DNA of 59,839 bases from a virus (taxonomy: Duplodnaviria > Caudoviricetes), in IMG/VR virus record IMGVR_UViG_3300022188_000012, positions 1-59,839 of that record. One strand, given 5' to 3'. Under the pieces are notes generated by a model, which worked only from the letters and a program-made list of their open reading frames with translations, had not been told where the DNA came from and made no database searches. Positions 1 to 59,839 of the stretch are shown piece after piece; the first letter of the stretch is position 1; every line of letters starts with the position of its first letter. A program made the translations under genes and the position numbers.

Positions 1-59
1 GGGGGGGGTCGGTACACCATTTTGTTTTTCTTTTTTTGTATACGCAAAAATTCTTAATG

Positions 60-114
60 ATTTCAATAGTTTAAGCCGCAAACTTTGCGAAAATGCTGAA
101 ATTTCAGGTACTTA
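60..114. promoter_or_regulatory. Two IHF-like boxes (ATTTCARNNNNTTA) at 60-73 and 101-114
   Basis: atttcaatagttta and atttcaggtactta resemble the IHF consensus WATCAANNNNTTR; further copies at 347-360, 381-394 and 1569-1582. Confidence 0.5.
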
Positions 115-140
115 GATGAGTGGGAGGGTGGCACCCCCAA

Positions 141-270
141 TCTAACCCAATTTAGCTAACCCTAGCATGAACCTTCTCAATCTAGACCAATTTTGCTTAT
201 TCTAGGCTGCTCTAACTCAATCTAGCTCACTTTGACTCACTTTTTCCTATTTGGGCTCAATTTGAGCTGC
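141..270. repeat. Degenerate 10-bp tandem repeat (~13 units, consensus ~TCTAGCTCAA)
   Basis: tctaacccaa tttagctaac cctagcatga ... tctagaccaa ... tctaactcaa tctagctcac tttgactcac in constant 10-nt register. Confidence 0.6.
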
Positions 271-310
271 ACAGGCCCCATATTTTTCCTGGTTAGCGAA
301 CGCTCGTTAA

Positions 311-421
311 CTTTGTGAAAAATTTCACAAGCTCAAAAGTCCAATAATTTCAAGAGGTTAGGATTACGAAAAACTTAATAATTTCAAGCACTTATCTCTT
401 TGTGAAAAATTTCACAAGCTC
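311..421. promoter_or_regulatory. Two Rex-like operators TTGTGAA-AAAT-TTCACAA (313-330, 400-417) inside a 24-bp direct repeat
   Basis: ctttgtgaaaaatttcacaagctc occurs at 311-334 and 398-421; matches Rex consensus TTGTGAANNNNTTCACAA. Confidence 0.6.
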
Positions 422-423
422 CC

Positions 424-461
424 ACAAAAGAAAACCGGCCACCAGTAGCTGGTGACCGGTT
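424..461 (-). terminator. Rho-independent terminator of leftward operon
   Basis: Minus-strand stem aaccggtcaccag/ctggtggccggtt followed by ttcttttg, just after the stop at 469. Confidence 0.7.
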
Positions 462-468
462 CCAGGGA

Positions 469-720
469 TTAGAAGTGTTGGTCGAGATAGTGCTCAACAG
501 CCTTAATCGTCGAGTGGTCAATCTGGTTAATCCAAAACCCAAAAACTGGTTTATAACGCCTGCTATCAACGCAAACTTCAAACCGGAGTTTTCTAGGACT
601 CAACCGGAATCTGAAAGGTCTAGAGGCATGATTCCAAACTCCGGGATACTTCTCTCTAAATCCATGTCTATAGGCCACTGCACCGATGATATTAATCTTT
701 GTCATTGTCCCTTTTCGCAT
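469..720 (-). CDS. Hypothetical protein (MRKGTMTKINIIG...)
   Basis: RBS AGGAGG upstream of ATG at 720; terminator downstream. Confidence 0.7.
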   Translation of the reverse strand: MRKGTMTKINIIGAVAYRHGFREKYPGVWNHASRPFRFRLSPRKLRFEVCVDSRRYKPVFGFWINQIDHSTIKAVEHYLDQHF

Positions 721-772
721 TTTCAATCCCTCCTAAAAGTTTTGGCCGGCACAAGGCCGGCCAGGAACACCA

Positions 773-940
773 TTAAAACTCAATTACGTATTTGTCTTCA
801 TCGTACCAAACAGTAAAAGTTTCGGCATCAACAATGTTAAAAGTTTTCTCACCAACTAAAATTCTAACTTCATATTTTCCTAGGGTTGCGTACCATACAA
901 TTTCGATAGACGCATCGTGGTCATCAAATTTTAGTTGCAT
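773..940 (-). CDS. Hypothetical 55-aa protein (MQLKFDDHDASIEIVWY...), not in the ORF track
   Basis: AAAGGAG RBS upstream of ATG at 940; open to TAA at 773; fills the gap in the leftward operon. Confidence 0.7.
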   Translation of the reverse strand: MQLKFDDHDASIEIVWYATLGKYEVRILVGEKTFNIVDAETFTVWYDEDKYVIEF

Positions 941-966
941 TTTTCAATCTCCTTTTACTTAAAAAT

Positions 967-1326
967 TTACAGCCTAGCTTTCAGACTATTCAGATCATCA
1001 ACCGTTAATTTTTTAAGCATATCCTTATTAAAAATTCCCTTATCATCTTTTTCTAAAATTTCGGTGATAATTTTCTCTTTGTCTGAAATAGCCGCAGTTT
1101 TGGCCATACTCACGACAAAGTCATGGCCTTTATCGATAGCTTCTAACTTTTTGGACGCCAAATTGAATTTTTCGTCGATTAGTCTTGAAATACCTTTTCC
1201 AATCGCAGCTTTTTGCCAATCTTTGACCACGACTGGCATATCAGTTACTAACACTTTAATAGCTTTTTCTCTTATTTCTCCCCATTGTTTCTTTTGTTCT
1301 TCGTTCATCCTAACAGCTTCACCCAT
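967..1326 (-). CDS. Hypothetical protein, first gene of leftward operon
   Basis: 119 aa charged helical ORF downstream of a leftward promoter. Confidence 0.7.
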   Translation of the reverse strand: MGEAVRMNEEQKKQWGEIREKAIKVLVTDMPVVVKDWQKAAIGKGISRLIDEKFNLASKKLEAIDKGHDFVVSMAKTAAISDKEKIITEILEKDDKGIFNKDMLKKLTVDDLNSLKARL

Positions 1327-1446
1327 TCTAAAACCTTCAAAAACCTAAAGAATCCAACCAGACAAGCGCAATGCGTCTTACAGCCGGTTGCCGCCCTACC
1401 TTACACCGACACCTTGTCGGTAGGTGCCAGGCGGATTTTTATTCAA

Positions 1447-1458
1447 TTGTCAAAGAGC
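1447..1458 (-). promoter_or_regulatory. boxA-like antitermination element (GCTCTTTGACAA)
   Basis: Minus strand reads agctctttgacaattgaata shortly after the predicted start site; similar to rrn/lambda boxA. Confidence 0.45.
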
Positions 1459-1491
1459 TAGTAGGCAATCAGCCTTTAAGATTTTATCCTT

Positions 1492-1519
1492 ATTATAATA
1501 ATTATCGTCCGATTGTCAA
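1492..1519 (-). promoter_or_regulatory. Leftward sigma70 promoter TTGACA-N16-TATAAT
   Basis: Perfect -35 and -10 hexamers on the minus strand with an AT-rich UP-like tract upstream. Confidence 0.7.
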
Positions 1520-1707
1520 GAAAAAATTGCAAAAATTTTTTCTTGTTCACAAAAAATTTTTCTTAAAGATTTCAAAACTTTACTCCACCTTTTTTATTGA
1601 AAAAATTCCCATAAACCGGATAATCATACCATGGTCGATTCATACCATATACCCAATCCATTTTTCATCCGGCCATTGTTTTTTCTGTCCAAAGCCGGAA
1701 CATGGTG

Positions 1708-1848
1708 TTCAGAAACAGAATCTCAATTATCGAACAGAACGCCACGTTCAAAACCTGAATGCCCATTCAGAAACGGAATCCCGATTACCAAACGAAACGC
1801 TCAATTCCGGAACAGAATGCCAATTACTGAACGAAACGTTCTGTTCAA
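1708..1848. repeat. 39-bp tandem repeats (3 copies plus a 19-bp half unit), iteron-like
   Basis: ttcagaaacagaatctcaattatcgaacagaacgccacg (1708), ttcagaaacggaatcccgattaccaaacgaaacgctcaa (1766), ttccggaacagaatgccaattactgaacgaaacgttctg (1805). Confidence 0.7.
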
Positions 1849-1988
1849 CCCTGGCATGCAAAAATCATGCCAATCAAACCTGCCTCACCGACCAAAACAA
1901 CGTTATTTTACCCAAAACCGACTAAACCTGCCCCTTGCCAGGGCAGACCATGTATGCCCATGGGAAGCTATGTATGCCTGTGGGAAGC

Positions 1989-2007
1989 AAGTTTTCTCAC
2001 GAAACTT
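1989..2007. promoter_or_regulatory. Degenerate copy of the 19-bp phage palindrome
   Basis: aagttttctcacgaaactt, 16/19 match, followed by gctca like the copies at 21206 and 58327. Confidence 0.45.
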
Positions 2008-2038
2008 GCTCAAGACCCAACGAAAGGAGGTGAGAGCG

Positions 2039-2200
2039 ATGGCCTTGGAGGAGATCAAGTCCTGGTGGGACTCAACGAGTCCCACCCAAAAGAAGCAGGC
2101 CAAGAGGCCCTTGAGGAACTTCAATCCAGCTCTCCTGGCTGCGAGCTGGGATGATCTGGACGAGGACACCCAAGACCATTTAATTTTATTACTGATGTAG
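2039..2200 (+). CDS. Hypothetical 53-aa protein (MALEEIKSWW...)
   Basis: AAAGGAGGTG RBS before ATG 2039. Confidence 0.7.
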   Translation: MALEEIKSWWDSTSPTQKKQAKRPLRNFNPALLAASWDDLDEDTQDHLILLLM

Positions 2201-2241
2201 AAGAACGGGAGGGCTGAAGCTCTCCCGGAAAGGAGGGGAAA

Positions 2242-2685
2242 ATGCGAGGTTATGCAGCAATCGGACTACGCCATCCTAAAAACTCACTAAACGTAGGCTC
2301 AGCGCTACGAGCAGCCGGCAATTATGGTGCTGTCTTTGTGGCACAATCTGGACGACGGTGCAAACCCGGGATCACTGACGCTATGAAGTTCTACCGTCAT
2401 TTACCTTTCTTGCAGGTAGATGACCTTAAAACAGTCGTTCCTTATGACTGCGTACCAGTAGCCGTGGAGCTGTTAGAACATGCTACACCTCTACCGGACT
2501 ATCAGCATCCTGAGCGGGCTTTCTATGTTTTCGGCCCAGAAGACGGCTCACTTGGCGAAAACGTGCTTTCTTGGTGTCGGGACGTAGTGTACATTCCTAC
2601 TCAAGGCTGCATGAATCTAGCAGCTACGGTCAACGTGGTTTTGTATGACCGACTAGTAAAACAACTAAGGAGAAGAGAACAATGA
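2242..2685 (+). CDS. SpoU/TrmH-family (SPOUT) RNA methyltransferase
   Basis: NVGSALRAA, FGPEDGSL and IPTQGCMNLAATVNVVLYDR SPOUT motifs. Confidence 0.85.
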   Translation: MRGYAAIGLRHPKNSLNVGSALRAAGNYGAVFVAQSGRRCKPGITDAMKFYRHLPFLQVDDLKTVVPYDCVPVAVELLEHATPLPDYQHPERAFYVFGPEDGSLGENVLSWCRDVVYIPTQGCMNLAATVNVVLYDRLVKQLRRREQ

Positions 2686-2960
2686 AACTACCAGACGAAT
2701 ACAAAGGCTTTGTGGTCTCCCAGGCCACACTCCGCACAGAGGATCTGGTGGAGTCCATCCTTGAGTTCCTGGACTCCATAGGCTACCCAGAGACCATGGA
2801 TCTGAGAGAGCAAGCCACCGAGGAAGAGGACCTAACCTACTTCCTCAATGAGGACTTGTGGGACTTAATGAACGAGATCGCTCCTGAGGGGACAACGTTC
2901 AGAGCTCACGAGGGCGATGGCGCCCTATTTGGGTTCTGGCCTTACAAGGAGGTGGAATAA
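2682..2960 (+). CDS. Acidic phage hypothetical protein
   Basis: ATGA-coupled ORF; TLRTEDL...EGDGALFGFW. Confidence 0.75.
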   Translation: MKLPDEYKGFVVSQATLRTEDLVESILEFLDSIGYPETMDLREQATEEEDLTYFLNEDLWDLMNEIAPEGTTFRAHEGDGALFGFWPYKEVE

Positions 2961-3190
2961 TGGCACGTTTCTATGGTATTCTTGAGGGCCATGCGAGGAC
3001 ACAGGCCACTAGGATCGGCTCCACTCGCTCTGGCCTGAAGGCCACCCTAAAAGGTTGGGGTGGCCAAATTGAGGTCGAGCTGTTCGCCCGAGGAGATGAG
3101 GACTACTTCCAGGTTTGGCACGAGTCCCTCTCCTCAGGGCGGACGCTCATTGCTGAAGGACTCCTAGGAAAGGAGGAAAAGAATGAGTGA
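2960..3190 (+). CDS. Phage hypothetical protein
   Basis: GGAGGTG RBS, TAATG overlap. Confidence 0.75.
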   Translation: MARFYGILEGHARTQATRIGSTRSGLKATLKGWGGQIEVELFARGDEDYFQVWHESLSSGRTLIAEGLLGKEEKNE

Positions 3191-3449
3191 TAGATATGAG
3201 GAGATCTGCGCCAGAGCGAGAAAGCTCTCTCGTGCCTTGAGGGCCCTCCGGGCCAAGGAGAGGGAGCTCTCCAAAGAGTTCGATGCGTTAATTCGTGAGA
3301 AATGGGCCATCGAGGCCCAGAGGATTGAGCCTACACGGACAAGACGAGGGTCCCGCTCCTCTCGTCTGCAGGCGATCTTGTCCCTCCTGGATAGGGGTGA
3401 GATCTCTAAGGAAGAGGCGCAAAAGAAAATCGCAGCCCTTCTTTCCTAA
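3183..3449 (+). CDS. Coiled-coil hypothetical protein
   Basis: RBS, heptad-like charged sequence. Confidence 0.7.
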   Translation: MSDRYEEICARARKLSRALRALRAKERELSKEFDALIREKWAIEAQRIEPTRTRRGSRSSRLQAILSLLDRGEISKEEAQKKIAALLS

Positions 3450-3489
3450 ACGAAGGAGGGCTTAACTTGGAGAAAGGAGGTCTAGAAAA

Positions 3490-3696
3490 ATGGCACGCAC
3501 AATCATGGTTGGCCACCGCCAGGTAGAGGTATGTATGCGAGAGGGAAGCTGGTTCAGGGTGAACCTGAGGGGAGTCCCTCGTCAAGGGATCCATATTCCG
3601 GCGAAGAATGGACGGCCCAAAACTGGAGTTTTGTGGTCCAAGTCCTGGACTCCAGAGGAGATCGCCAAAGAGAACAGAAGGAGGGGACTCTTATGA
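3490..3696 (+). CDS. Basic hypothetical protein
   Basis: AAAGGAGGT RBS; coupled to first array gene. Confidence 0.7.
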   Translation: MARTIMVGHRQVEVCMREGSWFRVNLRGVPRQGIHIPAKNGRPKTGVLWSKSWTPEEIAKENRRRGLL

Positions 3697-3887
3697 AGCT
3701 CATCTTCGAGAGTCAACACCTAACAACTGGCAACTTCAAGGTGAATCTGTATCCGGAAGGTTGGGTACTGTCACTAGTTTCTACGTATGAAGTCTCATTT
3801 TGGGGAGAACTCCGCGTGAAGGACGTTGATGGGCTCCTTTGTGCATTACTGATTTGTGATATGGTAATCTCGTGGAGAGAAGAATGA
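3693..3887 (+). CDS. Small beta-rich array protein 1
   Basis: MKLIF...SFWG...ISWREE; paralog of next three. Confidence 0.8.
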   Translation: MKLIFESQHLTTGNFKVNLYPEGWVLSLVSTYEVSFWGELRVKDVDGLLCALLICDMVISWREE

Positions 3888-4078
3888 AACTCACTTTCTC
3901 AGTTCGTTACTTAGTCACCGAAAGAATTCTAGTCATCCTCCTTCAAAATGCCTGGTGGCTCAGGGAGGAGTTCACAGATGAGGTCTGTTTTAACGGAGTG
4001 CATAGGACTGAGAACCCACACGGGTTTGAGTGCGGACTTTCAGTCCACAACATGACGATCTCATGGAGAGGGAAATGA
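3884..4078 (+). CDS. Small beta-rich array protein 2
   Basis: MKLTF...CFNG...ISWRGK; ATGA overlap. Confidence 0.8.
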   Translation: MKLTFSVRYLVTERILVILLQNAWWLREEFTDEVCFNGVHRTENPHGFECGLSVHNMTISWRGK

Positions 4079-4269
4079 AGCTCGTCTTCAAAGGGCGGTT
4101 GCTGACAACTAGCAATTCTGAGGTAAACCTGTATCCTGAGTGGTGGGTGCTCTCTCAACCGTTCACCCATGAGGTCTCATTTGATGGAGAGATTCACTCA
4201 CAGAATCAGTCAGGATTTCTCTGTAGTTTGTCTGCTCTCGGAGTCCTAATCTCATGGAGAGAAGAATGA
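4075..4269 (+). CDS. Small beta-rich array protein 3
   Basis: MKLVF...VNLYPEWWVLS...SFDG...ISWREE; close paralog of protein 1. Confidence 0.8.
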   Translation: MKLVFKGRLLTTSNSEVNLYPEWWVLSQPFTHEVSFDGEIHSQNQSGFLCSLSALGVLISWREE

Positions 4270-4466
4270 AGCTCACCCTCATGGGCTCAAGCCTCACAAC
4301 CTTGGAGTATCAGGTCACAATCTATCGCCAGACCTGGCGTTTGAGTTGGCCATTTACTTTTGAAGCTACGCTTGATGGTACTCTTTTTGAAGAGAACCCT
4401 TATTCTTTTGGAGTGGGAATGAATCCCTTCGACTTGGCAATCAGATGGAGGGAAAATGAGGATTAG
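4266..4466 (+). CDS. Small beta-rich array protein 4
   Basis: MKLTL...TLDG...IRWRE. Confidence 0.8.
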   Translation: MKLTLMGSSLTTLEYQVTIYRQTWRLSWPFTFEATLDGTLFEENPYSFGVGMNPFDLAIRWRENED

Positions 4467-4647
4467 GCTTGACGGAGACACTCTCATAACAGAAAGGCTC
4501 CTAATTGACTATAACAGCATTTGGTCTTTCCATTTGCTGTCACGATCTGTCTGGATTGATGGTGCCGTGAAAGGAAAGACACCATACTTCGTTTACGTCT
4601 ATAACGATGTCTTGGTAGGGATAGATGATGAAGATAGAGCTGAGTAG
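4456..4647 (+). CDS. Small beta-rich array protein 5
   Basis: MRIRL...WIDG. Confidence 0.7.
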   Translation: MRIRLDGDTLITERLLIDYNSIWSFHLLSRSVWIDGAVKGKTPYFVYVYNDVLVGIDDEDRAE

Positions 4648-4822
4648 AGCCTCTGGTTCCCTAACGGTAGACTGGAAGATATGTATGAGCTCAACCTACG
4701 TCTTGGTGTCACACCACGGACACTATTCAGTGGTGCGTCCCGATGGGACATACCAGAGAGGAACAGCTTCAGCTTTCGCAACCCTAGTCTGTGAGTCTAG
4801 GGTTGGATGGAGGGATAAATGA
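4628..4822 (+). CDS. Small beta-rich array protein 6
   Basis: MKIEL...RPDG...VGWRDK. Confidence 0.7.
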   Translation: MKIELSRASGSLTVDWKICMSSTYVLVSHHGHYSVVRPDGTYQRGTASAFATLVCESRVGWRDK

Positions 4823-5037
4823 AGCTCACTATCAATACGAGTGCTCTTTGGTGTGAGAGGATTAGTATTGGTCCTGAATGGATCATGATTTCCCCTCCAC
4901 AGTTCCCTTGCACAGTAGACTGGAAAGGCACAATAACCTGGCCAGGGATTGCCCTCTCTTCTGTGTTGAACTTCTGTGTGACTGTAGGGTGTATAGGATT
5001 GAAGGAGTCCCCAGATGAAAGTTGCTCTCAAGAATGA
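4819..5037 (+). CDS. Small beta-rich array protein 7
   Basis: MKLTI...DWKG. Confidence 0.7.
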   Translation: MKLTINTSALWCERISIGPEWIMISPPQFPCTVDWKGTITWPGIALSSVLNFCVTVGCIGLKESPDESCSQE

Positions 5038-5212
5038 CCACATCTATGTGGGAACATATGCTCTAGTTATCTGGCCAGGGGTCATCCTTTCTCACAAGGG
5101 AGAACCCTGTCGAGCTGTGAACGTGTACCCTTCAGGAAATGGTAACGTCCTTCGATCTCATTTCCAGTTTTGGACATCTCCCAAGTCTGTAGGTTGGAAG
5201 GAGGAGAGATGA
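5015..5212 (+). CDS. Small beta-rich array protein 8
   Basis: MKVAL...YPSG...VGWKEER. Confidence 0.7.
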   Translation: MKVALKNDHIYVGTYALVIWPGVILSHKGEPCRAVNVYPSGNGNVLRSHFQFWTSPKSVGWKEER

Positions 5213-5415
5213 AACTCGTAGCTGCCCAGTACACTCTTTATCTTAAAGACCTCTCTATCGGAAGAGTCTTTATCATGGTGGATTCTTCTTCACGTGAGCG
5301 AACTGTCGACTGCAGAGGGCAAGTGATTGAGACTTCTCCTGTCTTATCATTGCTAAACGCTGTAGGTCTCTATCCTTGGGTGGCCCTAAATGAGAATCAC
5401 ACAGATCAACGATAG
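5209..5415 (+). CDS. Small beta-rich array protein 9
   Basis: MKLVA...DCRG. Confidence 0.7.
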   Translation: MKLVAAQYTLYLKDLSIGRVFIMVDSSSRERTVDCRGQVIETSPVLSLLNAVGLYPWVALNENHTDQR

Positions 5416-5611
5416 CGAAATAGCCGTCTTTGGCAGTCAGATTACGATCTCCCTTGCTAACATCCGTGTTCTCTACAAACAGCTTTCTGAATTCCACTTC
5501 TTTCGGAGAAGTGGATCTTACGCCATTTACGACAAGTGTGAAGGCAGACCAGTGGCTATTTCAGTTTTGGACACGTCAGATCTTCACGTTGTCTGGAGGA
5601 AAAGGAAATGA
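5390..5611 (+). CDS. Small beta-rich array protein 10
   Basis: MRITQIND...SGSYA...VVWRK; paralog of 5608 and 7210. Confidence 0.75.
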   Translation: MRITQINDSEIAVFGSQITISLANIRVLYKQLSEFHFFRRSGSYAIYDKCEGRPVAISVLDTSDLHVVWRKRK

Positions 5612-5832
5612 AGTTTACTCAACTCAATGACATTGAGATTGGCTTCGCTGACTACCAGGTTGCGATATCTTCTGCTTACATACATCTTCTCTGTGACTGG
5701 CCTTCTAAGTTTGTGGTTACTTGGGGAGATGGATCGTATGCATTTTACAGCGGGGGCGTAGGCAGAACAACAACGTTGAAAACAACGTCTTTTGTTGTCG
5801 TCTGGAGAAAAGATGAAGATCGAGAGCCTTGA
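5608..5832 (+). CDS. Small beta-rich array protein 11
   Basis: MKFTQLND...DGSYA...VVWRK. Confidence 0.75.
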   Translation: MKFTQLNDIEIGFADYQVAISSAYIHLLCDWPSKFVVTWGDGSYAFYSGGVGRTTTLKTTSFVVVWRKDEDREP

Positions 5833-6019
5833 AGGATACTTGCGGATTCCGTCCTGCCCGATGGTCATCGGTCTTAGTCGCCGCGTAATAACATCCTTCC
5901 CGCCGGTGCGCCGTAAGGCTGTGTACTGGGACGGGCTCGAAGGATTAGTGCAGACCTCATCCGCAGTCCTGAACTTCTTAGGGCCAGTTGAAAGAGTGGA
6001 GGTTCTAGATGAAGATTAA
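5813..6019 (+). CDS. Small beta-rich array protein 12
   Basis: MKIES...YWDG...VEV. Confidence 0.7.
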   Translation: MKIESLEGYLRIPSCPMVIGLSRRVITSFPPVRRKAVYWDGLEGLVQTSSAVLNFLGPVERVEVLDED

Positions 6020-6218
6020 AGAGAAAAGTAGTTGCCTTTTCACAAAGGACCTATCTGTCGCTATCAGCAACAGTGCTCTGCAAATCCAAGGGTCCGCAAG
6101 CTACACTATGATCTTCAGTGATGGAGAGACGATCTCCTGCGATGCTGTAGCGTTTGTCAACTCTCTGCTGACTGATCCCCTTCCTGGGGTGGGAAGCGCC
6201 CAATGCAAGTTCAGTTAA
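6009..6218 (+). CDS. Small beta-rich array protein 13
   Basis: MKIKE...FSDG. Confidence 0.7.
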   Translation: MKIKEKSSCLFTKDLSVAISNSALQIQGSASYTMIFSDGETISCDAVAFVNSLLTDPLPGVGSAQCKFS

Positions 6219-6394
6219 TTGGAGATGACGTAATCGCCGTTGGAAGGGTTTTGCTTGCCCTTGACTGGATTAGGGTCAACGAGAGCGAGCGATATGAGGC
6301 CGCCTATTTCAGTGGCTCCTCAACAACTTTCAACGTCCCAACAGACATCTTGTTGTTTCCCCTGTGGAAGGGATGGAGGGTCACTTTTGAGTAA
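6203..6394 (+). CDS. Small beta-rich array protein 14
   Basis: MQVQL...YFSG...WRVTFE. Confidence 0.65.
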   Translation: MQVQLIGDDVIAVGRVLLALDWIRVNESERYEAAYFSGSSTTFNVPTDILLFPLWKGWRVTFE

Positions 6395-6414
6395 GTTTCA
6401 TCATGAAACTTACT
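6390..6414. promoter_or_regulatory. Phage palindrome AAGTTTCATSATGAAACTT (core 6393-6411, perfect arms out to 25 bp)
   Basis: agtaagtttcat-c-atgaaacttact between stop codon and AGGAGG. Confidence 0.7.
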
Positions 6415-6424
6415 AGGAGGAAAA

Positions 6425-6631
6425 ATGAAGCTCATCGACCACCATTCATTAACTGCTCTGACCGTCTCTAAGGTGTTCATCTGGGCCAACTCTGTGGCGG
6501 TCAGAAACTCAGATGCAGTGCCAGCTCTCGAGGCCAAGTCCGATGGGAGCACGTACAAATACGGCGTGCTCACCCGCTGGTGCATGAACCTCGAAGGTGA
6601 TGTGATAACTTGGAGGGACAAGAGAAGGTGA
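6425..6631 (+). CDS. Small beta-rich array protein 15
   Basis: MKLID...KSDG...ITWRDK. Confidence 0.75.
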   Translation: MKLIDHHSLTALTVSKVFIWANSVAVRNSDAVPALEAKSDGSTYKYGVLTRWCMNLEGDVITWRDKRR

Positions 6632-6861
6632 AACTATCTCTGCAAGACGACTTAAAAGTCACCTCGATCGCAGTGAAATACTCGAACAAGACTGTATTGA
6701 AAATTATTCCATTTGCAATTTTTCCTCCACCTGGGAAAGCACAGCCCTCTATAGATGTTCGCTATGACGGGAGCGTTGGTCGGTGGAGGTCTGTCAGACA
6801 GTTCTGGATCTCTCCACTAACTATTACATGGAGAGAAGATGAAACTATCTCTGCAAGGTAA
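6628..6861 (+). CDS. Small beta-rich array protein 16 (GTG start)
   Basis: (M)KLSLQ...RYDG...ITWRE. Confidence 0.7.
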   Translation: MKLSLQDDLKVTSIAVKYSNKTVLKIIPFAIFPPPGKAQPSIDVRYDGSVGRWRSVRQFWISPLTITWREDETISAR

Positions 6862-7036
6862 ACGCTTAACGGTGTCCAGGATAGAAATCTGCCCAGACCT
6901 TATAGAAGTGGACGCCTTTTGGCCTGTGGAGGCTATAGCAGCAACTTATAATGGTCAATGTCAAAAGGTGTACAGGCATAGCTCTATCTCTATACAACCC
7001 TCATATGTGAGGTGGTGTCGCAGTGAAGATAAGTAA
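6839..7036 (+). CDS. Small beta-rich array protein 17
   Basis: MKLSLQ (18 nt identical to previous gene start)...TYNG...VRW. Confidence 0.7.
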   Translation: MKLSLQGKRLTVSRIEICPDLIEVDAFWPVEAIAATYNGQCQKVYRHSSISIQPSYVRWCRSEDK

Positions 7037-7229
7037 TGGTGTGAACGCCTTGGTGTGCGGTCTCGTTGAGATCTGGAAAGACGGTCTCTTCATAGAAGCA
7101 CTGCATTCCGGAGAGTCTACACTCGTCTCTTTCTGGGGGACGAGCACGGTCCAAACTGCACTCTACAGCATCGCTATCAGTGCGAAAGAAGTCAGATGGA
7201 GAAGAACAGATGAAGATCACAAAACTTAA
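7023..7229 (+). CDS. Small beta-rich array protein 18
   Basis: MKISN...SFWG...VRWRR. Confidence 0.7.
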   Translation: MKISNGVNALVCGLVEIWKDGLFIEALHSGESTLVSFWGTSTVQTALYSIAISAKEVRWRRTDEDHKT

Positions 7230-7431
7230 CTATGCCGAGGTCGGCATCCTTGACCACCAATTTGTAATATCTTCTAACCACATTCGTGTTTCCTGGAAAC
7301 AGGCCTCTGGAATTCATTTCTCTTGGAGAGATGGATCGCACGCTCCCTATACCACATTCAGAAACGGTCCTGTTAGCATGGTGATTCTGGACATGTCAGA
7401 CTTTCACATTGTCTGGAAGGAGGAAAAATGA
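7210..7431 (+). CDS. Small beta-rich array protein 19
   Basis: MKITKLN...WRDGSHA...LDMSDFHIVWKEEK; paralog of 5390. Confidence 0.75.
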   Translation: MKITKLNYAEVGILDHQFVISSNHIRVSWKQASGIHFSWRDGSHAPYTTFRNGPVSMVILDMSDFHIVWKEEK

Positions 7432-7616
7432 GGTTAGTTTATCAAGGTGACCTGATCCTGGAGAACGCCCTAGCCATAGGGGCCAACTATGTTAGCCGCC
7501 GTTGGCCGGTGAAACCCTCAACCTCAATACTTGCCAACGGCAAAGAGGTGCCACTGTCCAAATCTTACACAATCCTCAACTTCATAGATGACCCGCCGTG
7601 GGTCGTTGCTGTGTAG
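7428..7616 (+). CDS. Small beta-rich array protein 20
   Basis: MRLVY...LANG. Confidence 0.7.
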   Translation: MRLVYQGDLILENALAIGANYVSRRWPVKPSTSILANGKEVPLSKSYTILNFIDDPPWVVAV

Positions 7617-7665
7617 GAAAGTGGGCGATCTTTGTTAGACCAGCTAGATGACTCAAGGTTTTTGG

Positions 7666-7694
7666 TTGACCTCTTCATACAGTTATGGTACAAT
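7666..7694 (+). promoter_or_regulatory. sigma70 promoter TTGACC-N17-TACAAT with extended -10 TG
   Basis: Intergenic, upstream of AAGGAGG RBS. Confidence 0.7.
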
Positions 7695-7729
7695 CATCAT
7701 AAATAACTTTTTACTAAGGAGGAAAGGAA

Positions 7730-7876
7730 ATGGGAAAAGGAGTACTGTTTGTAGGGAGCCTCATCCTCGTATCTTCAGATGGAGGGTGGTTCCCATGGAT
7801 CAATGTCTTGGGCCTCATAGGTCTAGGGCTTTTCGCTTATCTTATGAGAAAGGAGGAAAAGGAATGGACACGATAA
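7730..7876 (+). CDS. 48-aa small membrane protein (MGKGVLFVGSLILVSSDGGWFPWINVLGLIGLGLFAYL...), not in the ORF track
   Basis: RBS; hydrophobic segments; first gene after promoter. Confidence 0.65.
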   Translation: MGKGVLFVGSLILVSSDGGWFPWINVLGLIGLGLFAYLMRKEEKEWTR

Positions 7877-8223
7877 TCGTTATCAATGAACAGCACAACC
7901 TCTTAGACGTTCAGGAGTCCCAACTGAGGGGCCTGTTCCCTGAGGGATGGGAGGTCTTCTCTGTTCCTCGGGACGGTCTCACTGCCCCTGAGCAACGCCA
8001 ACTTGCTCAGGACTTGTGGGACGCCTTCACGAACATTGCGTTCGTAAGCCCTGTCCCTCTTCTCCTAGCTGAAGTAGCTCACTTAAGAGGAATTGAATAC
8101 TCCGTAGGAGGAGATCACAGGGTTTTCTTGTTCGTAAACGACAAGAGAGAAAAGAAAACCCTTCCTGATGGGAGGGTCTTCAGTGTTCTTCCCCTCAACG
8201 GGTGGAGGCTGGAGGAGATATGA
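7864..8223 (+). CDS. Hypothetical protein (MDTIIVINEQH...)
   Basis: AAAGGAGG RBS before ATG 7864. Confidence 0.75.
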   Translation: MDTIIVINEQHNLLDVQESQLRGLFPEGWEVFSVPRDGLTAPEQRQLAQDLWDAFTNIAFVSPVPLLLAEVAHLRGIEYSVGGDHRVFLFVNDKREKKTLPDGRVFSVLPLNGWRLEEI

Positions 8224-8423
8224 AGCTCGCCTTAGGCAAGAACTGGCTCGAAGTGGGCAAGTTGTTCATCTTGTCTGACGAGCTGTGGTTTATGGCAACA
8301 GTCCCCGGTAGAATCACTTACACATTTTTCAGAGGAGACTCAGAGAGTGAGACTTTTGATGAGGTGAGTTTCCTCTTTTTTGCCCCAAGGGGACTCAGGG
8401 TTGGCTGGAAGGAAGAAATATGA
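8220..8423 (+). CDS. Small beta-rich array protein 21
   Basis: MKLAL...FFRG...VGWKEE. Confidence 0.75.
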   Translation: MKLALGKNWLEVGKLFILSDELWFMATVPGRITYTFFRGDSESETFDEVSFLFFAPRGLRVGWKEEI

Positions 8424-8680
8424 AACTAGACCTATGTGATAAGTTTTGGCTCGGAGTAGGAGATTGCTTTATCTCTTACAATGAGTTACTCCTAATACAA
8501 AAGCAGTACTGGAAAGCAAACTGTGTCAATTTTAATGGCTTCAACGCAGAGTGGACGCCAGAGGATGGCGAAATGGCCTTCATCTACGTAAAGTCCTCTG
8601 TCGTTGAGGTCAGTTGGAGAAAGGAGGAAAAGGATGAAAGGATTTTATGTGTTGAAGAAGAACGGGGATCTAGTGTATAA
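8420..8680 (+). CDS. Small beta-rich array protein 22
   Basis: MKLDL...NFNG...VSWRKEE; paralog of 8220. Confidence 0.75.
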   Translation: MKLDLCDKFWLGVGDCFISYNELLLIQKQYWKANCVNFNGFNAEWTPEDGEMAFIYVKSSVVEVSWRKEEKDERILCVEEERGSSV

Positions 8681-9185
8681 GAAGAAAGCTCCTGAGGACG
8701 ACTCGGTCGTCAAAGTGTGGCCGTTTGACTCCTCTTCGGAGGAAGATCGCTGGACAGTTATTCTCGAAGCCCTCTCCCTTGGGGCGAAGAAAAAGAAACT
8801 TGTTCACCTTGTCCAGAAGTGGGAATTGACGGCTTTCTCCTTGATCAAGAAGCATCATTTCGATGCAAAAAGTGGTCGCTTTCCCTCTCACAAAGAGGAT
8901 GCGAATATAGATCGTTTCGTTAAGGAGTTTCTTCCTGTAGGTACTCGCCTTTTTTGGTGGGCTCTTGGAGAAGCTCTCTTCACAGAACACCTGTACAAGT
9001 GCCCTGGTACAGAGAAGGAGCCTGGAGTCTTCCTAGGGTGTCCAGGAACTGTTGATTGTCCTGTATGCAGAGGGACAGGCATCTTGTTCCGTTGTCCTGT
9101 ATGCTTTCTTCCTCTACGCCTGAACGGAAGTTGCTGGGACAAGCACGACTTTCCTTTAGAAAAAGTTGACGAAGGAGGTAAGTAA
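8634..9185 (+). CDS. Hypothetical protein with C-terminal Cys clusters (putative Zn finger)
   Basis: CPG..GCPGTVDCPVCRG and CPVC motifs. Confidence 0.7.
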   Translation: MKGFYVLKKNGDLVYKKKAPEDDSVVKVWPFDSSSEEDRWTVILEALSLGAKKKKLVHLVQKWELTAFSLIKKHHFDAKSGRFPSHKEDANIDRFVKEFLPVGTRLFWWALGEALFTEHLYKCPGTEKEPGVFLGCPGTVDCPVCRGTGILFRCPVCFLPLRLNGSCWDKHDFPLEKVDEGGK

Positions 9186-10243
9186 TGGAAGGATTAAAGA
9201 AGTTGCTTATATGGAACAGCGATAGGATGCAAAATGGTGATGTCGTGATCATCCCCACCTTGTATGGAAAAAGCGGGGTCGGCAAGACCTGGAGAGCGAA
9301 AGCCCTCTATAGAGAGCTCCGTGCCGAGCAGCCCGATCTTCTCTGGGCTAGGTTGCTCCCTGGCACGATGTTGCCCGAGGAGGCCCTCGGGCTGCCAAAA
9401 GTAACTGAGAAAGAGACAATTTGGACCGCTCCATCATGGGCAGTTAAAGGCCGTCCTGTGTTCTTGTTCGTAGACGAGCTTGACAAAGCCCGTCCTGAAA
9501 CCTTGGGAGCCCTCTTAACTCTTTTTGCAGAAGGCCGCATCCGAGACTTCCCGCTCCCTCCTGGCTCCATGATCTTGGCCGCCATGCAGCCGGTGAACAG
9601 AGCTGAATGGCTTGCGGATGAAACGGGCGAAGCCATGGGAGCTCGCCTCACCTACATCCCAATAACCCAAGATTGGGGATTCCTCGAATCCCATCATGGC
9701 CTTGCTCCTGGAGCCCTCGCATTCATGCCCGCTCCAAAGGAGCTCCCTCTCCCTCTTGTCGAAGCCCCGACTCCCCGCCAGGTGGATTGGGCACTCGCTG
9801 TCCTCAGGACCTTTGGCCCAGAGGGAGAGCTCTTCGTCAGAGGAACAATTCCTGGTCAATTTGTAGACCCGCTCAAGGAAGCCTTAGGGGAGAGCGCAGC
9901 CATATCTCCAGAAAGTCTACTCAAAGCTCTCCAGGAAGATCCGTCCAAGGTCAGCCAGCTCTCCATCAGCGAACTGATGACTATCCTTCCTGAAAGCTGG
10001 TTCACTACTCCGGACCTCATGACTGCGATCTACAAGCAAATCCTCATCCGAGGGAATCCAGAGGACATCTCCTCAGCGCAGGAGTCAATCTACAACTACC
10101 TGAAAGAGAAGTGCGAGGAGAACGGTGGCTCCTGCGAGATCTTCCCAGACTATGATGATCCCCAAGTCCTCGTCAAAGCTCTTAATGATATGGCCCGTGA
10201 GGTCGGGCACGAATGGATGAAGAGGGGGAAGAAAAATGAATAG
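9185..10243 (+). CDS. MoxR-like AAA+ ATPase
   Basis: Walker A GKSGVGKT, Walker B LFVDELDKA, PTPR sensor; adjacent vWA gene. Confidence 0.85.
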   Translation: MEGLKKLLIWNSDRMQNGDVVIIPTLYGKSGVGKTWRAKALYRELRAEQPDLLWARLLPGTMLPEEALGLPKVTEKETIWTAPSWAVKGRPVFLFVDELDKARPETLGALLTLFAEGRIRDFPLPPGSMILAAMQPVNRAEWLADETGEAMGARLTYIPITQDWGFLESHHGLAPGALAFMPAPKELPLPLVEAPTPRQVDWALAVLRTFGPEGELFVRGTIPGQFVDPLKEALGESAAISPESLLKALQEDPSKVSQLSISELMTILPESWFTTPDLMTAIYKQILIRGNPEDISSAQESIYNYLKEKCEENGGSCEIFPDYDDPQVLVKALNDMAREVGHEWMKRGKKNE

Positions 10244-11339
10244 AGCAGAGAGAGCAGTCTCCCTTTTGGATAGGGAGACCAGAGATTGGATTCTGCGTAA
10301 CATCAGCATTGTAGAAGAGAACACCTTCACCTCGTGGGTCGCCATAACAGACAGCGGGTATGTCATGCACCTGGGGACTCACATGGACAACTACAGTGAC
10401 CGTCAGGTCAAGATCATAATGCTCCACGAAATAGCCCATATACTCCGTGGAGACTGCCTCGTACGTATTCCAAAGGAAGATAAGCAGATCTGCAACACTG
10501 CTCACGACTGCATCATTAACGCGGGATTTCCAGACTTCCCAGAACAGTTTCCTGGGAGACCTTACTACTGGGACTACGCAGCTATGTACGATGAGCTCCC
10601 ATCTACCCATATCCCTGGATGGAAGGTCATCTATGAAGTGCTGAAAAAACACTCCCCTCCAATGGAGTCCTTCGATGGGCTACCACAAAACGAGACCAAG
10701 GACAGGGAGAAAGCCGAGCAAGCTCACGCAAAGGCTGTCCTCGAAGCTAGGGAGATCCCCTCCTTAAAGGACCTGGGCGCTAGCTCCCTTGTGCGCACTT
10801 GCGCCAAGGGAAAGGTCGCTGTCCAGCCTATCCCTGCGTGGGCTCGCCTCATGGAGAGGATCGCTCGTAAGGTAAAGAGGAATGGCTTCGGATCTCTAGT
10901 CCACGTCCGCACCTGGAACAGGCCTGGCCGTGTCGATGGGTTGCGAGGAGTCGCCAGGCAACCGAGGCTCACGATCTTTCTCGTCCTCGACATCTCAGGT
11001 TCATGCCAAGCTCTGGAGCCCGTCTTTCGTGGGCTCGCCGCCACACTGAAGCGGTCATACAATGTTCGGTTGGGGGTCTTCGCTAACTCTTTCGCTACGA
11101 TCTCCCATCCAGGCGAAGTCCCCTCCGTAGGGGGAGGAACAGAAATCCGGCCTGTGATGGCAGCCCTAAACCGCCTGAAGCCAGACCTCGCCATCATTCT
11201 AACAGACGGCGAGTTCTTCGATGAGCTGACCCTTCCAACTTGTCCGGTGTGGTTCGTTCTCTACGGAAACGAGCCGCCCTGGAAGAGGAAGCTCCGATCA
11301 AAAGATAAAATAATTGACGGAAAGGAGGTGAAACGATGA
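10236..11339 (+). CDS. HExxH metallopeptidase-like plus vWA domain protein (DUF2201-like)
   Basis: HEIAH; MIDAS DISGS, GGGT, LTDG. Confidence 0.85.
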   Translation: MNRAERAVSLLDRETRDWILRNISIVEENTFTSWVAITDSGYVMHLGTHMDNYSDRQVKIIMLHEIAHILRGDCLVRIPKEDKQICNTAHDCIINAGFPDFPEQFPGRPYYWDYAAMYDELPSTHIPGWKVIYEVLKKHSPPMESFDGLPQNETKDREKAEQAHAKAVLEAREIPSLKDLGASSLVRTCAKGKVAVQPIPAWARLMERIARKVKRNGFGSLVHVRTWNRPGRVDGLRGVARQPRLTIFLVLDISGSCQALEPVFRGLAATLKRSYNVRLGVFANSFATISHPGEVPSVGGGTEIRPVMAALNRLKPDLAIILTDGEFFDELTLPTCPVWFVLYGNEPPWKRKLRSKDKIIDGKEVKR

Positions 11340-11512
11340 TTAAACTCAAAACACTGGATGACCAAGATGTGTACGTCCAGCCCCACCATGTAGTTGCTCT
11401 TTTTCCAAAGAGCAAGGTGTCCTGCACCATCACTTTAAGTGATGGCTCTCGGCTGGATGTCAAAGGGATGCCCACTAAAGTGGTTAAACTGATTGAGGAG
11501 GGTGAGCAATGA
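11336..11512 (+). CDS. 58-aa FlbD-like protein, not in the ORF track
   Basis: MIKLKTLDDQDVYVQPHHVVAL...CTITLSDGSRLDVKGMPTKVVKLI resembles the FlbD family pattern; GGAGGTG RBS. Confidence 0.6.
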   Translation: MIKLKTLDDQDVYVQPHHVVALFPKSKVSCTITLSDGSRLDVKGMPTKVVKLIEEGEQ

Positions 11513-11814
11513 GACAGTTTTTGAAAGACGTCATCAACGAGAAAGACTCAATCACTTACATCTTGTGGTCAGGCTTCCCAGGAAAGGCGATCGAGGTGTA
11601 CGAGGACAGCTCAGGGACCCTCGAAGCGAGGCATATCCCTGATCCAGATGAAGAGCTCCACTCCTTGGCTGTCGAGGCCATCAAGGATGCTTGCAAGTAT
11701 TGCCCTGAACAGAAGTCCTACATCACCTCCCTGGGGGTGGAGTGCTGTGACTTTCGGCACGAATCTGGCCGCTGCGGACTAGCGGCCCTATTGACAAAAT
11801 TGATAAAGGAGTAG
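11509..11814 (+). CDS. Hypothetical Cys-containing protein
   Basis: Coupled ORF with RBS. Confidence 0.65.
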   Translation: MRQFLKDVINEKDSITYILWSGFPGKAIEVYEDSSGTLEARHIPDPDEELHSLAVEAIKDACKYCPEQKSYITSLGVECCDFRHESGRCGLAALLTKLIKE

Positions 11815-11817
11815 ATA

Positions 11818-12177
11818 ATGGACCCAAAACCTTTTTTGATCGCAGGGTTTGCTAAAGCAAGCCCACAACAATTTCTGGAAATGTCCTCGGCATCTGCTGA
11901 GCTCACGATCCATTTTCCTCTGGAGGCCATCGTTGGATTCGAGGAAATCGCTCAAAAGCTCGAAGCTGCAGGCCTCCAACTAGGGGACCGCCCCTCCCTG
12001 TTAGAGGATTGCCTCGGCCTGACAATTCTTGCTGGCCTAGACGCAATAATCCGCACCACAATGGAGGTGATCAAGGATGGACTTGTTGGCACAAGAAAAA
12101 ATCCTCAGGAGGAAACTGAGGGAGATGGAGGAAAAGGCGGCCAGGTTGTTCAAGGCACGCCAAAGGATGAAGGATAA
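11818..12177 (+). CDS. Hypothetical protein
   Basis: AAAGGAG RBS. Confidence 0.6.
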   Translation: MDPKPFLIAGFAKASPQQFLEMSSASAELTIHFPLEAIVGFEEIAQKLEAAGLQLGDRPSLLEDCLGLTILAGLDAIIRTTMEVIKDGLVGTRKNPQEETEGDGGKGGQVVQGTPKDEG

Positions 12178-12325
12178 GATCTCTCGTCTTGAAAAGAAAC
12201 GCCTTCAACAAGAGGCGGCATCCTTCAAAAAGGTCAAGCGTTCATCAGCCTACACTAAAACTCGCCTAGAGAGCGAATTTCTGCGAGCTCTGGGCTTAGA
12301 CGAGGAGGAACGTCATGGAATATAA
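12077..12325 (+). CDS. Basic coiled-coil protein
   Basis: GGAGGTGA RBS; heptad pattern. Confidence 0.65.
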   Translation: MDLLAQEKILRRKLREMEEKAARLFKARQRMKDKISRLEKKRLQQEAASFKKVKRSSAYTKTRLESEFLRALGLDEEERHGI

Positions 12326-13100
12326 AGACCCTATCGCTAAGATGTCAATCCGTTTTGAACTCATCCCTAGAGACAAGCTCACCCTTAGCCCTTATCAAAG
12401 GGACCGCTCCGACTCCCTGGCAAAGAAGCTCTTGGACTCGGTGATCCACGGCTTCATCATCCCAGTTGTCGCCGTGGAGAGAAACGGCCGCCTTGAGGTG
12501 ATTGACGGCCAACACCGCATCGCTGCGGTTGACAAAGTCCGCCCAGACGGCTGGACCGTCCCTACATTGATCTGCCCTGAAAAGATGATCAACCTCCCCC
12601 TCCTTCTCAACATTGAAAAAGCTGACACCCTGAAGGATCGCTGCACAAAGATCTACAACTTCTACATCGACCGCCTGGAAGCCGGTGACCCTACAGAGGA
12701 AGAGATCATCGAAGCCTCCCTGTTCCAGCCCTACCTCATAACCCTGGGCTTCGCCTACAAGGAAAGCGGTCTCTCTTCTCCCTCCCTAGTCGAATCCATC
12801 ACAAAACTCCTAGACGGGACCTTGACACAGGAAGGCTCCCAAGCCCCTTTGCCCTTGTCTGAAGCTGTAGAGATCCGCCGCTCAAGGGCGTCCTCGGTGG
12901 CTCAGCTCGAACGACTCGTGAATGAGATCTGCCAAGAAAACTCGATCACGGACTATAATCTGAAGCGGGCCATTATCTCCAGATCAAAAGAGAAGCTGTG
13001 GGGGAGGAAGAGGTCAGTCGATGTCTCTTTTGATGAGGGCATGGCCTCCTTGACCATGACCATCATGGAGACCGATTGGAGTTGGCTGGGGAGGGTGTAA
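12315..13100 (+). CDS. ParB/Srx N-terminal domain protein
   Basis: SPYQRD, GFIIPVVAV, VIDGQHR motifs. Confidence 0.8.
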   Translation: MEYKDPIAKMSIRFELIPRDKLTLSPYQRDRSDSLAKKLLDSVIHGFIIPVVAVERNGRLEVIDGQHRIAAVDKVRPDGWTVPTLICPEKMINLPLLLNIEKADTLKDRCTKIYNFYIDRLEAGDPTEEEIIEASLFQPYLITLGFAYKESGLSSPSLVESITKLLDGTLTQEGSQAPLPLSEAVEIRRSRASSVAQLERLVNEICQENSITDYNLKRAIISRSKEKLWGRKRSVDVSFDEGMASLTMTIMETDWSWLGRV

Positions 13101-13588
13101 TGAACTACGACCAAGCAAGAAACATGGCCGTCCGAGTTGCCAAGTCCTTCTCTCTCCAGATGCCTTTTGAAGACCGAGTCCAAGAGTGCCTGTTGAAGTG
13201 GTGCGAGCTCAAAGATGCTCCTGTGCCCAACAACTATATTTACGTGGCCATGAAGAATAGGATGATCGAGATCATGAGAAAGGAGGCCAGCGAGCGCAGG
13301 ATGATGGCGCGCTTCGATCCTCCTGCACCAGAGCCCCCTCCTGAGACTTTGCTCCTTGAGAAAGGGGAAAGCGTGATCGCCATCCCTAGACAGATGCGCA
13401 TAACTCGGAAATTCCTTCTCCTCTTGGTCGAGTCCAACATGGACTTGGGAGAGGCGTGCCGCCGAGCAAAGGTGACCTACGACCGAGGGCGGGGGTGGTG
13501 GCGCAAAGCAAAGAAGATCGCTCGTCAAATGGCAGAGAAGGGCTGGAATGAGGAGGACGTGCTCATAAAGGTGGAGAGCACAGGATGA
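13100..13588 (+). CDS. Sigma-factor-like transcription regulator
   Basis: Region-2-like EDRVQE...YIYVAMKNRMIEIMRKE and C-terminal HTH-like segment. Confidence 0.6.
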   Translation: MNYDQARNMAVRVAKSFSLQMPFEDRVQECLLKWCELKDAPVPNNYIYVAMKNRMIEIMRKEASERRMMARFDPPAPEPPPETLLLEKGESVIAIPRQMRITRKFLLLLVESNMDLGEACRRAKVTYDRGRGWWRKAKKIARQMAEKGWNEEDVLIKVESTG

Positions 13589-13821
13589 AGCTGGTTGAAG
13601 ATCCTACAACTGGATGCCTGCTCTGTTTATCTGTAGAAGTTGACACTACGAGTATCTTTCTGGCCGGAGGCCCCTTCAATGCTCAATGGCTCGCCAAGGG
13701 AGGGGCCTCTTGGTCCAGATTCATGACAAACTTCGTATCTCTAGTGGCCGCGAACCCTGAGCCTGTGGTTGGGTATGTAGAGAAGTTTTACTCTGGAGGA
13801 CCATATGAAGGTACATCTTAA
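13585..13821 (+). CDS. Small beta-rich array protein 23
   Basis: MKLVE start, coupled; weaker family match. Confidence 0.6.
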   Translation: MKLVEDPTTGCLLCLSVEVDTTSIFLAGGPFNAQWLAKGGASWSRFMTNFVSLVAANPEPVVGYVEKFYSGGPYEGTS

Positions 13822-14008
13822 CAACCCCTTGATAGAAACCAAGGCATTTCAACTCTATCCAAATAGAATCAACCTTCAGTTTTCTCTACCTGTCACAAAA
13901 CAGGTGTTGTCCCCTTTGCAAGGGATTTCTAGTTATCGGTCGAGTGATGTGCGCCCGCTATATGCTCCTGGTAACTTTACTGAGATTGAGTGGACCGATG
14001 AAACTTGA
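13805..14008 (+). CDS. Small beta-rich array protein 24
   Basis: MKVHL...LYP...LQG...EIEW. Confidence 0.7.
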   Translation: MKVHLNNPLIETKAFQLYPNRINLQFSLPVTKQVLSPLQGISSYRSSDVRPLYAPGNFTEIEWTDET

Positions 14009-14222
14009 TCTAGGCGCATACACTTTGCATGTTGACAGCGGCCTCATAAGTGTCACTTCTGTAGGAGTGTCTATGACCATCCCTGTGAGCACTATCACAA
14101 TGGTCCACTTTCATGGGCACACAGACTCTTACTTGCGGGCTGCTTCCTGCATACCAGTTTCAGTGTGGCGACCTTTTAAGGTTGAATTTGTTGAGGAGGG
14201 CGTTCATGCTGATAAGACATAA
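13998..14222 (+). CDS. Small beta-rich array protein 25
   Basis: MKLDLGAY...HFHG...VEF; paralog of 14264. Confidence 0.7.
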   Translation: MKLDLGAYTLHVDSGLISVTSVGVSMTIPVSTITMVHFHGHTDSYLRAASCIPVSVWRPFKVEFVEEGVHADKT

Positions 14223-14263
14223 AACTGATCTTATCTTCTCTCCATATGTAAAGGGGTTTTACA

Positions 14264-14479
14264 ATGAAACCTGATCTAGGCCCTTATGGTTTAAGCGTTG
14301 ACGGTAATCTCATAAGGGTCTCTCCCGTGGGAGTAACTATAGCCATTTATGTGAGCAATATCACAGTAGTTAATATTAGTGGAGTTGTTGGCAATAGCAA
14401 CAGAACAGCTCTCATTTTCCCAACACATATTAGCGGTAACATTGTCGAAGTAGAATGGTCTGAAAGGAAAAGCTTATGA
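14264..14479 (+). CDS. Small beta-rich array protein 26
   Basis: MKPDLGPY...NISG...VEVEW. Confidence 0.7.
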   Translation: MKPDLGPYGLSVDGNLIRVSPVGVTIAIYVSNITVVNISGVVGNSNRTALIFPTHISGNIVEVEWSERKSL

Positions 14480-14685
14480 AGCTAGTCTCAAACTTTGGAG
14501 TTTTTTCCTTGGACGGGGTGAGAATCTTTCCTCAAGCTATATCCATAAGCTTCTCACAACCTTCTACAGTCAACGGCGTCTTTCATGATGGACTCATAAA
14601 GAATCCTATCTCTGGGTACGATATCTGCTATGTCATTCGTAATGCAGATATAGACCCGTTTGTCGAATTCGTGAAGGAAAAATGA
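14476..14685 (+). CDS. Small beta-rich array protein 27
   Basis: MKLVS...FHDG...VEF. Confidence 0.7.
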   Translation: MKLVSNFGVFSLDGVRIFPQAISISFSQPSTVNGVFHDGLIKNPISGYDICYVIRNADIDPFVEFVKEK

Positions 14686-14891
14686 GACTATTCTACAAGA
14701 TCGACTCCGTAAGTGCTGATGTTCTTGAGATCAATCGCTATGCCATATACAAGTACGCACCTGATATAAGTGAAAGATTTGTAGCCGATTTTAAGGGTCG
14801 TTACTCTAGGGCGACGCCCTCTGTATTCGTCTACCCTCTCTTTGCGAGAGGAAAGCGTATCGAGGTCGAGTTCACAAGGAGTGAGAGATGA
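14682..14891 (+). CDS. Small beta-rich array protein 28
   Basis: MRLFY...DFKG...IEVEF. Confidence 0.7.
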   Translation: MRLFYKIDSVSADVLEINRYAIYKYAPDISERFVADFKGRYSRATPSVFVYPLFARGKRIEVEFTRSER

Positions 14892-15097
14892 AGGTTGTCT
14901 ACACGGCTGATGTACTGTTTATAGGCGCTGTTGACATGGACAAATATACCCTTCATTTCTGGGGACCACCGTTAAGAACAAAGTATGCAGCAAATCTCAA
15001 TGGAGACCACTGGACGGAGCTGTCTGCTTACCACATATTTCTTTTCTGTGCCAAAAGGAAGCCGTTTGAAGTTGAATGGGTGAAGGAGCTCAAATGA
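14888..15097 (+). CDS. Small beta-rich array protein 29
   Basis: MKVVY...NLNG...FEVEW. Confidence 0.7.
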   Translation: MKVVYTADVLFIGAVDMDKYTLHFWGPPLRTKYAANLNGDHWTELSAYHIFLFCAKRKPFEVEWVKELK

Positions 15098-15330
15098 AGC
15101 TAGAAGCTTGCATCGACCACATTTCTACTGAGATGGTAGAGGTTTATCTCAACAAACTTGTATCTCGCATCCACAGCGAAACTGAAGTCGTCAAGGTCTC
15201 TCCAGAAGGATCTCAGATAACAACATCTAGGTATAGAGTCACCTTTCCTCTATACGTTGATACTTCTGTTCAGGATTTGTTCGAAGTGTCCTCAGTGGCT
15301 ATAGAGGTCGAGTGGCTAAAGGAGGATTAA
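15094..15330 (+). CDS. Small beta-rich array protein 30
   Basis: MKLEA...SPEG...IEVEW. Confidence 0.7.
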   Translation: MKLEACIDHISTEMVEVYLNKLVSRIHSETEVVKVSPEGSQITTSRYRVTFPLYVDTSVQDLFEVSSVAIEVEWLKED

Positions 15331-15331
15331 A

Positions 15332-17146
15332 ATGCTACAGTATCACAAAACCAAAAAGATCGAGTATAATCCCCTTCAATCTTCAACCTACCCCTTCGTG
15401 GAGAAGGACTGCAACCTCGTGGTCCTCGCTCCCACCTCTTCAGGGAAGACCATCGTTGCAGAGCAATTCATGATTCCAACAATGGAAAAAGGCTGTAAGG
15501 CCCTCTACCTCAGTCCCCTTAAAGCCTTGACGAGCGAAAAGCTCGCTTTGTGGGAGGACCTCCCTTTTTCTAGGGTCGCCTTCACGAGCGATCACAGTCG
15601 GCCAGGGATAGTTGTGCCGCAAGACCTCGTCTTGATGACAACCGAGTGCCTGGACTCGAAGTCCCGTGGAGCCCGCCAATGGCTAACCACCATAGGTTGC
15701 CTGGTCGCTGATGAAGCTCACATGATCGCTATGCCCAGAAGAGGGGACGCCTTTGAGATCGGCCTCACCCGTTTTGCCTCCCTGAACCCTTCTGCCAGGA
15801 TCATCTTCCTCTCTGCAACAATCCCGAACGCTGACGAGCTGGGGGAGTGGCTCACTATCCTCAACAGCAAACCGACCGAGGTCGTGAAGACAGACTGGAG
15901 ACCTGTGATCCAAGAGCACTTTTTCGTCCGAGCTCCCGACTGCTTTTGGGACTTCATCAACTTCTCTCAGCAAAAGTGTCGCGAAATCCTCCATCACCAT
16001 AAGAACGAGCAGGTTCTCATCTTCGTTCATTCAATCGGCACTGGCCGCATGTTGGCAAAGGTCCTCGACATCCCATTTCATTACTCTCGTCTGTCAAAGA
16101 ATGACCGTGCAGGGTTGGAGGAGGGCTTTCGTTCCAAGAAGGTGCGTGCAATGGTCTCGACCTCGACCCTCGCCTACGGGATTAACTTGCCTGCAGATGT
16201 TGGCATAATCGTGGGAGCTCATCGTGGGCCTACCCTTGTTGAGCCAGCCGACATCAAGCAAATGGCGGGGCGAATCGGAAGATACGGGCTCTCTTCCAAG
16301 GGAACGGTGTACTACATCTTCTCTGACTGGTACTTTGACCACATGAAAGAGGCCATCACCTCCATTCCTCCGATCAAGAGCGTCCTTCCCGCACGCCTCT
16401 ACTTCCATCTGGTTTCTTTTGTCGCCAGAGAGAAGATGAATCTACCACAAGTGAGGAGCTTCCTCTCCCGATCTCTAGCAGCCCAACAGTACCCTCTAGA
16501 TGACTACCTCTCCCAGGCTGTGGACCTCCTGACTCAATATAAGATCATCTACCGCTCAGGAGATGCCCTCACCACGTCCCCTATAGGACGAGCAGCCGCC
16601 CTCATGTATGTAGATCCCTTAGACCTTTACTTCCTCAAACGAAATCTGGGACCAAAACCGATGAGTCCAACACAAATCGCCAAGGCTTTCGCAGGCATCC
16701 CCTCCTTGGAGTACGACACCTACGTCCCTGACGGGATTGAGGGCGAGGTCAAGATGCGCTACGGTGCTCAGACACTCCTCGCAACCGGTCTCTACCAGTG
16801 GCTCACGGGCAAGCAGGTAACGGACCTTATCTCAACCGTGGTCTTCAACTTCACTCAAGATATCGACCGCATCATCTCAGCTCTCAAGATCGCAGGATTA
16901 GACAAGGTTTACCTAGACAACCTAGCCCTCATGCTCAAGAACGGAGTCCAATCCCAATATCTCGAGCTCATCACCATCCCAGGGATTGGGCGCAAACGGG
17001 CTGAAAGGCTCTGGAAATCAGGAATAAAGACCAAGAACGACCTCATCAACAACGAAAAAGTAGCCAAGAATGTCCTCGGTCCTAAGCTGTGGTACGAAGC
17101 TACCTCTTACATAAAAGACCCCAACAAGATCGTTCTTAGGTGGTGA
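15332..17146 (+). CDS. Ski2-like SF2 helicase (Hel308/Hjm-like)
   Basis: APTSSGKT, PLKAL, DEAH, LSAT, TSTLAYGINLPA, QMAGRIGR; C-terminal HhH IPGIGRKRA. Confidence 0.85.
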   Translation: MLQYHKTKKIEYNPLQSSTYPFVEKDCNLVVLAPTSSGKTIVAEQFMIPTMEKGCKALYLSPLKALTSEKLALWEDLPFSRVAFTSDHSRPGIVVPQDLVLMTTECLDSKSRGARQWLTTIGCLVADEAHMIAMPRRGDAFEIGLTRFASLNPSARIIFLSATIPNADELGEWLTILNSKPTEVVKTDWRPVIQEHFFVRAPDCFWDFINFSQQKCREILHHHKNEQVLIFVHSIGTGRMLAKVLDIPFHYSRLSKNDRAGLEEGFRSKKVRAMVSTSTLAYGINLPADVGIIVGAHRGPTLVEPADIKQMAGRIGRYGLSSKGTVYYIFSDWYFDHMKEAITSIPPIKSVLPARLYFHLVSFVAREKMNLPQVRSFLSRSLAAQQYPLDDYLSQAVDLLTQYKIIYRSGDALTTSPIGRAAALMYVDPLDLYFLKRNLGPKPMSPTQIAKAFAGIPSLEYDTYVPDGIEGEVKMRYGAQTLLATGLYQWLTGKQVTDLISTVVFNFTQDIDRIISALKIAGLDKVYLDNLALMLKNGVQSQYLELITIPGIGRKRAERLWKSGIKTKNDLINNEKVAKNVLGPKLWYEATSYIKDPNKIVLRW

Positions 17147-17236
17147 GATCCAACCAAAGGCTACCATCTCACCATCTTCACCAACAAACAAAATGAGGCG
17201 TTGCCTCGAAAACATCATTATCAAAGGAGGGTTACT

Positions 17237-17617
17237 ATGATAACCAAAGAATCCATCGTTAGAACTGCTGACGGAGATGAGTGGACTTTCAACCTATCTC
17301 TGCCTGAAAGTCTTCAAGAAGCTGAGGAAGTCTACGGCTCCGAGGGGGCACTCTACCTTCTCACAAGCGGCCTAATTGTGAAAGAGCAGAATGTCGCACG
17401 GGAGATGTTCCGCAATGGCAAATCCAGGGAAGAGGTTGACCAAGCAGTAGCGTCCTACCGTCCTGGAGGCGGAGCGCGCACCTCTGCTAAGGCAACTGCT
17501 CTCAAGCTCATCACTGACAAGGCTGACATCCTGAAAGAGAATCCCGATCTGATGGCCCAAGTCCAAGATGCCTTTGTAGCAGGCAAATTCAAAGATGTGG
17601 TGGAGTTGCTCTCATGA
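17237..17617 (+). CDS. Hypothetical protein
   Basis: AAAGGAGG RBS before ATG 17237. Confidence 0.75.
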   Translation: MITKESIVRTADGDEWTFNLSLPESLQEAEEVYGSEGALYLLTSGLIVKEQNVAREMFRNGKSREEVDQAVASYRPGGGARTSAKATALKLITDKADILKENPDLMAQVQDAFVAGKFKDVVELLS

Positions 17618-17826
17618 GATTTGAAGATCTCATAGACAAGCCTTTGCACGAAATGACTGACGAGGAGATTCAGTTCCTCATTGACAAGCTGACCTCAGAT
17701 CAGTTGAGGGCTCTCGAATCTAAGGTGAAGAAGTCTCTCCGATCTAGAAAGGTTACCACTAAAGCCAAGAAGGAGCGGTCCGAAGAGTTCATGAAGGCCC
17801 TCCTTGGAGGGACTGATGCTGATTAG
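17614..17826 (+). CDS. Hypothetical protein
   Basis: ATGA-coupled charged ORF. Confidence 0.7.
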   Translation: MRFEDLIDKPLHEMTDEEIQFLIDKLTSDQLRALESKVKKSLRSRKVTTKAKKERSEEFMKALLGGTDAD

Positions 17827-18583
17827 GTCTTCTGTGCTGGCCGAGTTCAAGCTCTGCCCACGCAGAGCTCATTATGCGTATGACCTCGGTCTCTTTAGGA
17901 AGGGCGGCCGCCCTAGTGTGGACCTCGTGTTCGGCAAAGCCGTGCATAAGGCCGTTGAGATCTTTCACAAAGTTGGGAGCCTGGACAGTGCGCTCCAGGC
18001 TCTCAACGACTTTGACATTCCTCCAGATCGGGATAAAAACGTTGATCGTGCGAGGCTCCTCGTGACTATGTATGCCCAAGGGAAGCCGCTTACGCTCGTT
18101 GAGAGCGAGAAGGATTTCTCGTTCAAGATCGGTCGGCACGTCTGGAAAGGAAGGTTTGACGGGATCGCAGACGTGAACGGTGCGCTCTACGTAGTCGAGC
18201 ACAAGACCACCAAACCTTTTTACCTCCAGACCAAGCCTAATGACCAGTTTATTGCTTATTGGGGAGGAGCCCGCATTACAAACAAGGACGTTCAAGGCGT
18301 CATCATTAACAACTTTGATGTTGAACGGTGTGAGGTGAGACGTATTCTCGTATCCTTTTCCTGGGAGGAATTCCAAAGATGGAGGGAAGAGACTAAGCTC
18401 GTTCTCTCTTTCTATCAGAGATGCAGGACGAGCGGAATCTTCCCAAAGTCCCCCTTTGCATGTAAGGCTTACGGAAGAGAATGTTCGTACCGCATCCTCT
18501 GCACAGCAGACCCCGAAACCAGGAAGCGAATTATAGAGGACTTCTTCGAGATCAACCAGGAGGCTGTTGATTTGTCATGGTGA
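17816..18583 (+). CDS. PD-(D/E)xK exonuclease, Cas4/RecB-like
   Basis: CPR, GRFDG...VVEHKT, C-terminal ACKAYGRECSYRILC Cys cluster. Confidence 0.85.
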   Translation: MLIRSSVLAEFKLCPRRAHYAYDLGLFRKGGRPSVDLVFGKAVHKAVEIFHKVGSLDSALQALNDFDIPPDRDKNVDRARLLVTMYAQGKPLTLVESEKDFSFKIGRHVWKGRFDGIADVNGALYVVEHKTTKPFYLQTKPNDQFIAYWGGARITNKDVQGVIINNFDVERCEVRRILVSFSWEEFQRWREETKLVLSFYQRCRTSGIFPKSPFACKAYGRECSYRILCTADPETRKRIIEDFFEINQEAVDLSW

Positions 18584-18831
18584 AATGTTCAGTTTGTGGG
18601 GCAGAGATCAAAGAGTTCTACTTCATCATCATGCGAGTGAGGGTCGGAGAGAGTGAGCCCGTTCCCCTCCCTACAAGGGTTGGCCTGTGCAAGAAGTGCG
18701 GTTCTCACACCATCTTTCTCTCAGTAGAGACCAATGATAATGAGATCATCCTTAAGGAGTACAAGAATGGGCAAGCTCAGCGAAGTGCAGCTCCAAAAGT
18801 TTGTGGTCCTTCTGATAGGGCCACCCCTTAG
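18577..18831 (+). CDS. Zn-ribbon hypothetical protein
   Basis: CSVC and CKKC. Confidence 0.6.
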   Translation: MVKCSVCGAEIKEFYFIIMRVRVGESEPVPLPTRVGLCKKCGSHTIFLSVETNDNEIILKEYKNGQAQRSAAPKVCGPSDRATP

Positions 18832-19567
18832 CGGCAAAACTGTTTTTGCCTCTCAATTTCCTCAACCTTTTTTCATTGATCTGGAGGACGGCCTCCACAG
18901 TGTAAAGGCTATACGCAAAGACCAAGGGTTGGATTTCGACTTCGATGTGATCTCCCTAACGGAGCAACCTACTGATGACCCTGACTTTGTGTCTTTGTGT
19001 GGAAAATCGTTTGCCTCCGCAAATGCCTGGGTTAAGGTCAAGAAGCTCTGTGAGGTGTTGATCAGGAAGATGCCGCAAGACTCCACTTTGATCCTGGACA
19101 ACCTGAGCCGAGGATACGAAATGCTCATTGCTCACATACAGAAGACCACTAACAGGGCAAAGCTACAAATCCAGGACTGGGGGACGTTTGTAGATGAAAT
19201 GGCAGATCTTGTCAACATGTTCAAATATCGTGCCAAGTGCAACGTCATCCTTATAGGACATGAGCAATATGACAAAGATGAAGGGACCGGCGAAATCCTG
19301 CGGTCATTCTTGATGCCTACAAAGGCAAAGCATCGGATTCCATCAATTGCGACCGAGCTCTGGCGACTCTACGCTGTCCCTAAAGGGCCGAAGAACAAAA
19401 GGACGATCATGCGAGTGTTACAGACCAGTCCTGACTTCTTGACCGCTGTTGGCTCAAGGTCACTCATTCCTGACATTGAGAACCCGACTTACGACAAAAT
19501 TAAGCCATACCTGGAGGCAGCTCTTGGGAGGGAGCTTCCTCCTCCAACATGGACACCAAAAACTTAA
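18767..19567 (+). CDS. Sak4-like (AAA_24) recombination ATPase
   Basis: GPPLSGKT, FIDLEDG, QIQDWG, ILIGHE; lies between exonuclease and DUF669. Confidence 0.8.
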   Translation: MGKLSEVQLQKFVVLLIGPPLSGKTVFASQFPQPFFIDLEDGLHSVKAIRKDQGLDFDFDVISLTEQPTDDPDFVSLCGKSFASANAWVKVKKLCEVLIRKMPQDSTLILDNLSRGYEMLIAHIQKTTNRAKLQIQDWGTFVDEMADLVNMFKYRAKCNVILIGHEQYDKDEGTGEILRSFLMPTKAKHRIPSIATELWRLYAVPKGPKNKRTIMRVLQTSPDFLTAVGSRSLIPDIENPTYDKIKPYLEAALGRELPPPTWTPKT

Positions 19568-19583
19568 CGAAGGAGGTTTTGTT

Positions 19584-19961
19584 ATGACAATTATTGATCT
19601 AGGCTATGATTTGAAGGACGTCAAGGATTCTTTTGAACCCCTACCAGAAGGTCAGTATATGTGCCGTATAGACAAGTGCACACTGACTCAATCTTCAACA
19701 GGTAAACCCATGCTCAAGATGGAATGGGTTGTCATTGATGGAGAGTTCGAGGGAAGGAGGATTTTCGACAATGTAGTTATTTCTGACCAAACAAGGTGGA
19801 AGGTCAAGCAGTACGCTGATCTCGCAGGCATAACCGAAGGAACAGCAGTTGACACCAACGACTTCGAGGGGGTTGAGGCACTCCTTGGGGTCTTCCAGGA
19901 AGAGCGAAACGACGGCAAGGGCATCACCAACAGGATCAAAACGATGACGGCTTCTGCATGA
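19584..19961 (+). CDS. DUF669-like ssDNA-binding protein
   Basis: FEPLPEGQY...GKPMLK...GRRIFD pattern. Confidence 0.75.
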   Translation: MTIIDLGYDLKDVKDSFEPLPEGQYMCRIDKCTLTQSSTGKPMLKMEWVVIDGEFEGRRIFDNVVISDQTRWKVKQYADLAGITEGTAVDTNDFEGVEALLGVFQEERNDGKGITNRIKTMTASA

Positions 19962-21244
19962 TCCCTGTAGAGAAGTTCTTCGTCGCTTCTGATTTTCGCG
20001 AAGAACAAGAAGCGATAGGGGAGTTGGCCCTTTCAATTGAACGTCAAGGGCTAATTCATCCTATCGCTGTCAAACCTGTTGGTGATCGTTTTGAAGTTAT
20101 TGCCGGACGCCGTCGTTTCTATGCCTTGCGAGACTACCTCAAGTTGACTCACCTCGAAGAGGGAGACCACTATGTGGTCAAAGAGGGCATGGACGCCCTC
20201 GTCTGTCAGCTCATCGAAAACATTGACAGGAAGGATTTTAAGCCTATTGAAGCTGCTCGTCTGATCAAGGCCATCCACGATCGAGGAGTAGAAGAACATG
20301 GCCGCCCTGTGCGTGGGCACAGAGGAGGGTGGACCGTCGAAGACACAGCCAAGCTCCTTGGGCGGACTAAAGGGTTCATCTCGAAAATGCTCAAGATCGC
20401 CTCCAACTCTGATCTAGTTGACAACGCTCCTTCGATTGATGCAGCCTTGAGCGAAATTGAGCGGCATGAGAAGAAAGAGGTCCTCTCTGCTGTCAGGAAA
20501 GCCCAGGTTTCTAAGGTTTCACTCCCTGATATTGAGGACTATTTCTCGTCTTATCACAACGTTGACGCCAAGACGCTGTTGTCCTCTCTGAAGGATAATT
20601 CCGTTGACCTGATCTTGACCGACCCACCCTATGGGATTGACCTGGACACTATAACTCCTGAAGACTGCTATGCGGACTCGAAGGATGACCTCCTCATAAC
20701 GTTGCGCCAATGCCTCCCTGAGATGGCCAGGGTCCTCAGACCAGATCGCTACATCATCATCTGGTGTTCGTTCTACCTCTTCTCTACCGTGCATGACCTG
20801 ATGGCGGAGTGCGGCCTATCCCCTTCACCGACACCGATCATCTGGTCCAAACCTAACTCTACAGGGAGGACGACCTCTCCTGATCAACGACTGGGCTCAA
20901 TTGCTGAATGTGCAGTCTATGCCACCTCTGGGCCTGGAGCGGAGCTAAGCGAGAAAGGCACTCCAAACGTTTTTACGGTACATATGGTGAGAAAGGATAG
21001 AGTCCATCCTGCTCAGAAGCCTGAGGCCCTTTTAGAAAAGCTCATCACAACCTTCTCCCGTAAAGGTGACCTCGTCTTAGACGTATTCGCCGGCTCAGCC
21101 TCGACCTTGCGAGCATGTATGTCGACGAATCGCAAGTTCATTGGGTGTGAGGTCGATGAGGAGTTTTATAATGCTGGGCTCTCTTATACGTTGAACTGGT
21201 TAAATAAGTTTCATCATGAAACTTGCTCAGAGGAGGACTCCTAA
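19958..21244 (+). CDS. ParB-domain plus N4/N6 DNA methyltransferase fusion
   Basis: GLIHPI, IAGRRRF, ENIDRKD, HTH; then DPPY, HPAQKP, DVFAGSAS. Confidence 0.85.
   Translation: MIPVEKFFVASDFREEQEAIGELALSIERQGLIHPIAVKPVGDRFEVIAGRRRFYALRDYLKLTHLEEGDHYVVKEGMDALVCQLIENIDRKDFKPIEAARLIKAIHDRGVEEHGRPVRGHRGGWTVEDTAKLLGRTKGFISKMLKIASNSDLVDNAPSIDAALSEIERHEKKEVLSAVRKAQVSKVSLPDIEDYFSSYHNVDAKTLLSSLKDNSVDLILTDPPYGIDLDTITPEDCYADSKDDLLITLRQCLPEMARVLRPDRYIIIWCSFYLFSTVHDLMAECGLSPSPTPIIWSKPNSTGRTTSPDQRLGSIAECAVYATSGPGAELSEKGTPNVFTVHMVRKDRVHPAQKPEALLEKLITTFSRKGDLVLDVFAGSASTLRACMSTNRKFIGCEVDEEFYNAGLSYTLNWLNKFHHETCSEEDS
21206..21224. promoter_or_regulatory. Phage palindrome AAGTTTCATCATGAAACTT
   Basis: Exact copy, upstream of GAGGAGG RBS. 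Confidence 0.7.
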
Positions 21245-21441
21245 TGTTGATCTTTGTTATGTGCTTTCTTTGTGCTTTAATTCTTGGAGTTTGTGGAGGG
21301 AACTGGTTCTTGGCAGCCCTAATTTTTCTGTTAGGGCTTGCTACTCCGATCTTGACCGTGGCTGTTAAGATCATTTTCGCTATCGTAGACCTCATATCAA
21401 CTGTGGTCTCTAACTTCTGGAGGGTGGACGAATGCGATTGA
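21244..21441 (+). CDS. Small membrane protein
   Basis: Two hydrophobic segments, RBS. Confidence 0.6.
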   Translation: MLIFVMCFLCALILGVCGGNWFLAALIFLLGLATPILTVAVKIIFAIVDLISTVVSNFWRVDECD

Positions 21442-21680
21442 CAGGACTTTTTCAGAACCTTGCAATCCCTATGGCTTTTTTCCTTCTTGGATTTTACCAT
21501 TTTCTCAAGACTGACGACTGGATTCTCTTCGTAGCCCTTTGTCTAAACGGAGTGGTCCTAGGCATGCACGACTTCGCAATCGTCAGCCTGATAGAAACTG
21601 TTCATGATCTTGAAGAGATCACTTTCCTCGACAGCACTGTCAGGAGCGTATCTGATCCAAGACGTTCAAAAGACTCTTGA
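21432..21680 (+). CDS. Membrane protein, paralog A
   Basis: LKTDDWILFVALCLNG...HDF shared with next ORF. Confidence 0.7.
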   Translation: MRLTGLFQNLAIPMAFFLLGFYHFLKTDDWILFVALCLNGVVLGMHDFAIVSLIETVHDLEEITFLDSTVRSVSDPRRSKDS

Positions 21681-21695
21681 TTAGGAGACAGCTAT

Positions 21696-21923
21696 ATGTG
21701 CTTAATAAAAATAGTTTTGAATTTCGCAATACTTATAATTTTCGTTCTTCTTGGGCTCTTCCACTATCTCAAAACAGGAGACTGGATACTGTTTGTAGCT
21801 CTTGTATTGAATGGAATAATTCTTGATGTACACGACTTCATAATCATTGACCTAATGGACAACATTCATGAGCTCGAGGTTGGTAAAGATGCGCTTAATC
21901 CAGAACATCCCAAAAACTCCTAA
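21696..21923 (+). CDS. Membrane protein, paralog B
   Basis: LKTGDWILFVALVLNG...HDF. Confidence 0.7.
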   Translation: MCLIKIVLNFAILIIFVLLGLFHYLKTGDWILFVALVLNGIILDVHDFIIIDLMDNIHELEVGKDALNPEHPKNS

Positions 21924-24900
21924 TGGAATCTGCATCGTCGGAGAAGCCCCTGGGGCCGACGAAGAAAAGTATGGCAAACCCTTCATCGGTTGGGAGGGCC
22001 AATATCTTCGCCGTCAACTCAAAGCTGCAGGGATCAACTTCCACGAATGCTACGTCACTAACACAGTTCATGTGAGGCCGCCCAGGAATAACTACGACGC
22101 CCTCACTTCAGCTCAGATCTCTGAAGGGATAAGCCAGCTCAAAAAGGACATTGAACACTGGCGACCTAATGTTGTGATCGCCGTAGGCGCGAAAGCCCTC
22201 AAAGCCCTCACAGGGCACACCCAGATAACTCAATTCCGTGGAGCCGTCATCGAGTCCACCCTCGTCCCAGGCCAAAAGGTCGTCGCTACAATCCATCCTG
22301 GTGGCATCCTCAGAGGCGGAGAAAAGATGGGCCGCTACGAGCCCATTCAAATCCTGGACTTCAAAAAGGCCCTCCGTGAGTCAAGGTTCCCTGAAATAGT
22401 CTACCCAGAGCGCAACATTCTCTCAGTGTACTCACAAGCGAGGGCGTTGGAGCTTCTCGAATCTGTCACAGACATCCCTGATCCTGTCGCAGTTGACATC
22501 GAGACCATTGGCCCAACCCTATCAGCCTATGGAATCGCCACCAGCAAGAGTGAGGCTTTTGTAATTACGAAGGACCTCCTCCGAGACCCTACTATCCTTC
22601 GTGCAGTCGCACGATTCGCCTTCTCCTCCACACCGAAAATCTTCCACAATGCCCTCTTCGACTGCCTCCATGGGTTGGGCTACTACAAGATAATCACCAA
22701 CAACATCCTCTGCGACACCATGATTGCCCAACATGCAGCATATCCGACTCTTCCTAAGAGCTTGGCCTTCTGCGCTTCTATTTACACGAACGAAGTCTAT
22801 TGGAAATCGGAAGGAAAGACAATCTTCGACGACATCAAGAGAGGTCGCACTGTGGACTGGGAGAGCTTTTATATATACAACGGAAAGGACTGCTGCCTGA
22901 CCTACGAGATCTACGAGATCCTGATGAAAGAGATCGACGAATGGGGCGCTCGCAGAGCCTTCGATCTCATGATGTCTCTCATCCCTCCTTGCCTCTTCGC
23001 TATGCTCCGTGGGACAAAAATCTCCATGTACAAGCTCCTCCAATTCAAAGAAGAAAACGAAAAAGCTATCGAGGTCCTCACTCGGATAAAGGACGCCGTC
23101 ATCGGAGACGTAAACGTCCAGTCCCACAAGCAGCTAAAAGAACTCATCTACGATAAATGGGACATGCCCAAACAGTTCAGAGGTAAACGCCTCACAGTCG
23201 ATGACAAAAAACTCGCTATGCTTGAACGCTACCCTACTCCCTATCGTCATCAAATAGGAATGATCCGCCTGCTCAAAAAATATCTCAAACGCCGAGACTT
23301 CTACAACCTCAAGACCAACGAAGATGGCCGCATTCGCACAGCCCTCAAGATCACAGGAACCTACACTGGAAGGTTCTCATCCTCGGAGTCGATCTTTGGT
23401 TCAGGGAAGAATTTGCTCAACATTCCAAAGGAAACTCGCAAGTTCTACGTGGCTGATGATGACAAGATCATGATTCAGGGTGACCTCTCCCAAGCTGAAG
23501 CTCGCATCGTCGCAGCTCTCTGCGGTGACGAAAAATGGTTGAGGGAGTTCGATGAGATAGACGTGCACAGGAAAGTTGCTGCAGGGCTCTTCAATGTCCC
23601 CTTTGATCAAGTCACAAAGTACCAGAGGAACATCGCCAAGCGTGTAGCCCATGGATGTGTCGACGGTTTCACTGAGATTCTGACTCCTTCAGGTTGGAAG
23701 TACATCAGTCACTATGACGGGACTGAACCTCTGTACATTGTATTTCCTCAGCTTGATGGTCTAGGACTGTTTGCCTATCCTGATGAGTTTGCTGAGCTTC
23801 ATTACAAAGGGCCAATGGTGCATTTTAGGAGTCCTGGAATAGATCAATTTGTAACGATAGATCACTATCTTCCAATAAAGACATCGAGTGGTAGAGTGAA
23901 CAAAGTCCAGACTAGTGAGCTGATAAAGAAGAAAGATGTACGCCTTCCTAAAACCGTAAAGAACATAGGCATCATTGACGAACGCCCAGAGATGCTTCAA
24001 CTGTTTATCGCCTTCCAAGCTGACGGTACAGCATCTTGTAAGTACACGCTAGACTGGCACTTCGTGAAGAATCGTAAGATAGCTAGGTTGGTACACATCC
24101 TGGCATCCCTGGACATTCCTTATCATTACTACACTAATAAAGATGGGACAACAAAAATTTCTGTCCGCAAGTCTGATGTTCCAGGGTGGATTTGGAAGAA
24201 GTCTCTCAAAGACCTAGCTTTTCTAACATTGTTCAAGCACGATTGTCTGCAAGTCATGTCACGTGAGCTAACCAAATGGGATGGTCATGAAGGAAGGACT
24301 GCAAGACGCTTCATTACCACTGACATGGAGGTAGCTAAGGGAGCACAGCTTCTCCATGCTCTTTCAGGACTTGGAGGAGGCAACATCTACATAAAGCCGC
24401 CTGGAGAGTACTCAACAAAGCCAAACCTAGTGGTCGCACTAAACAACCGTAAGAACGTGAGGATAGGAGGACACATTGCCACCGTAAAGGATTGGGAGGG
24501 AACCGTTTACAACGTAGGCGTCCCATCAGGGTACTATCTCATTAGACGAAACGGTGTGATATCAGTTACAGGCAATACCCACTATGGGCTGGGCAAAATC
24601 CTCCTGAGCGAAATCCTCGGCTGCTCCCCAAAAGAGGCCCAAACCCACAAAGACCGCTACTACGAGCTGAGGCCAAAGCTCAAAGATTGGCAAGAACGGG
24701 TCAAACACACCGTAAGAACGAAACGTGTGTTGCGGACCGTGTTTGGACGTGTGATTCAATTTTTCGGACCAATTACGGACAAGCTATACCGTGACGCGGT
24801 AGCGTCCGAACCCCAATCAACGTCAGCGGACTATCTCAATACAGGGCTTGTTCGTTTGTACGAACATAATCTACCGTGGTGGGAATTTCTTTTGTCCGTG

Positions 24901-25110
24901 TACGATTCAATACTTTGCCAAGTCCCAGACAATCTTGATGTCATTGAAGAAACAATTCAAACAATGAAAGAGCTTGTTGAGATCGAGATCGTGATCAACG
25001 GACTCCCTATGGTCATACCTCTTTCATTCGAGCTGGGCTACTCATGGGGTGAAATGATCGAAATCGAAGACGATGACATTGAATCTGCCTACAGGAAATT
25101 GCAACGATGA
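21889..25110 (+). CDS. polA: Family A DNA polymerase with N-terminal uracil-DNA glycosylase (family 4-like) domain, intein-containing
   Basis: GEAPG and ATIHP (UDG); DIET, FHNALFD, YNGKD (3'-5' exo); TGRFSS, DLSQAEARIVA, RNIAKRVAHG/THYG, VYDSI. Confidence 0.9.
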   Translation: MRLIQNIPKTPNGICIVGEAPGADEEKYGKPFIGWEGQYLRRQLKAAGINFHECYVTNTVHVRPPRNNYDALTSAQISEGISQLKKDIEHWRPNVVIAVGAKALKALTGHTQITQFRGAVIESTLVPGQKVVATIHPGGILRGGEKMGRYEPIQILDFKKALRESRFPEIVYPERNILSVYSQARALELLESVTDIPDPVAVDIETIGPTLSAYGIATSKSEAFVITKDLLRDPTILRAVARFAFSSTPKIFHNALFDCLHGLGYYKIITNNILCDTMIAQHAAYPTLPKSLAFCASIYTNEVYWKSEGKTIFDDIKRGRTVDWESFYIYNGKDCCLTYEIYEILMKEIDEWGARRAFDLMMSLIPPCLFAMLRGTKISMYKLLQFKEENEKAIEVLTRIKDAVIGDVNVQSHKQLKELIYDKWDMPKQFRGKRLTVDDKKLAMLERYPTPYRHQIGMIRLLKKYLKRRDFYNLKTNEDGRIRTALKITGTYTGRFSSSESIFGSGKNLLNIPKETRKFYVADDDKIMIQGDLSQAEARIVAALCGDEKWLREFDEIDVHRKVAAGLFNVPFDQVTKYQRNIAKRVAHGCVDGFTEILTPSGWKYISHYDGTEPLYIVFPQLDGLGLFAYPDEFAELHYKGPMVHFRSPGIDQFVTIDHYLPIKTSSGRVNKVQTSELIKKKDVRLPKTVKNIGIIDERPEMLQLFIAFQADGTASCKYTLDWHFVKNRKIARLVHILASLDIPYHYYTNKDGTTKISVRKSDVPGWIWKKSLKDLAFLTLFKHDCLQVMSRELTKWDGHEGRTARRFITTDMEVAKGAQLLHALSGLGGGNIYIKPPGEYSTKPNLVVALNNRKNVRIGGHIATVKDWEGTVYNVGVPSGYYLIRRNGVISVTGNTHYGLGKILLSEILGCSPKEAQTHKDRYYELRPKLKDWQERVKHTVRTKRVLRTVFGRVIQFFGPITDKLYRDAVASEPQSTSADYLNTGLVRLYEHNLPWWEFLLSVYDSILCQVPDNLDVIEETIQTMKELVEIEIVINGLPMVIPLSFELGYSWGEMIEIEDDDIESAYRKLQR
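23656..24576 (+). mobile_element. Intein (307 aa) with LAGLIDADG-like endonuclease in PolA motif B
   Basis: Begins CVDGFTEILT, ends VISVTGN before Thr; block B VTIDH; FIAFQADG and KWDG; removal restores AKRVAHG-THYG. Confidence 0.9.
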
Positions 25111-26270
25111 GATATTGCAACTTTCTCGAACTCTACAGAAAGTACACCGAAAACACCGAAACTCCAGAGATCATCCATCTGTGGGTTGGCCTATCCACCT
25201 TAGCAGGGGCGTGCGAAAAGAGACTCTGGATCGACAGAGGGATTTTCAAGGTCTACATGAACCTCTACGTCGTCCTCGTAGGACCACCAGGCGTTGTAGC
25301 AAAAAGCACCTCGATCAACCTTGGCCGGAATATGCTCAAGAAGCTGGGGTTCAACGTCTTCGAGGATTCTGTGCTCAAAGAAAAGATCGTTCAAGAGATG
25401 TGCGAGCTAGAAAAGGCTGTTGAAGTTGATGGGAAGCCATTCTACCATTCCTCAATAACCTACATCGCTAGTGAGCTGAACGTCCTTCTCGCGTCTGGGG
25501 TGGACATGATCAAATTCCTCGTGAACATCTGGGACAAGGACGATCTGTTCACGTACAAAACGAAGAATTCGGGCATTTATGAGATAAACAACCCTTATTT
25601 TAACTTGATCGGCGCCGCCGTCCCTGAATGGTTTGGGTCCAACGTCATCGCTGACATGAACTCCACTGGATTCCTGGCCCGCTTGATCATTGTGTATGAG
25701 GATCAAAAAAGGAAAAAGGTCCCCGATCCCACTCCAACCCAAGAACAACTCGAAGCAAAGCGTGAGGCAATGAGGATCTTAGGCGAGGTCGGCTCCATGT
25801 GTGGGCCGCTCACTTTCACTCAGGATGCCACCGATTTCTATAACGACTGGTATCAAAAGCAAGACATCGACGCCACCCAGGATTACAGAATCGTCGGCTA
25901 CCTAGAGCGCAAAGTCAAAAGCCACGTGCTCAAGATCGCTGGCCTCATGGCTATAGGAGACCTTAGAAAGGAGATCACTGTATCCGACCTTGAACGCGCA
26001 ATCTACATCCTGGACAAGATCGAGCCCAGGATGAGAACGGCTATCCTCCTTTCGGGGGCGAACCGCATTGCTCCATACGTGCAAAAAGCTGTAGCCTTGT
26101 TGGATGCCCGTGGAGGAGAGATGTTGATAAAAGATGTAGTGCGAGCCTTTTACACAGAGCTCAACAAAGACCAGTTCAAAGAACTGATAGAACTTTTGGA
26201 GGATCTGGGCTATGCAGAAACAAGAGTTAGTGGAGGCAAGAAGTTCTTGGTTAGAACTTACAAACAGTAA
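25107..26270 (+). CDS. DUF3987-like P-loop protein (putative replicative helicase)
   Basis: NLYVVLVGPPGVVAKST, GFLARLI; adjacent to PolA. Confidence 0.7.
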   Translation: MRYCNFLELYRKYTENTETPEIIHLWVGLSTLAGACEKRLWIDRGIFKVYMNLYVVLVGPPGVVAKSTSINLGRNMLKKLGFNVFEDSVLKEKIVQEMCELEKAVEVDGKPFYHSSITYIASELNVLLASGVDMIKFLVNIWDKDDLFTYKTKNSGIYEINNPYFNLIGAAVPEWFGSNVIADMNSTGFLARLIIVYEDQKRKKVPDPTPTQEQLEAKREAMRILGEVGSMCGPLTFTQDATDFYNDWYQKQDIDATQDYRIVGYLERKVKSHVLKIAGLMAIGDLRKEITVSDLERAIYILDKIEPRMRTAILLSGANRIAPYVQKAVALLDARGGEMLIKDVVRAFYTELNKDQFKELIELLEDLGYAETRVSGGKKFLVRTYKQ

Positions 26271-26526
26271 AGAGGTAGCATTTTTGACATACCTGATTAA
26301 CCACAAAGGAATGCTCCAGCCCATCTTAGCTCTCGATGAAGACTATGTATCGTCCTCGGAAGTCAGAGCTATGGGAATTGGGGCAATCCATAATCCACTA
26401 ATCTTTCAAGGGCTGGTAGAGAAAAACATTGTAGGAACAACAGTGTTATGGCGTCTCACAGATAAAGGGCTCAAGCTTAAAAGAGCACTCATATCCATGA
26501 TAGAAGCCTTAAAGGAGGTAGTGTGA
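26212..26526 (+). CDS. Hypothetical protein (possible winged helix)
   Basis: LVEKNIV...WRLTDKG pattern; start uncertain. Confidence 0.55.
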   Translation: MQKQELVEARSSWLELTNSKEVAFLTYLINHKGMLQPILALDEDYVSSSEVRAMGIGAIHNPLIFQGLVEKNIVGTTVLWRLTDKGLKLKRALISMIEALKEVV

Positions 26527-26957
26527 TGGAGACTATATCATTCAGAATTCCCGCAAACCTTAAGGCCAAACTCGAACAAGAAGCACGAGACAACGGGCTG
26601 AAGCTGAGTGATTACTGCCGGCTTCTCCTGAGCCAAAACGTCATCCTCGTGCCCAACGAATGGAAGGTAATAATGTGGAACACTCTTGGGCCAGACATTA
26701 AGACTATCAACCGCTCCCTCAATACTGCAACATCAGTCGAGGACTTTTTTGCTGGAGTTCTGAAAAGGCTTAAGCGCGATGTCAAGATCCAACCAATGGT
26801 CCTCTCTAACAAGCACGAAGTTGGCATGACATTCATCATCGGAGACAAGGAATATAATGTCATCGTCAAGAGAGAGCCTCAAATAGAACAATCTATCAGC
26901 AACATGATCTTGAATCTTGAGAAAGCCATCATGGAGGGATATGATGAAGAAAATTAG
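26526..26957 (+). CDS. Ribbon-helix-helix DNA-binding protein
   Basis: TISFRIPANLKAKLEQEARDNGLKLSDYCRLLL. Confidence 0.7.
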   Translation: METISFRIPANLKAKLEQEARDNGLKLSDYCRLLLSQNVILVPNEWKVIMWNTLGPDIKTINRSLNTATSVEDFFAGVLKRLKRDVKIQPMVLSNKHEVGMTFIIGDKEYNVIVKREPQIEQSISNMILNLEKAIMEGYDEEN

Positions 26958-27390
26958 GAAGTATAACAGAGTCCTCTCCTTCGGGGCAACAGACCAACAG
27001 ATAGAGAAGCTGGAGAAGGTCTCCGAGCTCGTGGGTCAGAGCGTATCGCAGGTCGTCCGGGGGCTCATTGACAGTGCCATCCCAGACATAGACCCCAACG
27101 ACAGGTTTTGGCAAGCATGTAAGCAATCGGGAATCTTTAGAATAGACGTTCCAGCGCAAACTGTTGCAGCATTCATTGCATCTTTCCTTGAATTGCCCTT
27201 GACAGGAAATGATGAAATCAGTAATATAAAGATAAAGCAAAACCCTCCTCACGGGTTGTCACCTGTCTTGTGGGCTCTCCAGCACATAAAGGAGGAGATC
27301 TATGATAAAGGTCTATCTTTCGGGTCAGATAAACAGAGCAAATCCGAGGACACTCCAAAGGAGCAGGGAGGAGATCAACCTAGTGGCTAG
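26941..27390 (+). CDS. Ribbon-helix-helix-like protein
   Basis: VLSFGATDQQIEKLEKVSELVGQSVSQVVRGLID. Confidence 0.6.
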   Translation: MMKKIRKYNRVLSFGATDQQIEKLEKVSELVGQSVSQVVRGLIDSAIPDIDPNDRFWQACKQSGIFRIDVPAQTVAAFIASFLELPLTGNDEISNIKIKQNPPHGLSPVLWALQHIKEEIYDKGLSFGSDKQSKSEDTPKEQGGDQPSG

Positions 27391-27700
27391 GAGAATCTGT
27401 CTAGGGCGAGCAATTCCTGTAGCTCCAGCTCTCTGGTTCCTAGGGTACGAGCGCGATCCCAGGCTCCCAAAGGAGCCCTCTTGGTGGGTGGAGAACGTTT
27501 TTAAGGAATTCATGGTGACCTGCGACATCTTCTGCTACAAGCCCTCCTTGACAGGAGTCAAGGACGCAGTTTCGACGCTTGAGCACGAGTTGTGGAGAAC
27601 GCTCTTTCCTGGGAGACCCCAGGTCTCCAGTGACGTGATCCTCGACTTTCTTTTGAACAAGCAAGCAGAGGAGGTTCTCGGTGGACCCAAAGGAGTTTGA
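27302..27700 (+). CDS. DUF4406/nucleoside deoxyribosyltransferase-like fold protein
   Basis: KVYLSGQI, PVAP, CDIF, LEHE pattern. Confidence 0.5.
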   Translation: MIKVYLSGQINRANPRTLQRSREEINLVARRICLGRAIPVAPALWFLGYERDPRLPKEPSWWVENVFKEFMVTCDIFCYKPSLTGVKDAVSTLEHELWRTLFPGRPQVSSDVILDFLLNKQAEEVLGGPKGV

Positions 27701-28148
27701 AGAGAAGCTCAAGAATGACGAGTCCTTTCTTCGGCTGATCATAAGGTCTTTTTTCAAATACCAAGACCTTGAAGCGGTGGAGAAGGTCTACGCCTTGCCA
27801 GAGGGCACTTTTGACTCCATCTTTGCTCACGACCAAGAGTTCGAGACCAAATTCTCCTCAATGGTCGAAGAAGAGTTCAAGAGGATTCAGCGCGTCTACA
27901 GTTGGCCACGGATCAACGCTGCTCTTGACACTCTCTCAGCCCTCATGGGCTCACTTGACGATGACTCAAAGGCTGTCTCTGCGGCAACGGCCCTAGTCCG
28001 TGCTCAACAGGCTCTCCTAGAGTTCACGTCCGCAAGAGAAGGCGATGAGGACGAGATCGACCGCATCTGGAAGGAATTAGAAGATGAAGCTAGACAAAAG
28101 GAAAATTCTAAAAACAGTAGCAAAGCTAGAACAAGTGTACGGAAATGA
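27681..28148 (+). CDS. Putative terminase small subunit
   Basis: Helical acidic ORF immediately upstream of terminase large subunit; positional call. Confidence 0.5.
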   Translation: MDPKEFEEKLKNDESFLRLIIRSFFKYQDLEAVEKVYALPEGTFDSIFAHDQEFETKFSSMVEEEFKRIQRVYSWPRINAALDTLSALMGSLDDDSKAVSAATALVRAQQALLEFTSAREGDEDEIDRIWKELEDEARQKENSKNSSKARTSVRK

Positions 28149-29562
28149 TCCTGTAGGGTGGATCAACAAGTTCATCAACTTTGATGGCCTTAAGCTCGAC
28201 AAGTTAACCTGGCAACAAGAAGAGATCGCCACCTCCCTCGTTGAGCATAAGAACATAGCTGTATCAGCAGGAGGCGGAATAGGGAAGACCGCCCTCATGG
28301 CTATGCTCATCCAATGGTTCCTTATAACGCATCCCCTTGCAAAGATTCCAACAACAGCCCCTACTGCGAAGCAGCTCCACGACATCTTATGGTCCGAGGT
28401 CTCTCTATGGCTGAAAAGGAACAGGCTGAGGGACATGTATGAAACTCGGAAGGGGCGGCTCTTCATCAAAGGCTTCCCTGAATGGTACGCTGTAGCAAGG
28501 ACGGTCAGCAAGGACACTCACGAGCTCAACGACACCCTCGCTGGGTTTCATGCCCGGCACTTGCTCATAATTGTTGACGAGAGTTCAGGTGTGCCCGACC
28601 CTGTTTTTACTGCTCTCACAGGAGCGATGACTGATAAGAACTCCTACATCGTCCTCATCTCCAACCCCGTGTCTACGGGAGGGTTCTACTACGATACAAT
28701 AACTGATCCAGAAGGAAAGGGCAAGAACTTCAAAGTTCTGTTTTATTCAGCAAAAGATTCCCCTCTCGTTGACCCCACATTCGAGGAGTTCATCATAACT
28801 CGCTACGGCAAAGATTCCCCGATGTACAAGGCTAAGGTCTTGGGGCTTCCTATTGGAGAATATGACAGTGTTGTCGTCCCCCCAGATGTCTTCGATGAAG
28901 TTGTCAACGCGAACAAAGGATTTGACACGGGAGCTTACGTCCTCAGCGTTGATGTTGGTGGGTCTGGACCTGACGCCACGGTCTTTTGCTACCGTTGTGG
29001 AAGATCATTCTACAAGTGGGAAACCTTTGACAAGACCGATCCAACCTATGTAAGCGACCTTATAATCTCCAGGTGGCAAACCGACTTCCAGGGCAAGCCC
29101 TTCACTTGCGTAGTGGATGCTCACGGAATAGGAGCCGGGGTTTACTCCAATCTCACAAAAGCTAACAAATTCCCTGTGATTGGCTTCATTGGTCCCCAGA
29201 AGGCTTTCCATCAGGAGATGTTCCAGGATAAAAGAGCAGAAGGGTTCTATCATCTGCATAAGAACTTCAAGGATTTCCAATTTCCTGTCCCTCCTCCACA
29301 GAGGCTCAAGAAAGAGCTTGCAAACCTCAAGTTCGACTACTCTGCAGGCCCGATCAAAATGGAAGATAAGCGATCTTTCAAGAAAAGGCTCGGTTTCTCT
29401 CCTGATTACGCTGACGCCATGATGATGTCATGTGCTGTTGAGAACTTTACGGCTCTTTCTGCTTCAAGAAAAGTTTCAAAAAGGGCTGTGTCCATTCTTT
29501 CAGCCCTCCGTCAGAGATCGAGAGAAACGAAATACGGAAAATTTGGAAAATTTGTCCAATAA
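28084..29562 (+). CDS. terL: Terminase large subunit
   Basis: GGGIGKT, TAPT, IIVDESSG, ISNP, VDVG, SPDYADA. Confidence 0.92.
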   Translation: MKLDKRKILKTVAKLEQVYGNDPVGWINKFINFDGLKLDKLTWQQEEIATSLVEHKNIAVSAGGGIGKTALMAMLIQWFLITHPLAKIPTTAPTAKQLHDILWSEVSLWLKRNRLRDMYETRKGRLFIKGFPEWYAVARTVSKDTHELNDTLAGFHARHLLIIVDESSGVPDPVFTALTGAMTDKNSYIVLISNPVSTGGFYYDTITDPEGKGKNFKVLFYSAKDSPLVDPTFEEFIITRYGKDSPMYKAKVLGLPIGEYDSVVVPPDVFDEVVNANKGFDTGAYVLSVDVGGSGPDATVFCYRCGRSFYKWETFDKTDPTYVSDLIISRWQTDFQGKPFTCVVDAHGIGAGVYSNLTKANKFPVIGFIGPQKAFHQEMFQDKRAEGFYHLHKNFKDFQFPVPPPQRLKKELANLKFDYSAGPIKMEDKRSFKKRLGFSPDYADAMMMSCAVENFTALSASRKVSKRAVSILSALRQRSRETKYGKFGKFVQ

Positions 29563-29576
29563 CCCCTTTCCCTCTC

Positions 29577-29605
29577 TTGACAACTCACCATATTTATGTT
29601 AGCCT
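29577..29605 (+). promoter_or_regulatory. Promoter TTGACA-N17-TAGCCT upstream of portal
   Basis: Perfect -35, TG extension, intergenic. Confidence 0.5.
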
Positions 29606-29647
29606 CCAAACAAGGAATAATCCATTCGTACTTGTCTGGAGGCAAAT

Positions 29648-30868
29648 TTGGGCATCTTCAACAAAAAACGCCAACCGTCGAATGTCCCTCGCAAGGTCTA
29701 CGGTTCTGTAGGCTACTATGAACAGCTCAAAGGTCTCCCAGACCTTGAGTTCATGTCTGAGCTCTCCCCACCTGAAGGTCTTGAGAAGTTCCGCCGAATG
29801 GAGAGGAATGATCCGATCATCGGTGGGCTTTTGTTGCGGATACGCAACATCCTTCGCAGGATAAAAACAGATGTCATTGGTCCCCACGCCTCCTTCGTTG
29901 ACGCCCAGCTCAAACGCCTCCCACTTGATGGCATCATCATGGAGATGTCATCTGCCCTAACCTATGGGTTTTATATCGGTGAGATGATCTGGACTGTTGA
30001 GGACGGTCGGGTCGTTCTCACCGATATTGAGCCCAGATTTCAGACTTCAATTCGCAGGATCGACAGAAAAGGCAACGTTGTTGAGCAGCAAGCTCAAGAT
30101 GGAGTTAAGGAAATCCCTTACACGAAATGCCTCCATCATATTTTCGTGGACGAAAACAGAAGTCCTTTTGGGGTTTCCCTCCTGCGCCATCTCTATAAAC
30201 CTTATTACTACAAGGTCTCCTGTGAAGCGGCTGAAGCTGTTGGAGTTGATAGGGATCTCAGTGGGCTCCCTGTGTTGACTGCCCCTGAAGGGTTTGATTT
30301 TACGAGAGCAGACTCCGATCTCCCTGATTATGATGAGTCTGTTGCTGAGACTCTCCAGTGGGCAATGAACTTAGTGTCGGACATTCGCAAGGACTCGCAG
30401 CAAGGAGTCGTTCTACCATTTGGGTGGCAACTTGAGCTCATCCGTGGTGCAGGGAACTCCACAATCGACACTACCACGATTATTCAGCGGTACAACACAG
30501 AGATGGCAGCGGGACTCCTAGAAATGTTCATGGCTATCGGTCAGGGGGCATCAGCATCAAAAGGAAATGTTGAAGCTCATCTCAGGGACTTCATCCTGTC
30601 CTGCGACGCTTACGCGAAATCAATGCAGGACACGATTAACAACCAGCTCATCCCAAAAATCTGTGAATACAACGGGTTCACCACCTATCCCAAGGTGGAG
30701 TTCTCGACAACAAACGTGTCTGATCTAGCTGATCTGGCATCATTCGTCGCAAGACTGGTTAAGTCCGGTGTCATCACCCCGACCATTCCGATTGAGAAAG
30801 CTCTGCTAGCAATCGCTGATCTGCCGTACACCGACGATGAGAGCCAGTTCAAGGAGGTCTTAGGATAA
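29648..30868 (+). CDS. Portal protein (DUF935-like)
   Basis: 406 aa after terL; SPFGVSLLRHLYKPYYYK, RDLSGLP, NNQLIPKI. Confidence 0.85.
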   Translation: MGIFNKKRQPSNVPRKVYGSVGYYEQLKGLPDLEFMSELSPPEGLEKFRRMERNDPIIGGLLLRIRNILRRIKTDVIGPHASFVDAQLKRLPLDGIIMEMSSALTYGFYIGEMIWTVEDGRVVLTDIEPRFQTSIRRIDRKGNVVEQQAQDGVKEIPYTKCLHHIFVDENRSPFGVSLLRHLYKPYYYKVSCEAAEAVGVDRDLSGLPVLTAPEGFDFTRADSDLPDYDESVAETLQWAMNLVSDIRKDSQQGVVLPFGWQLELIRGAGNSTIDTTTIIQRYNTEMAAGLLEMFMAIGQGASASKGNVEAHLRDFILSCDAYAKSMQDTINNQLIPKICEYNGFTTYPKVEFSTTNVSDLADLASFVARLVKSGVITPTIPIEKALLAIADLPYTDDESQFKEVLG

Positions 30869-32505
30869 TGCCTCTACCAAGTCCTGAGAAAGGTGAAACG
30901 AGAAAGGATTTCATCAACCGGTGCATGAAGGATAAAAGAATGATCAAGGAGTTCAAGGACCGCTCACAAAGGTTCGCGGTTTGCAACTCTCTTTATGATA
31001 AAAAAGAAAAAGGAGCTACAATCATGGCCTTCACACACAATTCAAAGTTTGCTTCTGATGAGCCAGCCTGGAGTGAGGTCGATAAGGCTGCTCTTCCAAG
31101 GGTGGCCTTCGCAGACCAAGGGGACCCTGACAAGAAGTCCACCTGGAAGTACCCTCATCATTGGGTTAAAGGTGGGACAAAAAAGGACAAAAACGGAGTC
31201 TGGATTGACGGCACTCTCTATCTCCACCGTGGTGGCCTCAAAGCTGCATGGGCTGCTGCAAATGGGGCAAGGTCTGGACAGAAAGCATCCCAAGCCGTCA
31301 TGGACCATCTCCAGAGCCATCGCAAAGCTGTAGGAATGGGAGCCGAAGCAGCCCTGATCGAGAGCCAATGGGCGATTGATGAGAGCTGGCTCAAGGTCAT
31401 GTATGACGCAGCTACGGGAAATGGTGACATCGAGGCACTGCTGATTTTCACAGGGATAGGAGAGGAAGATGACGAACTCAATGTTATCGACAATGTAGCT
31501 GTGATAGATGTCGTTGGACCTATTTTTACCAGGGACAATCTTTTCACCATGTTCGGGATAGGGGTGTCAACTGAGACCCTAGTAAAGAAGCTCAATGCCG
31601 CTTTGGAAGATAGCAGAGTTGAGAGGATAGTCTTTTCCTTCGACTCCCCTGGTGGTCAGGTCACAGGGATAAATCCACTGGCGTTGAAGATTAAACAGGC
31701 CAATGACATCAAGCCCGTGACCGCATACGTCCACGGGTCTGCTGCATCTGGAGCTTACTGGCTGGCCTCTGCTGCTGGGGAGATCATCGGGGACTCAACA
31801 TCAATGGTCGGCTCCATCGGGGTCGTAGCCACAATGAGGAGGAAAGCTGATGACGAGATCGAGATCGTCAGCTCCGTCTCCCCGAACAAACGGCCCGATC
31901 CAGAGACAGAAGAGGGCCGAGCTGAAATCGTGAAGGTCCTTGACGCAATTGCTGATGTCTTCGTAGAGACTGTAGCTCAAAACAGAGGAGTGACAAAAGA
32001 GTACGTTCTAGATAATTTTGGGCGCGGAGGGATTGTTGTTGGACGACATGCCCTTGATGTAGGAATGATCGACAAGATCGACACGTTTGAAAATCTTATC
32101 AAAGGAGGAGAACAAATGAAGATAACCAAGGAAGTTTTGGCTAAGGAGGCCCCTGAGCTTCTAGAAGAGATTGTGAAAGAAGCAAGGGCGGAAATCGAGG
32201 CCAAGTATGCGAGCTTACAAAGGGAGGCCTTTGCTCAGAGGCTTGGGAAGGTCGTGGGTGAAGATCAGGTTAAGTTGTTGATGGAGCTCTACTCTAAGGT
32301 CGAGGAAGATAAGATCGTAGCAATCGCAGAGGAGTTCGCTAGGCTCCAGAAAGTCATTGATGACCTTGGGTCAGCAAAGGGCTCAGACGACATCCCTTCT
32401 GAGGACAGGGAGCCTACGTTGGAGGAGCTCAAGGAGATCGCTGACGCAAAAGGGATCTCTTTGACCGAAGCACGGGTTGAATACGAGAAGATGCTAAGGA
32501 GGTAA
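30868..32505 (+). CDS. S49-family head maturation protease with N-terminal accessory domains and C-terminal scaffold
   Basis: DSPGG, AASGAYWLAS, GSIGV, NKR. Confidence 0.9.
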   Translation: MPLPSPEKGETRKDFINRCMKDKRMIKEFKDRSQRFAVCNSLYDKKEKGATIMAFTHNSKFASDEPAWSEVDKAALPRVAFADQGDPDKKSTWKYPHHWVKGGTKKDKNGVWIDGTLYLHRGGLKAAWAAANGARSGQKASQAVMDHLQSHRKAVGMGAEAALIESQWAIDESWLKVMYDAATGNGDIEALLIFTGIGEEDDELNVIDNVAVIDVVGPIFTRDNLFTMFGIGVSTETLVKKLNAALEDSRVERIVFSFDSPGGQVTGINPLALKIKQANDIKPVTAYVHGSAASGAYWLASAAGEIIGDSTSMVGSIGVVATMRRKADDEIEIVSSVSPNKRPDPETEEGRAEIVKVLDAIADVFVETVAQNRGVTKEYVLDNFGRGGIVVGRHALDVGMIDKIDTFENLIKGGEQMKITKEVLAKEAPELLEEIVKEARAEIEAKYASLQREAFAQRLGKVVGEDQVKLLMELYSKVEEDKIVAIAEEFARLQKVIDDLGSAKGSDDIPSEDREPTLEELKEIADAKGISLTEARVEYEKMLRR

Positions 32506-32508
32506 GCT

Positions 32509-32865
32509 ATGGGTTTCTATGAGAAGAATGTTGTAAAGACCAGCGTGGTCAACTCTTCTTCGTCTCTTGAGGACAAAGAGGGCTTCGCTGTAAAGGTTGA
32601 CGGTACGTTGACCAGCTCAGCCGGAGATTACGTGTATGGAATCATAAGCAAAGGCCGTCCAGCTGATGAAGCCAGTGAGATCATTGTGAGTGGGGAGTGT
32701 GAGGCAGAAGTAAACGCTTCTTCTGCAATATCTGTTGGTTCTCCTCTAACTGGAGGCGCTGACGGTAGGCTTATTCTCGCGACTGTCGGTTCTCATATAA
32801 TTCGCGCTATAGCGAAGGAAGCTAAAGCGTCTGGAACAGGCAAGATCAAAGTCATACTTTACTAA
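32509..32865 (+). CDS. Capsid decoration/cement protein
   Basis: Small Gly/Ser-rich beta protein between protease and capsid. Confidence 0.65.
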   Translation: MGFYEKNVVKTSVVNSSSSLEDKEGFAVKVDGTLTSSAGDYVYGIISKGRPADEASEIIVSGECEAEVNASSAISVGSPLTGGADGRLILATVGSHIIRAIAKEAKASGTGKIKVILY

Positions 32866-32877
32866 AGGAGGTAGAAA

Positions 32878-33813
32878 ATGCCAGCTTGGTATGATCAGAT
32901 AAAACCGAAGTTTGTTGCTGGCGTAGCCAACATCTACGCCGCTGAAGCAGGGATTACTGCTTTCGACCTTTTCCCTAAGGTTAACTCTAAGCAGCTCTCA
33001 GGCTACATTGCTAAGTATAGCAAGGAGGACTGGGCGAGGATAGGCGATCTCAATGACTATAAACGCCAGGGATCATCTGAGAGTGCTGGAGACGACTACG
33101 CAGTGACCTCGCAAGCGTATACGCTTGATGAGTTCGCTTTCCACAAGGACGTTTCTAAGGATGACAGGAACGAATATGATAATCCGTTTGACCCTGTGAG
33201 GGATGCGACTAGGTTTGTCCTGCACAGGCTGAACAGGATCTTGTTGCAGAACCTTGTTTCCACACTGCTCACCAGCGGGGTATGGGGGACAGACCATGAT
33301 GAGAACGCTTCTACTTGGGACTCGAAGACCAGTGGTGAAAGCGACGTGGACCCCGTAGAGAAAGTTCTCACGTGGCATCAGGAAATCGAGAGCGTCACTG
33401 GGTTTAAGGCAAACAGGATCGTCATGTCTCCTGACGTGTACTATGCTTGTAAGCTCAACACCTATATCACCGCGAGGATGAAAACAACCTCGGATAAGGT
33501 CGTGACCACCGACCTTTTGGGGAGGTTGTTCGAGGTAGAGAAGTTGTTTGTGCTGAATGCAGTTAACTCTGACAGCGATGACTACATGTGGTCTGGTGGC
33601 TTTCTGTTGTATTACGCTCCTCCAAGGGCGTCCAAGTTCGAACCCTCAGCAGCGTACAACGTCACCTACAAGGGAAATGCCGGAAACGTGTTGACCAGGA
33701 CTATTCCGATGCCTTGGAGAAATGACTCCCTGCGCATCGAAGCGGCCTTCAAAACGAAGCCACTAGTCATCGGTGCGGATCTTGGAGTTTACGCTTACAA
33801 CTTGGTGAGCTAA
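32878..33813 (+). CDS. Major capsid protein
   Basis: 311 aa, strong RBS, position, lambda-E-like pattern. Confidence 0.8.
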   Translation: MPAWYDQIKPKFVAGVANIYAAEAGITAFDLFPKVNSKQLSGYIAKYSKEDWARIGDLNDYKRQGSSESAGDDYAVTSQAYTLDEFAFHKDVSKDDRNEYDNPFDPVRDATRFVLHRLNRILLQNLVSTLLTSGVWGTDHDENASTWDSKTSGESDVDPVEKVLTWHQEIESVTGFKANRIVMSPDVYYACKLNTYITARMKTTSDKVVTTDLLGRLFEVEKLFVLNAVNSDSDDYMWSGGFLLYYAPPRASKFEPSAAYNVTYKGNAGNVLTRTIPMPWRNDSLRIEAAFKTKPLVIGADLGVYAYNLVS

Positions 33814-33815
33814 TC

Positions 33816-34142
33816 ATGCAGGAGAACGACCTTCTACTCGAAGTAGGGAGTGAAGCCCTAAACGATCTCTCTGATGAAGAGAAGATCGCAATATTGAATA
33901 AGTATGAGAGCGGTCAGGAAACCCTGGCTGCTCTCAAGGTCTTCTCCATCCTCATGAAGAAGTTTAAGCCTACGTATAGGATGGGGAAGATGTATGAGGA
34001 CCTCTCGGCTAAGTATGAGAGGTATAGGGATATGTACAACTTGTACGCAAAAATGGTGAGAGCAGGCCGCGTAGGAGAGGACCCCGACAACATCACGAAG
34101 TATGACGTTGATAGGTGGAAATGGCCATCACAAACACGGTAG
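33816..34142 (+). CDS. Putative head-tail adaptor
   Basis: Position and size. Confidence 0.55.
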   Translation: MQENDLLLEVGSEALNDLSDEEKIAILNKYESGQETLAALKVFSILMKKFKPTYRMGKMYEDLSAKYERYRDMYNLYAKMVRAGRVGEDPDNITKYDVDRWKWPSQTR

Positions 34143-34429
34143 CGACGTTCAAGCGAAGAAGCGGGACTGGTCACGGATCTTTCACGAAAGAACTCATCGG
34201 AGAGTATGCGATCTGGCTTGAGCAGTCCTCTGTATCTACACAGAGAAGGATAGGGTCCTACGCTAACGAGCAGGATATCCCCGATGGGACGTTCTTTCTC
34301 TTTGAAGATATAGACCTCACGGACTGCTACATAAATGTAGATGGAGAGGATAGGCCGATTATCGCTTTTGACAGGTTCTTGGACAGGAATGGGGAGTTCC
34401 ACCACATCGAAGGGGCTTACAGCAAATGA
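34121..34429 (+). CDS. Putative head closure protein
   Basis: Position; C-terminal HHIE. Confidence 0.55.
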   Translation: MAITNTVATFKRRSGTGHGSFTKELIGEYAIWLEQSSVSTQRRIGSYANEQDIPDGTFFLFEDIDLTDCYINVDGEDRPIIAFDRFLDRNGEFHHIEGAYSK

Positions 34430-34959
34430 TCTCCATTGAGATAAAGCCTACTCCAGAGACAGTTAGGCTCATGAAAAATCTTGAGGGCTCCAGGGAGTTG
34501 TTAAGGCATAATCTAAGAGTGTCCATGCGCAGGAGCCTGCGAGACATCGCAGATAAAACCAGGCAGCGATTGACAGGCCCAAGACCTTCAAGGTTGGACA
34601 TCGTGACCAAGAGGCTGTACAACTCCATCGGTTTTGTTGTAGGACGATGGGAAGGAGACACTTTAGCAGGACGTGTAGGATCAGATGTCCGCCACAGAAG
34701 GTTCGTACCCTACGCTGCTGTACATGAGTTTGGATACTCGAATCCAGCACAACGAGTGAAGGCACACCAGAGAATGCAGACGCATATCTTTGGAGTTCCT
34801 GTAGCACCATTTCTGGTGGACGTTAGTAGCTATGTGAGAAAGATGAACATTCCAAGGAGAGCATACGTTTCGCCAGCAATTGAAGAGGTGACTCCTTCAT
34901 TTAGACACCTGATTGAGAGATCTGTAGTAAACGCCTTGAATGGAAAGGTAATGCAGTGA
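34426..34959 (+). CDS. Neck/tail completion protein (HK97 gp10-like)
   Basis: RLYNSI, YAAVHEFG, IPRRAYVSPA. Confidence 0.7.
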   Translation: MISIEIKPTPETVRLMKNLEGSRELLRHNLRVSMRRSLRDIADKTRQRLTGPRPSRLDIVTKRLYNSIGFVVGRWEGDTLAGRVGSDVRHRRFVPYAAVHEFGYSNPAQRVKAHQRMQTHIFGVPVAPFLVDVSSYVRKMNIPRRAYVSPAIEEVTPSFRHLIERSVVNALNGKVMQ

Positions 34960-35393
34960 GCAGGCGGGATGCAATCTTAGACAGTTTTAAGCAACTCCTC
35001 TCGACGATAACGACCGCAAACGGATACAACTGCGACGTGGCAAAGGTTGAGAGGAAAATGCTCTACTGGGACGCCGAGGAATCTTTCCCTGTGCTGATGG
35101 TCCTTGGAGGGAATGAGGAGTTTGAGGACACCCTGGGAAGCGTTGTTTACTCTACGTTGCACATACGAATAAGAGGGTATTCGCAGGACTCCACTGATCC
35201 TGAGACAGCGCTTTGCAACATCATCGCAGACGTTATCAAGGCAATTGACTCACAAGACAACCCTTACAGGAACGAGACCACATTCATAAGATTGGAGACC
35301 GACGAAGGATGGTTCAACTTCCAGGAGCAAGGATTTGGGTACTTTGATCTTGAGATCACGGTCCTCTATAGCTACGAGAAAGGGAATCCATGA
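34956..35393 (+). CDS. Tail terminator protein
   Basis: SRRDAIL...ITTANGY, acidic, position. Confidence 0.65.
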   Translation: MSRRDAILDSFKQLLSTITTANGYNCDVAKVERKMLYWDAEESFPVLMVLGGNEEFEDTLGSVVYSTLHIRIRGYSQDSTDPETALCNIIADVIKAIDSQDNPYRNETTFIRLETDEGWFNFQEQGFGYFDLEITVLYSYEKGNP

Positions 35394-36124
35394 AAGAGTG
35401 GCCTAAAAACTGTTTAATCGGTGTCGCACAACCTTTGACCTGGCCTTACGTTCATTCATGGACACACTTGTCCATGATGGGCATGGATCGCCCAGATCTG
35501 ATCGTGCTCGACACCCCTAGAAGTGGAGATCTTGCGGAGAAGAGAGAGGCACAGACCAAAGCTGCGATCCAAATGGGATGCACGCACATAGTCTACCTCG
35601 ATGCTGATATGGTCTTCCCCAGAGGGGCATTGTGGGACATGATGGAGGTGATTGAGGACGGGCTAGCGGATATGTGCGGGATTGTCTGTTACAGAGGTGC
35701 GCCGCCTTATGACCCGTTGATCTGGGGAAAAGAGGAAGACCGCCTCCTCGTTCCATTCAAAGACTACCAGTTCGGAGACCTCGTCGATGCAGGGGCGACA
35801 GGCTGTGCCTGCTTGATGGTGAAGACATCAATTCTCAAGATCGTCAACCCTCCTTATTTCCAAGTCTGCGAGATCAAGGAGGGAGAGAAGATCATCAAAA
35901 GAGGAGAGGACACCTACTTTACGAAGAAGCTCACGTCAGCAGGAGCAAGGTTAAAGATCATCACAACATACGACATCGGGCATATAAGAGAAATGCTTAT
36001 TGATAGAAATGTTTGGCTCATGGGGTTGCTCATGAGCAAGCTGAAGACTCCGGAGCGAGTCGTCCAGCTTTTGAAACAATTAGAGAAGGAGGAGAAAGAA
36101 AATGGGAACACCGTTGATGGGTAG
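35390..36124 (+). CDS. GT-A fold (GT2-like) glycosyltransferase
   Basis: YLDADM DxD motif, GATGCACLMV, GEDTYF, IGH. Confidence 0.75.
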   Translation: MKEWPKNCLIGVAQPLTWPYVHSWTHLSMMGMDRPDLIVLDTPRSGDLAEKREAQTKAAIQMGCTHIVYLDADMVFPRGALWDMMEVIEDGLADMCGIVCYRGAPPYDPLIWGKEEDRLLVPFKDYQFGDLVDAGATGCACLMVKTSILKIVNPPYFQVCEIKEGEKIIKRGEDTYFTKKLTSAGARLKIITTYDIGHIREMLIDRNVWLMGLLMSKLKTPERVVQLLKQLEKEEKENGNTVDG

Positions 36125-36515
36125 ATATGCTTCAGTGAAGCTTGGAACCGATTTGATCGCCAACCTTGGGAACTGGTCAATTGACATCAACATGGATGAT
36201 ATTGATGTGACTGCCTTTGGAAGTGTTTGGGGAAAGAGTATGCCTGGGTTCCAGAGGTGGACAGCAACGATCGAGGGATACTATGATCCAGCGGACACCA
36301 ATGGACAAGCTGCCCTGCAGGATGACGCCCTTTCAGCCACGAAGATTACGAACATAAGGTTTTACATTGATTCAACTTCTTATTGGACTCCTGACGTTAC
36401 AACGGACTCTGAAGCTGGATGCTACATAAACACAGTGAGCATCAGGCATGATAAGGCTGGGGTCGCAGCTGTAACCTATAACGTTCTTGGCTATGGACCA
36501 CTAACACTTGTGTAA
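36102..36515 (+). CDS. Tail tube (major tail) protein
   Basis: WSIDINMDDIDVTAFG...W...EGYYD pattern. Confidence 0.75.
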   Translation: MGTPLMGRYASVKLGTDLIANLGNWSIDINMDDIDVTAFGSVWGKSMPGFQRWTATIEGYYDPADTNGQAALQDDALSATKITNIRFYIDSTSYWTPDVTTDSEAGCYINTVSIRHDKAGVAAVTYNVLGYGPLTLV

Positions 36516-36532
36516 GTTTCATGATGAAACTT
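36514..36532. promoter_or_regulatory. Phage palindrome AAGTTTCATGATGAAACTT
   Basis: Overlaps tail tube stop codon, upstream of AAAGGAGG. Confidence 0.7.
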
Positions 36533-36546
36533 GCAAAGGAGGCGTT

Positions 36547-36909
36547 ATGCTGAAGCTCAAACGATTCGACAAACCTCAATGGTTTGACATGCCACAGGTA
36601 GAGGGGGTCAGGCTTCTCATAAAGCCTGCCTCCTTCAAAAAGACAACCCAGTTGCTCTCTTCTACGAAGCGCAAGGTTAAAGTTGACGATGAGTACGTAG
36701 ACGTTTACGATGATGGAGCCTTCGCGCTGAAGCTATTCAAAGAGCTCCTGGTGGACTTTGAAGGAGTCGAGGCTGAAGAGGGAATGTCGAAGGATGAGGT
36801 GAAAGAGTTACTGTACGAGTATGAGATCTTCAGGAACTTCGTTTCCGAGAAGGCGAACGATCTCTACAAACAGGTTGAACAAGAACTGGAGAAAGAGTTA
36901 AAAAACTAG
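36547..36909 (+). CDS. Tail assembly chaperone (G)
   Basis: Between tail tube and tape measure; ends in A AAA AAC TAG slippery site. Confidence 0.75.
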   Translation: MLKLKRFDKPQWFDMPQVEGVRLLIKPASFKKTTQLLSSTKRKVKVDDEYVDVYDDGAFALKLFKELLVDFEGVEAEEGMSKDEVKELLYEYEIFRNFVSEKANDLYKQVEQELEKELKN

Positions 36910-37196
36910 ATGAGCTCGCAAGGTGGATCAAAGAAAAGCGTGAAACAAAGTTTTGGTGCGACAAGTGCTTGGAGTTCTATAAGAAGAAAGGCAAGCGTCC
37001 ACCTTGTGAGCAATGTTTCCCAGGGGTTGACAGGGCTAACGTCGACGCTTGGGAGATTTACAAGCTCGTTAGCTTCGAGCAAATGGGACCGACAACGGAA
37101 GGAATCTTGAAGGTCGCAGAACTAATGGAAGTGGAGGACCCTGTTGAGATCTTGTATAAAGTAGGGAGGCTCGTAAGTGCCAGCCAACAGAGTTGA
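36900..37196 (+). CDS. -1 frameshift extension of tail assembly chaperone (GT)
   Basis: -1 frame open from 36900: KKLDELARWIKE...CDKC...CEQC. Confidence 0.7.
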   Translation, partial: KKLDELARWIKEKRETKFWCDKCLEFYKKKGKRPPCEQCFPGVDRANVDAWEIYKLVSFEQMGPTTEGILKVAELMEVEDPVEILYKVGRLVSASQQS

Positions 37197-40100
37197 GTAT
37201 GAGCTGTACATAAGGGATAACGCCACAGGCCAGATCAAGAAGCTGTCTGATGTCCTGGGCAGTGCTGGGGAGAAAGGCGCGAGTGCTGCCAAGAAAATTA
37301 CCAGATACTCGAAGGACGCCAACAGAGAGATGCGCAAGTTGAGTAGTTCAGCCTCCCAATTAGAAAAGACCCTTGGCAGGCTTCAGCGAACAATTGTAGC
37401 ATTTATGGGCGTGTGGGCCTTCAGAAAGATCACCCAGGGATTTGCGGGGCTCGTTCGCTCAGGCATCGAGTTCAATAAAACAATGGAGCAGACCAGGATA
37501 GGAATTGGGGCCGTCCTTGCAGCTCAGACGCGCATCACTGACGCAATGGGGCGTGAACTCCGAGGAAGGGAGAAAATCCTGGCTGCGCAGAAAGTTGCTG
37601 TTAAGATCCAGCAAGACCTCCTTCAGGCAAACCTCAAGACCGCGGCCACATACCAACAACTGATTACCATGTTCCAGCAAGCCCTCCCTCATGCACTTGC
37701 TGAAGGGTTCAGCATTAAGCAGGTTGAAGAGTTCGTGACGGCCATGTCTCAGGCTGCGACTGCAATGGACATCCCTTTGAACATGATGGCCGAGGAAATG
37801 CGAGCAATGCTCAAAGGGACAATCACTGCAAAGAACACCCTCATCGCGACAGCTCTAGGAATGGAAAAGGATGTCATCAAGAGACTCCAAGGACGTTCAG
37901 AAGAGCTCTTCGACTACATCATGGGAAGGTTGCGGGCCTTCCAGCTCTCATCCCCTGACGTACTCTCGACCTGGGAGGCAACCTTCACTAATATGAAGCA
38001 AGCGTTCTCTCAGAGCATCGGTGAAGCACTGCAGGAGTTCTTTGAAGTGAATAAGGATACCATGCGTGAGCTAGCTGACTTCTTTAGATCAGAGAACTTC
38101 AAAGAAGGAGTAAAAGCTCTAGGAGAACTCCTGCTAAAAGCAACTGAACTAGCTGCTAAGATGATTGAGCTTGCTGGAGAGGAACATAAGAAGAATGTTG
38201 TTCCTTTTGAGATACAATCAGCATTAGCTACAGCAGAGGGCAGGCTTAAGGTCCTCAAAGAAATGAAAGAGATAGCTGAAGGTGGCGGCGGACTGAAGGG
38301 GAAAGCTCTCAGACTCTTTGGCGGCGTGGATAGAACGGCAGAGGATTATCAGAGAGAAATAGATCTACTGATAGTAAAAATTGGTCTCCTCCGAGAAGAG
38401 GAACAAGAGTACATCAAGAAGAATAGTGCGTGGTACAAGAAGTTTTTGGAACTCCAGAAGCAGCTTCACAATGAAAGCTTCAAGATAATTGCGCAGACTA
38501 AAGCAGGTGAAGAAGAAAGAGAAAAGGCTCTGGAAGACTATGCAAAAAAACATGTAAAAGTTGTTGACCGAATCAAGAAATCCACCCTCGATGAGACCAA
38601 CTACAAACTCTGGAAACTCAAAGAGTGGTATGAGGCAACAAAGAAGGTCTACGAGAAAGCTGGAAAGGACACTACGGAGCTGAAGCTCCAGTACATTAGA
38701 GAACAGTTAGAGATAGAAGATGAAGCTGCACAAAAGATAGAAAAGATCAGAGAAGACCTCGTAGACAAGACTAAGAAGTTCACTCTTTCCGAGGTCGAAT
38801 ACAAGAAGTGGGCTTTGGCCCAAGAGATCAAAGCCCTTCGAGAAAAAGCAAAAGGAAACAAAGAGCTCCTCGACACCATAGAGCGTTACTACAAAGCTGC
38901 CCTCGCCAACATTGACAAAGAGGCTGCTGAAAAGGCCGCAAAAGCCCGTGAGAAGGCAGAAAAAGAATTCAAGCGAATGCTTGAGCGCATCCAAGATGCT
39001 ACAGCAGACACCCTTTACGATATTTTCACTGGGGCTATAGATTCTTGGAAAGACCTTTGGGACAGAGCAAAAGATTACTTCTTAAGGGTCTTAGCTGAGA
39101 TGGCAGCCAAAGCTGCAATGACCAAGATTATCATCCCAATAGTGACCGTAGCTTCTAGCGGAGGTGGACGAGCCTACGCAGCAACAGGAGGAAACATCTC
39201 TGAGCTTGGACTCATTAAAAGTATTCCTGGCATTGGTGGATTCCTGAATACCCCAGTTCTAGGCACAGCGTATGCTAACAATGTTCCTGGTGCTCAGGTC
39301 CCAACTTGGGGAGGCGTTCTCGCAGCGGCAGGACTAGGCTCTTTTGGATACGGAACTCTTGGAAACTGGATCGGGCTGCCTCAGAGCAAGTATAGCCCTT
39401 TTACATCTGGAGCTGGAGCAGGCTTAGGATTTGCTGTAGGCGGCCCAATCGGAGCAGGCATTGGCGCACTGATTGGAGGAACGCTTGGAGGACTCTTTGG
39501 GCGTGACAAGGTCAAGAAGTTCTATATGAACTGGACTGGCTCAGGGTTCCAATGGAAGAGGGTTCCAGAAGAAGTCCAAAAGTACATCACTGACACAGTC
39601 ACCAAGTACCAGGATGCGCTAATAGACATGCTCGGTGATGCAACGGAGCAAGTCTTCCTCACAGGCGTAAAGCAACCAATCCATGGTGAGGCGAAGTTAA
39701 AAGAAGGCAACTTGAAACGTGGGGCTCTGAACATAATAGAGCGTTATTTTGAGCACGGGTTTTCGCAGATAGACGATGTATTCAAAACTTATTTCGAGGA
39801 GACGCGCTCTCTACCAACAGAACAATATGCAAAAGAGCTAGAACGACGCATCCAAAAAGCTTCTCAATTCGCGAAAGTTGCAGAACGGTTCCCTGAAATG
39901 TACGATGCTCTTACCGAGGCAACTGATAGAAGCATTGACAATATTCTGCAATACTACAATCAGGTCGCACAAATTGAAGATCTTCAAGCAAGTCTCATCC
40001 CAAAATACAAGAGCTTGTCTGAAACAGGGGCAGCTTTGCGTGAATACTATGCGAAGATATATTCTTTGCCCGAAGAAACCCTATCGGAAGAAAATATAAG

Positions 40101-42009
40101 AGCTGCAAAAAAGTGGCTGGAGACAGCTAACCCTAAAGATGTTGTTGACGCTGCTGCATCTATGGGAAGAACGGTAGATGAGCTGATATCTATGATCTAT
40201 AGGCTGAATGATGCTTTAGACAGCCTACAACGCAACCTAACAGCAACAATAAATGCTCAATACAGAATGGCTACACAATTAGGCTCCCCTACGCAGGCTT
40301 ATGGACTAGCGGTCAAATATATAGCTAGCAAGTATAGCCTTGATGTAGCCCAAATAAATAAAGAGTTGATGGATAAAGTTGTTGACTGGTTTATTACAGC
40401 TCCAGCAGAACAGGTAATGGACACTTTGGAAGCTTTAGGAGTAACAACAGATGAATTAGTTAGCGATATTTCACTTTTTTATGATTCCTTAGAAAGGCTG
40501 TCCAATGTTACAAAAACCTCTACAACAGCTACTAATCAGATCGTAGACAACGCAGAAGCCATCCGAAGCACTCTTCTGTCTCTAGCATCATCCTTCTACG
40601 ACGCCTCTACTTATGCGGATTACTTACTATATCAGCTAGGAGAACGATTCAACACCAACTTACAGGGGCTCTCGTTAGAGGCTGTGTCAGATAAAATTAA
40701 AGAAGTGCTCCTCATGTCTACCAAAGACATAGAAAGCATTGCCTCTGATCTTGGAATAACAGCAGAGGAGTACATAGGTACTCTCAACAGCATTTACTCA
40801 GCATTATCTGCAGTTAAAGACGAGCAGGCCAGATTAGCTGAAGAATATAATTCTCTTGTGGACCAATACAGAAACGAGATCATAGACTCACTGCGACAAG
40901 AGCACGAAAGGCTTGAAAGTGAATTTGAGGAAGCCAAGAGAGCATATGTTGATGCTCTACAGTCCACTGTCGACGCCTTAGAAAATGCTGTAAAAGACAT
41001 TAAGGACTACATTGGAGAGCTCTCATCTACTGACGAAATGCTTTCTCCTACTGTCCGGCTAGCCAAGGCTCACGCGATGTTTTCATCTGTGGCAAGGCAG
41101 GCATTGTCAGGGGACACGGAAGCTTTAGCCAAACTACCTGAAGCCAGCAGCGATTTTCTAGAAGCTAGCATGGCAGTAGCCGGAACATGGGAAGACTACG
41201 CTAGAGACTTTGCTGAAGTAATGAAAGTGCTCAATGAGGCACAGGCTCTTGGAGAAAGGGCTCAAAAGACTTACAAGAATGAGCTAGAGACACTAGGAGT
41301 TGTAGCTGAATCAACCGCAGACTTGAAAAAACTAGAATCCGAATACTATGCCGCAAAGAAAGCTTTGGATGAAAGTCTTTACAATCAGGTGGTCCTAGCA
41401 GATGCTCAAAAAATCAGTTGGCTAGAGAAAATAAACGCCACGATGGAAGCGTTCAACTTGAGTGTAATGGAGGCTATCAATAAGGTAGCATCTGATGCGG
41501 CCACAGAGGCCATGAGGAAAAACTCACCTACTACTTCTACTGCTGATCTCTATAGCGAGCTACACTCTGTAGCCCAATACCTGGGCTTGAACCAAACACA
41601 AGAGCAAATTCTTTACACATCACAAGGTGTTGCTGAAGCACTACGACGCGTCAAGGAAAGGAATGAGGCTACAATAGCCTACCTGAACAGTATGCAAGTA
41701 TCAGCAGGTACTGCAGAGTACCTCCTTTCCACGCTTTATGGCAAGATGAAGGCCAGTGGGTTTCAGCATGGTGGAGTTGTAAGTGGACCTGTGACTGGGT
41801 ACACAGTCCCTGTGACTTTTCATGGGAGGGAATATATAACGCCTGAAGAGGGGATCACAGGCCTTAAAAATGAGCTAGAAGAGATCAAAGAAATCCTGAC
41901 CATGCTTATGAATACAAACGGTGACCAGAACAGCTCACTAAAGAAGATTTACAATATAATGGACCGAGTCAACCAAGGGAACACCTATTTACGGGTGAGC
42001 AGCGTATGA
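37177..42009 (+). CDS. Tape measure protein
   Basis: 1610 aa helical protein, Gly-rich hydrophobic stretch, C-terminal FQHGG...HGREYITP. Confidence 0.88.
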   Translation: MPANRVEYELYIRDNATGQIKKLSDVLGSAGEKGASAAKKITRYSKDANREMRKLSSSASQLEKTLGRLQRTIVAFMGVWAFRKITQGFAGLVRSGIEFNKTMEQTRIGIGAVLAAQTRITDAMGRELRGREKILAAQKVAVKIQQDLLQANLKTAATYQQLITMFQQALPHALAEGFSIKQVEEFVTAMSQAATAMDIPLNMMAEEMRAMLKGTITAKNTLIATALGMEKDVIKRLQGRSEELFDYIMGRLRAFQLSSPDVLSTWEATFTNMKQAFSQSIGEALQEFFEVNKDTMRELADFFRSENFKEGVKALGELLLKATELAAKMIELAGEEHKKNVVPFEIQSALATAEGRLKVLKEMKEIAEGGGGLKGKALRLFGGVDRTAEDYQREIDLLIVKIGLLREEEQEYIKKNSAWYKKFLELQKQLHNESFKIIAQTKAGEEEREKALEDYAKKHVKVVDRIKKSTLDETNYKLWKLKEWYEATKKVYEKAGKDTTELKLQYIREQLEIEDEAAQKIEKIREDLVDKTKKFTLSEVEYKKWALAQEIKALREKAKGNKELLDTIERYYKAALANIDKEAAEKAAKAREKAEKEFKRMLERIQDATADTLYDIFTGAIDSWKDLWDRAKDYFLRVLAEMAAKAAMTKIIIPIVTVASSGGGRAYAATGGNISELGLIKSIPGIGGFLNTPVLGTAYANNVPGAQVPTWGGVLAAAGLGSFGYGTLGNWIGLPQSKYSPFTSGAGAGLGFAVGGPIGAGIGALIGGTLGGLFGRDKVKKFYMNWTGSGFQWKRVPEEVQKYITDTVTKYQDALIDMLGDATEQVFLTGVKQPIHGEAKLKEGNLKRGALNIIERYFEHGFSQIDDVFKTYFEETRSLPTEQYAKELERRIQKASQFAKVAERFPEMYDALTEATDRSIDNILQYYNQVAQIEDLQASLIPKYKSLSETGAALREYYAKIYSLPEETLSEENIRAAKKWLETANPKDVVDAAASMGRTVDELISMIYRLNDALDSLQRNLTATINAQYRMATQLGSPTQAYGLAVKYIASKYSLDVAQINKELMDKVVDWFITAPAEQVMDTLEALGVTTDELVSDISLFYDSLERLSNVTKTSTTATNQIVDNAEAIRSTLLSLASSFYDASTYADYLLYQLGERFNTNLQGLSLEAVSDKIKEVLLMSTKDIESIASDLGITAEEYIGTLNSIYSALSAVKDEQARLAEEYNSLVDQYRNEIIDSLRQEHERLESEFEEAKRAYVDALQSTVDALENAVKDIKDYIGELSSTDEMLSPTVRLAKAHAMFSSVARQALSGDTEALAKLPEASSDFLEASMAVAGTWEDYARDFAEVMKVLNEAQALGERAQKTYKNELETLGVVAESTADLKKLESEYYAAKKALDESLYNQVVLADAQKISWLEKINATMEAFNLSVMEAINKVASDAATEAMRKNSPTTSTADLYSELHSVAQYLGLNQTQEQILYTSQGVAEALRRVKERNEATIAYLNSMQVSAGTAEYLLSTLYGKMKASGFQHGGVVSGPVTGYTVPVTFHGREYITPEEGITGLKNELEEIKEILTMLMNTNGDQNSSLKKIYNIMDRVNQGNTYLRVSSV

Positions 42010-43262
42010 GACTTGCTAGGCTAAGCGATATATCATTGATCTATAGCTCCGTCGCCGGTTCAACATATGCCGAGTGGTCATCATCTACGACCTATGCCAC
42101 TGGGGACACAGTAAAGGTTACTTTGGCAAGTGATGGTGTGACAGAGAGAACACCTCATGAAGAGTACGAGTCCCTAGCAGACAGTAACACAGGAAATTAT
42201 CCTCCAGATAATCCTGATAAATGGCAGTTGCTGGGAGCCACGAACAGATGGAAGATGTTCGATGACTACGTTAACACGCAGACGGAGGACACGACGGATA
42301 TAGTAGTTGAGATAGACTCCAGCAACACTAACATTGTCGGGCTCTTTAATCTCCAAGGTGAGACTGTCAGACTGACAAATATCGTTAACACTGAACTGTT
42401 CACAGATGGCGACATGTCATCGGACTCTTTCACGAAAGGCACTGGATGGACCTATGACTCAACGGATGAGGAATATGACTGTGATGGTAGCCAAACAGAG
42501 GATTCACAGCTCTATCAAGACATCAGTGTAACTGAAGACAGCAAGTACATCATAAAGTTTACGGTCAAGAATTACTCAAGTGGGTCTATACGGCCGGTGG
42601 TCGGTGGTGCTGAGGGAACAGCCGTTTCAGCCGATGGTAGCTACACTGAGATCATTACTGCTGGGGCATCTACTGTTTGTGGACTGATGGCTGATAGCGA
42701 CTTTGTCGGGTCCGTTGACGACCTGTCATTGATGCGGGTTTCCAATGATGAGACAACAGAGATCCAACTAGATGAAAGCTACACCCCAGACTACTGGTAT
42801 TACTTCTTTGCAGATTTCACTTATAGAGAGGATTTGGTGTGGTCGTACAGCCTCTACCATAATGCAAAGTTGAGGATCGAGATCAGCCCTCAAAGTGGCG
42901 AGGCCAAATGCGGAATGGTGGCAATAGGAAAGGCCGTTGAGCTGGGGTCCACCATGTATGACATATCAACTGGAATAATTGACTACTCTCAAAAGAGTAC
43001 AGACTCATTGGGTCGAACTTACCTGGCTCAGGGCAACTACGCCAAAAGGGTAAGCCTCACAGGGTGGCTCAGAAATGAAAACCTCGACATAGTGATGCAA
43101 GCATTGGCTGATGTACGAGGCACACCGATAATTTTTGATGCGAACAATGACGATTGTGACTACCAGGCTCTGATCGTTTATGGGTTCATAAAGGACTTTG
43201 AAATTATTATCCCTGGGCCGAACGTAAGCAAGCTAGAAATAACCGTGGAGGGCTTAACATGA
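42006..43262 (+). CDS. Distal tail/baseplate protein with inserted carbohydrate-binding-like domain
   Basis: GATNRWKMFD, GIIDYS; directly after tape measure. Confidence 0.65.
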   Translation: MRLARLSDISLIYSSVAGSTYAEWSSSTTYATGDTVKVTLASDGVTERTPHEEYESLADSNTGNYPPDNPDKWQLLGATNRWKMFDDYVNTQTEDTTDIVVEIDSSNTNIVGLFNLQGETVRLTNIVNTELFTDGDMSSDSFTKGTGWTYDSTDEEYDCDGSQTEDSQLYQDISVTEDSKYIIKFTVKNYSSGSIRPVVGGAEGTAVSADGSYTEIITAGASTVCGLMADSDFVGSVDDLSLMRVSNDETTEIQLDESYTPDYWYYFFADFTYREDLVWSYSLYHNAKLRIEISPQSGEAKCGMVAIGKAVELGSTMYDISTGIIDYSQKSTDSLGRTYLAQGNYAKRVSLTGWLRNENLDIVMQALADVRGTPIIFDANNDDCDYQALIVYGFIKDFEIIIPGPNVSKLEITVEGLT

Positions 43263-45709
43263 CAACAATAGACACTGAGATAAGCCAGTTTCCAACTCCT
43301 CTTCCTGACCGAGACAACGATACACCGAATGAGTTCTCTGATCATGTGGACAACCTGCTCTCGCATTTACCGACGTTCGTAAGTGAGTGCAATGCATGGG
43401 CAGATGAGGTGAATGCGCTTACACCTGAGATTGAGGAAGCCAATGACAGGAGCAACGATCTTATAACATCACTTGCTGGAACTGCTCTTTCTGGGACATC
43501 GTCAACAACTCTTACAGTTGGAAGTGGCAGCAAAACGTTGACCACGGGAACAGGAAAGGAATGGGTTCCAGGGCACAGGGTCAAGATAGCATATCAGAGT
43601 GACCTCACGATATCTATGGAGGGAGAGGTCACCTCTTACAATAGCTCTACTGGGGCTCTTACTGTTGATGTTGATAGCGTGAGTGGGTCGGGGAGCTATA
43701 GTTCTTGGAGTATCTTTACAATACCGGATGTGTGGTCTTACAAAGGGGTGCGCCGTTACAAAAACAGTGCGCTAAGAACTCAGGGCGGACCGTCTTTACT
43801 TCCTCTAATTTTTGGCACATGGAGTGATGTTTTCCAGGGAAAGACGATTGAATCTGCTGAATATTGGGACGGTAGCTCATGGGTAGACTGGTCTAGCAAG
43901 ATCAGTGACCTTCAAAAATTACTTGCTGGAAGACGGGAGACACAAGTTGAGATAACTGAAACTTACCATAAGTTTAGGTTTACTATTGATGCTGGCGAAA
44001 GCTTAAATTTGGGAATTATTCACGTGTTTTCTCACTGGACAACCGGAGGGCCATATCCTTTCACTCTTACCGCAGAGACCTCTTCTGACTTGAGTAGCTG
44101 GACCTTGAGGGCATCAGGTTCTTTCTCTGATGGTCCTTACTACTGTTCACTTCCTGTGGACTATCATGGCACGGAGAATTACTGGAGACTGACGTTCGAT
44201 ATTGACATCCCAGCAGGGGAAACACATCGACTAGGAATGGTCCGTGGGCTCTCTGCAACACACTGGACGGGGGTTTTTAGAGGAATCCCAATCAGTTGGG
44301 ACTGGAGAGGCACTCTTTTTGACAAGAACAACGTCACCACCCAAGCAAGAATCTCAGGCCTGATAGCAGGTGAAGACCTCTCAACGAGGAGTGCTGTAGC
44401 CATTTCTGCTGATGATGGCAAGATCTACAGTTTTAGAACTTTTTCTTCATCCTTCCTGGAAACACTTCCAGAAGAAGCAGCAGCCGAATATGTTGATGTT
44501 GCAGCTCTAGACTCCACACACATTGTAGTAGCGTACCAATCTGCAGCTACTAACTATGGTCGCGTGGTCGCTGGGACTGTGGATTTATCAGGTGATGTTA
44601 CATGGGGGAGCCCAGTTACATTCCAATCTGCTACTACTAAACATGTAAGAGTTGCAGCTTTGAGTACAACAAGTTTCGTAATCAGTTACGGAGTACTAGG
44701 GCATGCCTATGTCATAGCAGGAACAGTGTCAGGTACATCAATCACTCTAGGGACAGCAACGGAGCTGATAGGCAGCACATCTTATAGCACTGATGTGTGC
44801 ATGCTGGATTCTACTCATTTCTTAGCAGGCTACAGGTCTGATGGAAATACATACGCAAGAGCAGGCTCAGTAAGTGGCACTTCAATTACGTTAGGAACAG
44901 CGTACACAGTACGCTCACGCACCTGTGTAGATGGTGACTATGTTAGCGTAACAGCGTTAACCAGTGAACGAGCAGTGATACAGGATTATTCTTTAGATGA
45001 CAACAGCAGTATCATTGAAGCTGTTTTAATAGATCTGGACACACTTGATATATCATCTATTGATAGCACGACAGTAGACTACAGATGCGGAGACGTAGTA
45101 GCTATCAGTCAGTATTACTTTCTGAGTGTACGCCTTGAGAGTAATACATTGAGGCTGTATTTATATCAGCTAGGGGCATCTTCTATAAGTGTGAAAGATA
45201 ATCAAACGATCACAACCGATGTCACCAGTGATATAGTTACGATGGCTAAGGTGACTGATGACAAGGCGATAGTTCTGTTCCGTCAAGACAGTGAGAGTAA
45301 GCTAGTGCTGGTTAGTCGCATAGATAACTCAATTAAATGGTTCAACAGCTTTATTGAAACTGCAATGCCTGCTCCAGGTGATTCTTATGTTGTAAGGGGT
45401 GATACGCTGAACTCATCGAGAATCACCTTAGTGAGCTATAGTTCACTCCAAGCTCAAGATATCAATATGGCCTTCTTTGGACCCACTGGCATGACTTGCG
45501 AGGCTGTATCTAGTGGAGATGAGGTCGATGTGTACAGAGGAGGCATCATCAGTGGATTCTCTGGGCTTACACCAGGGGCAACCTACCACGTTGATGCCAC
45601 AAACACGTTGATGGCTGCTGCAACGGAGGCCGAGCTTGGGAAGTACTATAAAGTAGGTGTGGCAAAGTCCGATACTGAACTTTTGGTAGAGCTAGGAGAG
45701 ACCATATGA
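43259..45709 (+). CDS. Tail fibre / receptor-binding protein with propeller-like repeats
   Basis: Ser/Thr-rich; repeats VAALDSTHIVVAY, VAALSTTSFVISY, VCMLDSTHFLAGY. Confidence 0.65.
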   Translation: MTTIDTEISQFPTPLPDRDNDTPNEFSDHVDNLLSHLPTFVSECNAWADEVNALTPEIEEANDRSNDLITSLAGTALSGTSSTTLTVGSGSKTLTTGTGKEWVPGHRVKIAYQSDLTISMEGEVTSYNSSTGALTVDVDSVSGSGSYSSWSIFTIPDVWSYKGVRRYKNSALRTQGGPSLLPLIFGTWSDVFQGKTIESAEYWDGSSWVDWSSKISDLQKLLAGRRETQVEITETYHKFRFTIDAGESLNLGIIHVFSHWTTGGPYPFTLTAETSSDLSSWTLRASGSFSDGPYYCSLPVDYHGTENYWRLTFDIDIPAGETHRLGMVRGLSATHWTGVFRGIPISWDWRGTLFDKNNVTTQARISGLIAGEDLSTRSAVAISADDGKIYSFRTFSSSFLETLPEEAAAEYVDVAALDSTHIVVAYQSAATNYGRVVAGTVDLSGDVTWGSPVTFQSATTKHVRVAALSTTSFVISYGVLGHAYVIAGTVSGTSITLGTATELIGSTSYSTDVCMLDSTHFLAGYRSDGNTYARAGSVSGTSITLGTAYTVRSRTCVDGDYVSVTALTSERAVIQDYSLDDNSSIIEAVLIDLDTLDISSIDSTTVDYRCGDVVAISQYYFLSVRLESNTLRLYLYQLGASSISVKDNQTITTDVTSDIVTMAKVTDDKAIVLFRQDSESKLVLVSRIDNSIKWFNSFIETAMPAPGDSYVVRGDTLNSSRITLVSYSSLQAQDINMAFFGPTGMTCEAVSSGDEVDVYRGGIISGFSGLTPGATYHVDATNTLMAAATEAELGKYYKVGVAKSDTELLVELGETI

Positions 45710-46197
45710 AAAGGTTGATTTTGTTGTTGATAGCATGGATGGTTTGCGGGGCATGGATGATAGCTAACCCTCAGACAGGGGAAGTGATAGAGTCATCAGA
45801 CGTTCAGGCAGATAGCACAGGCAGTCATTCAGTGGTAGAATTTGAAAGACCGCCAAACTTTGCCCAGATATACTGGGATACCTGGCAGATAATTCTTACG
45901 AACCCCGAAGAGGAGACATTGTTGTTCCGATGGGTAAGAGGGGTTACAGCTTCCCTGGGATATATCAGAACACAAAGAGATTGCGATGATTTCGCTATTA
46001 TAGCTAAAGCTGTCCTGGCTTATGAAGGGTTTGGAAATGCCCTTGGGCTGGTCATAGATTATTCTATGAACCATGCTTACAATTGTTATTGGTATTTGTC
46101 ATTAGATGAAAAGATCGTCCTTAAAAGGTTAGAACCACAAAACCCCTACATTCCAGTACCGTTTCCTATGAATGATAGGGGTATAATTTATTGGTAA
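45706..46197 (+). CDS. Signal-peptide protein with papain/transglutaminase-like Cys-His motifs
   Basis: MKRLILLLIAW; DCDDFA, HAYN, EPQ. Confidence 0.6.
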   Translation: MKRLILLLIAWMVCGAWMIANPQTGEVIESSDVQADSTGSHSVVEFERPPNFAQIYWDTWQIILTNPEEETLLFRWVRGVTASLGYIRTQRDCDDFAIIAKAVLAYEGFGNALGLVIDYSMNHAYNCYWYLSLDEKIVLKRLEPQNPYIPVPFPMNDRGIIYW

Positions 46198-46208
46198 GGA
46201 GGTACACG

Positions 46209-46661
46209 ATGAAAAGGCACATTATTACCGTACTAGTCACAATCGTCATGTTAGTAATATTTGCAGCCCTCTCCTTTGCAGGAGATGGAGTCGAGTGCAA
46301 GGTCATCTGGGACGACCAGCCTGTGACAGCGGGGAGTTATGTTGAGACGTTTCCAATCGGTTTATCGGCTTCTGCACGCAACGCATCAGTTGTACCGTTG
46401 TGGCGAGTAAGGTCGGGCGGCATCCTTTCTTTGCAGCCAAATGTTACTGAAGGGACATTTACGTTCACGGTTTACTTCTCAAACTTTCCTGACGCCAGCG
46501 TGTGGGATTCAGGCACAGACATAGCAACTGGGATCACATCTAGTGACACAGACAGAATCAGCATTGATCCTGATGGCGTTGCTTTGTGGATGAAGATTAG
46601 AGCGACTGAAACCAGTGGAACTGGAAGCCCTTCACTGAGTGCTGTGCTCTGTTCGGACTAA
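46209..46661 (+). CDS. Signal-peptide beta-sandwich protein
   Basis: MKRHIITVLVTIVMLVIFAALSFA signal-like N-terminus. Confidence 0.65.
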   Translation: MKRHIITVLVTIVMLVIFAALSFAGDGVECKVIWDDQPVTAGSYVETFPIGLSASARNASVVPLWRVRSGGILSLQPNVTEGTFTFTVYFSNFPDASVWDSGTDIATGITSSDTDRISIDPDGVALWMKIRATETSGTGSPSLSAVLCSD

Positions 46662-46673
46662 GGAGGTGTAGCC

Positions 46674-48335
46674 GTGAGGAAGAAGGTTTTCGCATCAATA
46701 GTTTTCTTGGTGACGATGTTGTTTGCGGTGGTGGGATGGGCGGCGGATTGGTTTGTCCGTCCTGCTGGAGGAAACTATGGCAACGAGGATGGAACGAGCT
46801 ATGAGAATGCTTGGGATGGGTTTGTAAACATAGACTGGACTAAGATTCAACCTGGAGACACGTTGTGGTTGGATGGAAGTGCTACATACCGAGAAGAACT
46901 ATCAATAGGCGCAAGTGGAACTGTGGATAATTACATAACCGTACGGGGCGATTATAATGGGCAAGCAGAAATAAAAGGCTCTGATGTTATAACAAACTGG
47001 TCAGGACCAGACGGTAACGGTGAGTATACTGCCACACTAGCAAGCCACCCCTGGGTTGTAATAGTTGACGGTGTTGTATGGAAAGAGGGATCTTTTGGTA
47101 GCTTAGCATCAAACGAATGGGACTGGGATTCTGGTACTTTATATCTAGGCAGTAATCCCTCTAACCACACAGTAGAAGCTGGTGTTAGGTCACTTGGTGT
47201 CGAAGTCGGAGCATACGACTATATAATAATAAGAAATATTAGTGTTTCTGGGTGTTCTAAAGCTCCGACTTCTAACGATGGTGGAGCTATTCATTTGAGT
47301 AGCGGAGCTATGGGAGTAATTATAACTAACTGTTCCTTGTCTTTTAGTAGGTTTGGAGTAATGGATAATGGGGCAGGGTGCATTATAAGAAACTGTAACA
47401 TTTTCTATTGTAGCGATGGTATTCAACATACATCCTCTAACATTGATATTAGAGACTCTAAAAACGTAATAACAAACATTAACTGGGATGGTACTGCACC
47501 TATATGGGCAGGAGTTGATGGTGAAGCTATCGGAATCACCAACTGCACATCTTCTAGCATCATAGTAGAAGAAAACATAATCTCATTTTGTTATAATGGC
47601 ATAAAGGCGTATACCAACACATCTAGTGGTAGCATTGTTTTCAGATACAACACTCTCTTTTCTTGTTATGCCTCTGGTCTAAGTATTAACGGGACGACTG
47701 GAGGATCATATACCTCTGCAAAGGCGTACTATAATCTTATTTATTCTTTATTGTCATCATCAAGAGCAATACAGTTTTCCTCTGGTGATCCTCCTGCATT
47801 ATCTGGGGATGTTGAAGTCATTAACAATACTGTAGTGAATTGTCCTTGGGCATACCATCTTGGTTGGGGAGACGTAATATTTAAGAATAATATTGCCCAT
47901 AATGTGTCTGACGGAGGGTATTATGTATACGCTAAACCAGCTAACTCAATCTCTGCAAGCAACAATATTTATTACGACAATGATAGCGGCACAGAGTATT
48001 GGAGAGCACCAGGAGAGTCTGGAACGACTGACTATTCTGTATGGCAGTCGCAAACTTTAGAATCAGACAGTGGCGTTTTTAACCCTCTCCTCACTTCTAA
48101 CTACCACCTCTCCCGCAACTCCCCCTGTATCGACGCAGGCACGAAGCTGTCTATCCACGACAGCGACTGGCAAGACCTGGTAGGGAACAGACAAAGATAC
48201 GGAACCAACCCTGATATTGGATGCTATGAGCGCAACACTGATTTCAGGGCTAAATGGGGCGGACAGCACAGATGGACAAGTGCGCCCTGGGGTATAGGAA
48301 AATGGAAAAAGAACAGATGGACACCTTATGAGTAG
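46674..48335 (+). CDS. Right-handed beta-helix (pectin lyase-like) protein with signal peptide
   Basis: IQPGDTLWL, Asn-ladder repeats, SPCIDAG...PDIGCYE. Confidence 0.75.
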   Translation: MRKKVFASIVFLVTMLFAVVGWAADWFVRPAGGNYGNEDGTSYENAWDGFVNIDWTKIQPGDTLWLDGSATYREELSIGASGTVDNYITVRGDYNGQAEIKGSDVITNWSGPDGNGEYTATLASHPWVVIVDGVVWKEGSFGSLASNEWDWDSGTLYLGSNPSNHTVEAGVRSLGVEVGAYDYIIIRNISVSGCSKAPTSNDGGAIHLSSGAMGVIITNCSLSFSRFGVMDNGAGCIIRNCNIFYCSDGIQHTSSNIDIRDSKNVITNINWDGTAPIWAGVDGEAIGITNCTSSSIIVEENIISFCYNGIKAYTNTSSGSIVFRYNTLFSCYASGLSINGTTGGSYTSAKAYYNLIYSLLSSSRAIQFSSGDPPALSGDVEVINNTVVNCPWAYHLGWGDVIFKNNIAHNVSDGGYYVYAKPANSISASNNIYYDNDSGTEYWRAPGESGTTDYSVWQSQTLESDSGVFNPLLTSNYHLSRNSPCIDAGTKLSIHDSDWQDLVGNRQRYGTNPDIGCYERNTDFRAKWGGQHRWTSAPWGIGKWKKNRWTPYE

Positions 48336-48345
48336 GAGGTAGGGA

Positions 48346-48618
48346 ATGGCTCTCAGAACCAAGCACATATCAAAACGAGATAACGGAACTTTCATCATAA
48401 CAGCAGAAGAGACTTCTCTCCAGGTTGGAACAGATGAAAAAGGAAATCCAATCTATCAGACATTTACAGTGATTCACAATCCCAAAGACGGAGATACTGT
48501 CTTACAAGAGAAATTTACCAAAGAGATTCAGCGGTACAAAGAAAAGCAAGAGACCATAAACACCGTGAAGTCGAAGGTAGATTCAGTGCTTGAGAAGATA
48601 GACTATAGCAAGATTTAG
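48346..48618 (+). CDS. Hypothetical protein
   Basis: AGGAGGT RBS. Confidence 0.7.
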   Translation: MALRTKHISKRDNGTFIITAEETSLQVGTDEKGNPIYQTFTVIHNPKDGDTVLQEKFTKEIQRYKEKQETINTVKSKVDSVLEKIDYSKI

Positions 48619-48629
48619 GAGGACAGAGG

Positions 48630-49067
48630 ATGGGCGAAGTAACCTGGACTAGTTATGGCACCTGGACAACGGCTTTAAGCTCAGGGCTGGATGGTTTGGC
48701 CGACGATGGGCTAGCTATAAGTTCAGCAATAGACAACAGCACCAACAGAAAGCTGTTTGTTGATATTGAGGTTTATTTGGCTTCGGTTGATTTATCCTCT
48801 TCTACGAATCCAGCTATTTACATTTGGCTCATTGCTCGGACAGACGGAACTAACTTTGAGGACGGTGGGTCAAGTGTTGAGCCTGCTAGGATGCCTGATA
48901 CAATCATACCCTTGAGAGAAGTGAACGGGGCACAGCGAGTATTTGCTCGGATGCTTATGGCAACGCCAGATCAATTTAAGATTCTTGTGCAGAATAAGAC
49001 AGGGGCGGCTTTGGCTTCCAGTGGTAATACAGTCAAATACAATTTGTACGGGGAGACAGTAGCATAA
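48630..49067 (+). CDS. Putative virion structural protein
   Basis: RBS; beta-rich, tail region. Confidence 0.6.
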   Translation: MGEVTWTSYGTWTTALSSGLDGLADDGLAISSAIDNSTNRKLFVDIEVYLASVDLSSSTNPAIYIWLIARTDGTNFEDGGSSVEPARMPDTIIPLREVNGAQRVFARMLMATPDQFKILVQNKTGAALASSGNTVKYNLYGETVA

Positions 49068-50746
49068 TGTTTCGCTTTGTCAGAAACCCAGACCCTCGAA
49101 AGAAACCACCCTATGGCAGCAGGATTGACCCTACGCATCCATTGGCGCAGGGGTTGGTGGGATGTTGGTTGTTTAATGAAGGCGGGGGGAGTAAAATAGC
49201 AAACATTATCTCCAACAAAACAGATCCTTTACTTGAAACCACAGAATGGGTAACCATACAAGATACAGGGCTACATGCAACAGCAGATGGTGATGGAGTT
49301 GATCTATCTAGCAGAATACTAGCTGGTGCCAGTGAATTTACTATCTGGACAAGACTTTTTAGGCCGCTCCTCTCAAGGGTTGGAGCAATTTACTCGGAGG
49401 TTTATCCTGATAATTACTGGCAGGTTGCCTTGTTCGACACTGACTACAGTGGTGGCATTGCGTTTTACACAAGAGACACATCTACTGGGGCTACAGGGAG
49501 CAGAGACAACGATATATCAGCAGACGTGTTTCCATACAGTGATTTCCACGGTAAAGAAGTGAGCTTATTTGGTGTATACTCAGTTTCTGGTAACTTTAAG
49601 CGTATTTACAGAAACAGTGGTGAATTAATGGCAGAATCTACTACGAGTATTGACCCCATAACATCTGTTATAGGGGATTGCTATTTTCTCAGAGACAATA
49701 ATCCTGACTCGCCGGATTATTACCTGTTGATAGGAGGTATTTGGCAAAAAAGCCTTGATGAGAATTTACTCAAACACCTCCACGCCGAACCTTACTCCTT
49801 TATCCTCGTTCCTCAATACTGGTACATGGTGGATCTTGGGGCGGTGGGAGGAGGTCAGACGGCGTCATTCACTTCCTCCCTCTCACTGAGCTCATCACAG
49901 ACATCCAAGGCTCACTATAAGGCATTACTCACGAGCTCAGTAGGTCTGGCAGGAGCGCAGACCTCTCTTGCACACCTTCTCGCTTCCCTCAACGACGCCA
50001 GTTCCTTACAAGGGCAACCGTCGGCCCTCAGACATAGGCTGGGCCAACTTACATCTGGGGCGGACCTCCAATCTCAGACCTCAGCTCTCGCTCGCTTGCA
50101 AGCTGCTCTCTCATCCTCCCTTGACCTGTCAACTCCTGTTGATATGACGGCACATCTCAAGGGGCCACTGACCACCACCCTCTCCCTAGCGGGAACCTTC
50201 GAGACTGTTGGTGCAGCCACAGCTCTCTTCACGTCAGTTCTCACTCTAGGCGAGTCCCTCGAGACCAAAGCGTCACTCCTCACATCCATTAGTGACACCC
50301 TCTCGCTAGGGGCTACGCCTGCAGCCCTGGCAAGCCTAAAGGCTTCCCTCACGACCACGTTCAATCTCTCATCGGAGGTCGCCTCAGGGATCATCGCGTC
50401 ACTCCAGGCCACCTTGAGCCTGGGCGCATCGACAACTGCACTCGCTCACTTCCTAGCGGACCTATCGTCTGCCCTCACGATGGAGGGCCAATCCGAGGTC
50501 ACGATCCACTACAAGATCAACTTGACCTCGTCACTATCGCTGAGCGACCAATTGGTTGCGACAGCAGCTTACATAATGACCCTGGTTGACAGTCTTGGAC
50601 TAGGGAGTCAAGTCCAGGATGTTACGATTTCGGCGACAGGACTCATAACGATCAAACTAAGAGGCAAGTCTCCTGGAATCACCATAACCGCTGGCAAGCC
50701 TGGGATTGAGGTCAGCGGAAGGGTTCCAGAGACAACTTTTGAATAG
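49067..50746 (+). CDS. LamG/ConA-like domain plus 20-aa-repeat fibre protein
   Basis: GLVGCWLFNEGGG; ~13 repeats of 20 aa from 49862. Confidence 0.65.
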   Translation: MFRFVRNPDPRKKPPYGSRIDPTHPLAQGLVGCWLFNEGGGSKIANIISNKTDPLLETTEWVTIQDTGLHATADGDGVDLSSRILAGASEFTIWTRLFRPLLSRVGAIYSEVYPDNYWQVALFDTDYSGGIAFYTRDTSTGATGSRDNDISADVFPYSDFHGKEVSLFGVYSVSGNFKRIYRNSGELMAESTTSIDPITSVIGDCYFLRDNNPDSPDYYLLIGGIWQKSLDENLLKHLHAEPYSFILVPQYWYMVDLGAVGGGQTASFTSSLSLSSSQTSKAHYKALLTSSVGLAGAQTSLAHLLASLNDASSLQGQPSALRHRLGQLTSGADLQSQTSALARLQAALSSSLDLSTPVDMTAHLKGPLTTTLSLAGTFETVGAATALFTSVLTLGESLETKASLLTSISDTLSLGATPAALASLKASLTTTFNLSSEVASGIIASLQATLSLGASTTALAHFLADLSSALTMEGQSEVTIHYKINLTSSLSLSDQLVATAAYIMTLVDSLGLGSQVQDVTISATGLITIKLRGKSPGITITAGKPGIEVSGRVPETTFE

Positions 50747-50756
50747 GAGGTAAGAC

Positions 50757-51302
50757 ATGAAGACCTACGATCTTTTTGAAATGAGACAGTTCCTAGTAAG
50801 TGCGTTTCTGCATGGCCGCTGGCACTTCGTACACAGGGACATCTATGGGAACATCATTGACGAGGAATGGGTGGACAACATCATTCCGAACGAAGGCATT
50901 GACTACATCTTGAACGCAGCAATCCACGGGGATACGCAGATCAGTGCTTGGTACTTTGCGCCGTTCACCAATGACTACACACCGACTGCATCAGACACCT
51001 ACGCCTCACCTGGGTACACGGAGGCGACCTCAGAGTACAGCGAGTCAACTCGGCAGGAATGGGTTGAGGGCGCCGCTTCAGGACAGCAGATCACAAACTC
51101 AACCGCAGCCACCATAACGGCAGCAACCGATGTCACCATTTATGGAGCGGGCCTAGTCGGAGGGGGCACTGCCCCAGACACAAAGGGAGACACTGCAGGC
51201 GGAGGAACCCTCCTTGCTTCCGCAGCACTAAGTTCAGCAAAATCCCTCTCAAACGGTGAAACCTTGGACATGACCTACACCATAACAGGGAGTAGCTCGT
51301 AA
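50757..51302 (+). CDS. Putative virion structural protein
   Basis: NIIPNEGIDYIL...YTI pattern common in phage tail regions. Confidence 0.6.
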   Translation: MKTYDLFEMRQFLVSAFLHGRWHFVHRDIYGNIIDEEWVDNIIPNEGIDYILNAAIHGDTQISAWYFAPFTNDYTPTASDTYASPGYTEATSEYSESTRQEWVEGAASGQQITNSTAATITAATDVTIYGAGLVGGGTAPDTKGDTAGGGTLLASAALSSAKSLSNGETLDMTYTITGSSS

Positions 51303-51313
51303 GGAGGCCCAGG

Positions 51314-51652
51314 ATGCCAACTACGCTGACGACACACGCAGTTGAGGAATCCACGTTTGTGGTGACGGCGTCGTTCACAGATGAAAACGGGGATGCTGTC
51401 ACTCCTACAACACTACAATGGACGTTGACGGACCTTGAGGGCAACATTATCAACAACCGATCCCAGGTCTCCATCACACCTTCATCTACCGTGGACATCG
51501 TTCTATCAGGGGATGATCTCGCCTTGGAGGGGGATTCCCCTGAAATGAGGGTGCTCACGATTGAGGGAACTTACAGCTCGACCCTCGGAACTGGGTTGCC
51601 ATTGAAGGAGTCCGTTAAGTTCATTGTAGACAACTTAGTAGCAGTTTCTTAG
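51314..51652 (+). CDS. Ig/BppU-like structural protein
   Basis: SFTDENGDAVTP; beta-rich. Confidence 0.55.
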   Translation: MPTTLTTHAVEESTFVVTASFTDENGDAVTPTTLQWTLTDLEGNIINNRSQVSITPSSTVDIVLSGDDLALEGDSPEMRVLTIEGTYSSTLGTGLPLKESVKFIVDNLVAVS

Positions 51653-51661
51653 GAGGAGACC

Positions 51662-52027
51662 ATGAACGGTTGTCCAGCACCAGAATGTCATGAACAACTT
51701 CAAGGGCTCAAGAAAGCCATTTACGGGGAAGATGGAAAGAGCGGGATTGTAGGATGCCTGAAAGACAAGGTTCCAAAGAAGTGGATATGGGCGCTCTTAG
51801 CAGTTTCGATTGTTCCCGCAGGAAGTTTTACAGCCTCGGTCTACTACAAGACCAGGGCGTCAGACTTAATGTATGCGGCAAAACCTGTGGTGGCAGAGCT
51901 AACCAGCAGAATCAATCTTCTTGAATATAAAGATCAGGAGCTTAGAGCGATTTTGCACAGGATTGAAGAGAACCAACTTGAAATGCAAAAGGACATCAAG
52001 AAGCTTTTGCAGGAGAGAGCGCAATGA
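51662..52027 (+). CDS. Single-TM coiled-coil protein (lysis-associated?)
   Basis: One hydrophobic helix followed by coiled coil; precedes endolysin. Confidence 0.6.
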   Translation: MNGCPAPECHEQLQGLKKAIYGEDGKSGIVGCLKDKVPKKWIWALLAVSIVPAGSFTASVYYKTRASDLMYAAKPVVAELTSRINLLEYKDQELRAILHRIEENQLEMQKDIKKLLQERAQ

Positions 52028-52272
52028 TAGATCCACTTCAACACATGGAAGGCTCAGAGAGGGCCAAGGACCTGGAATACCTGAAGGACGTTTTACGGAA
52101 TAATTGCCAAATAATCATGGGAGCTATTAAGCGCATTGTAGAAAGCACTGTAGCCATGTCTGATGCGCTCAATGCTTTCGAGAGCAAATGGGAGGAAAGA
52201 GATGTTAGTGAAAACAGGGGTGAGCCTGAAGTGCCTCCGAAGGGAGATCAGGAGGGCACTGAACGCGATTGA
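52024..52272 (+). CDS. Hypothetical protein
   Basis: ATGA-coupled. Confidence 0.55.
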   Translation: MIDPLQHMEGSERAKDLEYLKDVLRNNCQIIMGAIKRIVESTVAMSDALNAFESKWEERDVSENRGEPEVPPKGDQEGTERD

Positions 52273-52516
52273 GCACGTTTATCGAGACGTTGCAGGCCAC
52301 GAAGCTGTTATAACGTCAACGACTGAAGGGACGCACTCGCCAGGATCTCTGCATTATGCAGGACAAGCGGTGGATGTGGCCCTGCCTGGGACACACGGAA
52401 TGACATCGACAGCGAGCCCGCAAGACATCGCAAAGGCCCTCAGAAGCTTGCTGGGGCCAAACTACGACGTTGTCGTTGAGAGAGATCACATCCACGTGGA
52501 GTATGACCCGAAGTGA
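52202..52516 (+). CDS. Endolysin, M15-like Zn peptidase
   Basis: HSPGSLHYAGQAVDV and HIHVEYDPK. Confidence 0.8.
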   Translation: MLVKTGVSLKCLRREIRRALNAIEHVYRDVAGHEAVITSTTEGTHSPGSLHYAGQAVDVALPGTHGMTSTASPQDIAKALRSLLGPNYDVVVERDHIHVEYDPK

Positions 52517-52719
52517 GTTGGACTGTCTACATTCCTTTTAATAGTGAGGATTGCCCTCATCATTTTCTAGGGTGGATGAGGAAGGATGGTGGGTGGATCA
52601 TAAGAGGGCGAAAGTGCAAGCTCACAGGAGAACCTTGTTTGGAGGAGAAGTGTAGATGGAAGAAACAAGAAAACGTTGGCAAATGGCAGGATGGATTGTC
52701 CCCTCGGCAGAAAAGTTAA
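52513..52719 (+). CDS. Small Cys-rich hypothetical protein
   Basis: GTGA-coupled, CPH...CKL...C...C. Confidence 0.5.
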   Translation: MSWTVYIPFNSEDCPHHFLGWMRKDGGWIIRGRKCKLTGEPCLEEKCRWKKQENVGKWQDGLSPRQKS

Positions 52720-52755
52720 AGTTCTACTTTAAGGATTCAACCAAGGAGGAAGATC

Positions 52756-53211
52756 ATGGGACTACTAGACAAGTTAATAGGAGGATTCAGTTTTGCCGAT
52801 GTCAAAGGAGTCCTAGAGGGCGTAGGTACCCTCGCAAAGGACATACGCTCGGCGGTGACGGGAGACATTGATCCAGACAAGAAGGCTGAGCTTCTCGCTA
52901 AAGCGCAGGAGCTAGAGGCCCTCGCCCGTCAAGGGCAACAGAAGATCAACGAGGTCGAGGCCAAGCACCGCTCGACGTTCGTCGCGGGATGGAGGCCGTT
53001 CATTGGGTGGATTTGCGGAGTTGGGTTAGGGTCTTACTTCATTCCGCAGTACATAATGGCTGCGGTCCTGTGGGTTAAGATTTGCTGGACTACTCAGCAG
53101 CTCATGCCTTATCCTATTCCTGAGCCAAAAGGACTCATAACCCTCTTGACGGGTATGCTCGGCCTAGGAGTTCTGAGGACAATCGAGAAGGGAATGGGCA
53201 AAACCGTATAA
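52756..53211 (+). CDS. Holin (3TM, GTA-type family)
   Basis: STFVAGWRPFIGWICG; LLTGMLGLGVLRTIEK. Confidence 0.85.
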   Translation: MGLLDKLIGGFSFADVKGVLEGVGTLAKDIRSAVTGDIDPDKKAELLAKAQELEALARQGQQKINEVEAKHRSTFVAGWRPFIGWICGVGLGSYFIPQYIMAAVLWVKICWTTQQLMPYPIPEPKGLITLLTGMLGLGVLRTIEKGMGKTV

Positions 53212-53228
53212 GTTTCATGATGAAACTT
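53210..53228. promoter_or_regulatory. Phage palindrome AAGTTTCATGATGAAACTT
   Basis: Overlaps holin stop codon. Confidence 0.7.
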
Positions 53229-53306
53229 ACGCGACCACCTAAGTCTAGTGAGAGCCCGCCCTCTACACCATTCTCATCGTCAACACGTAAAAAACGGAGG
53301 GCGGGC

Positions 53307-53537
53307 ATGTTCTCGAACCCACCTTGCAAAATCCTCAGAACCCCATTCCTCTACAGACCGCTCCAATGCGTCATATGCTCGCTGACGACATATCACAGAT
53401 ATAAGAGGTGCTTAGACTATGCAGCGCGAGAAAACTGGCCTGGATGGATCGTCGTTTCTGCCAAGCAGAACTACAAGAGTCAAAACAGGCTACGGAAACC
53501 TTTACGTTACAATAACCGAAGAGGGCGGCCAGCCTAA
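53307..53537 (+). CDS. Cys-containing hypothetical protein
   Basis: GGAGG RBS before ATG 53307; CVIC...CLDYAA...W; overlaps next gene by 119 nt. Confidence 0.45.
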   Translation: MFSNPPCKILRTPFLYRPLQCVICSLTTYHRYKRCLDYAARENWPGWIVVSAKQNYKSQNRLRKPLRYNNRRGRPA

Positions 53538-53796
53538 AGACGTTTTCGTCACCATAGGCAAATCAGGGCAGTCCATTATGGCAAAGGCCGAGCTCACAGG
53601 AAGGCTTACATCTCTTGCACTCCACCACGGAGTTCCGCTCGAAGAGATCGTGCATCAGCTTAAAGGGATTGGTGGCCAATATCCGATCTCAACCCCTGAC
53701 GGGCTCATCCTCTCGATTCCGGATGCAGTCGGGCGCACCCTAGAAAAGTTCTACCTAAAGGAGACCTCATCAAATGAACTGGGAAGAAAGAGCTAA
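53419..53796 (+). CDS. Stand-alone TSCPD domain (class II ribonucleotide reductase C-terminal/NrdJb-like)
   Basis: KTGYGNLYVTI, VFVTIGKSG, QLKGI, SIPDAVG. Confidence 0.8.
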   Translation: MQREKTGLDGSSFLPSRTTRVKTGYGNLYVTITEEGGQPKDVFVTIGKSGQSIMAKAELTGRLTSLALHHGVPLEEIVHQLKGIGGQYPISTPDGLILSIPDAVGRTLEKFYLKETSSNELGRKS

Positions 53797-54004
53797 GCAA
53801 CTTGTAGAAGATCATTGGGCATACCACGATATCTTGATCCCGATCTTCCTCCAGGAAGACCCAAAAAAGTTCTACCAAGCCAAGAAATTATGGGGAGAAT
53901 GGTACAAAGCGATCGGAATCCATTTTTACAAGCACGCAATTGAGGACATTAAGGAAGGCATCATCTCAGTTCCTGGTGGAACCGACCCAAGAAAAAGGAG
54001 GTGA
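53774..54004 (+). CDS. Hypothetical protein
   Basis: AAGGAG RBS. Confidence 0.65.
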   Translation: MNWEERAKQLVEDHWAYHDILIPIFLQEDPKKFYQAKKLWGEWYKAIGIHFYKHAIEDIKEGIISVPGGTDPRKRR

Positions 54005-54010
54005 TCGCAG

Positions 54011-54181
54011 TTGACCGCAGAAGAGATCGCAACCCAAGTCCTTCACCTAGCGAAGGAGAAACAGAATGACCCTGCCACAGCGTCGAGCGACCTCATCGCT
54101 TCGATCCATGCGACGTGGATGGAGGTGGGGCTCATTCTAGGAAGGGAGATAGTACGTCTTAGAAAGGAGGGACAACTATGA
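54011..54181 (+). CDS. 56-aa hypothetical protein (TTG start), not in the ORF track
   Basis: AAGGAGGTGA RBS; open to TGA 54181. Confidence 0.55.
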   Translation: MTAEEIATQVLHLAKEKQNDPATASSDLIASIHATWMEVGLILGREIVRLRKEGQL

Positions 54182-54339
54182 CCACTAAAGTCGTTATTAC
54201 TAAAAATCCCCATAAGATCAAGGTTAACGATGTAGAGATTCCAGGGATCACCGACTACGAGGTTGACTGTATTCCTACGAGAGGACCAATTGTGGAGATA
54301 AAGATCAAGGCAGATATCCTTGAGGTGAAGAGTAGATGA
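54178..54339 (+). CDS. 53-aa hypothetical protein (MTTKVVITKNPHKIKVND...), not in the ORF track
   Basis: AAAGGAGG RBS, ATGA overlap. Confidence 0.6.
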   Translation: MTTKVVITKNPHKIKVNDVEIPGITDYEVDCIPTRGPIVEIKIKADILEVKSR

Positions 54340-54442
54340 AGGCTCAAGCTGCAAACGCAGTTGTTCTAGCTGGAACCGTCCTCATCACTCGATCAAAGAT
54401 CGGACTGGACGAGATTACCTTGACTCCACAGGAGATCACCCT

Positions 54443-54700
54443 ATGGGAGAGTGGAAAACGGTTGAGACCCCCACAGGCAAGGTCACCTTTGGGCCAGCAG
54501 CCCAAAGGCCGCTCAGGGGCGTCTGCTGGCACAAGCGACATCGCCGATGGCTGGTGAGGTACAAAGGGAAGTATGTAGGTTGGGCGAAAACCTTGGAACA
54601 AGCTAACGAAATGAGGAGGGCGTATGAGCTTGAAAGAGAAGGAAGAAAGGTTCAAAGTAAGGTTAAGGTTGATCGAACCTTTGTTGGGGACCGTTCCTAA
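54443..54700 (+). CDS. AP2-like DNA-binding domain protein
   Basis: RGVCWHKRHRRW...YVGWAKTLEQANEMR; AGGAG RBS. Confidence 0.6.
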   Translation: MGEWKTVETPTGKVTFGPAAQRPLRGVCWHKRHRRWLVRYKGKYVGWAKTLEQANEMRRAYELEREGRKVQSKVKVDRTFVGDRS

Positions 54701-55226
54701 AGACCCAGATGTCTACTCCAGATACATCGCTTCCAAGGCTCCCCAAGAGGAGTTCATGGACGAAGAGGTAGACACAGTGGAGCTCGAAGAGCAAGGGTGG
54801 ACAGGGTTCCACAAGGATGACAAGGGCATTTTCATCTACAACTACATGATCAAGGGCTTCCTAAAGAGCGCGTGTGAGGTATGTATGGGTGCGGGAATCA
54901 TAGACAAGATTCCAGCGTATAAAAAGTGGATTGACCTTACCGTCTTTATTGATCCACGCCGGATCAGGATGGGAAAGGCCGAACCCGATGGATGGCTTGA
55001 GCGGCCTCTGAGGACGATGACTCCCAAAGGGCCGAGGGTCACCGTTTGCAGGAGTGACTACGTTGATGAAGGGACGGAGATGGAGTTCACAGTTAGGATC
55101 ATCAAGAACAAGGTAGGATTGAATAAGGGCATTATAGCCCAGCTCCTGGAGTACGGCCAGTACGTGGGGTTAGGCCAGTGGAGAGGATCGGGAGGATATG
55201 GAAGGTTCGAGGCAGAGGTGCTCTAG
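54624..55226 (+). CDS. Stand-alone RAMP / Cas7-like RNA-binding protein
   Basis: N-terminal strand VRLRLIEPLLG, IKGFLK helix, C-terminal Gly-rich loop GLGQWRGSGGYGRF. Confidence 0.75.
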   Translation: MSLKEKEERFKVRLRLIEPLLGTVPKDPDVYSRYIASKAPQEEFMDEEVDTVELEEQGWTGFHKDDKGIFIYNYMIKGFLKSACEVCMGAGIIDKIPAYKKWIDLTVFIDPRRIRMGKAEPDGWLERPLRTMTPKGPRVTVCRSDYVDEGTEMEFTVRIIKNKVGLNKGIIAQLLEYGQYVGLGQWRGSGGYGRFEAEVL

Positions 55227-55655
55227 AACGGTGCGGTTTCGCAAAGGCGAAGTGCGGTATTGTGGCGCCACAGCATTGTACGGTGACGTGGTGGAGTAGT
55301 AAGGTTCAGCAGAGGTAAAGCCAGGTGAGGTGACGGCTAAGCCATGCCTTGCGTAGAGAAGCGAAGGAACCGCACAGTGCAGCCAAGGTCTTGTTTCGTA
55401 AGGTCCAGGGCGTAAGGGCAAGATAAAGCGAAGTGCCGTAAAGGAGGAGTTACGCGATGTACTGGCAAGGCCAGGTGAAGTGACGGCAATCTATTGCGAT
55501 GTAACGGTGACGTCAGGTAAGTCACCGTGAGGTGGCGGTGAGGTCAAGCAAACCAGCGTTAGGGAACAGCGGGGTTAGGAAACGTAAAGGCAATGCATAG
55601 TTGGACTAAGCGTCGGCAACGCTGGGCAAAGCTACGTCTAAGCAAGGCAGAGTAA
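55227..55655 (+). ncRNA. Putative non-coding guide-like RNA array of NGYNN pentamers
   Basis: About 80 phased pentamers in blocks of mostly 21/26/31 nt; no + strand ORF in the track; directly after the RAMP stop codon. Confidence 0.65.
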
Positions 55656-55679
55656 ACTATCTTTTCGTAGAGGTACACA

Positions 55680-56267
55680 ATGATAGTGATCACAGGAACA
55701 GGGAGAGCGGGGACAACCTTTCTAGTAAGCTTGTTCACGCTCTTGGGATTTAGGACAGGCTTTTCTAAAGAGGAAGTGCTCAAGACTAACTGGGGTTGGA
55801 AGCCTGGAGACGTGACAAGGGCTGGCTTAGAGAAAGAATGGTGGCAGGATCTTGATGTTGTCAAGAGCCCTTCTTTCTGCTACAGCATCCACGAGATCAT
55901 TGAGGCCAAGGAAGTCGAGTGCGTTCTCGTCCCGATGAGAGATCTTGATAAGGCTGCGAAGTCACGGATAGTGAACCAAGAACGTGCTGGCACAACATCG
56001 CCTGTGGCAGGGGGCTTTATCGGAGGGGCCACAGACCTGGAAACGCAAAAGAGGGTTTTGTTAGAGATGGTTTACAGCTTGTGCTTGTCCGTGGCTCGGT
56101 CTTTTGTTCCTGTGGTGTTCTTGGAGTTTCCAAGGTTCATCAATGACAGCGGATATTTGTTCAGAAAACTGACAGAGCAGGCCAAGATAGACCTAAACAG
56201 CGACGACTTCAACGAGGCCTTCACAAGGCTGTCAAGGCCTGAGTTAGTGGAGAGTTGGAATGAATAG
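55680..56267 (+). CDS. Sulfotransferase-like P-loop protein
   Basis: ITGTGRAGTT PAPS-binding-like loop, VVKSP, MRD. Confidence 0.65.
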   Translation: MIVITGTGRAGTTFLVSLFTLLGFRTGFSKEEVLKTNWGWKPGDVTRAGLEKEWWQDLDVVKSPSFCYSIHEIIEAKEVECVLVPMRDLDKAAKSRIVNQERAGTTSPVAGGFIGGATDLETQKRVLLEMVYSLCLSVARSFVPVVFLEFPRFINDSGYLFRKLTEQAKIDLNSDDFNEAFTRLSRPELVESWNE

Positions 56268-58365
56268 GAAGAGGTTTTCAGTAGTCATCCCTTACATTGA
56301 TGGAGGGGTTCCTCATGCGATGAAGCTCCTCCCTTCTCTAAAGAGGAGCAGTCTGAAGCCGAGGGAGATCATCTTTGCAGGGGCAGCCACAGACGGGACG
56401 ACGGAGTGGCTCAAGGCCCAGGAAGGGGTCACCATCGTGGAGAATCCAGGTGGTCCATCCCCTTACGGGGATAACGTCAACTTAGGTGTGCGCTTCGCCA
56501 AAGAAGAATGGGTCTTTGTCCTCAACATCGACACCATCGTTGGAGAGGAGTTCTTTGAGCGAATGTTGAGGGACCCCGGATCTGGGATGACAGGTCCTCT
56601 CTCAAATTGGGTTTTGCCGGACCAGCAGGTCAAGCCTGCCCGTCCCAAGGAGGTGGAGGCCATCAACGCCTCCCTGAAGGGGAGGCCCACACAGGATGCG
56701 CCCATCATCTCAGGCCTGGCGTTCTTGATCAGAAAGGAGACCTTCCTCTCCGTTGGAGGGTTTGACCCCTCGTTGAAAAACGGGGACGAGGACACAGACC
56801 TAAGCCTCAGGCTCCTGAAGGAGGGGTACACAAATAGGATCGCTTATGACACCTACATTTGGCATGAAGGCGGCCAAGGAGGGGTGCATAACCGACATCT
56901 CCTGGCGGAGAAACACCACTCCACGGAGTGGAGGATTGGATGTTATGTGAGGGTTAAAGCGGAGAGGGAAGAGGTCGAGCGCTGGCTGAGGAGGCACTAC
57001 CCCATCTTTGACGAGATCATCTTTGTCGATGACGGGTCACCCTTTGACTGGGAGGAGGTCCGATCCCGATGGGGAGAGATCACTGTCATCCACGGGGCAG
57101 AGGGCCTCTCAGAAGGGGAGCAGCGGGCCATAGGGATTGCGGTGGCCCGCCAAAAAGGGGTTACTGCTCTTGTTAACCTAGACCACGATGAGTTCCTGGA
57201 GCCAAAGGTCACACGAGAAGAGTTGGTCCGCCTCCTCTCCCTCCCATTGCCAACAACTCTGGGATTCGTTGCTAGGTTTCTTCATTTGTGGAACTCCCCA
57301 AACCAGTTCAACGTGGGTTATCCTCCTCATGAGCACTTGTTCATGATCAGGCTGTTGCCTGGGATCAGATACAGGTTTGACCCGTCCAAGAGGTTCCACG
57401 TCCCCAGGCTTCCACAGTTGACCAAATCCGCCATGGTGCCAACCAACATCAGGATTGTGCACGAGGGCTACATGGACCCTGTTGTCAGGGAAAGGAAGAG
57501 AAGGTTCTACGAAGAGGGTGATTCCATCAAGGACCCAGTGGACATCGGGGAAGAGGGATATGCGCATATGACAGATCAGCGCAGGCTGACCTTGGGCGAG
57601 TGGACCGGAAGGTCGGAGGACTACACAATTTCTGGGAACATGATGGCAGAAAGAGAGGAGCCCTACACCCTTCAGATTGCTCTTGAGACCCTTGCTCCCA
57701 TCACGGATGACCTCGTTCTGAGGGTTAGTCCCGACAGGGAGGATTTGGCAGCCATTGGAAGAAGGTTCGAGGCCACCCTCATTAGGACAGCCTGGAAACG
57801 AGACTTCGCGGCTCACAGAAATGAAATGCTTGCGAGGTCAAAAGGATCTTATGTCTTCTATCTTGACCCAGATGAGCAACTCCCTTGGCCAGGAGAGGTC
57901 CCTGAGATTGTGAACTACAGGCCCTCAGGAGCGATTTTCACGATCTCCCATCCTGGAGGGCTCAACTCCAAAGCGATTAGGTTGTTCCGCAGAGAGGGCG
58001 CCGTCTTCGACGGGATGGTGCATGAGCACGTCAAGGTCAGACGACCAGTTCGCGCAAAGGGCACGATCATCCATCTAAGGCGGCCACTCCAACGCTACAG
58101 GGAGATGAATAGGGAGATGATAAGGATGTGCCCCAAAGATCCGCGACCTTGGTTCGATGAGGGGTTGAGGACAATCCTCGACGGGAACTTCCCGAAAGGG
58201 GTGGCGTTGATCAGGAAGGCCATCAGGCTTGCGCCCGATGAAAGAGAAATGAAGGCGGCCTTGGTGAGAGTGCTTCTCACCTGGGCTAAGCTCCTTGCGA
58301 AAGAGAGCGGCGTTAACGTTCCGGATAAGTTTCATGATGAAACTTGCTCAGGGATGCCCAACTGA
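56260..58365 (+). CDS. Multi-domain GT2 glycosyltransferase with C-terminal TPR-like repeat
   Basis: FSVVIP...LNID...GGFD...EDTDLSLR; VDDGS...LDHDE; DFAAHRN...LDPDE...VHE. Confidence 0.85.
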   Translation: MNRKRFSVVIPYIDGGVPHAMKLLPSLKRSSLKPREIIFAGAATDGTTEWLKAQEGVTIVENPGGPSPYGDNVNLGVRFAKEEWVFVLNIDTIVGEEFFERMLRDPGSGMTGPLSNWVLPDQQVKPARPKEVEAINASLKGRPTQDAPIISGLAFLIRKETFLSVGGFDPSLKNGDEDTDLSLRLLKEGYTNRIAYDTYIWHEGGQGGVHNRHLLAEKHHSTEWRIGCYVRVKAEREEVERWLRRHYPIFDEIIFVDDGSPFDWEEVRSRWGEITVIHGAEGLSEGEQRAIGIAVARQKGVTALVNLDHDEFLEPKVTREELVRLLSLPLPTTLGFVARFLHLWNSPNQFNVGYPPHEHLFMIRLLPGIRYRFDPSKRFHVPRLPQLTKSAMVPTNIRIVHEGYMDPVVRERKRRFYEEGDSIKDPVDIGEEGYAHMTDQRRLTLGEWTGRSEDYTISGNMMAEREEPYTLQIALETLAPITDDLVLRVSPDREDLAAIGRRFEATLIRTAWKRDFAAHRNEMLARSKGSYVFYLDPDEQLPWPGEVPEIVNYRPSGAIFTISHPGGLNSKAIRLFRREGAVFDGMVHEHVKVRRPVRAKGTIIHLRRPLQRYREMNREMIRMCPKDPRPWFDEGLRTILDGNFPKGVALIRKAIRLAPDEREMKAALVRVLLTWAKLLAKESGVNVPDKFHDETCSGMPN
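58327..58345. promoter_or_regulatory. Phage palindrome AAGTTTCATGATGAAACTT
   Basis: 26 of 27 nt identical to the 21204-21230 context. Confidence 0.7.
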
Positions 58366-58433
58366 AGACGTTGTAAATGCAAAGCGTATCCTTGTTGAGC
58401 GTACGTACCTGGCGACTCCTGGAGGAGGACACC

Positions 58434-58988
58434 ATGCAGCTCCACGACGACCTTTTCAACATGAGGGCAAGATTTTATGAGGAGAGCTCTCGACGACGAG
58501 CAGACTCGTCCAGGGAGCTCCTCAAAGGACTGCTGGTTGTCCTCGCGTTGAAAGAGGACTCCTTCAAACTGTCGTCAGGCGCCCTCAGCAGGTGGTATGT
58601 TGATGCGAGAATGGTGACGACCCACCCTATCGGGGCAAGGCTGGTCGCAGAGGAAATGGCAGCTTGCATTAGAGAAGTGGATGCAGTCGGCGAGCCTGAG
58701 TTGGGGACGGTCCCGATCTTGGGCGCCCTCGCTGCCCTCAAGGGGTATCCCACCTTCATTGTCAGGAAGCAGCCTAAGGGACATGGGCTGGGCAAGATGG
58801 TTGAGGGCCACCTCGGCCAAAGGGTTGCCCTCATCGACGATGTCGCTACCACAGGCCACTCTCTGGAGAGAGCGATTGATATCTTAAAGGGCGCCCAGAT
58901 CGAGGTTGTGAAGGTTCTCATCCTCGTGAGTCGTGGATGGGAAGGGGAGGCTATCTTCACCTTAGAAGAGCTCACCACAAACAGCTAA
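58434..58988 (+). CDS. pyrE: Orotate phosphoribosyltransferase
   Basis: FKLSSG...YVD, VRKQPKGHG, PRPP motif LIDDVATTG. Confidence 0.85.
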   Translation: MQLHDDLFNMRARFYEESSRRRADSSRELLKGLLVVLALKEDSFKLSSGALSRWYVDARMVTTHPIGARLVAEEMAACIREVDAVGEPELGTVPILGALAALKGYPTFIVRKQPKGHGLGKMVEGHLGQRVALIDDVATTGHSLERAIDILKGAQIEVVKVLILVSRGWEGEAIFTLEELTTNS

Positions 58989-59021
58989 CTTGTCTAGGGA
59001 CCCCCCAAAGGAGGTACAGAA

Positions 59022-59291
59022 ATAAAGGAACTCAAAATCCTAGGACACCGTTGCAAAGACAAAGTCACAGGTCTCAGAGGCGTAGCTACATCTGTGAGCT
59101 TCGACCCCTACGGATGTGTTCAAGTCCTGATTCATCCTGGGCTCAAAGAAGATGGATCACCTGCAGCTCAGCATTGGCTCGACTACAGCAGGCTGGAGGT
59201 CATATCAGAAGAGCCCGTCATGGAGGCTCCTTTCGGGAGCAAAGGCCCAGCACCCAAGCCTACGCCTCCAGTTCTAGAAAACTCTATCTAG
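59022..59291 (+). CDS. Phage hypothetical protein, apparent ATA start
   Basis: GGAGGT RBS upstream of in-frame ATA; LGHRCKDKVTGLRGVATSVSFDPYGC. Confidence 0.55.
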   Translation: MKELKILGHRCKDKVTGLRGVATSVSFDPYGCVQVLIHPGLKEDGSPAAQHWLDYSRLEVISEEPVMEAPFGSKGPAPKPTPPVLENSI

Positions 59292-59334
59292 CACACAAGC
59301 CCCACCCTCAAGCCTAAGGTTCAGCCTGTCAACG

Positions 59335-59640
59335 GGGGTCCTCAAGGAGGACCCCTTAGACGGGTTGAAGGATCTTCCTTCAAAGATCACATAGAGTCTC
59401 TTCAGGGCCACCTCAGACAAGCTAGCAGCTCACCCTTGGCAGATCTGTTGGAATGGGCGCACTCAGGGAGTGCGCCCACACAGATAAGCTGGCAGCTCTC
59501 ACCAAGACTGGTGTCTCCTGTCTATCTAGATCTAGATGCTTGATCTAGAAAGTGCCTCTTGCCTCTCTCCGCACTCGTCTAGATCTAGATAGATAGAACG
59601 AGGTCAACTTGGGAAATGGGGCGCACCTTCAGGTGCGCCC
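59335..59640. repeat. Cluster of inverted repeats in right non-coding end
   Basis: ggggtcctc/gaggacccc (59335-59355); two GGGCGCAC..GTGCGCCC hairpins (59454-59478, 59619-59640); 16-bp inverted repeat 59521-59536/59578-59593. Confidence 0.65.
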
Positions 59641-59793
59641 ACTAGACAAGATTGCCGAGAAAGTGCCCATCTGGGTGTGGGTTTGAGGGGTCTCAGAGGC
59701 CGCAACCGTGTTGCGGACGGGTAAGTGGGCGTCAGGGTTGAGGATTTGGGATGTTTGCGTTTTGGGCCGGATTTTTGGTGTAGGGGCGGGATA

Positions 59794-59839
<46 letters not shown>

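Follow-up and report, generated by a model that had tools for sequence, protein, structure and literature searches.

A probable VIPR locus with an unusual guide format in a tailed phage from a hydrothermal-vent metagenome

VIPR (Viral Interference Programmable Repeat), first described in 2026, is presented in the text of the preprint concerned as a CRISPR-related, RNA-guided DNA silencer (bioRxiv 10.64898/2026.04.26.720920), and the experiments reported so far in the text of this and a second preprint concern the type II systems of enterobacterial and Pseudomonas phages (bioRxiv 10.64898/2026.04.26.720920; 10.64898/2026.04.26.720927). According to the same texts, the Vipr filament has 5-6 subunits per turn and recognizes double-stranded DNA in a gapped manner through the NN bases, with a 1-nt skip. 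Type II guide RNAs (vrRNAs) are described there as 9-16 GGY/NN units, each vrRNA capped by a conserved structured 3' tail, with vap1 present; a vap accessory gene adjoining Vipr is typical but not universal, some founders being stand-alone genes, and 71% of the published loci lie in a virus or provirus (bioRxiv 10.64898/2026.04.26.720920). The methods and the legend of fig. S18 of that preprint also mention the alternative repeats NNNGG, YNNNG and NNNNG and 'staggered' vrRNA arrays, and non-canonical clusters such as WGT/NN appear in the text of a further one (bioRxiv 10.64898/2026.10.21.760802). The described system that we use for comparison is the VIPR type II locus of Escherichia phage SUSP1 (KT454805.2; our locus L087), which by the published account comprises Vipr, vap1 and four vrRNAs of 11-15 unbroken units followed by a conserved structured tail. 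Its tracts are reported to be transcribed and the RNA to co-purify with Vipr (bioRxiv 10.64898/2026.04.26.720920), and, as the preprint texts have it, residues W178 and R179 of SUSP1 Vipr hold G2 and Y3 of the repeat, while H17 and D177 read G1 (bioRxiv 10.64898/2026.04.26.720920; 10.64898/2026.04.26.720927).

The locus analyzed here belongs to a ~60-kb phage from a hydrothermal-vent metagenome. The window, by which we mean the whole stretch of DNA that was analyzed (59,839 nt), encodes terminase, portal, capsid, tape measure, DNA polymerase and holin, and this full tailed-phage gene set means that the locus shares the viral carriage typical of VIPR. Ten sequencing runs from seven studies, none of them RNA, are listed with the stretch. 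In the contigs of four DNA runs, vipr is covered by variant contigs, and the array contigs are identical to the window except for a short piece (X2, 55563-55633) with 5 other letters. The features of the locus are collected in Table 1.

Table 1. Features of the vipr locus, in window coordinates
Feature	Position	Strand	Basis
AP2-like ORF (85 aa) overlapping the vipr start	54443..54700	+	Pfam AP2 E 0.0071, phrog_99 E 4.6e-4
vipr gene, 200-aa Cas7-like RAMP (P0001)	54624..55226	+	ORF, fold, homology
Predicted beta-hairpin codons, residues 123-147, likely thumb	54990..55064	+	model secondary structure
Glycine-rich loop codons, G182-F195 (GLGQWRGSGGYGRF)	55167..55208	+	conservation in 38 homologs, alignment to SUSP1 Vipr
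Putative vrRNA array, 84 units x-G-Y-N-N	55227..55670	+ (gene's strand)	periodicity, Viterbi parse
Punctuation: 18 six-base units, 15 of them xGGYNN	55245..55640	+	unit listing; cut the array into blocks of 3-6 units
Six-base unit starts, first nine	55229, 55245, 55266, 55292, 55313, 55334, 55365, 55381, 55416	+	
Six-base unit starts, last nine	55442, 55463, 55484, 55505, 55536, 55562, 55588, 55614, 55635	+	
Guide segment common to the window and its closest relative, L088	55277..55436	+	95-100% identical in 20-nt steps
Guide segment replaced in L088	55437..55570	+	~50-60% identity, pentamer rhythm kept

An initial annotation of this DNA had taken the product of the vipr gene (P0001), which ends in ...GLGQWRGSGGYGRFEAEVL, for a RAMP/Cas7-like protein, and structure prediction bears this out. 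The AF2 model (pLDDT 86.5, pTM 0.81) has a Cas7-like fold; Foldseek returned 161 PDB matches at E<=1e-3 (best 9j9e_D1, E 2.5e-8), of which the best 48 are all CRISPR type III, VII or Cas7-11 complexes or subunits, and Vipr cryo-EM entries were absent among the matches listed. The model contains two hairpin strands (E123-133 and E136-147) that, by superposition on Cas7 structures, likely form the thumb; among 38 homologs R127, R130, G136 and S144 of this hairpin are invariant and R138 and R143 nearly so. At the sequence level, P0001 has no family in Pfam, NCBIfam or PADLOC, Cas7 models included, and a SelB match at E 0.67 in a PDB sequence search was set aside as chance. P0001 matches phrog_4652 over its full length (E 3e-4), the family that SUSP1 Vipr matches at 1.4e-96, and BLASTP aligns the two proteins directly (E 1e-4, collinear across 181 columns, 23% identity). 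When the two families are compared, hhalign gives 92.9% (E 3.8e-7, 178 columns), but its probability is merely 60.5% against the single SUSP1 Vipr sequence, and the relationship is distant. A cluster look-up returned X0TDZ5 for a SUSP1-clade protein and MCD6148977.1 for a 74% relative; it returned none of the five VIPR founder accessions.

The glycine-rich loop of P0001 aligns with GVGDWRPRFGRF of SUSP1 Vipr, and G182, G184, Q185, R187, G190 and G193 are invariant and W186 is nearly so among the 38 homologs. The SUSP1 residues that hold G2 and Y3 correspond to W186 and R187, whereas the two that read G1 are replaced by T23 and Q185, both invariant among the homologs. Replacement of the latter pair together with retention of the former accords with a repeat in which G2 and Y3 are kept and position 1 has been freed.

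Such a repeat follows the gene directly. The array begins at the first base past the vipr stop codon and fills most of a 453-nt non-coding gap (55227-55679), the next ORF beginning at 55680. The initial annotation had noticed NGYNN pentamers in this position, and the rhythm stands up to quantification: identity of the array to itself is 0.411 at lag 5, 0.426 at lag 21 and 0.433 at lag 26, with other lags at ~0.2 (z-scores 6.7, 7.4 and 7.9), values reached by 0 of 1000 dinucleotide-preserving shuffles. In a scan of the whole window, only 4 of 2362 150-nt windows outside the array pass the threshold of 0.12 (highest 0.164), and those in the array rise to 0.24. In the five-phase Viterbi parse, the fraction of units with G at position 2 is 0.91-0.92 and that with a pyrimidine at position 3 is 0.89-0.92, but the first base is G in a fraction of only 0.25-0.26. 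Since no more than two bases in five are fixed, Tandem Repeats Finder reported nothing for the tract at score 30. Secondary structure of the array is not significant (z -0.65), Rfam gave no match at E<=1 over 54000-56500, neither a hammerhead nor a known tail, and there is no terminator-like site on the + strand between vipr and the array. The first 75 nt past the stop codon contain no leader or tail motif common to 18 relatives, and a 13-nt inverted repeat (55345/55637) was dropped, as it is not kept in L088.

The stray single letters that interrupted the pentamers in the initial annotation turn out to be systematic, as they belong to six-base units, most of which read xGGYNN. Across the family, 572 of 1244 distances between successive extra bases are exactly 21, 26, 31, 36 or 41 nt and 831 are within 1 nt of these values; the extra base is G in 925 of 1297 cases. 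In clean arrays the blocks start with GGY, often GGTA, and their length is quantised at 21, 26 or 31 nt. Our guess is that the extra base marks a block boundary, or that it anchors the register roughly once per turn of the filament. As far as their text goes, the published VIPR structures leave periodic six-base units unexplained; a different assembly or reading rule could be meant. The terms hexanucleotide, '6 nt' and register are absent from the text of bioRxiv 10.64898/2026.04.26.720920.

The pairing of gene and array is not peculiar to this phage. When the flanks of homologs were examined for 5-nt periodicity, a check suggested at the outset, all 74 non-redundant viral loci proved positive, with the tract downstream in 55, upstream in 15, on both sides in 4 and on neither side in 0. 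Periodic sequence of this kind accounts for 10% of the bases in the loci. Homologs are present in 162 stretches of IMG/VR but in only 5 loci of a 185,579-species genome set, and the x-G-Y-N-N branch comprises 1770 clusters at 50% identity. The context is that of a non-CRISPR system, as the initial annotation had held: no CRISPR-like direct repeats were detected in the 59.8-kb window, and no match to cas families was obtained among the 33 ORFs scanned (of 84 ORFs of at least 70 aa in the window). As for a vap gene, no neighbor cluster other than the Vipr gene itself is common to 75 loci. The description of the gene as 'solo' therefore holds for the clade, which lacks a conserved neighbor, but not strictly for this phage and its four closest relatives, in which an AP2-like ORF overlaps the gene start. 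The Pfam AP2 score of this ORF is under the curated cut-off, and phrog_99 represents the DNA-binding part of an HNH endonuclease; the ORF is 88-94% identical in all four closest relatives (with a stop 8 codons earlier in three of them) and absent from all other loci searched. Its sequence makes it, weakly, a candidate lineage-specific accessory DNA-binding protein.

The likeness to SUSP1 extends from the protein to the organization of the locus. Both phages carry a small single-RRM RAMP of phrog_4652 (195 aa in SUSP1, 200 aa here) with a G-loop of the form G-x-G-[DQ]-W-R...G-R-F, and in both, the flanking non-coding DNA holds arrays of five-base units that run on the same strand as the gene and keep G2 and Y3; neither shows CRISPR repeats or other cas genes. 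They differ in the first base, which is G in 30 of 39 SUSP1 units versus 26% here, in the replaced G1-reading residues, and in the array itself, which is a single continuous tract with an extra base every 3-6 units and no visible tail instead of separate vrRNAs; moreover, SUSP1 has vap1 (phrog_5926), and a conserved partner gene was not found here. The lack of a tail, the degenerate G1 and the lack of a vap1 homolog mean that the locus is not VIPR type II. In another register, however, x-G-Y-N-N equals Y-N-N-N-G, one of the alternative repeats given in the text and legends of the preprint. The criteria that define class 1 CRISPR-Cas Cas7 proteins (a CRISPR array, partner Cas proteins and a 6-nt step) do not describe this locus, where the adjoining repeat steps 5 nt. 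Whereas the Cas7 backbones of type VII, type III (Csm3/Cmr4) and Cas7-11 step 6 nt and leave 5 read, here the step is 5 nt with 2 read, and in contrast to class 1 systems the protein is phage-encoded and no CRISPR array, Cas5, Cas6, Cas10 or Cas1-2 was found.

Comparison of near-identical phages shows that segments of the guide sequence turn over between them. The Vipr proteins of the window and L088 are 96% identical, and yet some segments of the array are shared and others swapped (Table 1), with indels of 23, 6, 5 and 10 nt in the tract. In L089-L091 (Vipr 90-91% identical), the whole array past 55248 is unalignable, although the flanks are conserved (DNA identity 86% for vipr and 85% for the downstream glycosyltransferase gene). 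In alignable array pairs, the mismatch rate is 0.03 at G2, 0.14 at x1, 0.15 at Y3, 0.08 at N4 and 0.14 at N5. For a weapon that competing viruses can reprogram, one would expect evidence of this sort: guide segments exchanged between phages that share 85-96% identity elsewhere.

We consider it likely that the locus is a VIPR system of a tailed phage. The array, the periodic tract in all 74 homolog loci and the negative searches for CRISPR repeats and cas genes together place it in the VIPR family, and, judged by its repeat, it is a member of the branch with "YNNNG"-type repeats, which appears to have lost specificity for the first G. The resemblance to VIPR that the initial annotation had pointed out is hence substantiated by homology to SUSP1 Vipr and by the gene-array pairing, but its candidate non-CRISPR RNA-guided system is a member of a published family and not a new system; likewise, the non-G first base does set the repeat apart, but it matches the YNNNG repeat that the VIPR authors already mention in their text. 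VIPR is, in short, an already known kind of system, and it is the guide format that is unusual here. By analogy with the published type II systems, from which we infer transcription, filament formation, a DNA rather than RNA target, the 1-nt skip and silencing, vipr and the array directly behind it would probably be co-transcribed, and Vipr protomers would polymerise on the RNA, one per five-base unit. Each pair of protomers would sequester the fixed G, the pyrimidine and the unspecified first base in protein pockets and leave the two variable bases exposed, and the dinucleotides so exposed could then pair with double-stranded DNA in a gapped fashion, reading two bases and skipping one, so that the filament would block transcription of a competing phage or another mobile element. 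The idea of one protomer per pentamer with NN as a gapped guide, put forward in the initial annotation, agrees with all that can be told from the sequence, and is also the mechanism given in the VIPR preprint texts.

Searches for targets returned no signal under any of the skip rules applied. In a local search with 10- and 12-unit windows, skips of 0-3 and with or without an extra skipped base at the six-base units, scores equalled those of decoys. A few 18/20 matches under the 1-nt skip were discounted as A/T-rich, low-complexity and derived from two identical arrays, and skip-3 matches were rejected as self-homology of the unmasked tract. Four exact 11-unit NNx patterns (three against viral contigs, one against genome contigs) gave 0 matches; these scans accept perfect matches only, cover 4 of ~74 possible windows and assume that six-base units do not shift the target register. 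In 36 of 51 loci the composition of NN, in which the AA dinucleotide is 2.6-fold over-represented, comes closest to that of sense codon positions 1-2, but this agreement is one of base composition and vanishes once the comparison is limited to dinucleotide association (r ~0.6, all six frames). Codon mimicry by NN is therefore a weak hint at most.

Of the alternatives, the one that fares best, although we regard it as unlikely, is that the protein is a Vipr relative with a different code, in which blocks of 4-6 units act as separate guides of about one filament turn, or NNx is read, or the target is RNA. It would account for x1 varying as freely as N5 (0.14 vs 0.14), for the replacement of both G1-reading residues and for blocks that are quantised and, in clean arrays, GGY-starting; their length may be set beside the 5-6 subunits per turn given in the preprint texts for the filament, and SUSP1 arrays run for 11-15 units without internal slip. 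On the other hand, N4-N5-x1 contains 157 stop triplets among 4799 versus 179.8 expected if x1 were independent, a number near enough to expectation that nothing suggests that x1 tracks the third base of a codon; the segment swapped between the window and L088 spans several blocks (134 nt) and not single ones; a guide in which 8-12 bases are specified would have poor specificity; and the W and R by which G and Y are flipped out are conserved, which speaks for an unchanged geometry. A related proposal, which keeps the locus within VIPR, is that the x-G-Y-N-N branch uses a distinct array grammar, in which an extra G every 4-6 units makes single-turn blocks with a GGY anchor and the relaxed pocket (H to T, D to Q) frees a third base per unit; we put this forward tentatively, as a possibility that we would sooner doubt than expect.

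That the tract acts as DNA, as phased protein-binding sites or a structural element next to an unrelated or DNA-binding RAMP-like protein, seems very improbable. Two 5.2-bp units equal the helical repeat of B-DNA, and five units plus one extra base amount to 26 bp, i.e., 5.2 bp per unit or half a DNA turn; but the extra bases lie anywhere between 21 and 41 nt apart, and the helical phase is therefore not constant. Furthermore, the fixed bases are strand-specific, G-Y lying on that of the gene both in the window and in its relatives; the adjoining protein combines an RNA-binding RAMP fold with the loop residues by which SUSP1 Vipr holds G and Y of the RNA; and the equivalent SUSP1 tracts are, in the preprint's text, transcribed and co-purify with the protein. 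Equally hard to credit is a decaying remnant without present function or a peptide-coding tract. It is true that G is lost from position 2 in 7 of 84 units and that mechanically called ORFs of 46-83 aa lie across the tract on either strand. But the vipr reading frame is unbroken, its product is more conserved than its DNA (96% and 90-91% versus ~85-86% in L088-L091), and 92% of units retain G2. No reading frame can have a 5-nt period, the tracts of the window and L088 differ by the indels given above, and the clusters of antisense ORFs in related loci only shadow vipr and the arrays.

If the distinct grammar were true, the arrays would be strings of ~18 mini-guides or frame-reset modules instead of a few long vrRNAs, and how the commonest environmental branch of VIPR is read would still have to be solved. 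As a VIPR system, the locus places the family in a phage of a hydrothermal-vent community. Judged by metagenomes, the branch seems far larger than the reference databases behind the published survey would indicate, and its relaxed anchor, G-Y versus G-G-Y, tracks two pocket substitutions. For engineering, the shortened anchor and the division of the array into blocks could be relevant.

The vipr gene of the window and the tract directly 3' of it carry the defining features of VIPR as far as sequence can test, and a literature search showed VIPR to be a real, recently described family. In the available text of the reports on it, a VIPR system comprises a small ancestral RAMP (Vipr), in most cases a single accessory gene (vap), and vrRNAs composed of GGY/NN pentamers (10.64898/2026.04.26.720920), with each repeat bound by one protomer (10.64898/2026.04.26.720920, 10.64898/2026.04.26.720927). 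The GGY bases are flipped out into pockets of the protein and NN pairs with dsDNA, every third target base being skipped (10.64898/2026.04.26.720920, 10.64898/2026.04.26.720927), and rival phages and satellites are thereby silenced at the level of transcription (10.64898/2026.04.26.720920). The VIPR features that the locus lacks are a vap gene, which is typical and not defining, and the tail, which is specific to type II.

The array occupies the 453 nt between the stop codon of vipr and the start of the next gene at 55680. Identity in this tract is 0.411 at lag 5, 0.426 at lag 21 and 0.433 at lag 26, against ~0.2 at neighbouring lags, values matched by 0 of 1000 dinucleotide-preserving shuffles (z 6.7, 7.4 and 7.9). 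The periodicity threshold is reached by the whole array, and elsewhere in the 59.8-kb sequence by only 4 of 2362 150-nt windows. A five-phase Viterbi parse yields 84 x-G-Y-N-N units, with G2 in ~92%, a pyrimidine at position 3 in ~90%, and G at position 1 in only ~26%, so the initial annotation was correct in placing an NGYNN pentamer tract after the stop codon. Tandem Repeats Finder reported no repeat in the array, as expected because only two of the five bases are fixed. That the tract might instead encode a peptide, an option raised in the same annotation, is ruled out by the 5-nt period together with indels of lengths not divisible by three. Folding of the tract is no better than that of shuffles (z -0.65) and it has no Rfam match; an unstructured tract suits a guide, and it also means that the structured tail of type II vrRNAs has no counterpart here. 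Sigma-70 and terminator scans of the + strand between vipr and the array found no site, which is compatible with, and no proof of, read-through from vipr.

How the array changes among relatives is also what should be expected of a guide array, in which the anchors are fixed and the variable parts are free or replaced. Four close relatives (L088-L091) came from the metagenome collection. The Vipr of L088 is 96% identical to that of the window, and the two arrays form a mosaic of shared and replaced segments (see the table) with indels of 23, 6, 5 and 10 nt; C/T exchanges account for 19 of the 25 Y3 changes. L089-L091, whose Vipr proteins are 90-91% identical to that of the window, align through the upstream genes and vipr at ~86% DNA identity, do not align beyond 55248, and resume at the glycosyltransferase gene at 56259 (~85%). 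Three further array pairs could be aligned, and their mismatch rates are 0.03 for G2 compared with 0.14 for x1, 0.15 for Y3, 0.08 for N4 and 0.14 for N5.

Across the loci compared, the pairing of gene and array is a trait of the family. The family is large: in a 90%-clustered collection 1106 of 1166 candidate proteins reach E<=1e-3, and at 50% identity there are 1770 representatives, 1131 of them with E<=1e-10. From IMG/VR, 162 stretches were confirmed and 80 kept, together with six from the first scan that repeated them; removal of 12 duplicates (L001-L006, L011, L019, L022, L023, L034 and L065) left 74 loci. The initial annotation proposed to look for 5-nt autocorrelation downstream of homologs; a lag-5-periodic tract directly follows the homolog in 55 loci, directly precedes it in 15 and flanks it on both sides in 4, and no locus lacks one. 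Such tracts make up 10% of the bases in these loci, with 11 more elsewhere in the flanks. Pooled with the window, the loci have frequencies of 0.92 for G2, 0.83 for Y3 and 0.24 for G1; a distant subgroup (L062, L067-L072 and L078-L086) keeps G2, with Y3 at only ~0.5. A set of 185,579 species genomes gave only 5 confirmed loci, all in MAGs, and GenBank phages only 4 matching records, unannotated gut phages at 36-38% identity. Two side observations concern individual loci. One 150-kb IMG/VR contig (L010/L011) carries the vipr locus twice, inverted and ~27 kb apart; the contig may hold a genuine inverted duplication or may be misassembled there. In a 73%-identical relative, the tract directly after the vipr stop (L095:1207-1260) starts with a 7-nt rather than a 5-nt rhythm, AAAGGNN recurring ~7 times.

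For comparison with a known system, the type II exemplar, phage SUSP1, was used, whose Vipr (P0269) is flanked on both sides by pentamer-bearing spacers. P0269 matches phrog_4652 (E 1.4e-96), and the window protein (P0001) matches the same PHROG end to end (E 3e-4); a BLASTP alignment of the two stays collinear across 181 columns at 23% identity (E 1e-4). The family of the window matches a profile of 29 SUSP1-clade proteins with 92.9% probability (E 3.8e-7, 178 columns), against only 60.5% for the single SUSP1 sequence. The sequence kinship is thus distant but consistent, and the resemblance to phage VIPR loci that had been noted at the outset is borne out by the shared PHROG and the profile match. 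Pfam, NCBIfam and PADLOC models gave no match to P0001. Its structure model, built from 38 homologs and confident (pLDDT 86.5, pTM 0.81), predicts an RRM-like core with a long beta-hairpin (123-147) and a low-confidence glycine loop directly ahead of the last strand, in agreement with the fold and Gly-rich C-terminal loop originally proposed. G182, G184, Q185, R187, G190 and G193 are invariant in the family alignment, and W186 nearly so.

According to the available text of 10.64898/2026.04.26.720927, H17 and D177 of SUSP1 Vipr read G1, G2 is held by R138 and W178, and the pocket for the pyrimidine is made up of R179 and further residues. An hhalign alignment maps W178 to W186 and R179 to R187, and H17 to T23 and D177 to Q185, the last two both invariant in the family of the window; the thumb arginine has no mapping, its stretch aligning poorly. 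On this alignment the pocket residues would track the repeat: those for G2 and Y3 are kept and those for G1 replaced, just as the units hold G2 and Y3 constant and let position 1 vary. When the parser was run on the three downstream SUSP1 arrays as a control, 30 of 39 units had G as their first base.

A second departure is punctuation. Over the 11-15 units of the SUSP1 vrRNAs the rhythm does not slip, whereas an extra base recurs every few units in the window array, which accounts for the lag-21 and lag-26 peaks. The stray single letters in the initial parse proved systematic: the window has 18 six-letter units, 15 of them xGGYNN. The 75 arrays together contain 1297 such bases, 925 of them G and 885 at the G phase. 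Their spacing is exactly 21, 26, 31, 36 or 41 nt in 572 of 1244 cases and within 1 nt of these in 831, against only 156 at 20, 25, 30, 35 or 40 nt. The logo of 655 punctuation sites reads G-Y-(A/G)-A-N-G-G-Y-A with little further conservation, and in the cleanest array (L047) a block is GGYNN plus 3-5 xGYNN units and one base. The commonest block sizes are 5, 6 and 4 units, and the published filament completes a turn with six subunits when free and with five on DNA (10.64898/2026.04.26.720927, available text), a coincidence of which no more is claimed.

Part of this may already be on record. The alternative repeats listed in the available text of 10.64898/2026.04.26.720920 are 'NNNGG, YNNNG and NNNNG', and x-G-Y-N-N is YNNNG in another register; the 'stagger' of arrays (fig. 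S18) may be the same phenomenon as the punctuation, and that text contains none of the terms hexanucleotide, '6 nt' or register. The corresponding text of 10.64898/2026.10.21.760802 reports 21 clusters with non-canonical cores, e.g. WGT/NN; its run calling accepts exact 5-nt spacing only and would split arrays of the window type into short runs.

No target emerged: in local scans (skip 0-3) the real guides scored the same as reversed-unit decoys, and none of four exact 11-unit NNx patterns matched viral or genome contigs; a few 18/20 local matches were dismissed as low-complexity. In 36 of 51 loci (+400 bits over 4850 units), and in the window, the NN dinucleotides agree better with sense codon positions 1-2 than with five other frames, which would echo the codon-periodic targeting described in the available text of 10.64898/2026.10.15.759431. 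This is at most a weak hint of codon mimicry, the fit coming from base composition only, with AA strongly over-represented. Stop triplets N4-N5-x1 occur 157 times where 179.8 would be expected, and therefore nothing suggests that x1 tracks a wobble base.

Features of the window and their positions
Feature	Position	Strand	Remarks
24-nt sequence, two perfect copies	311-334, 398-421		87 nt apart, near left end; internal palindrome TTGTGAAAAATTTCACAA
Three tandem units	3867-4281		~191 nt apart; 73-82% alike over first 33 nt; span small ORFs
DNA polymerase ORF	21868-25110	+	1080 aa; polymerase PHROGs at residues 12-598 and 905-1073
AP2-like ORF	54443-54700		85 aa; weak AP2-type DNA-binding signature; overlaps vipr start
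vipr ORF	54624..55226	+	200 aa; C-terminal end ...GLGQWRGSGGYGRFEAEVL
Array replaced in L088	55240-55276, 55437-55570	+	essentially unrelated, pentamers retained
Array shared with L088	55277-55436	+	95-100% identical, 20-nt steps
Array shared with L088	55571-55630	+	~93% identical
ORF between array and glycosyltransferase gene	55680-56267	+	195 aa; N-terminal glycine-rich GTGRAGTT motif
Right-end genes	56260-58988	+	701-aa glycosyltransferase family 2 protein; 203-aa phosphoribosyl-transferase-like protein

The carrier is a tailed-phage genome with nearly all genes on one strand; it encodes a holin, terminase, portal, protease, major head protein, tape measure, DNA polymerase, primase, helicase, Sak4-like annealase and methyltransferase. 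The sequencing runs containing it are labelled hydrothermal vent metagenome, and no RNA run is among the 10 runs, of 7 studies, that were listed. An 8-G run at 1-8 and a ~45-T run at about 59795-59839 are probably contig-end artefacts of assembly or library, suggesting that the window is a whole contig. The 24-nt copies look like operator or origin sites, and the tandem units are probably a triplicated small gene. The polymerase ORF, in which a PhoH-like ATPase (phrog_32482) matches residues 593-818 between the polymerase matches, may be a fusion or contain an inserted domain.

BLASTP clustering of all ORFs >=45 aa around 75 loci revealed no shared partner gene beyond Vipr, the next clusters being antisense shadows of vipr and the arrays. 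The AP2-like ORF, 88-94% identical in the four closest relatives and not in the other loci searched, could be a lineage-specific helper, a role we rate low. A 73-aa ORF upstream of vipr (54336-54557) overlaps it in a different frame and may be partly spurious, because it is less conserved as a protein in the same relatives (69-87%). The 195-aa ORF is a recent insertion outside the VIPR system, since it is missing in L088-L090, the three closest relatives reaching there, in which the array adjoins the glycosyltransferase gene; it has no confident family (Pfam MCM4_WHD, E 0.011, below cut-off). The right-end genes (Pfam E 4e-19 over three stretches for the glycosyltransferase domains; phrog_32468 for the 203-aa protein) look like a moron-type surface or nucleotide-modification cluster adjoining the VIPR locus.

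Judged by gene and array together, the locus is a member of VIPR, a system already known though very recently described, and represents a G-Y anchored, punctuated branch of it.

Follow-up and report, generated by a model that had tools for sequence, protein, structure and literature searches.

Systems termed VIPR, for Viral Interference Programmable Repeat, are CRISPR-related, RNA-guided DNA silencers that were first described in 2026 (bioRxiv 10.64898/2026.04.26.720920) and that are also the subject of further preprints (bioRxiv 10.64898/2026.10.15.759431, 10.64898/2026.10.21.760802). They are described as mostly phage-borne and as silencing competing mobile elements (bioRxiv 10.64898/2026.04.26.720920). 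Their protein Vipr, a small stand-alone RAMP, polymerizes on a vrRNA made of GGY/NN pentamers, of which the GGY part is hidden and the NN part is presented to double-stranded DNA, with one base skipped per unit (bioRxiv 10.64898/2026.04.26.720920, 10.64898/2026.04.26.720927). Seven VIPR types have been distinguished, with relaxed repeats (NNNGG, YNNNG and NNNNG) and several array architectures, and the characterized vrRNAs contain 9-16 repeats (bioRxiv 10.64898/2026.04.26.720920). One published architecture is that of "staggered arrays with overlapping vrRNAs"; according to the legend of fig. S18, the vrRNAs overlap by 1 nt, so that the end of one marks the start of the next, and such arrays lie outside the architectures confirmed by small-RNA sequencing (bioRxiv 10.64898/2026.04.26.720920).

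The locus described here lies in the window, i.e., the whole stretch of 59,839 nt that was analyzed, which represents a ~60-kb tailed phage from hydrothermal-vent metagenomes. We regard it as almost certain that an intergenic tract of this phage is a VIPR guide-RNA array, an assignment that follows from the gene for a Cas7-like RAMP adjoining the tract and from the alignment of its product's G-loop, a loop rich in glycine, to that of the SUSP1 Vipr. The array is a new member of the published VIPR kind. In our preferred reading, which we hold to be probable, it is a staggered vrRNA array in which each block of pentamers is one short guide and the register slips between blocks are the guide borders.

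The vipr gene and its genomic setting

The vipr gene (54624..55226, + strand) is an ORF for a 200-aa stand-alone Cas7-like RAMP with the C-terminal glycine-rich loop GLGQWRGSGGYGRF. The protein matches phrog_4652, a family of unknown function, over its full length, and none of its more than 1100 homologs bears an informative name. Its AF2 model (pLDDT 84, built on 36 sequences) contains a long beta-hairpin (residues 123-147) and the C-terminal G-loop, and a Foldseek search with this model returned a type VII Cas7 as best match (8z4j_J, E 2.3e-6), together with Csm3, Cmr4 and Cas7-11 chains. In a profile search of PDB sequences, a weak match was obtained to chain 36pp_D, annotated as "SUSP1 Vipr protein" (E 0.16), and hhalign aligned the two Vipr proteins with a probability of 76% and an E of 2.2e-5 over 45 C-terminal columns, which cover the G-loop only. 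The kind of minimal RAMP that characterizes VIPR, in which an RRM core is combined with a glycine-rich loop and a hairpin forming the thumb, is thus present, its sequence support being confined to the C-terminal part.

The 195-aa protein of SUSP1 (KT454805.2) carries the G-loop GVGDWRPRFGRF, which aligns with GLGQWRGSGGYGRF of the window to give the common pattern G-x-G-[DQ]-W-R...G-R-F. In the SUSP1 Vipr, W178 and R179 contact G2 and Y3, and D177 is the G1 contact (bioRxiv 10.64898/2026.04.26.720927). The former two residues are retained in the window as W186 and R187; D177 is replaced by Q185, a Gln that is invariant across the clade of the window's protein. This replacement would fit an RNA motif that leaves position 1 free to vary while keeping G2 and Y3 constant.

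With regard to the surrounding genes, PADLOC left vipr and the two genes that follow it without a match and returned no more than a weak ShosT match for a phosphoribosyltransferase. Overlapping the start of vipr, an 85-aa ORF (54443-54700) shows a weak match to AP2/HNH-like DNA-binding families (E 0.007 against Pfam, 0.0005 against PHROG); this ORF is probably not a VIPR accessory gene, as it is not conserved in related loci. The 195-aa ORF that follows the array has a P-loop-like N-terminus and no family hit, and the region 55680-58988 further encodes the 203-aa phosphoribosyltransferase and a 701-aa protein that contains two GT2 glycosyltransferase regions; none of these three downstream proteins is conserved beside vipr in other loci. 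More generally, no accessory (vap) gene regularly accompanies vipr in 58 loci: none of 8 neighboring ORFs of the window is conserved beside it there, save a 56-aa ORF that recurs in 2 of the loci.

The genome encodes a terminase, a portal, a protease, a major head protein, a tape measure, a holin, a DNA polymerase and a helicase. The contig opens with eight G (1-8), and its last 43 nt (59797-59839) are all T; these unusual ends may be assembly or library artifacts rather than true termini. Its left end is AT-rich (GC 0.39) and includes an exact 24-nt direct repeat (311-334 and 398-421, 87 nt apart), each copy of which contains the palindrome GTGAAAAATTTCAC, and, upstream of it, a run of iteron-like words (140-260); the repeat and these words may be operator or origin-like sites. 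Near the right end, TCTAGATCTAGA words make up a 19-nt inverted repeat (59518-59596) whose arms are 41 nt apart.

A pentanucleotide array punctuated by extra bases

The intergenic tract downstream of vipr (55227-55679) separates the 200-aa ORF (54624-55226, + strand) from the 195-aa ORF (55680-56267, + strand). The array itself occupies 55225..55655 on the + strand, its 5' end lying inside the vipr stop codon, and is followed by a short trailer (55656..55679, + strand) in which the ribosome-binding site for the following gene, with its ATG at 55680, is located. The array was parsed with an HMM of six states, five arranged as a cycle and one for an optional sixth base, in which no concept of a block is built in. 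This parse divides 55225-55655 into 83 units of the form x-G-Y-N-N with a mean period of 5.19 nt, 16 of the units being hexamers and 0 tetramers, and with G at position 2 in 0.90 and Y at position 3 in 0.86 of the units. Non-coding pentanucleotide repeats therefore adjoin vipr on its own strand, as is characteristic of VIPR loci.

The periodicity appears as a single sharp Fourier line at 5.18-5.20 nt, the strongest such signal within the 59.8-kb window. G and A carry this line, which is strongly strand-specific. Its power at 5.19 nt is 16.6, compared with a mean of 2.07 and a maximum of 4.64 in 500 dinucleotide-preserving shuffles and with at most 4.89 in 586 other 426-nt windows of the genome. 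The initial annotation, which had called for a comparison with shuffled sequence, is in this respect borne out: 0 of the 500 shuffles reach the observed power. Tandem Repeats Finder has no row in 54000-57000 (two unrelated rows were obtained across the whole window), which agrees with the initial description of blocks that share a frame and not a sequence.

The units fall into blocks, most of which end in a hexamer. Block 0 (55225..55245), called by the HMM, has 4 units, the last being the hexamer CGCAAA; it is leader-proximal and overlaps the stop codon. The frame proposed in the initial annotation and the HMM both delimit block 1 (55246..55271, 26 nt, start GGCGA), block 2 (55272..55292, 21 nt, start AGCAT), block 3 (55293..55313, 21 nt, start GGAGT), block 4 (55314..55334, 21 nt, start GGTAA), block 5 (55335..55365, 31 nt, start GGCTA) and block 6 (55366..55386, 21 nt, start GGAAC). 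Block 7a (55387..55416, 30 nt, start GGTCT) is without a terminal extra base and shows a local loss of register at ~55407-55416; it is merged by the HMM with block 7b (55417..55442, 26 nt), which has an in-phase GGCAA start. Frame and HMM again concur on block 8 (55443..55463, 21 nt, start GGAGG), block 9 (55464..55484, 21 nt, start GGCAA), block 10 (55485..55505, 21 nt, start GGCAA) and block 11 (55506..55536, 31 nt, start GGTGA). Block 12 (55537..55562) measures 26 nt in the initial frame, the slip in the HMM parse lying 5 nt later (55567/55568), and blocks 13 (55563..55588, 26 nt, start GGAAC) and 14 (55589..55614, 26 nt, start GGCAA) derive from both sources. Block 15 (55615..55640, 26 nt, start GGCAA), which had been lumped with the array end, and the last three units, AGCAA GGCAG AGTAA (55641..55655), are HMM calls. 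All blocks lie on the + strand.

The block lengths listed initially were reproduced (26, 21, 21, 21, 31, 21, 30, 26, 21, 21, 21, 31, 26, 26 and 26 nt, plus a 41-nt remainder), as was the near-universal GG start, found in 15 of 16 blocks with the AGC at 55272 as the exception. The regular +1 slips likewise hold up, since 14 of the 16 proposed starts coincide exactly with post-hexamer starts of the HMM; the other two are 55417, where there is no slip, and 55563, for which the HMM gives 55568. The lone 30-nt block is explained by 55417 being an in-phase GGCAA start without a slip, and the HMM adds one slip before 55641, within the 41-nt remainder.

The spacing of the slips is more even than expected of random placement. 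For the 15 interior blocks of the window array, a variance of block size as low as that observed was reached in 4 of 20000 random partitions, and a minimum block of at least 4 units in 0 of 20000. When arrays with random slips were simulated, blocks of 4-7 units made up 32% of those found by the parser and truly 32% of those simulated, i.e., a random distribution was returned as random, so that parser bias is not the source of the slip regularity. The tract and its slips, as first noticed, are thus real and well described, and the system to which such arrays belong had already been published.

The whole window gave 0 Rfam hits at gathering thresholds, and a search of 55000-55900 at E values up to 10 gave SNORD22 as its sole match, a chance one; no tRNA was found in a tRNA search, the predicted fold of 55227-55679 is no better than that of shuffled sequences (z -0.65), and there is no sigma-70-like promoter or terminator match between the vipr gene and the array. 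Between blocks, Rfam, the promoter and terminator scan and folding detected no terminator, ribozyme or tail. The array would be cotranscribed with vipr directly upstream, as suggested by the shared strand, the absence of a gap and the lack of a promoter or terminator match.

Compared with type II SUSP1, the locus likewise combines a protein of ~195-200 aa carrying the common G-loop with pentamer repeats that lie on the gene's strand in flanking intergenic DNA. However, SUSP1 has separate vrRNAs of 11-13 strict GGYNN repeats, each with a ~40-nt structured tail, whereas the window has 83 continuous units without tails, with a base added every 4-6 units and a first G that is free in all units but those that open a block. 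Additionally, the period of SUSP1 is 4.98-5.03 nt (in the strongest-signal 70-nt windows) versus 5.19 nt in the window, and sequence similarity outside the G-loop is too low to align. The separate, strict GGYNN vrRNAs with a structured 3' tail that define type II are therefore not found in the window.

The resemblance to class 1 CRISPR systems is that a RAMP would bind guide RNA in a fixed step via its thumb and G-loop and that the array would consist of exchangeable guide cassettes. In contrast to CRISPR, the step is 5 nt in the window rather than 6, guide information is interleaved with fixed bases instead of forming a contiguous spacer, and the window contains no 23-50-nt direct repeats (TRF, Rfam CRISPR-DR), so that the alternation of ~23-50-nt direct repeats with spacers that defines a CRISPR array is missing. 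No cas genes were found among the 19 ORFs scanned against family libraries; over these ORFs, the locus is a minimal viral one with neither a CRISPR array nor cas genes, as in other VIPR systems. A TRAP-like or CsrA-like protein-sponge RNA had been considered for the tract and was abandoned in view of the neighboring RAMP gene and of the published VIPR systems.

Array architecture across related loci

All 6 IMG/VR loci that were first found by protein have a 5.2-nt period adjoining the gene. A wider search yielded 58 loci with 33-74% protein identity, in which the dominant periods are mostly 5.12-5.28 nt. An x-G-Y-N-N array shares the strand of vipr in 49 of 52 distinct loci and lies on the opposite strand in 0; it is located downstream of vipr in 29 of these 49, upstream in 17 and on both sides in 3 (L025, L027 and L030). 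Two of the 52 distinct loci, L035 and L036, have no array. In L038 (3976-4400; identical to L040), which encodes a 39%-identical Vipr homolog, no x-G-Y-N-N array adjoins the gene, and a purine-rich pentamer tract with a period of 5.14 and x-G-A-like units is present ~1.3 kb downstream; this tract may be a non-canonical repeat variant. In two gut phages, a second array is located 3-4 kb from the first (G001, 22878-23012; G003, 69906-70130).

These data bear on two alternatives in which the tract is no guide array at all. A chance or low-complexity purine-rich sequence that happens to parse well has its purine richness in its favor and nothing further; we give this practically no weight, as neither the 500 dinucleotide shuffles nor the 586 other genome windows approach the observed peak and the pattern persists next to homologous genes across such protein divergence. 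The other alternative, that the tract acts as DNA, e.g., as a curved or protein-binding element of the kind found at packaging or centromere-like sites, draws on the closeness of 5.19 nt to half the helical repeat (10.4/2). It is nonetheless very improbable, since the signal is strand-specific, with 49 of 52 loci having it on the strand that codes for vipr and none on the opposite one, and since the tract adjoins the gene for an RNA-binding RAMP, arrays of other VIPR types having been shown to be transcribed and Vipr-bound (bioRxiv 10.64898/2026.04.26.720920).

The guide-array reading can be described in quantitative terms from the 53 distinct arrays, which together comprise 3839 units, 727 of them hexamers. 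Their 688 interior blocks include 123, 218, 164 and 61 of 4, 5, 6 and 7 units, respectively, so that 82% fall in the 4-7 range versus 30% under a geometric null and 32% for the simulated random-slip arrays after parsing. In the pooled arrays, the unit that opens a block after a slip has G at position 1 in 0.90 and at position 2 in 1.00, followed by Y and by A in 0.66. Inner units have a near-uniform first base; G2 is at 0.89-1.00 overall, and the extra base is variable. The junction would thus be best described as one added G, x-GG-Y at the border against x-G-Y within the block, which would fit the wording of a 1-nt overlap in the legend of fig. S18 (bioRxiv 10.64898/2026.04.26.720920). Some block borders are without a slip, namely that at 55417 and those in long in-phase tracts elsewhere, and the extra base is therefore not obligatory.

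The slip architecture is most likely the one that the preprint calls staggered vrRNA arrays. As in the staggered VIPR of the preprint, a phage-borne stand-alone Cas7-like RAMP is accompanied by a tail-less pentanucleotide run with fixed G-Y and variable bases, the 1-nt overlap given in the legend fits a one-base register shift at the borders, and the YNNNG repeats named in the preprint's methods are the inner-unit pattern of the window array. What sets the window apart is that the block sizes, the 5.2-nt mean period and the GGYA start do not figure in the main text or legends of the preprint. Abutting candidate guides that are offset by one base are found here, the equation with fig. S18 being drawn from its legend.

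The mean block size varies among arrays, from 4.3 to 6.5 units (a spread reached in 0 of 5000 permutations), and in L025, with a single vipr gene and two arrays, it is 6.4 in one array and 5.2 in the other. This variation is relevant to a further alternative, according to which the array would give one long, unprocessed, Vipr-coated RNA whose hexamers are register adjustments, about one per filament turn, and not guide borders. In the SUSP1 filament, a turn does comprise six subunits in the free state and five in the DNA-bound state and accommodates ~25 nt of vrRNA (bioRxiv 10.64898/2026.04.26.720927), the commonest block sizes are 5 and 6 units, and the blocks are not separated by a terminator, ribozyme or tail. 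Against this, the protomers of a helix are equivalent and would need no sequence mark per turn, the SUSP1 vrRNAs being without one; a turn-based spacing is difficult to reconcile with mean block sizes that differ among arrays, and even within L025; and a purely structural spacer leaves unexplained that blocks are exchangeable cassettes of unrelated content (see below). We consider the long filament improbable, slightly more so than guides that span several blocks (see below).

Block turnover and the nature of the guide

In six related gut-phage arrays and in three further groups, block families follow one another collinearly, and the arrays differ in that entire blocks are retained, missing or substituted; a comparison of related phages for block-wise gain or loss had been proposed in the initial annotation. 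The blocks form 126 families, 45 of which are common to at least 2 arrays. Three blocks present in L056, amounting to 88 nt, are missing from L053, and L009 contains a single additional block compared with L008. Conserved blocks are found near both array ends, with variable blocks between them.

The evidence that breakpoints coincide with block borders is modest. For segments shared between arrays, the start lies at block offset 0 in 12 of 73 cases, and the end lies at +4, just past the conserved GGYA, in 18 of 73 and at +9 in 16 of 73. A match of at least 88% identity in a relative was found for 115 of 387 real blocks and, when the frame was displaced by 5-15 nt, for 92-109 of 387; plain pairwise nucleotide alignment of related arrays gives scattered gaps. 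Within homologous blocks, changes are most numerous at position 4 (131) and position 5 (102), followed by position 1 (76), position 3 (62) and position 2 (6).

Strain variation was also apparent in the vent metagenomes. Of the 8 listed runs that contain this DNA, none is recorded as an RNA run. Contigs of 4 DNA runs show no insertions, deletions or joints in the array. In runs X2, X3 and X5, vipr alleles were observed that are ~10% diverged from the window over 54600-55211; the X2 and X3 variants leave the window sequence at 55211 and enter a different pentamer tract, from which it follows that the array is strain-variable while the gene is kept. In one variant contig, the array ends differently and is again followed by a trailer similar to that of the window (loose end at 55633).

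In the mechanism that we propose, one Vipr protomer would occupy each five-base unit, with G-Y held and the variable bases reading double-stranded DNA discontinuously, by analogy with type II VIPR, for which one protomer per unit and discontinuous reading were shown (bioRxiv 10.64898/2026.04.26.720920, 10.64898/2026.04.26.720927); the rule of a 1-nt skip is carried over to the window array by the same analogy. The second-level periodicity would then be punctuation, each block being one short guide composed of an opening G-G-Y-A-N, 3-6 units of x-G-Y-N-N and one extra base before the next GG, so that successive guides would be staggered by +1. That blocks are separate functional guides is what we infer from comparing sequences. 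The initial suggestion that the 6-nt junctions delimit guide units thus gains from the start signature, the tight sizes and the whole-block turnover, all of which are comparative in nature. The accompanying count of 8-12 variable bases per block stands only if positions 4-5 alone are read, as position 1 of inner units is also variable; position 4 of the opening unit, on the other hand, is semi-fixed, which also bears on the count.

A counterpoint to single-block guides is that a block of 4-6 units offers ~8-12 read bases under the NN rule, a very low specificity for a stand-alone guide, and falls below the 9-16 repeats of known vrRNAs. It is therefore conceivable, though in our estimation unlikely, that two or three blocks (9-16 units) together make up a functional vrRNA, the extra base being internal, e.g., as a bulge or as a one-base jump in target register. 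Such a guide would match the length of characterized vrRNAs (bioRxiv 10.64898/2026.04.26.720920) and would overcome the apparent shortage of bases for unique targeting, and neighboring blocks are indeed often conserved together (e.g., families 13-14-15 and 09-10-11). On the other side, single blocks are inserted, lost or replaced alone (L008/L009, L049/L056, L057/L060), each block has its own GGYA start, and pairs of blocks behaved as decoys did in target searches, in which a two-block motif gave about as many hits as chance would, both being weak tests. The initial idea that adjacent blocks combine into longer guides accordingly finds no support here, single blocks exchanging on their own.

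The target searches were performed against a local database of 5 whole gut-phage genomes and the window (632,668 nt, arrays masked) as well as against larger collections. For 139 distinct blocks and 7 reading rules (NN with skips of 0-3; NNN with skips of 0-2), the mismatch distributions of best hits equaled those of unit-shuffled decoys, and the same was true of 116 adjacent block pairs under 15 combinations of skip (0-2) and junction (-1 to +3), a weak test. A scan of IMG/VR with a motif from an 8-unit block of L034 gave 61 stretches, on which the other 13 blocks did not converge and which match chance expectation, and a scan of JGI metagenomes with the two-block motif of 55314-55365 gave 3 unrelated high-GC contigs, a number close to chance, again without convergence and with little power as a test. 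The databases searched probably lack the targets. In the sense direction, the dinucleotide frequencies of positions 4-5 show a correlation (r 0.61) with those of codon positions 1-2; a coding-target signal was rejected on finding the same in all six frames (0.45-0.61) once base composition was removed.

A variant of the single-block reading would reconcile short guides with a continuous transcript. Blocks might be mini-guides of 4-7 Vipr protomers, about one turn of a SUSP1-type filament, that are strung on one unprocessed transcript and of which neighbors bind one target together. The GG start and the extra base would break the filament register, and specificity would come from several neighboring mini-filaments. 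We put this forward as a speculative idea, about as unlikely as that of guides spanning several blocks; if true, it would constitute multivalent, punctuated RNA-guided DNA recognition, unlike the single long filament of type II.

Under the preferred reading of a staggered array with one short guide per block, the locus reveals no new kind of system; its value is that, with bench study of VIPR having so far dealt with type II only, the locus and its 49 relatives provide a quantitative description of the "staggered" architecture. The details added are guides of 4-7 repeats (array means 4.3-6.5), a GGYA opening unit and cassette-like turnover, together with a free first base that is paired with the Asp-to-Gln change at the G1-contacting position of the G-loop. 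These features lead to predictions for small-RNA mapping and for the minimal length of a functional guide, and they bear on the prospect of a compact programmable DNA binder.
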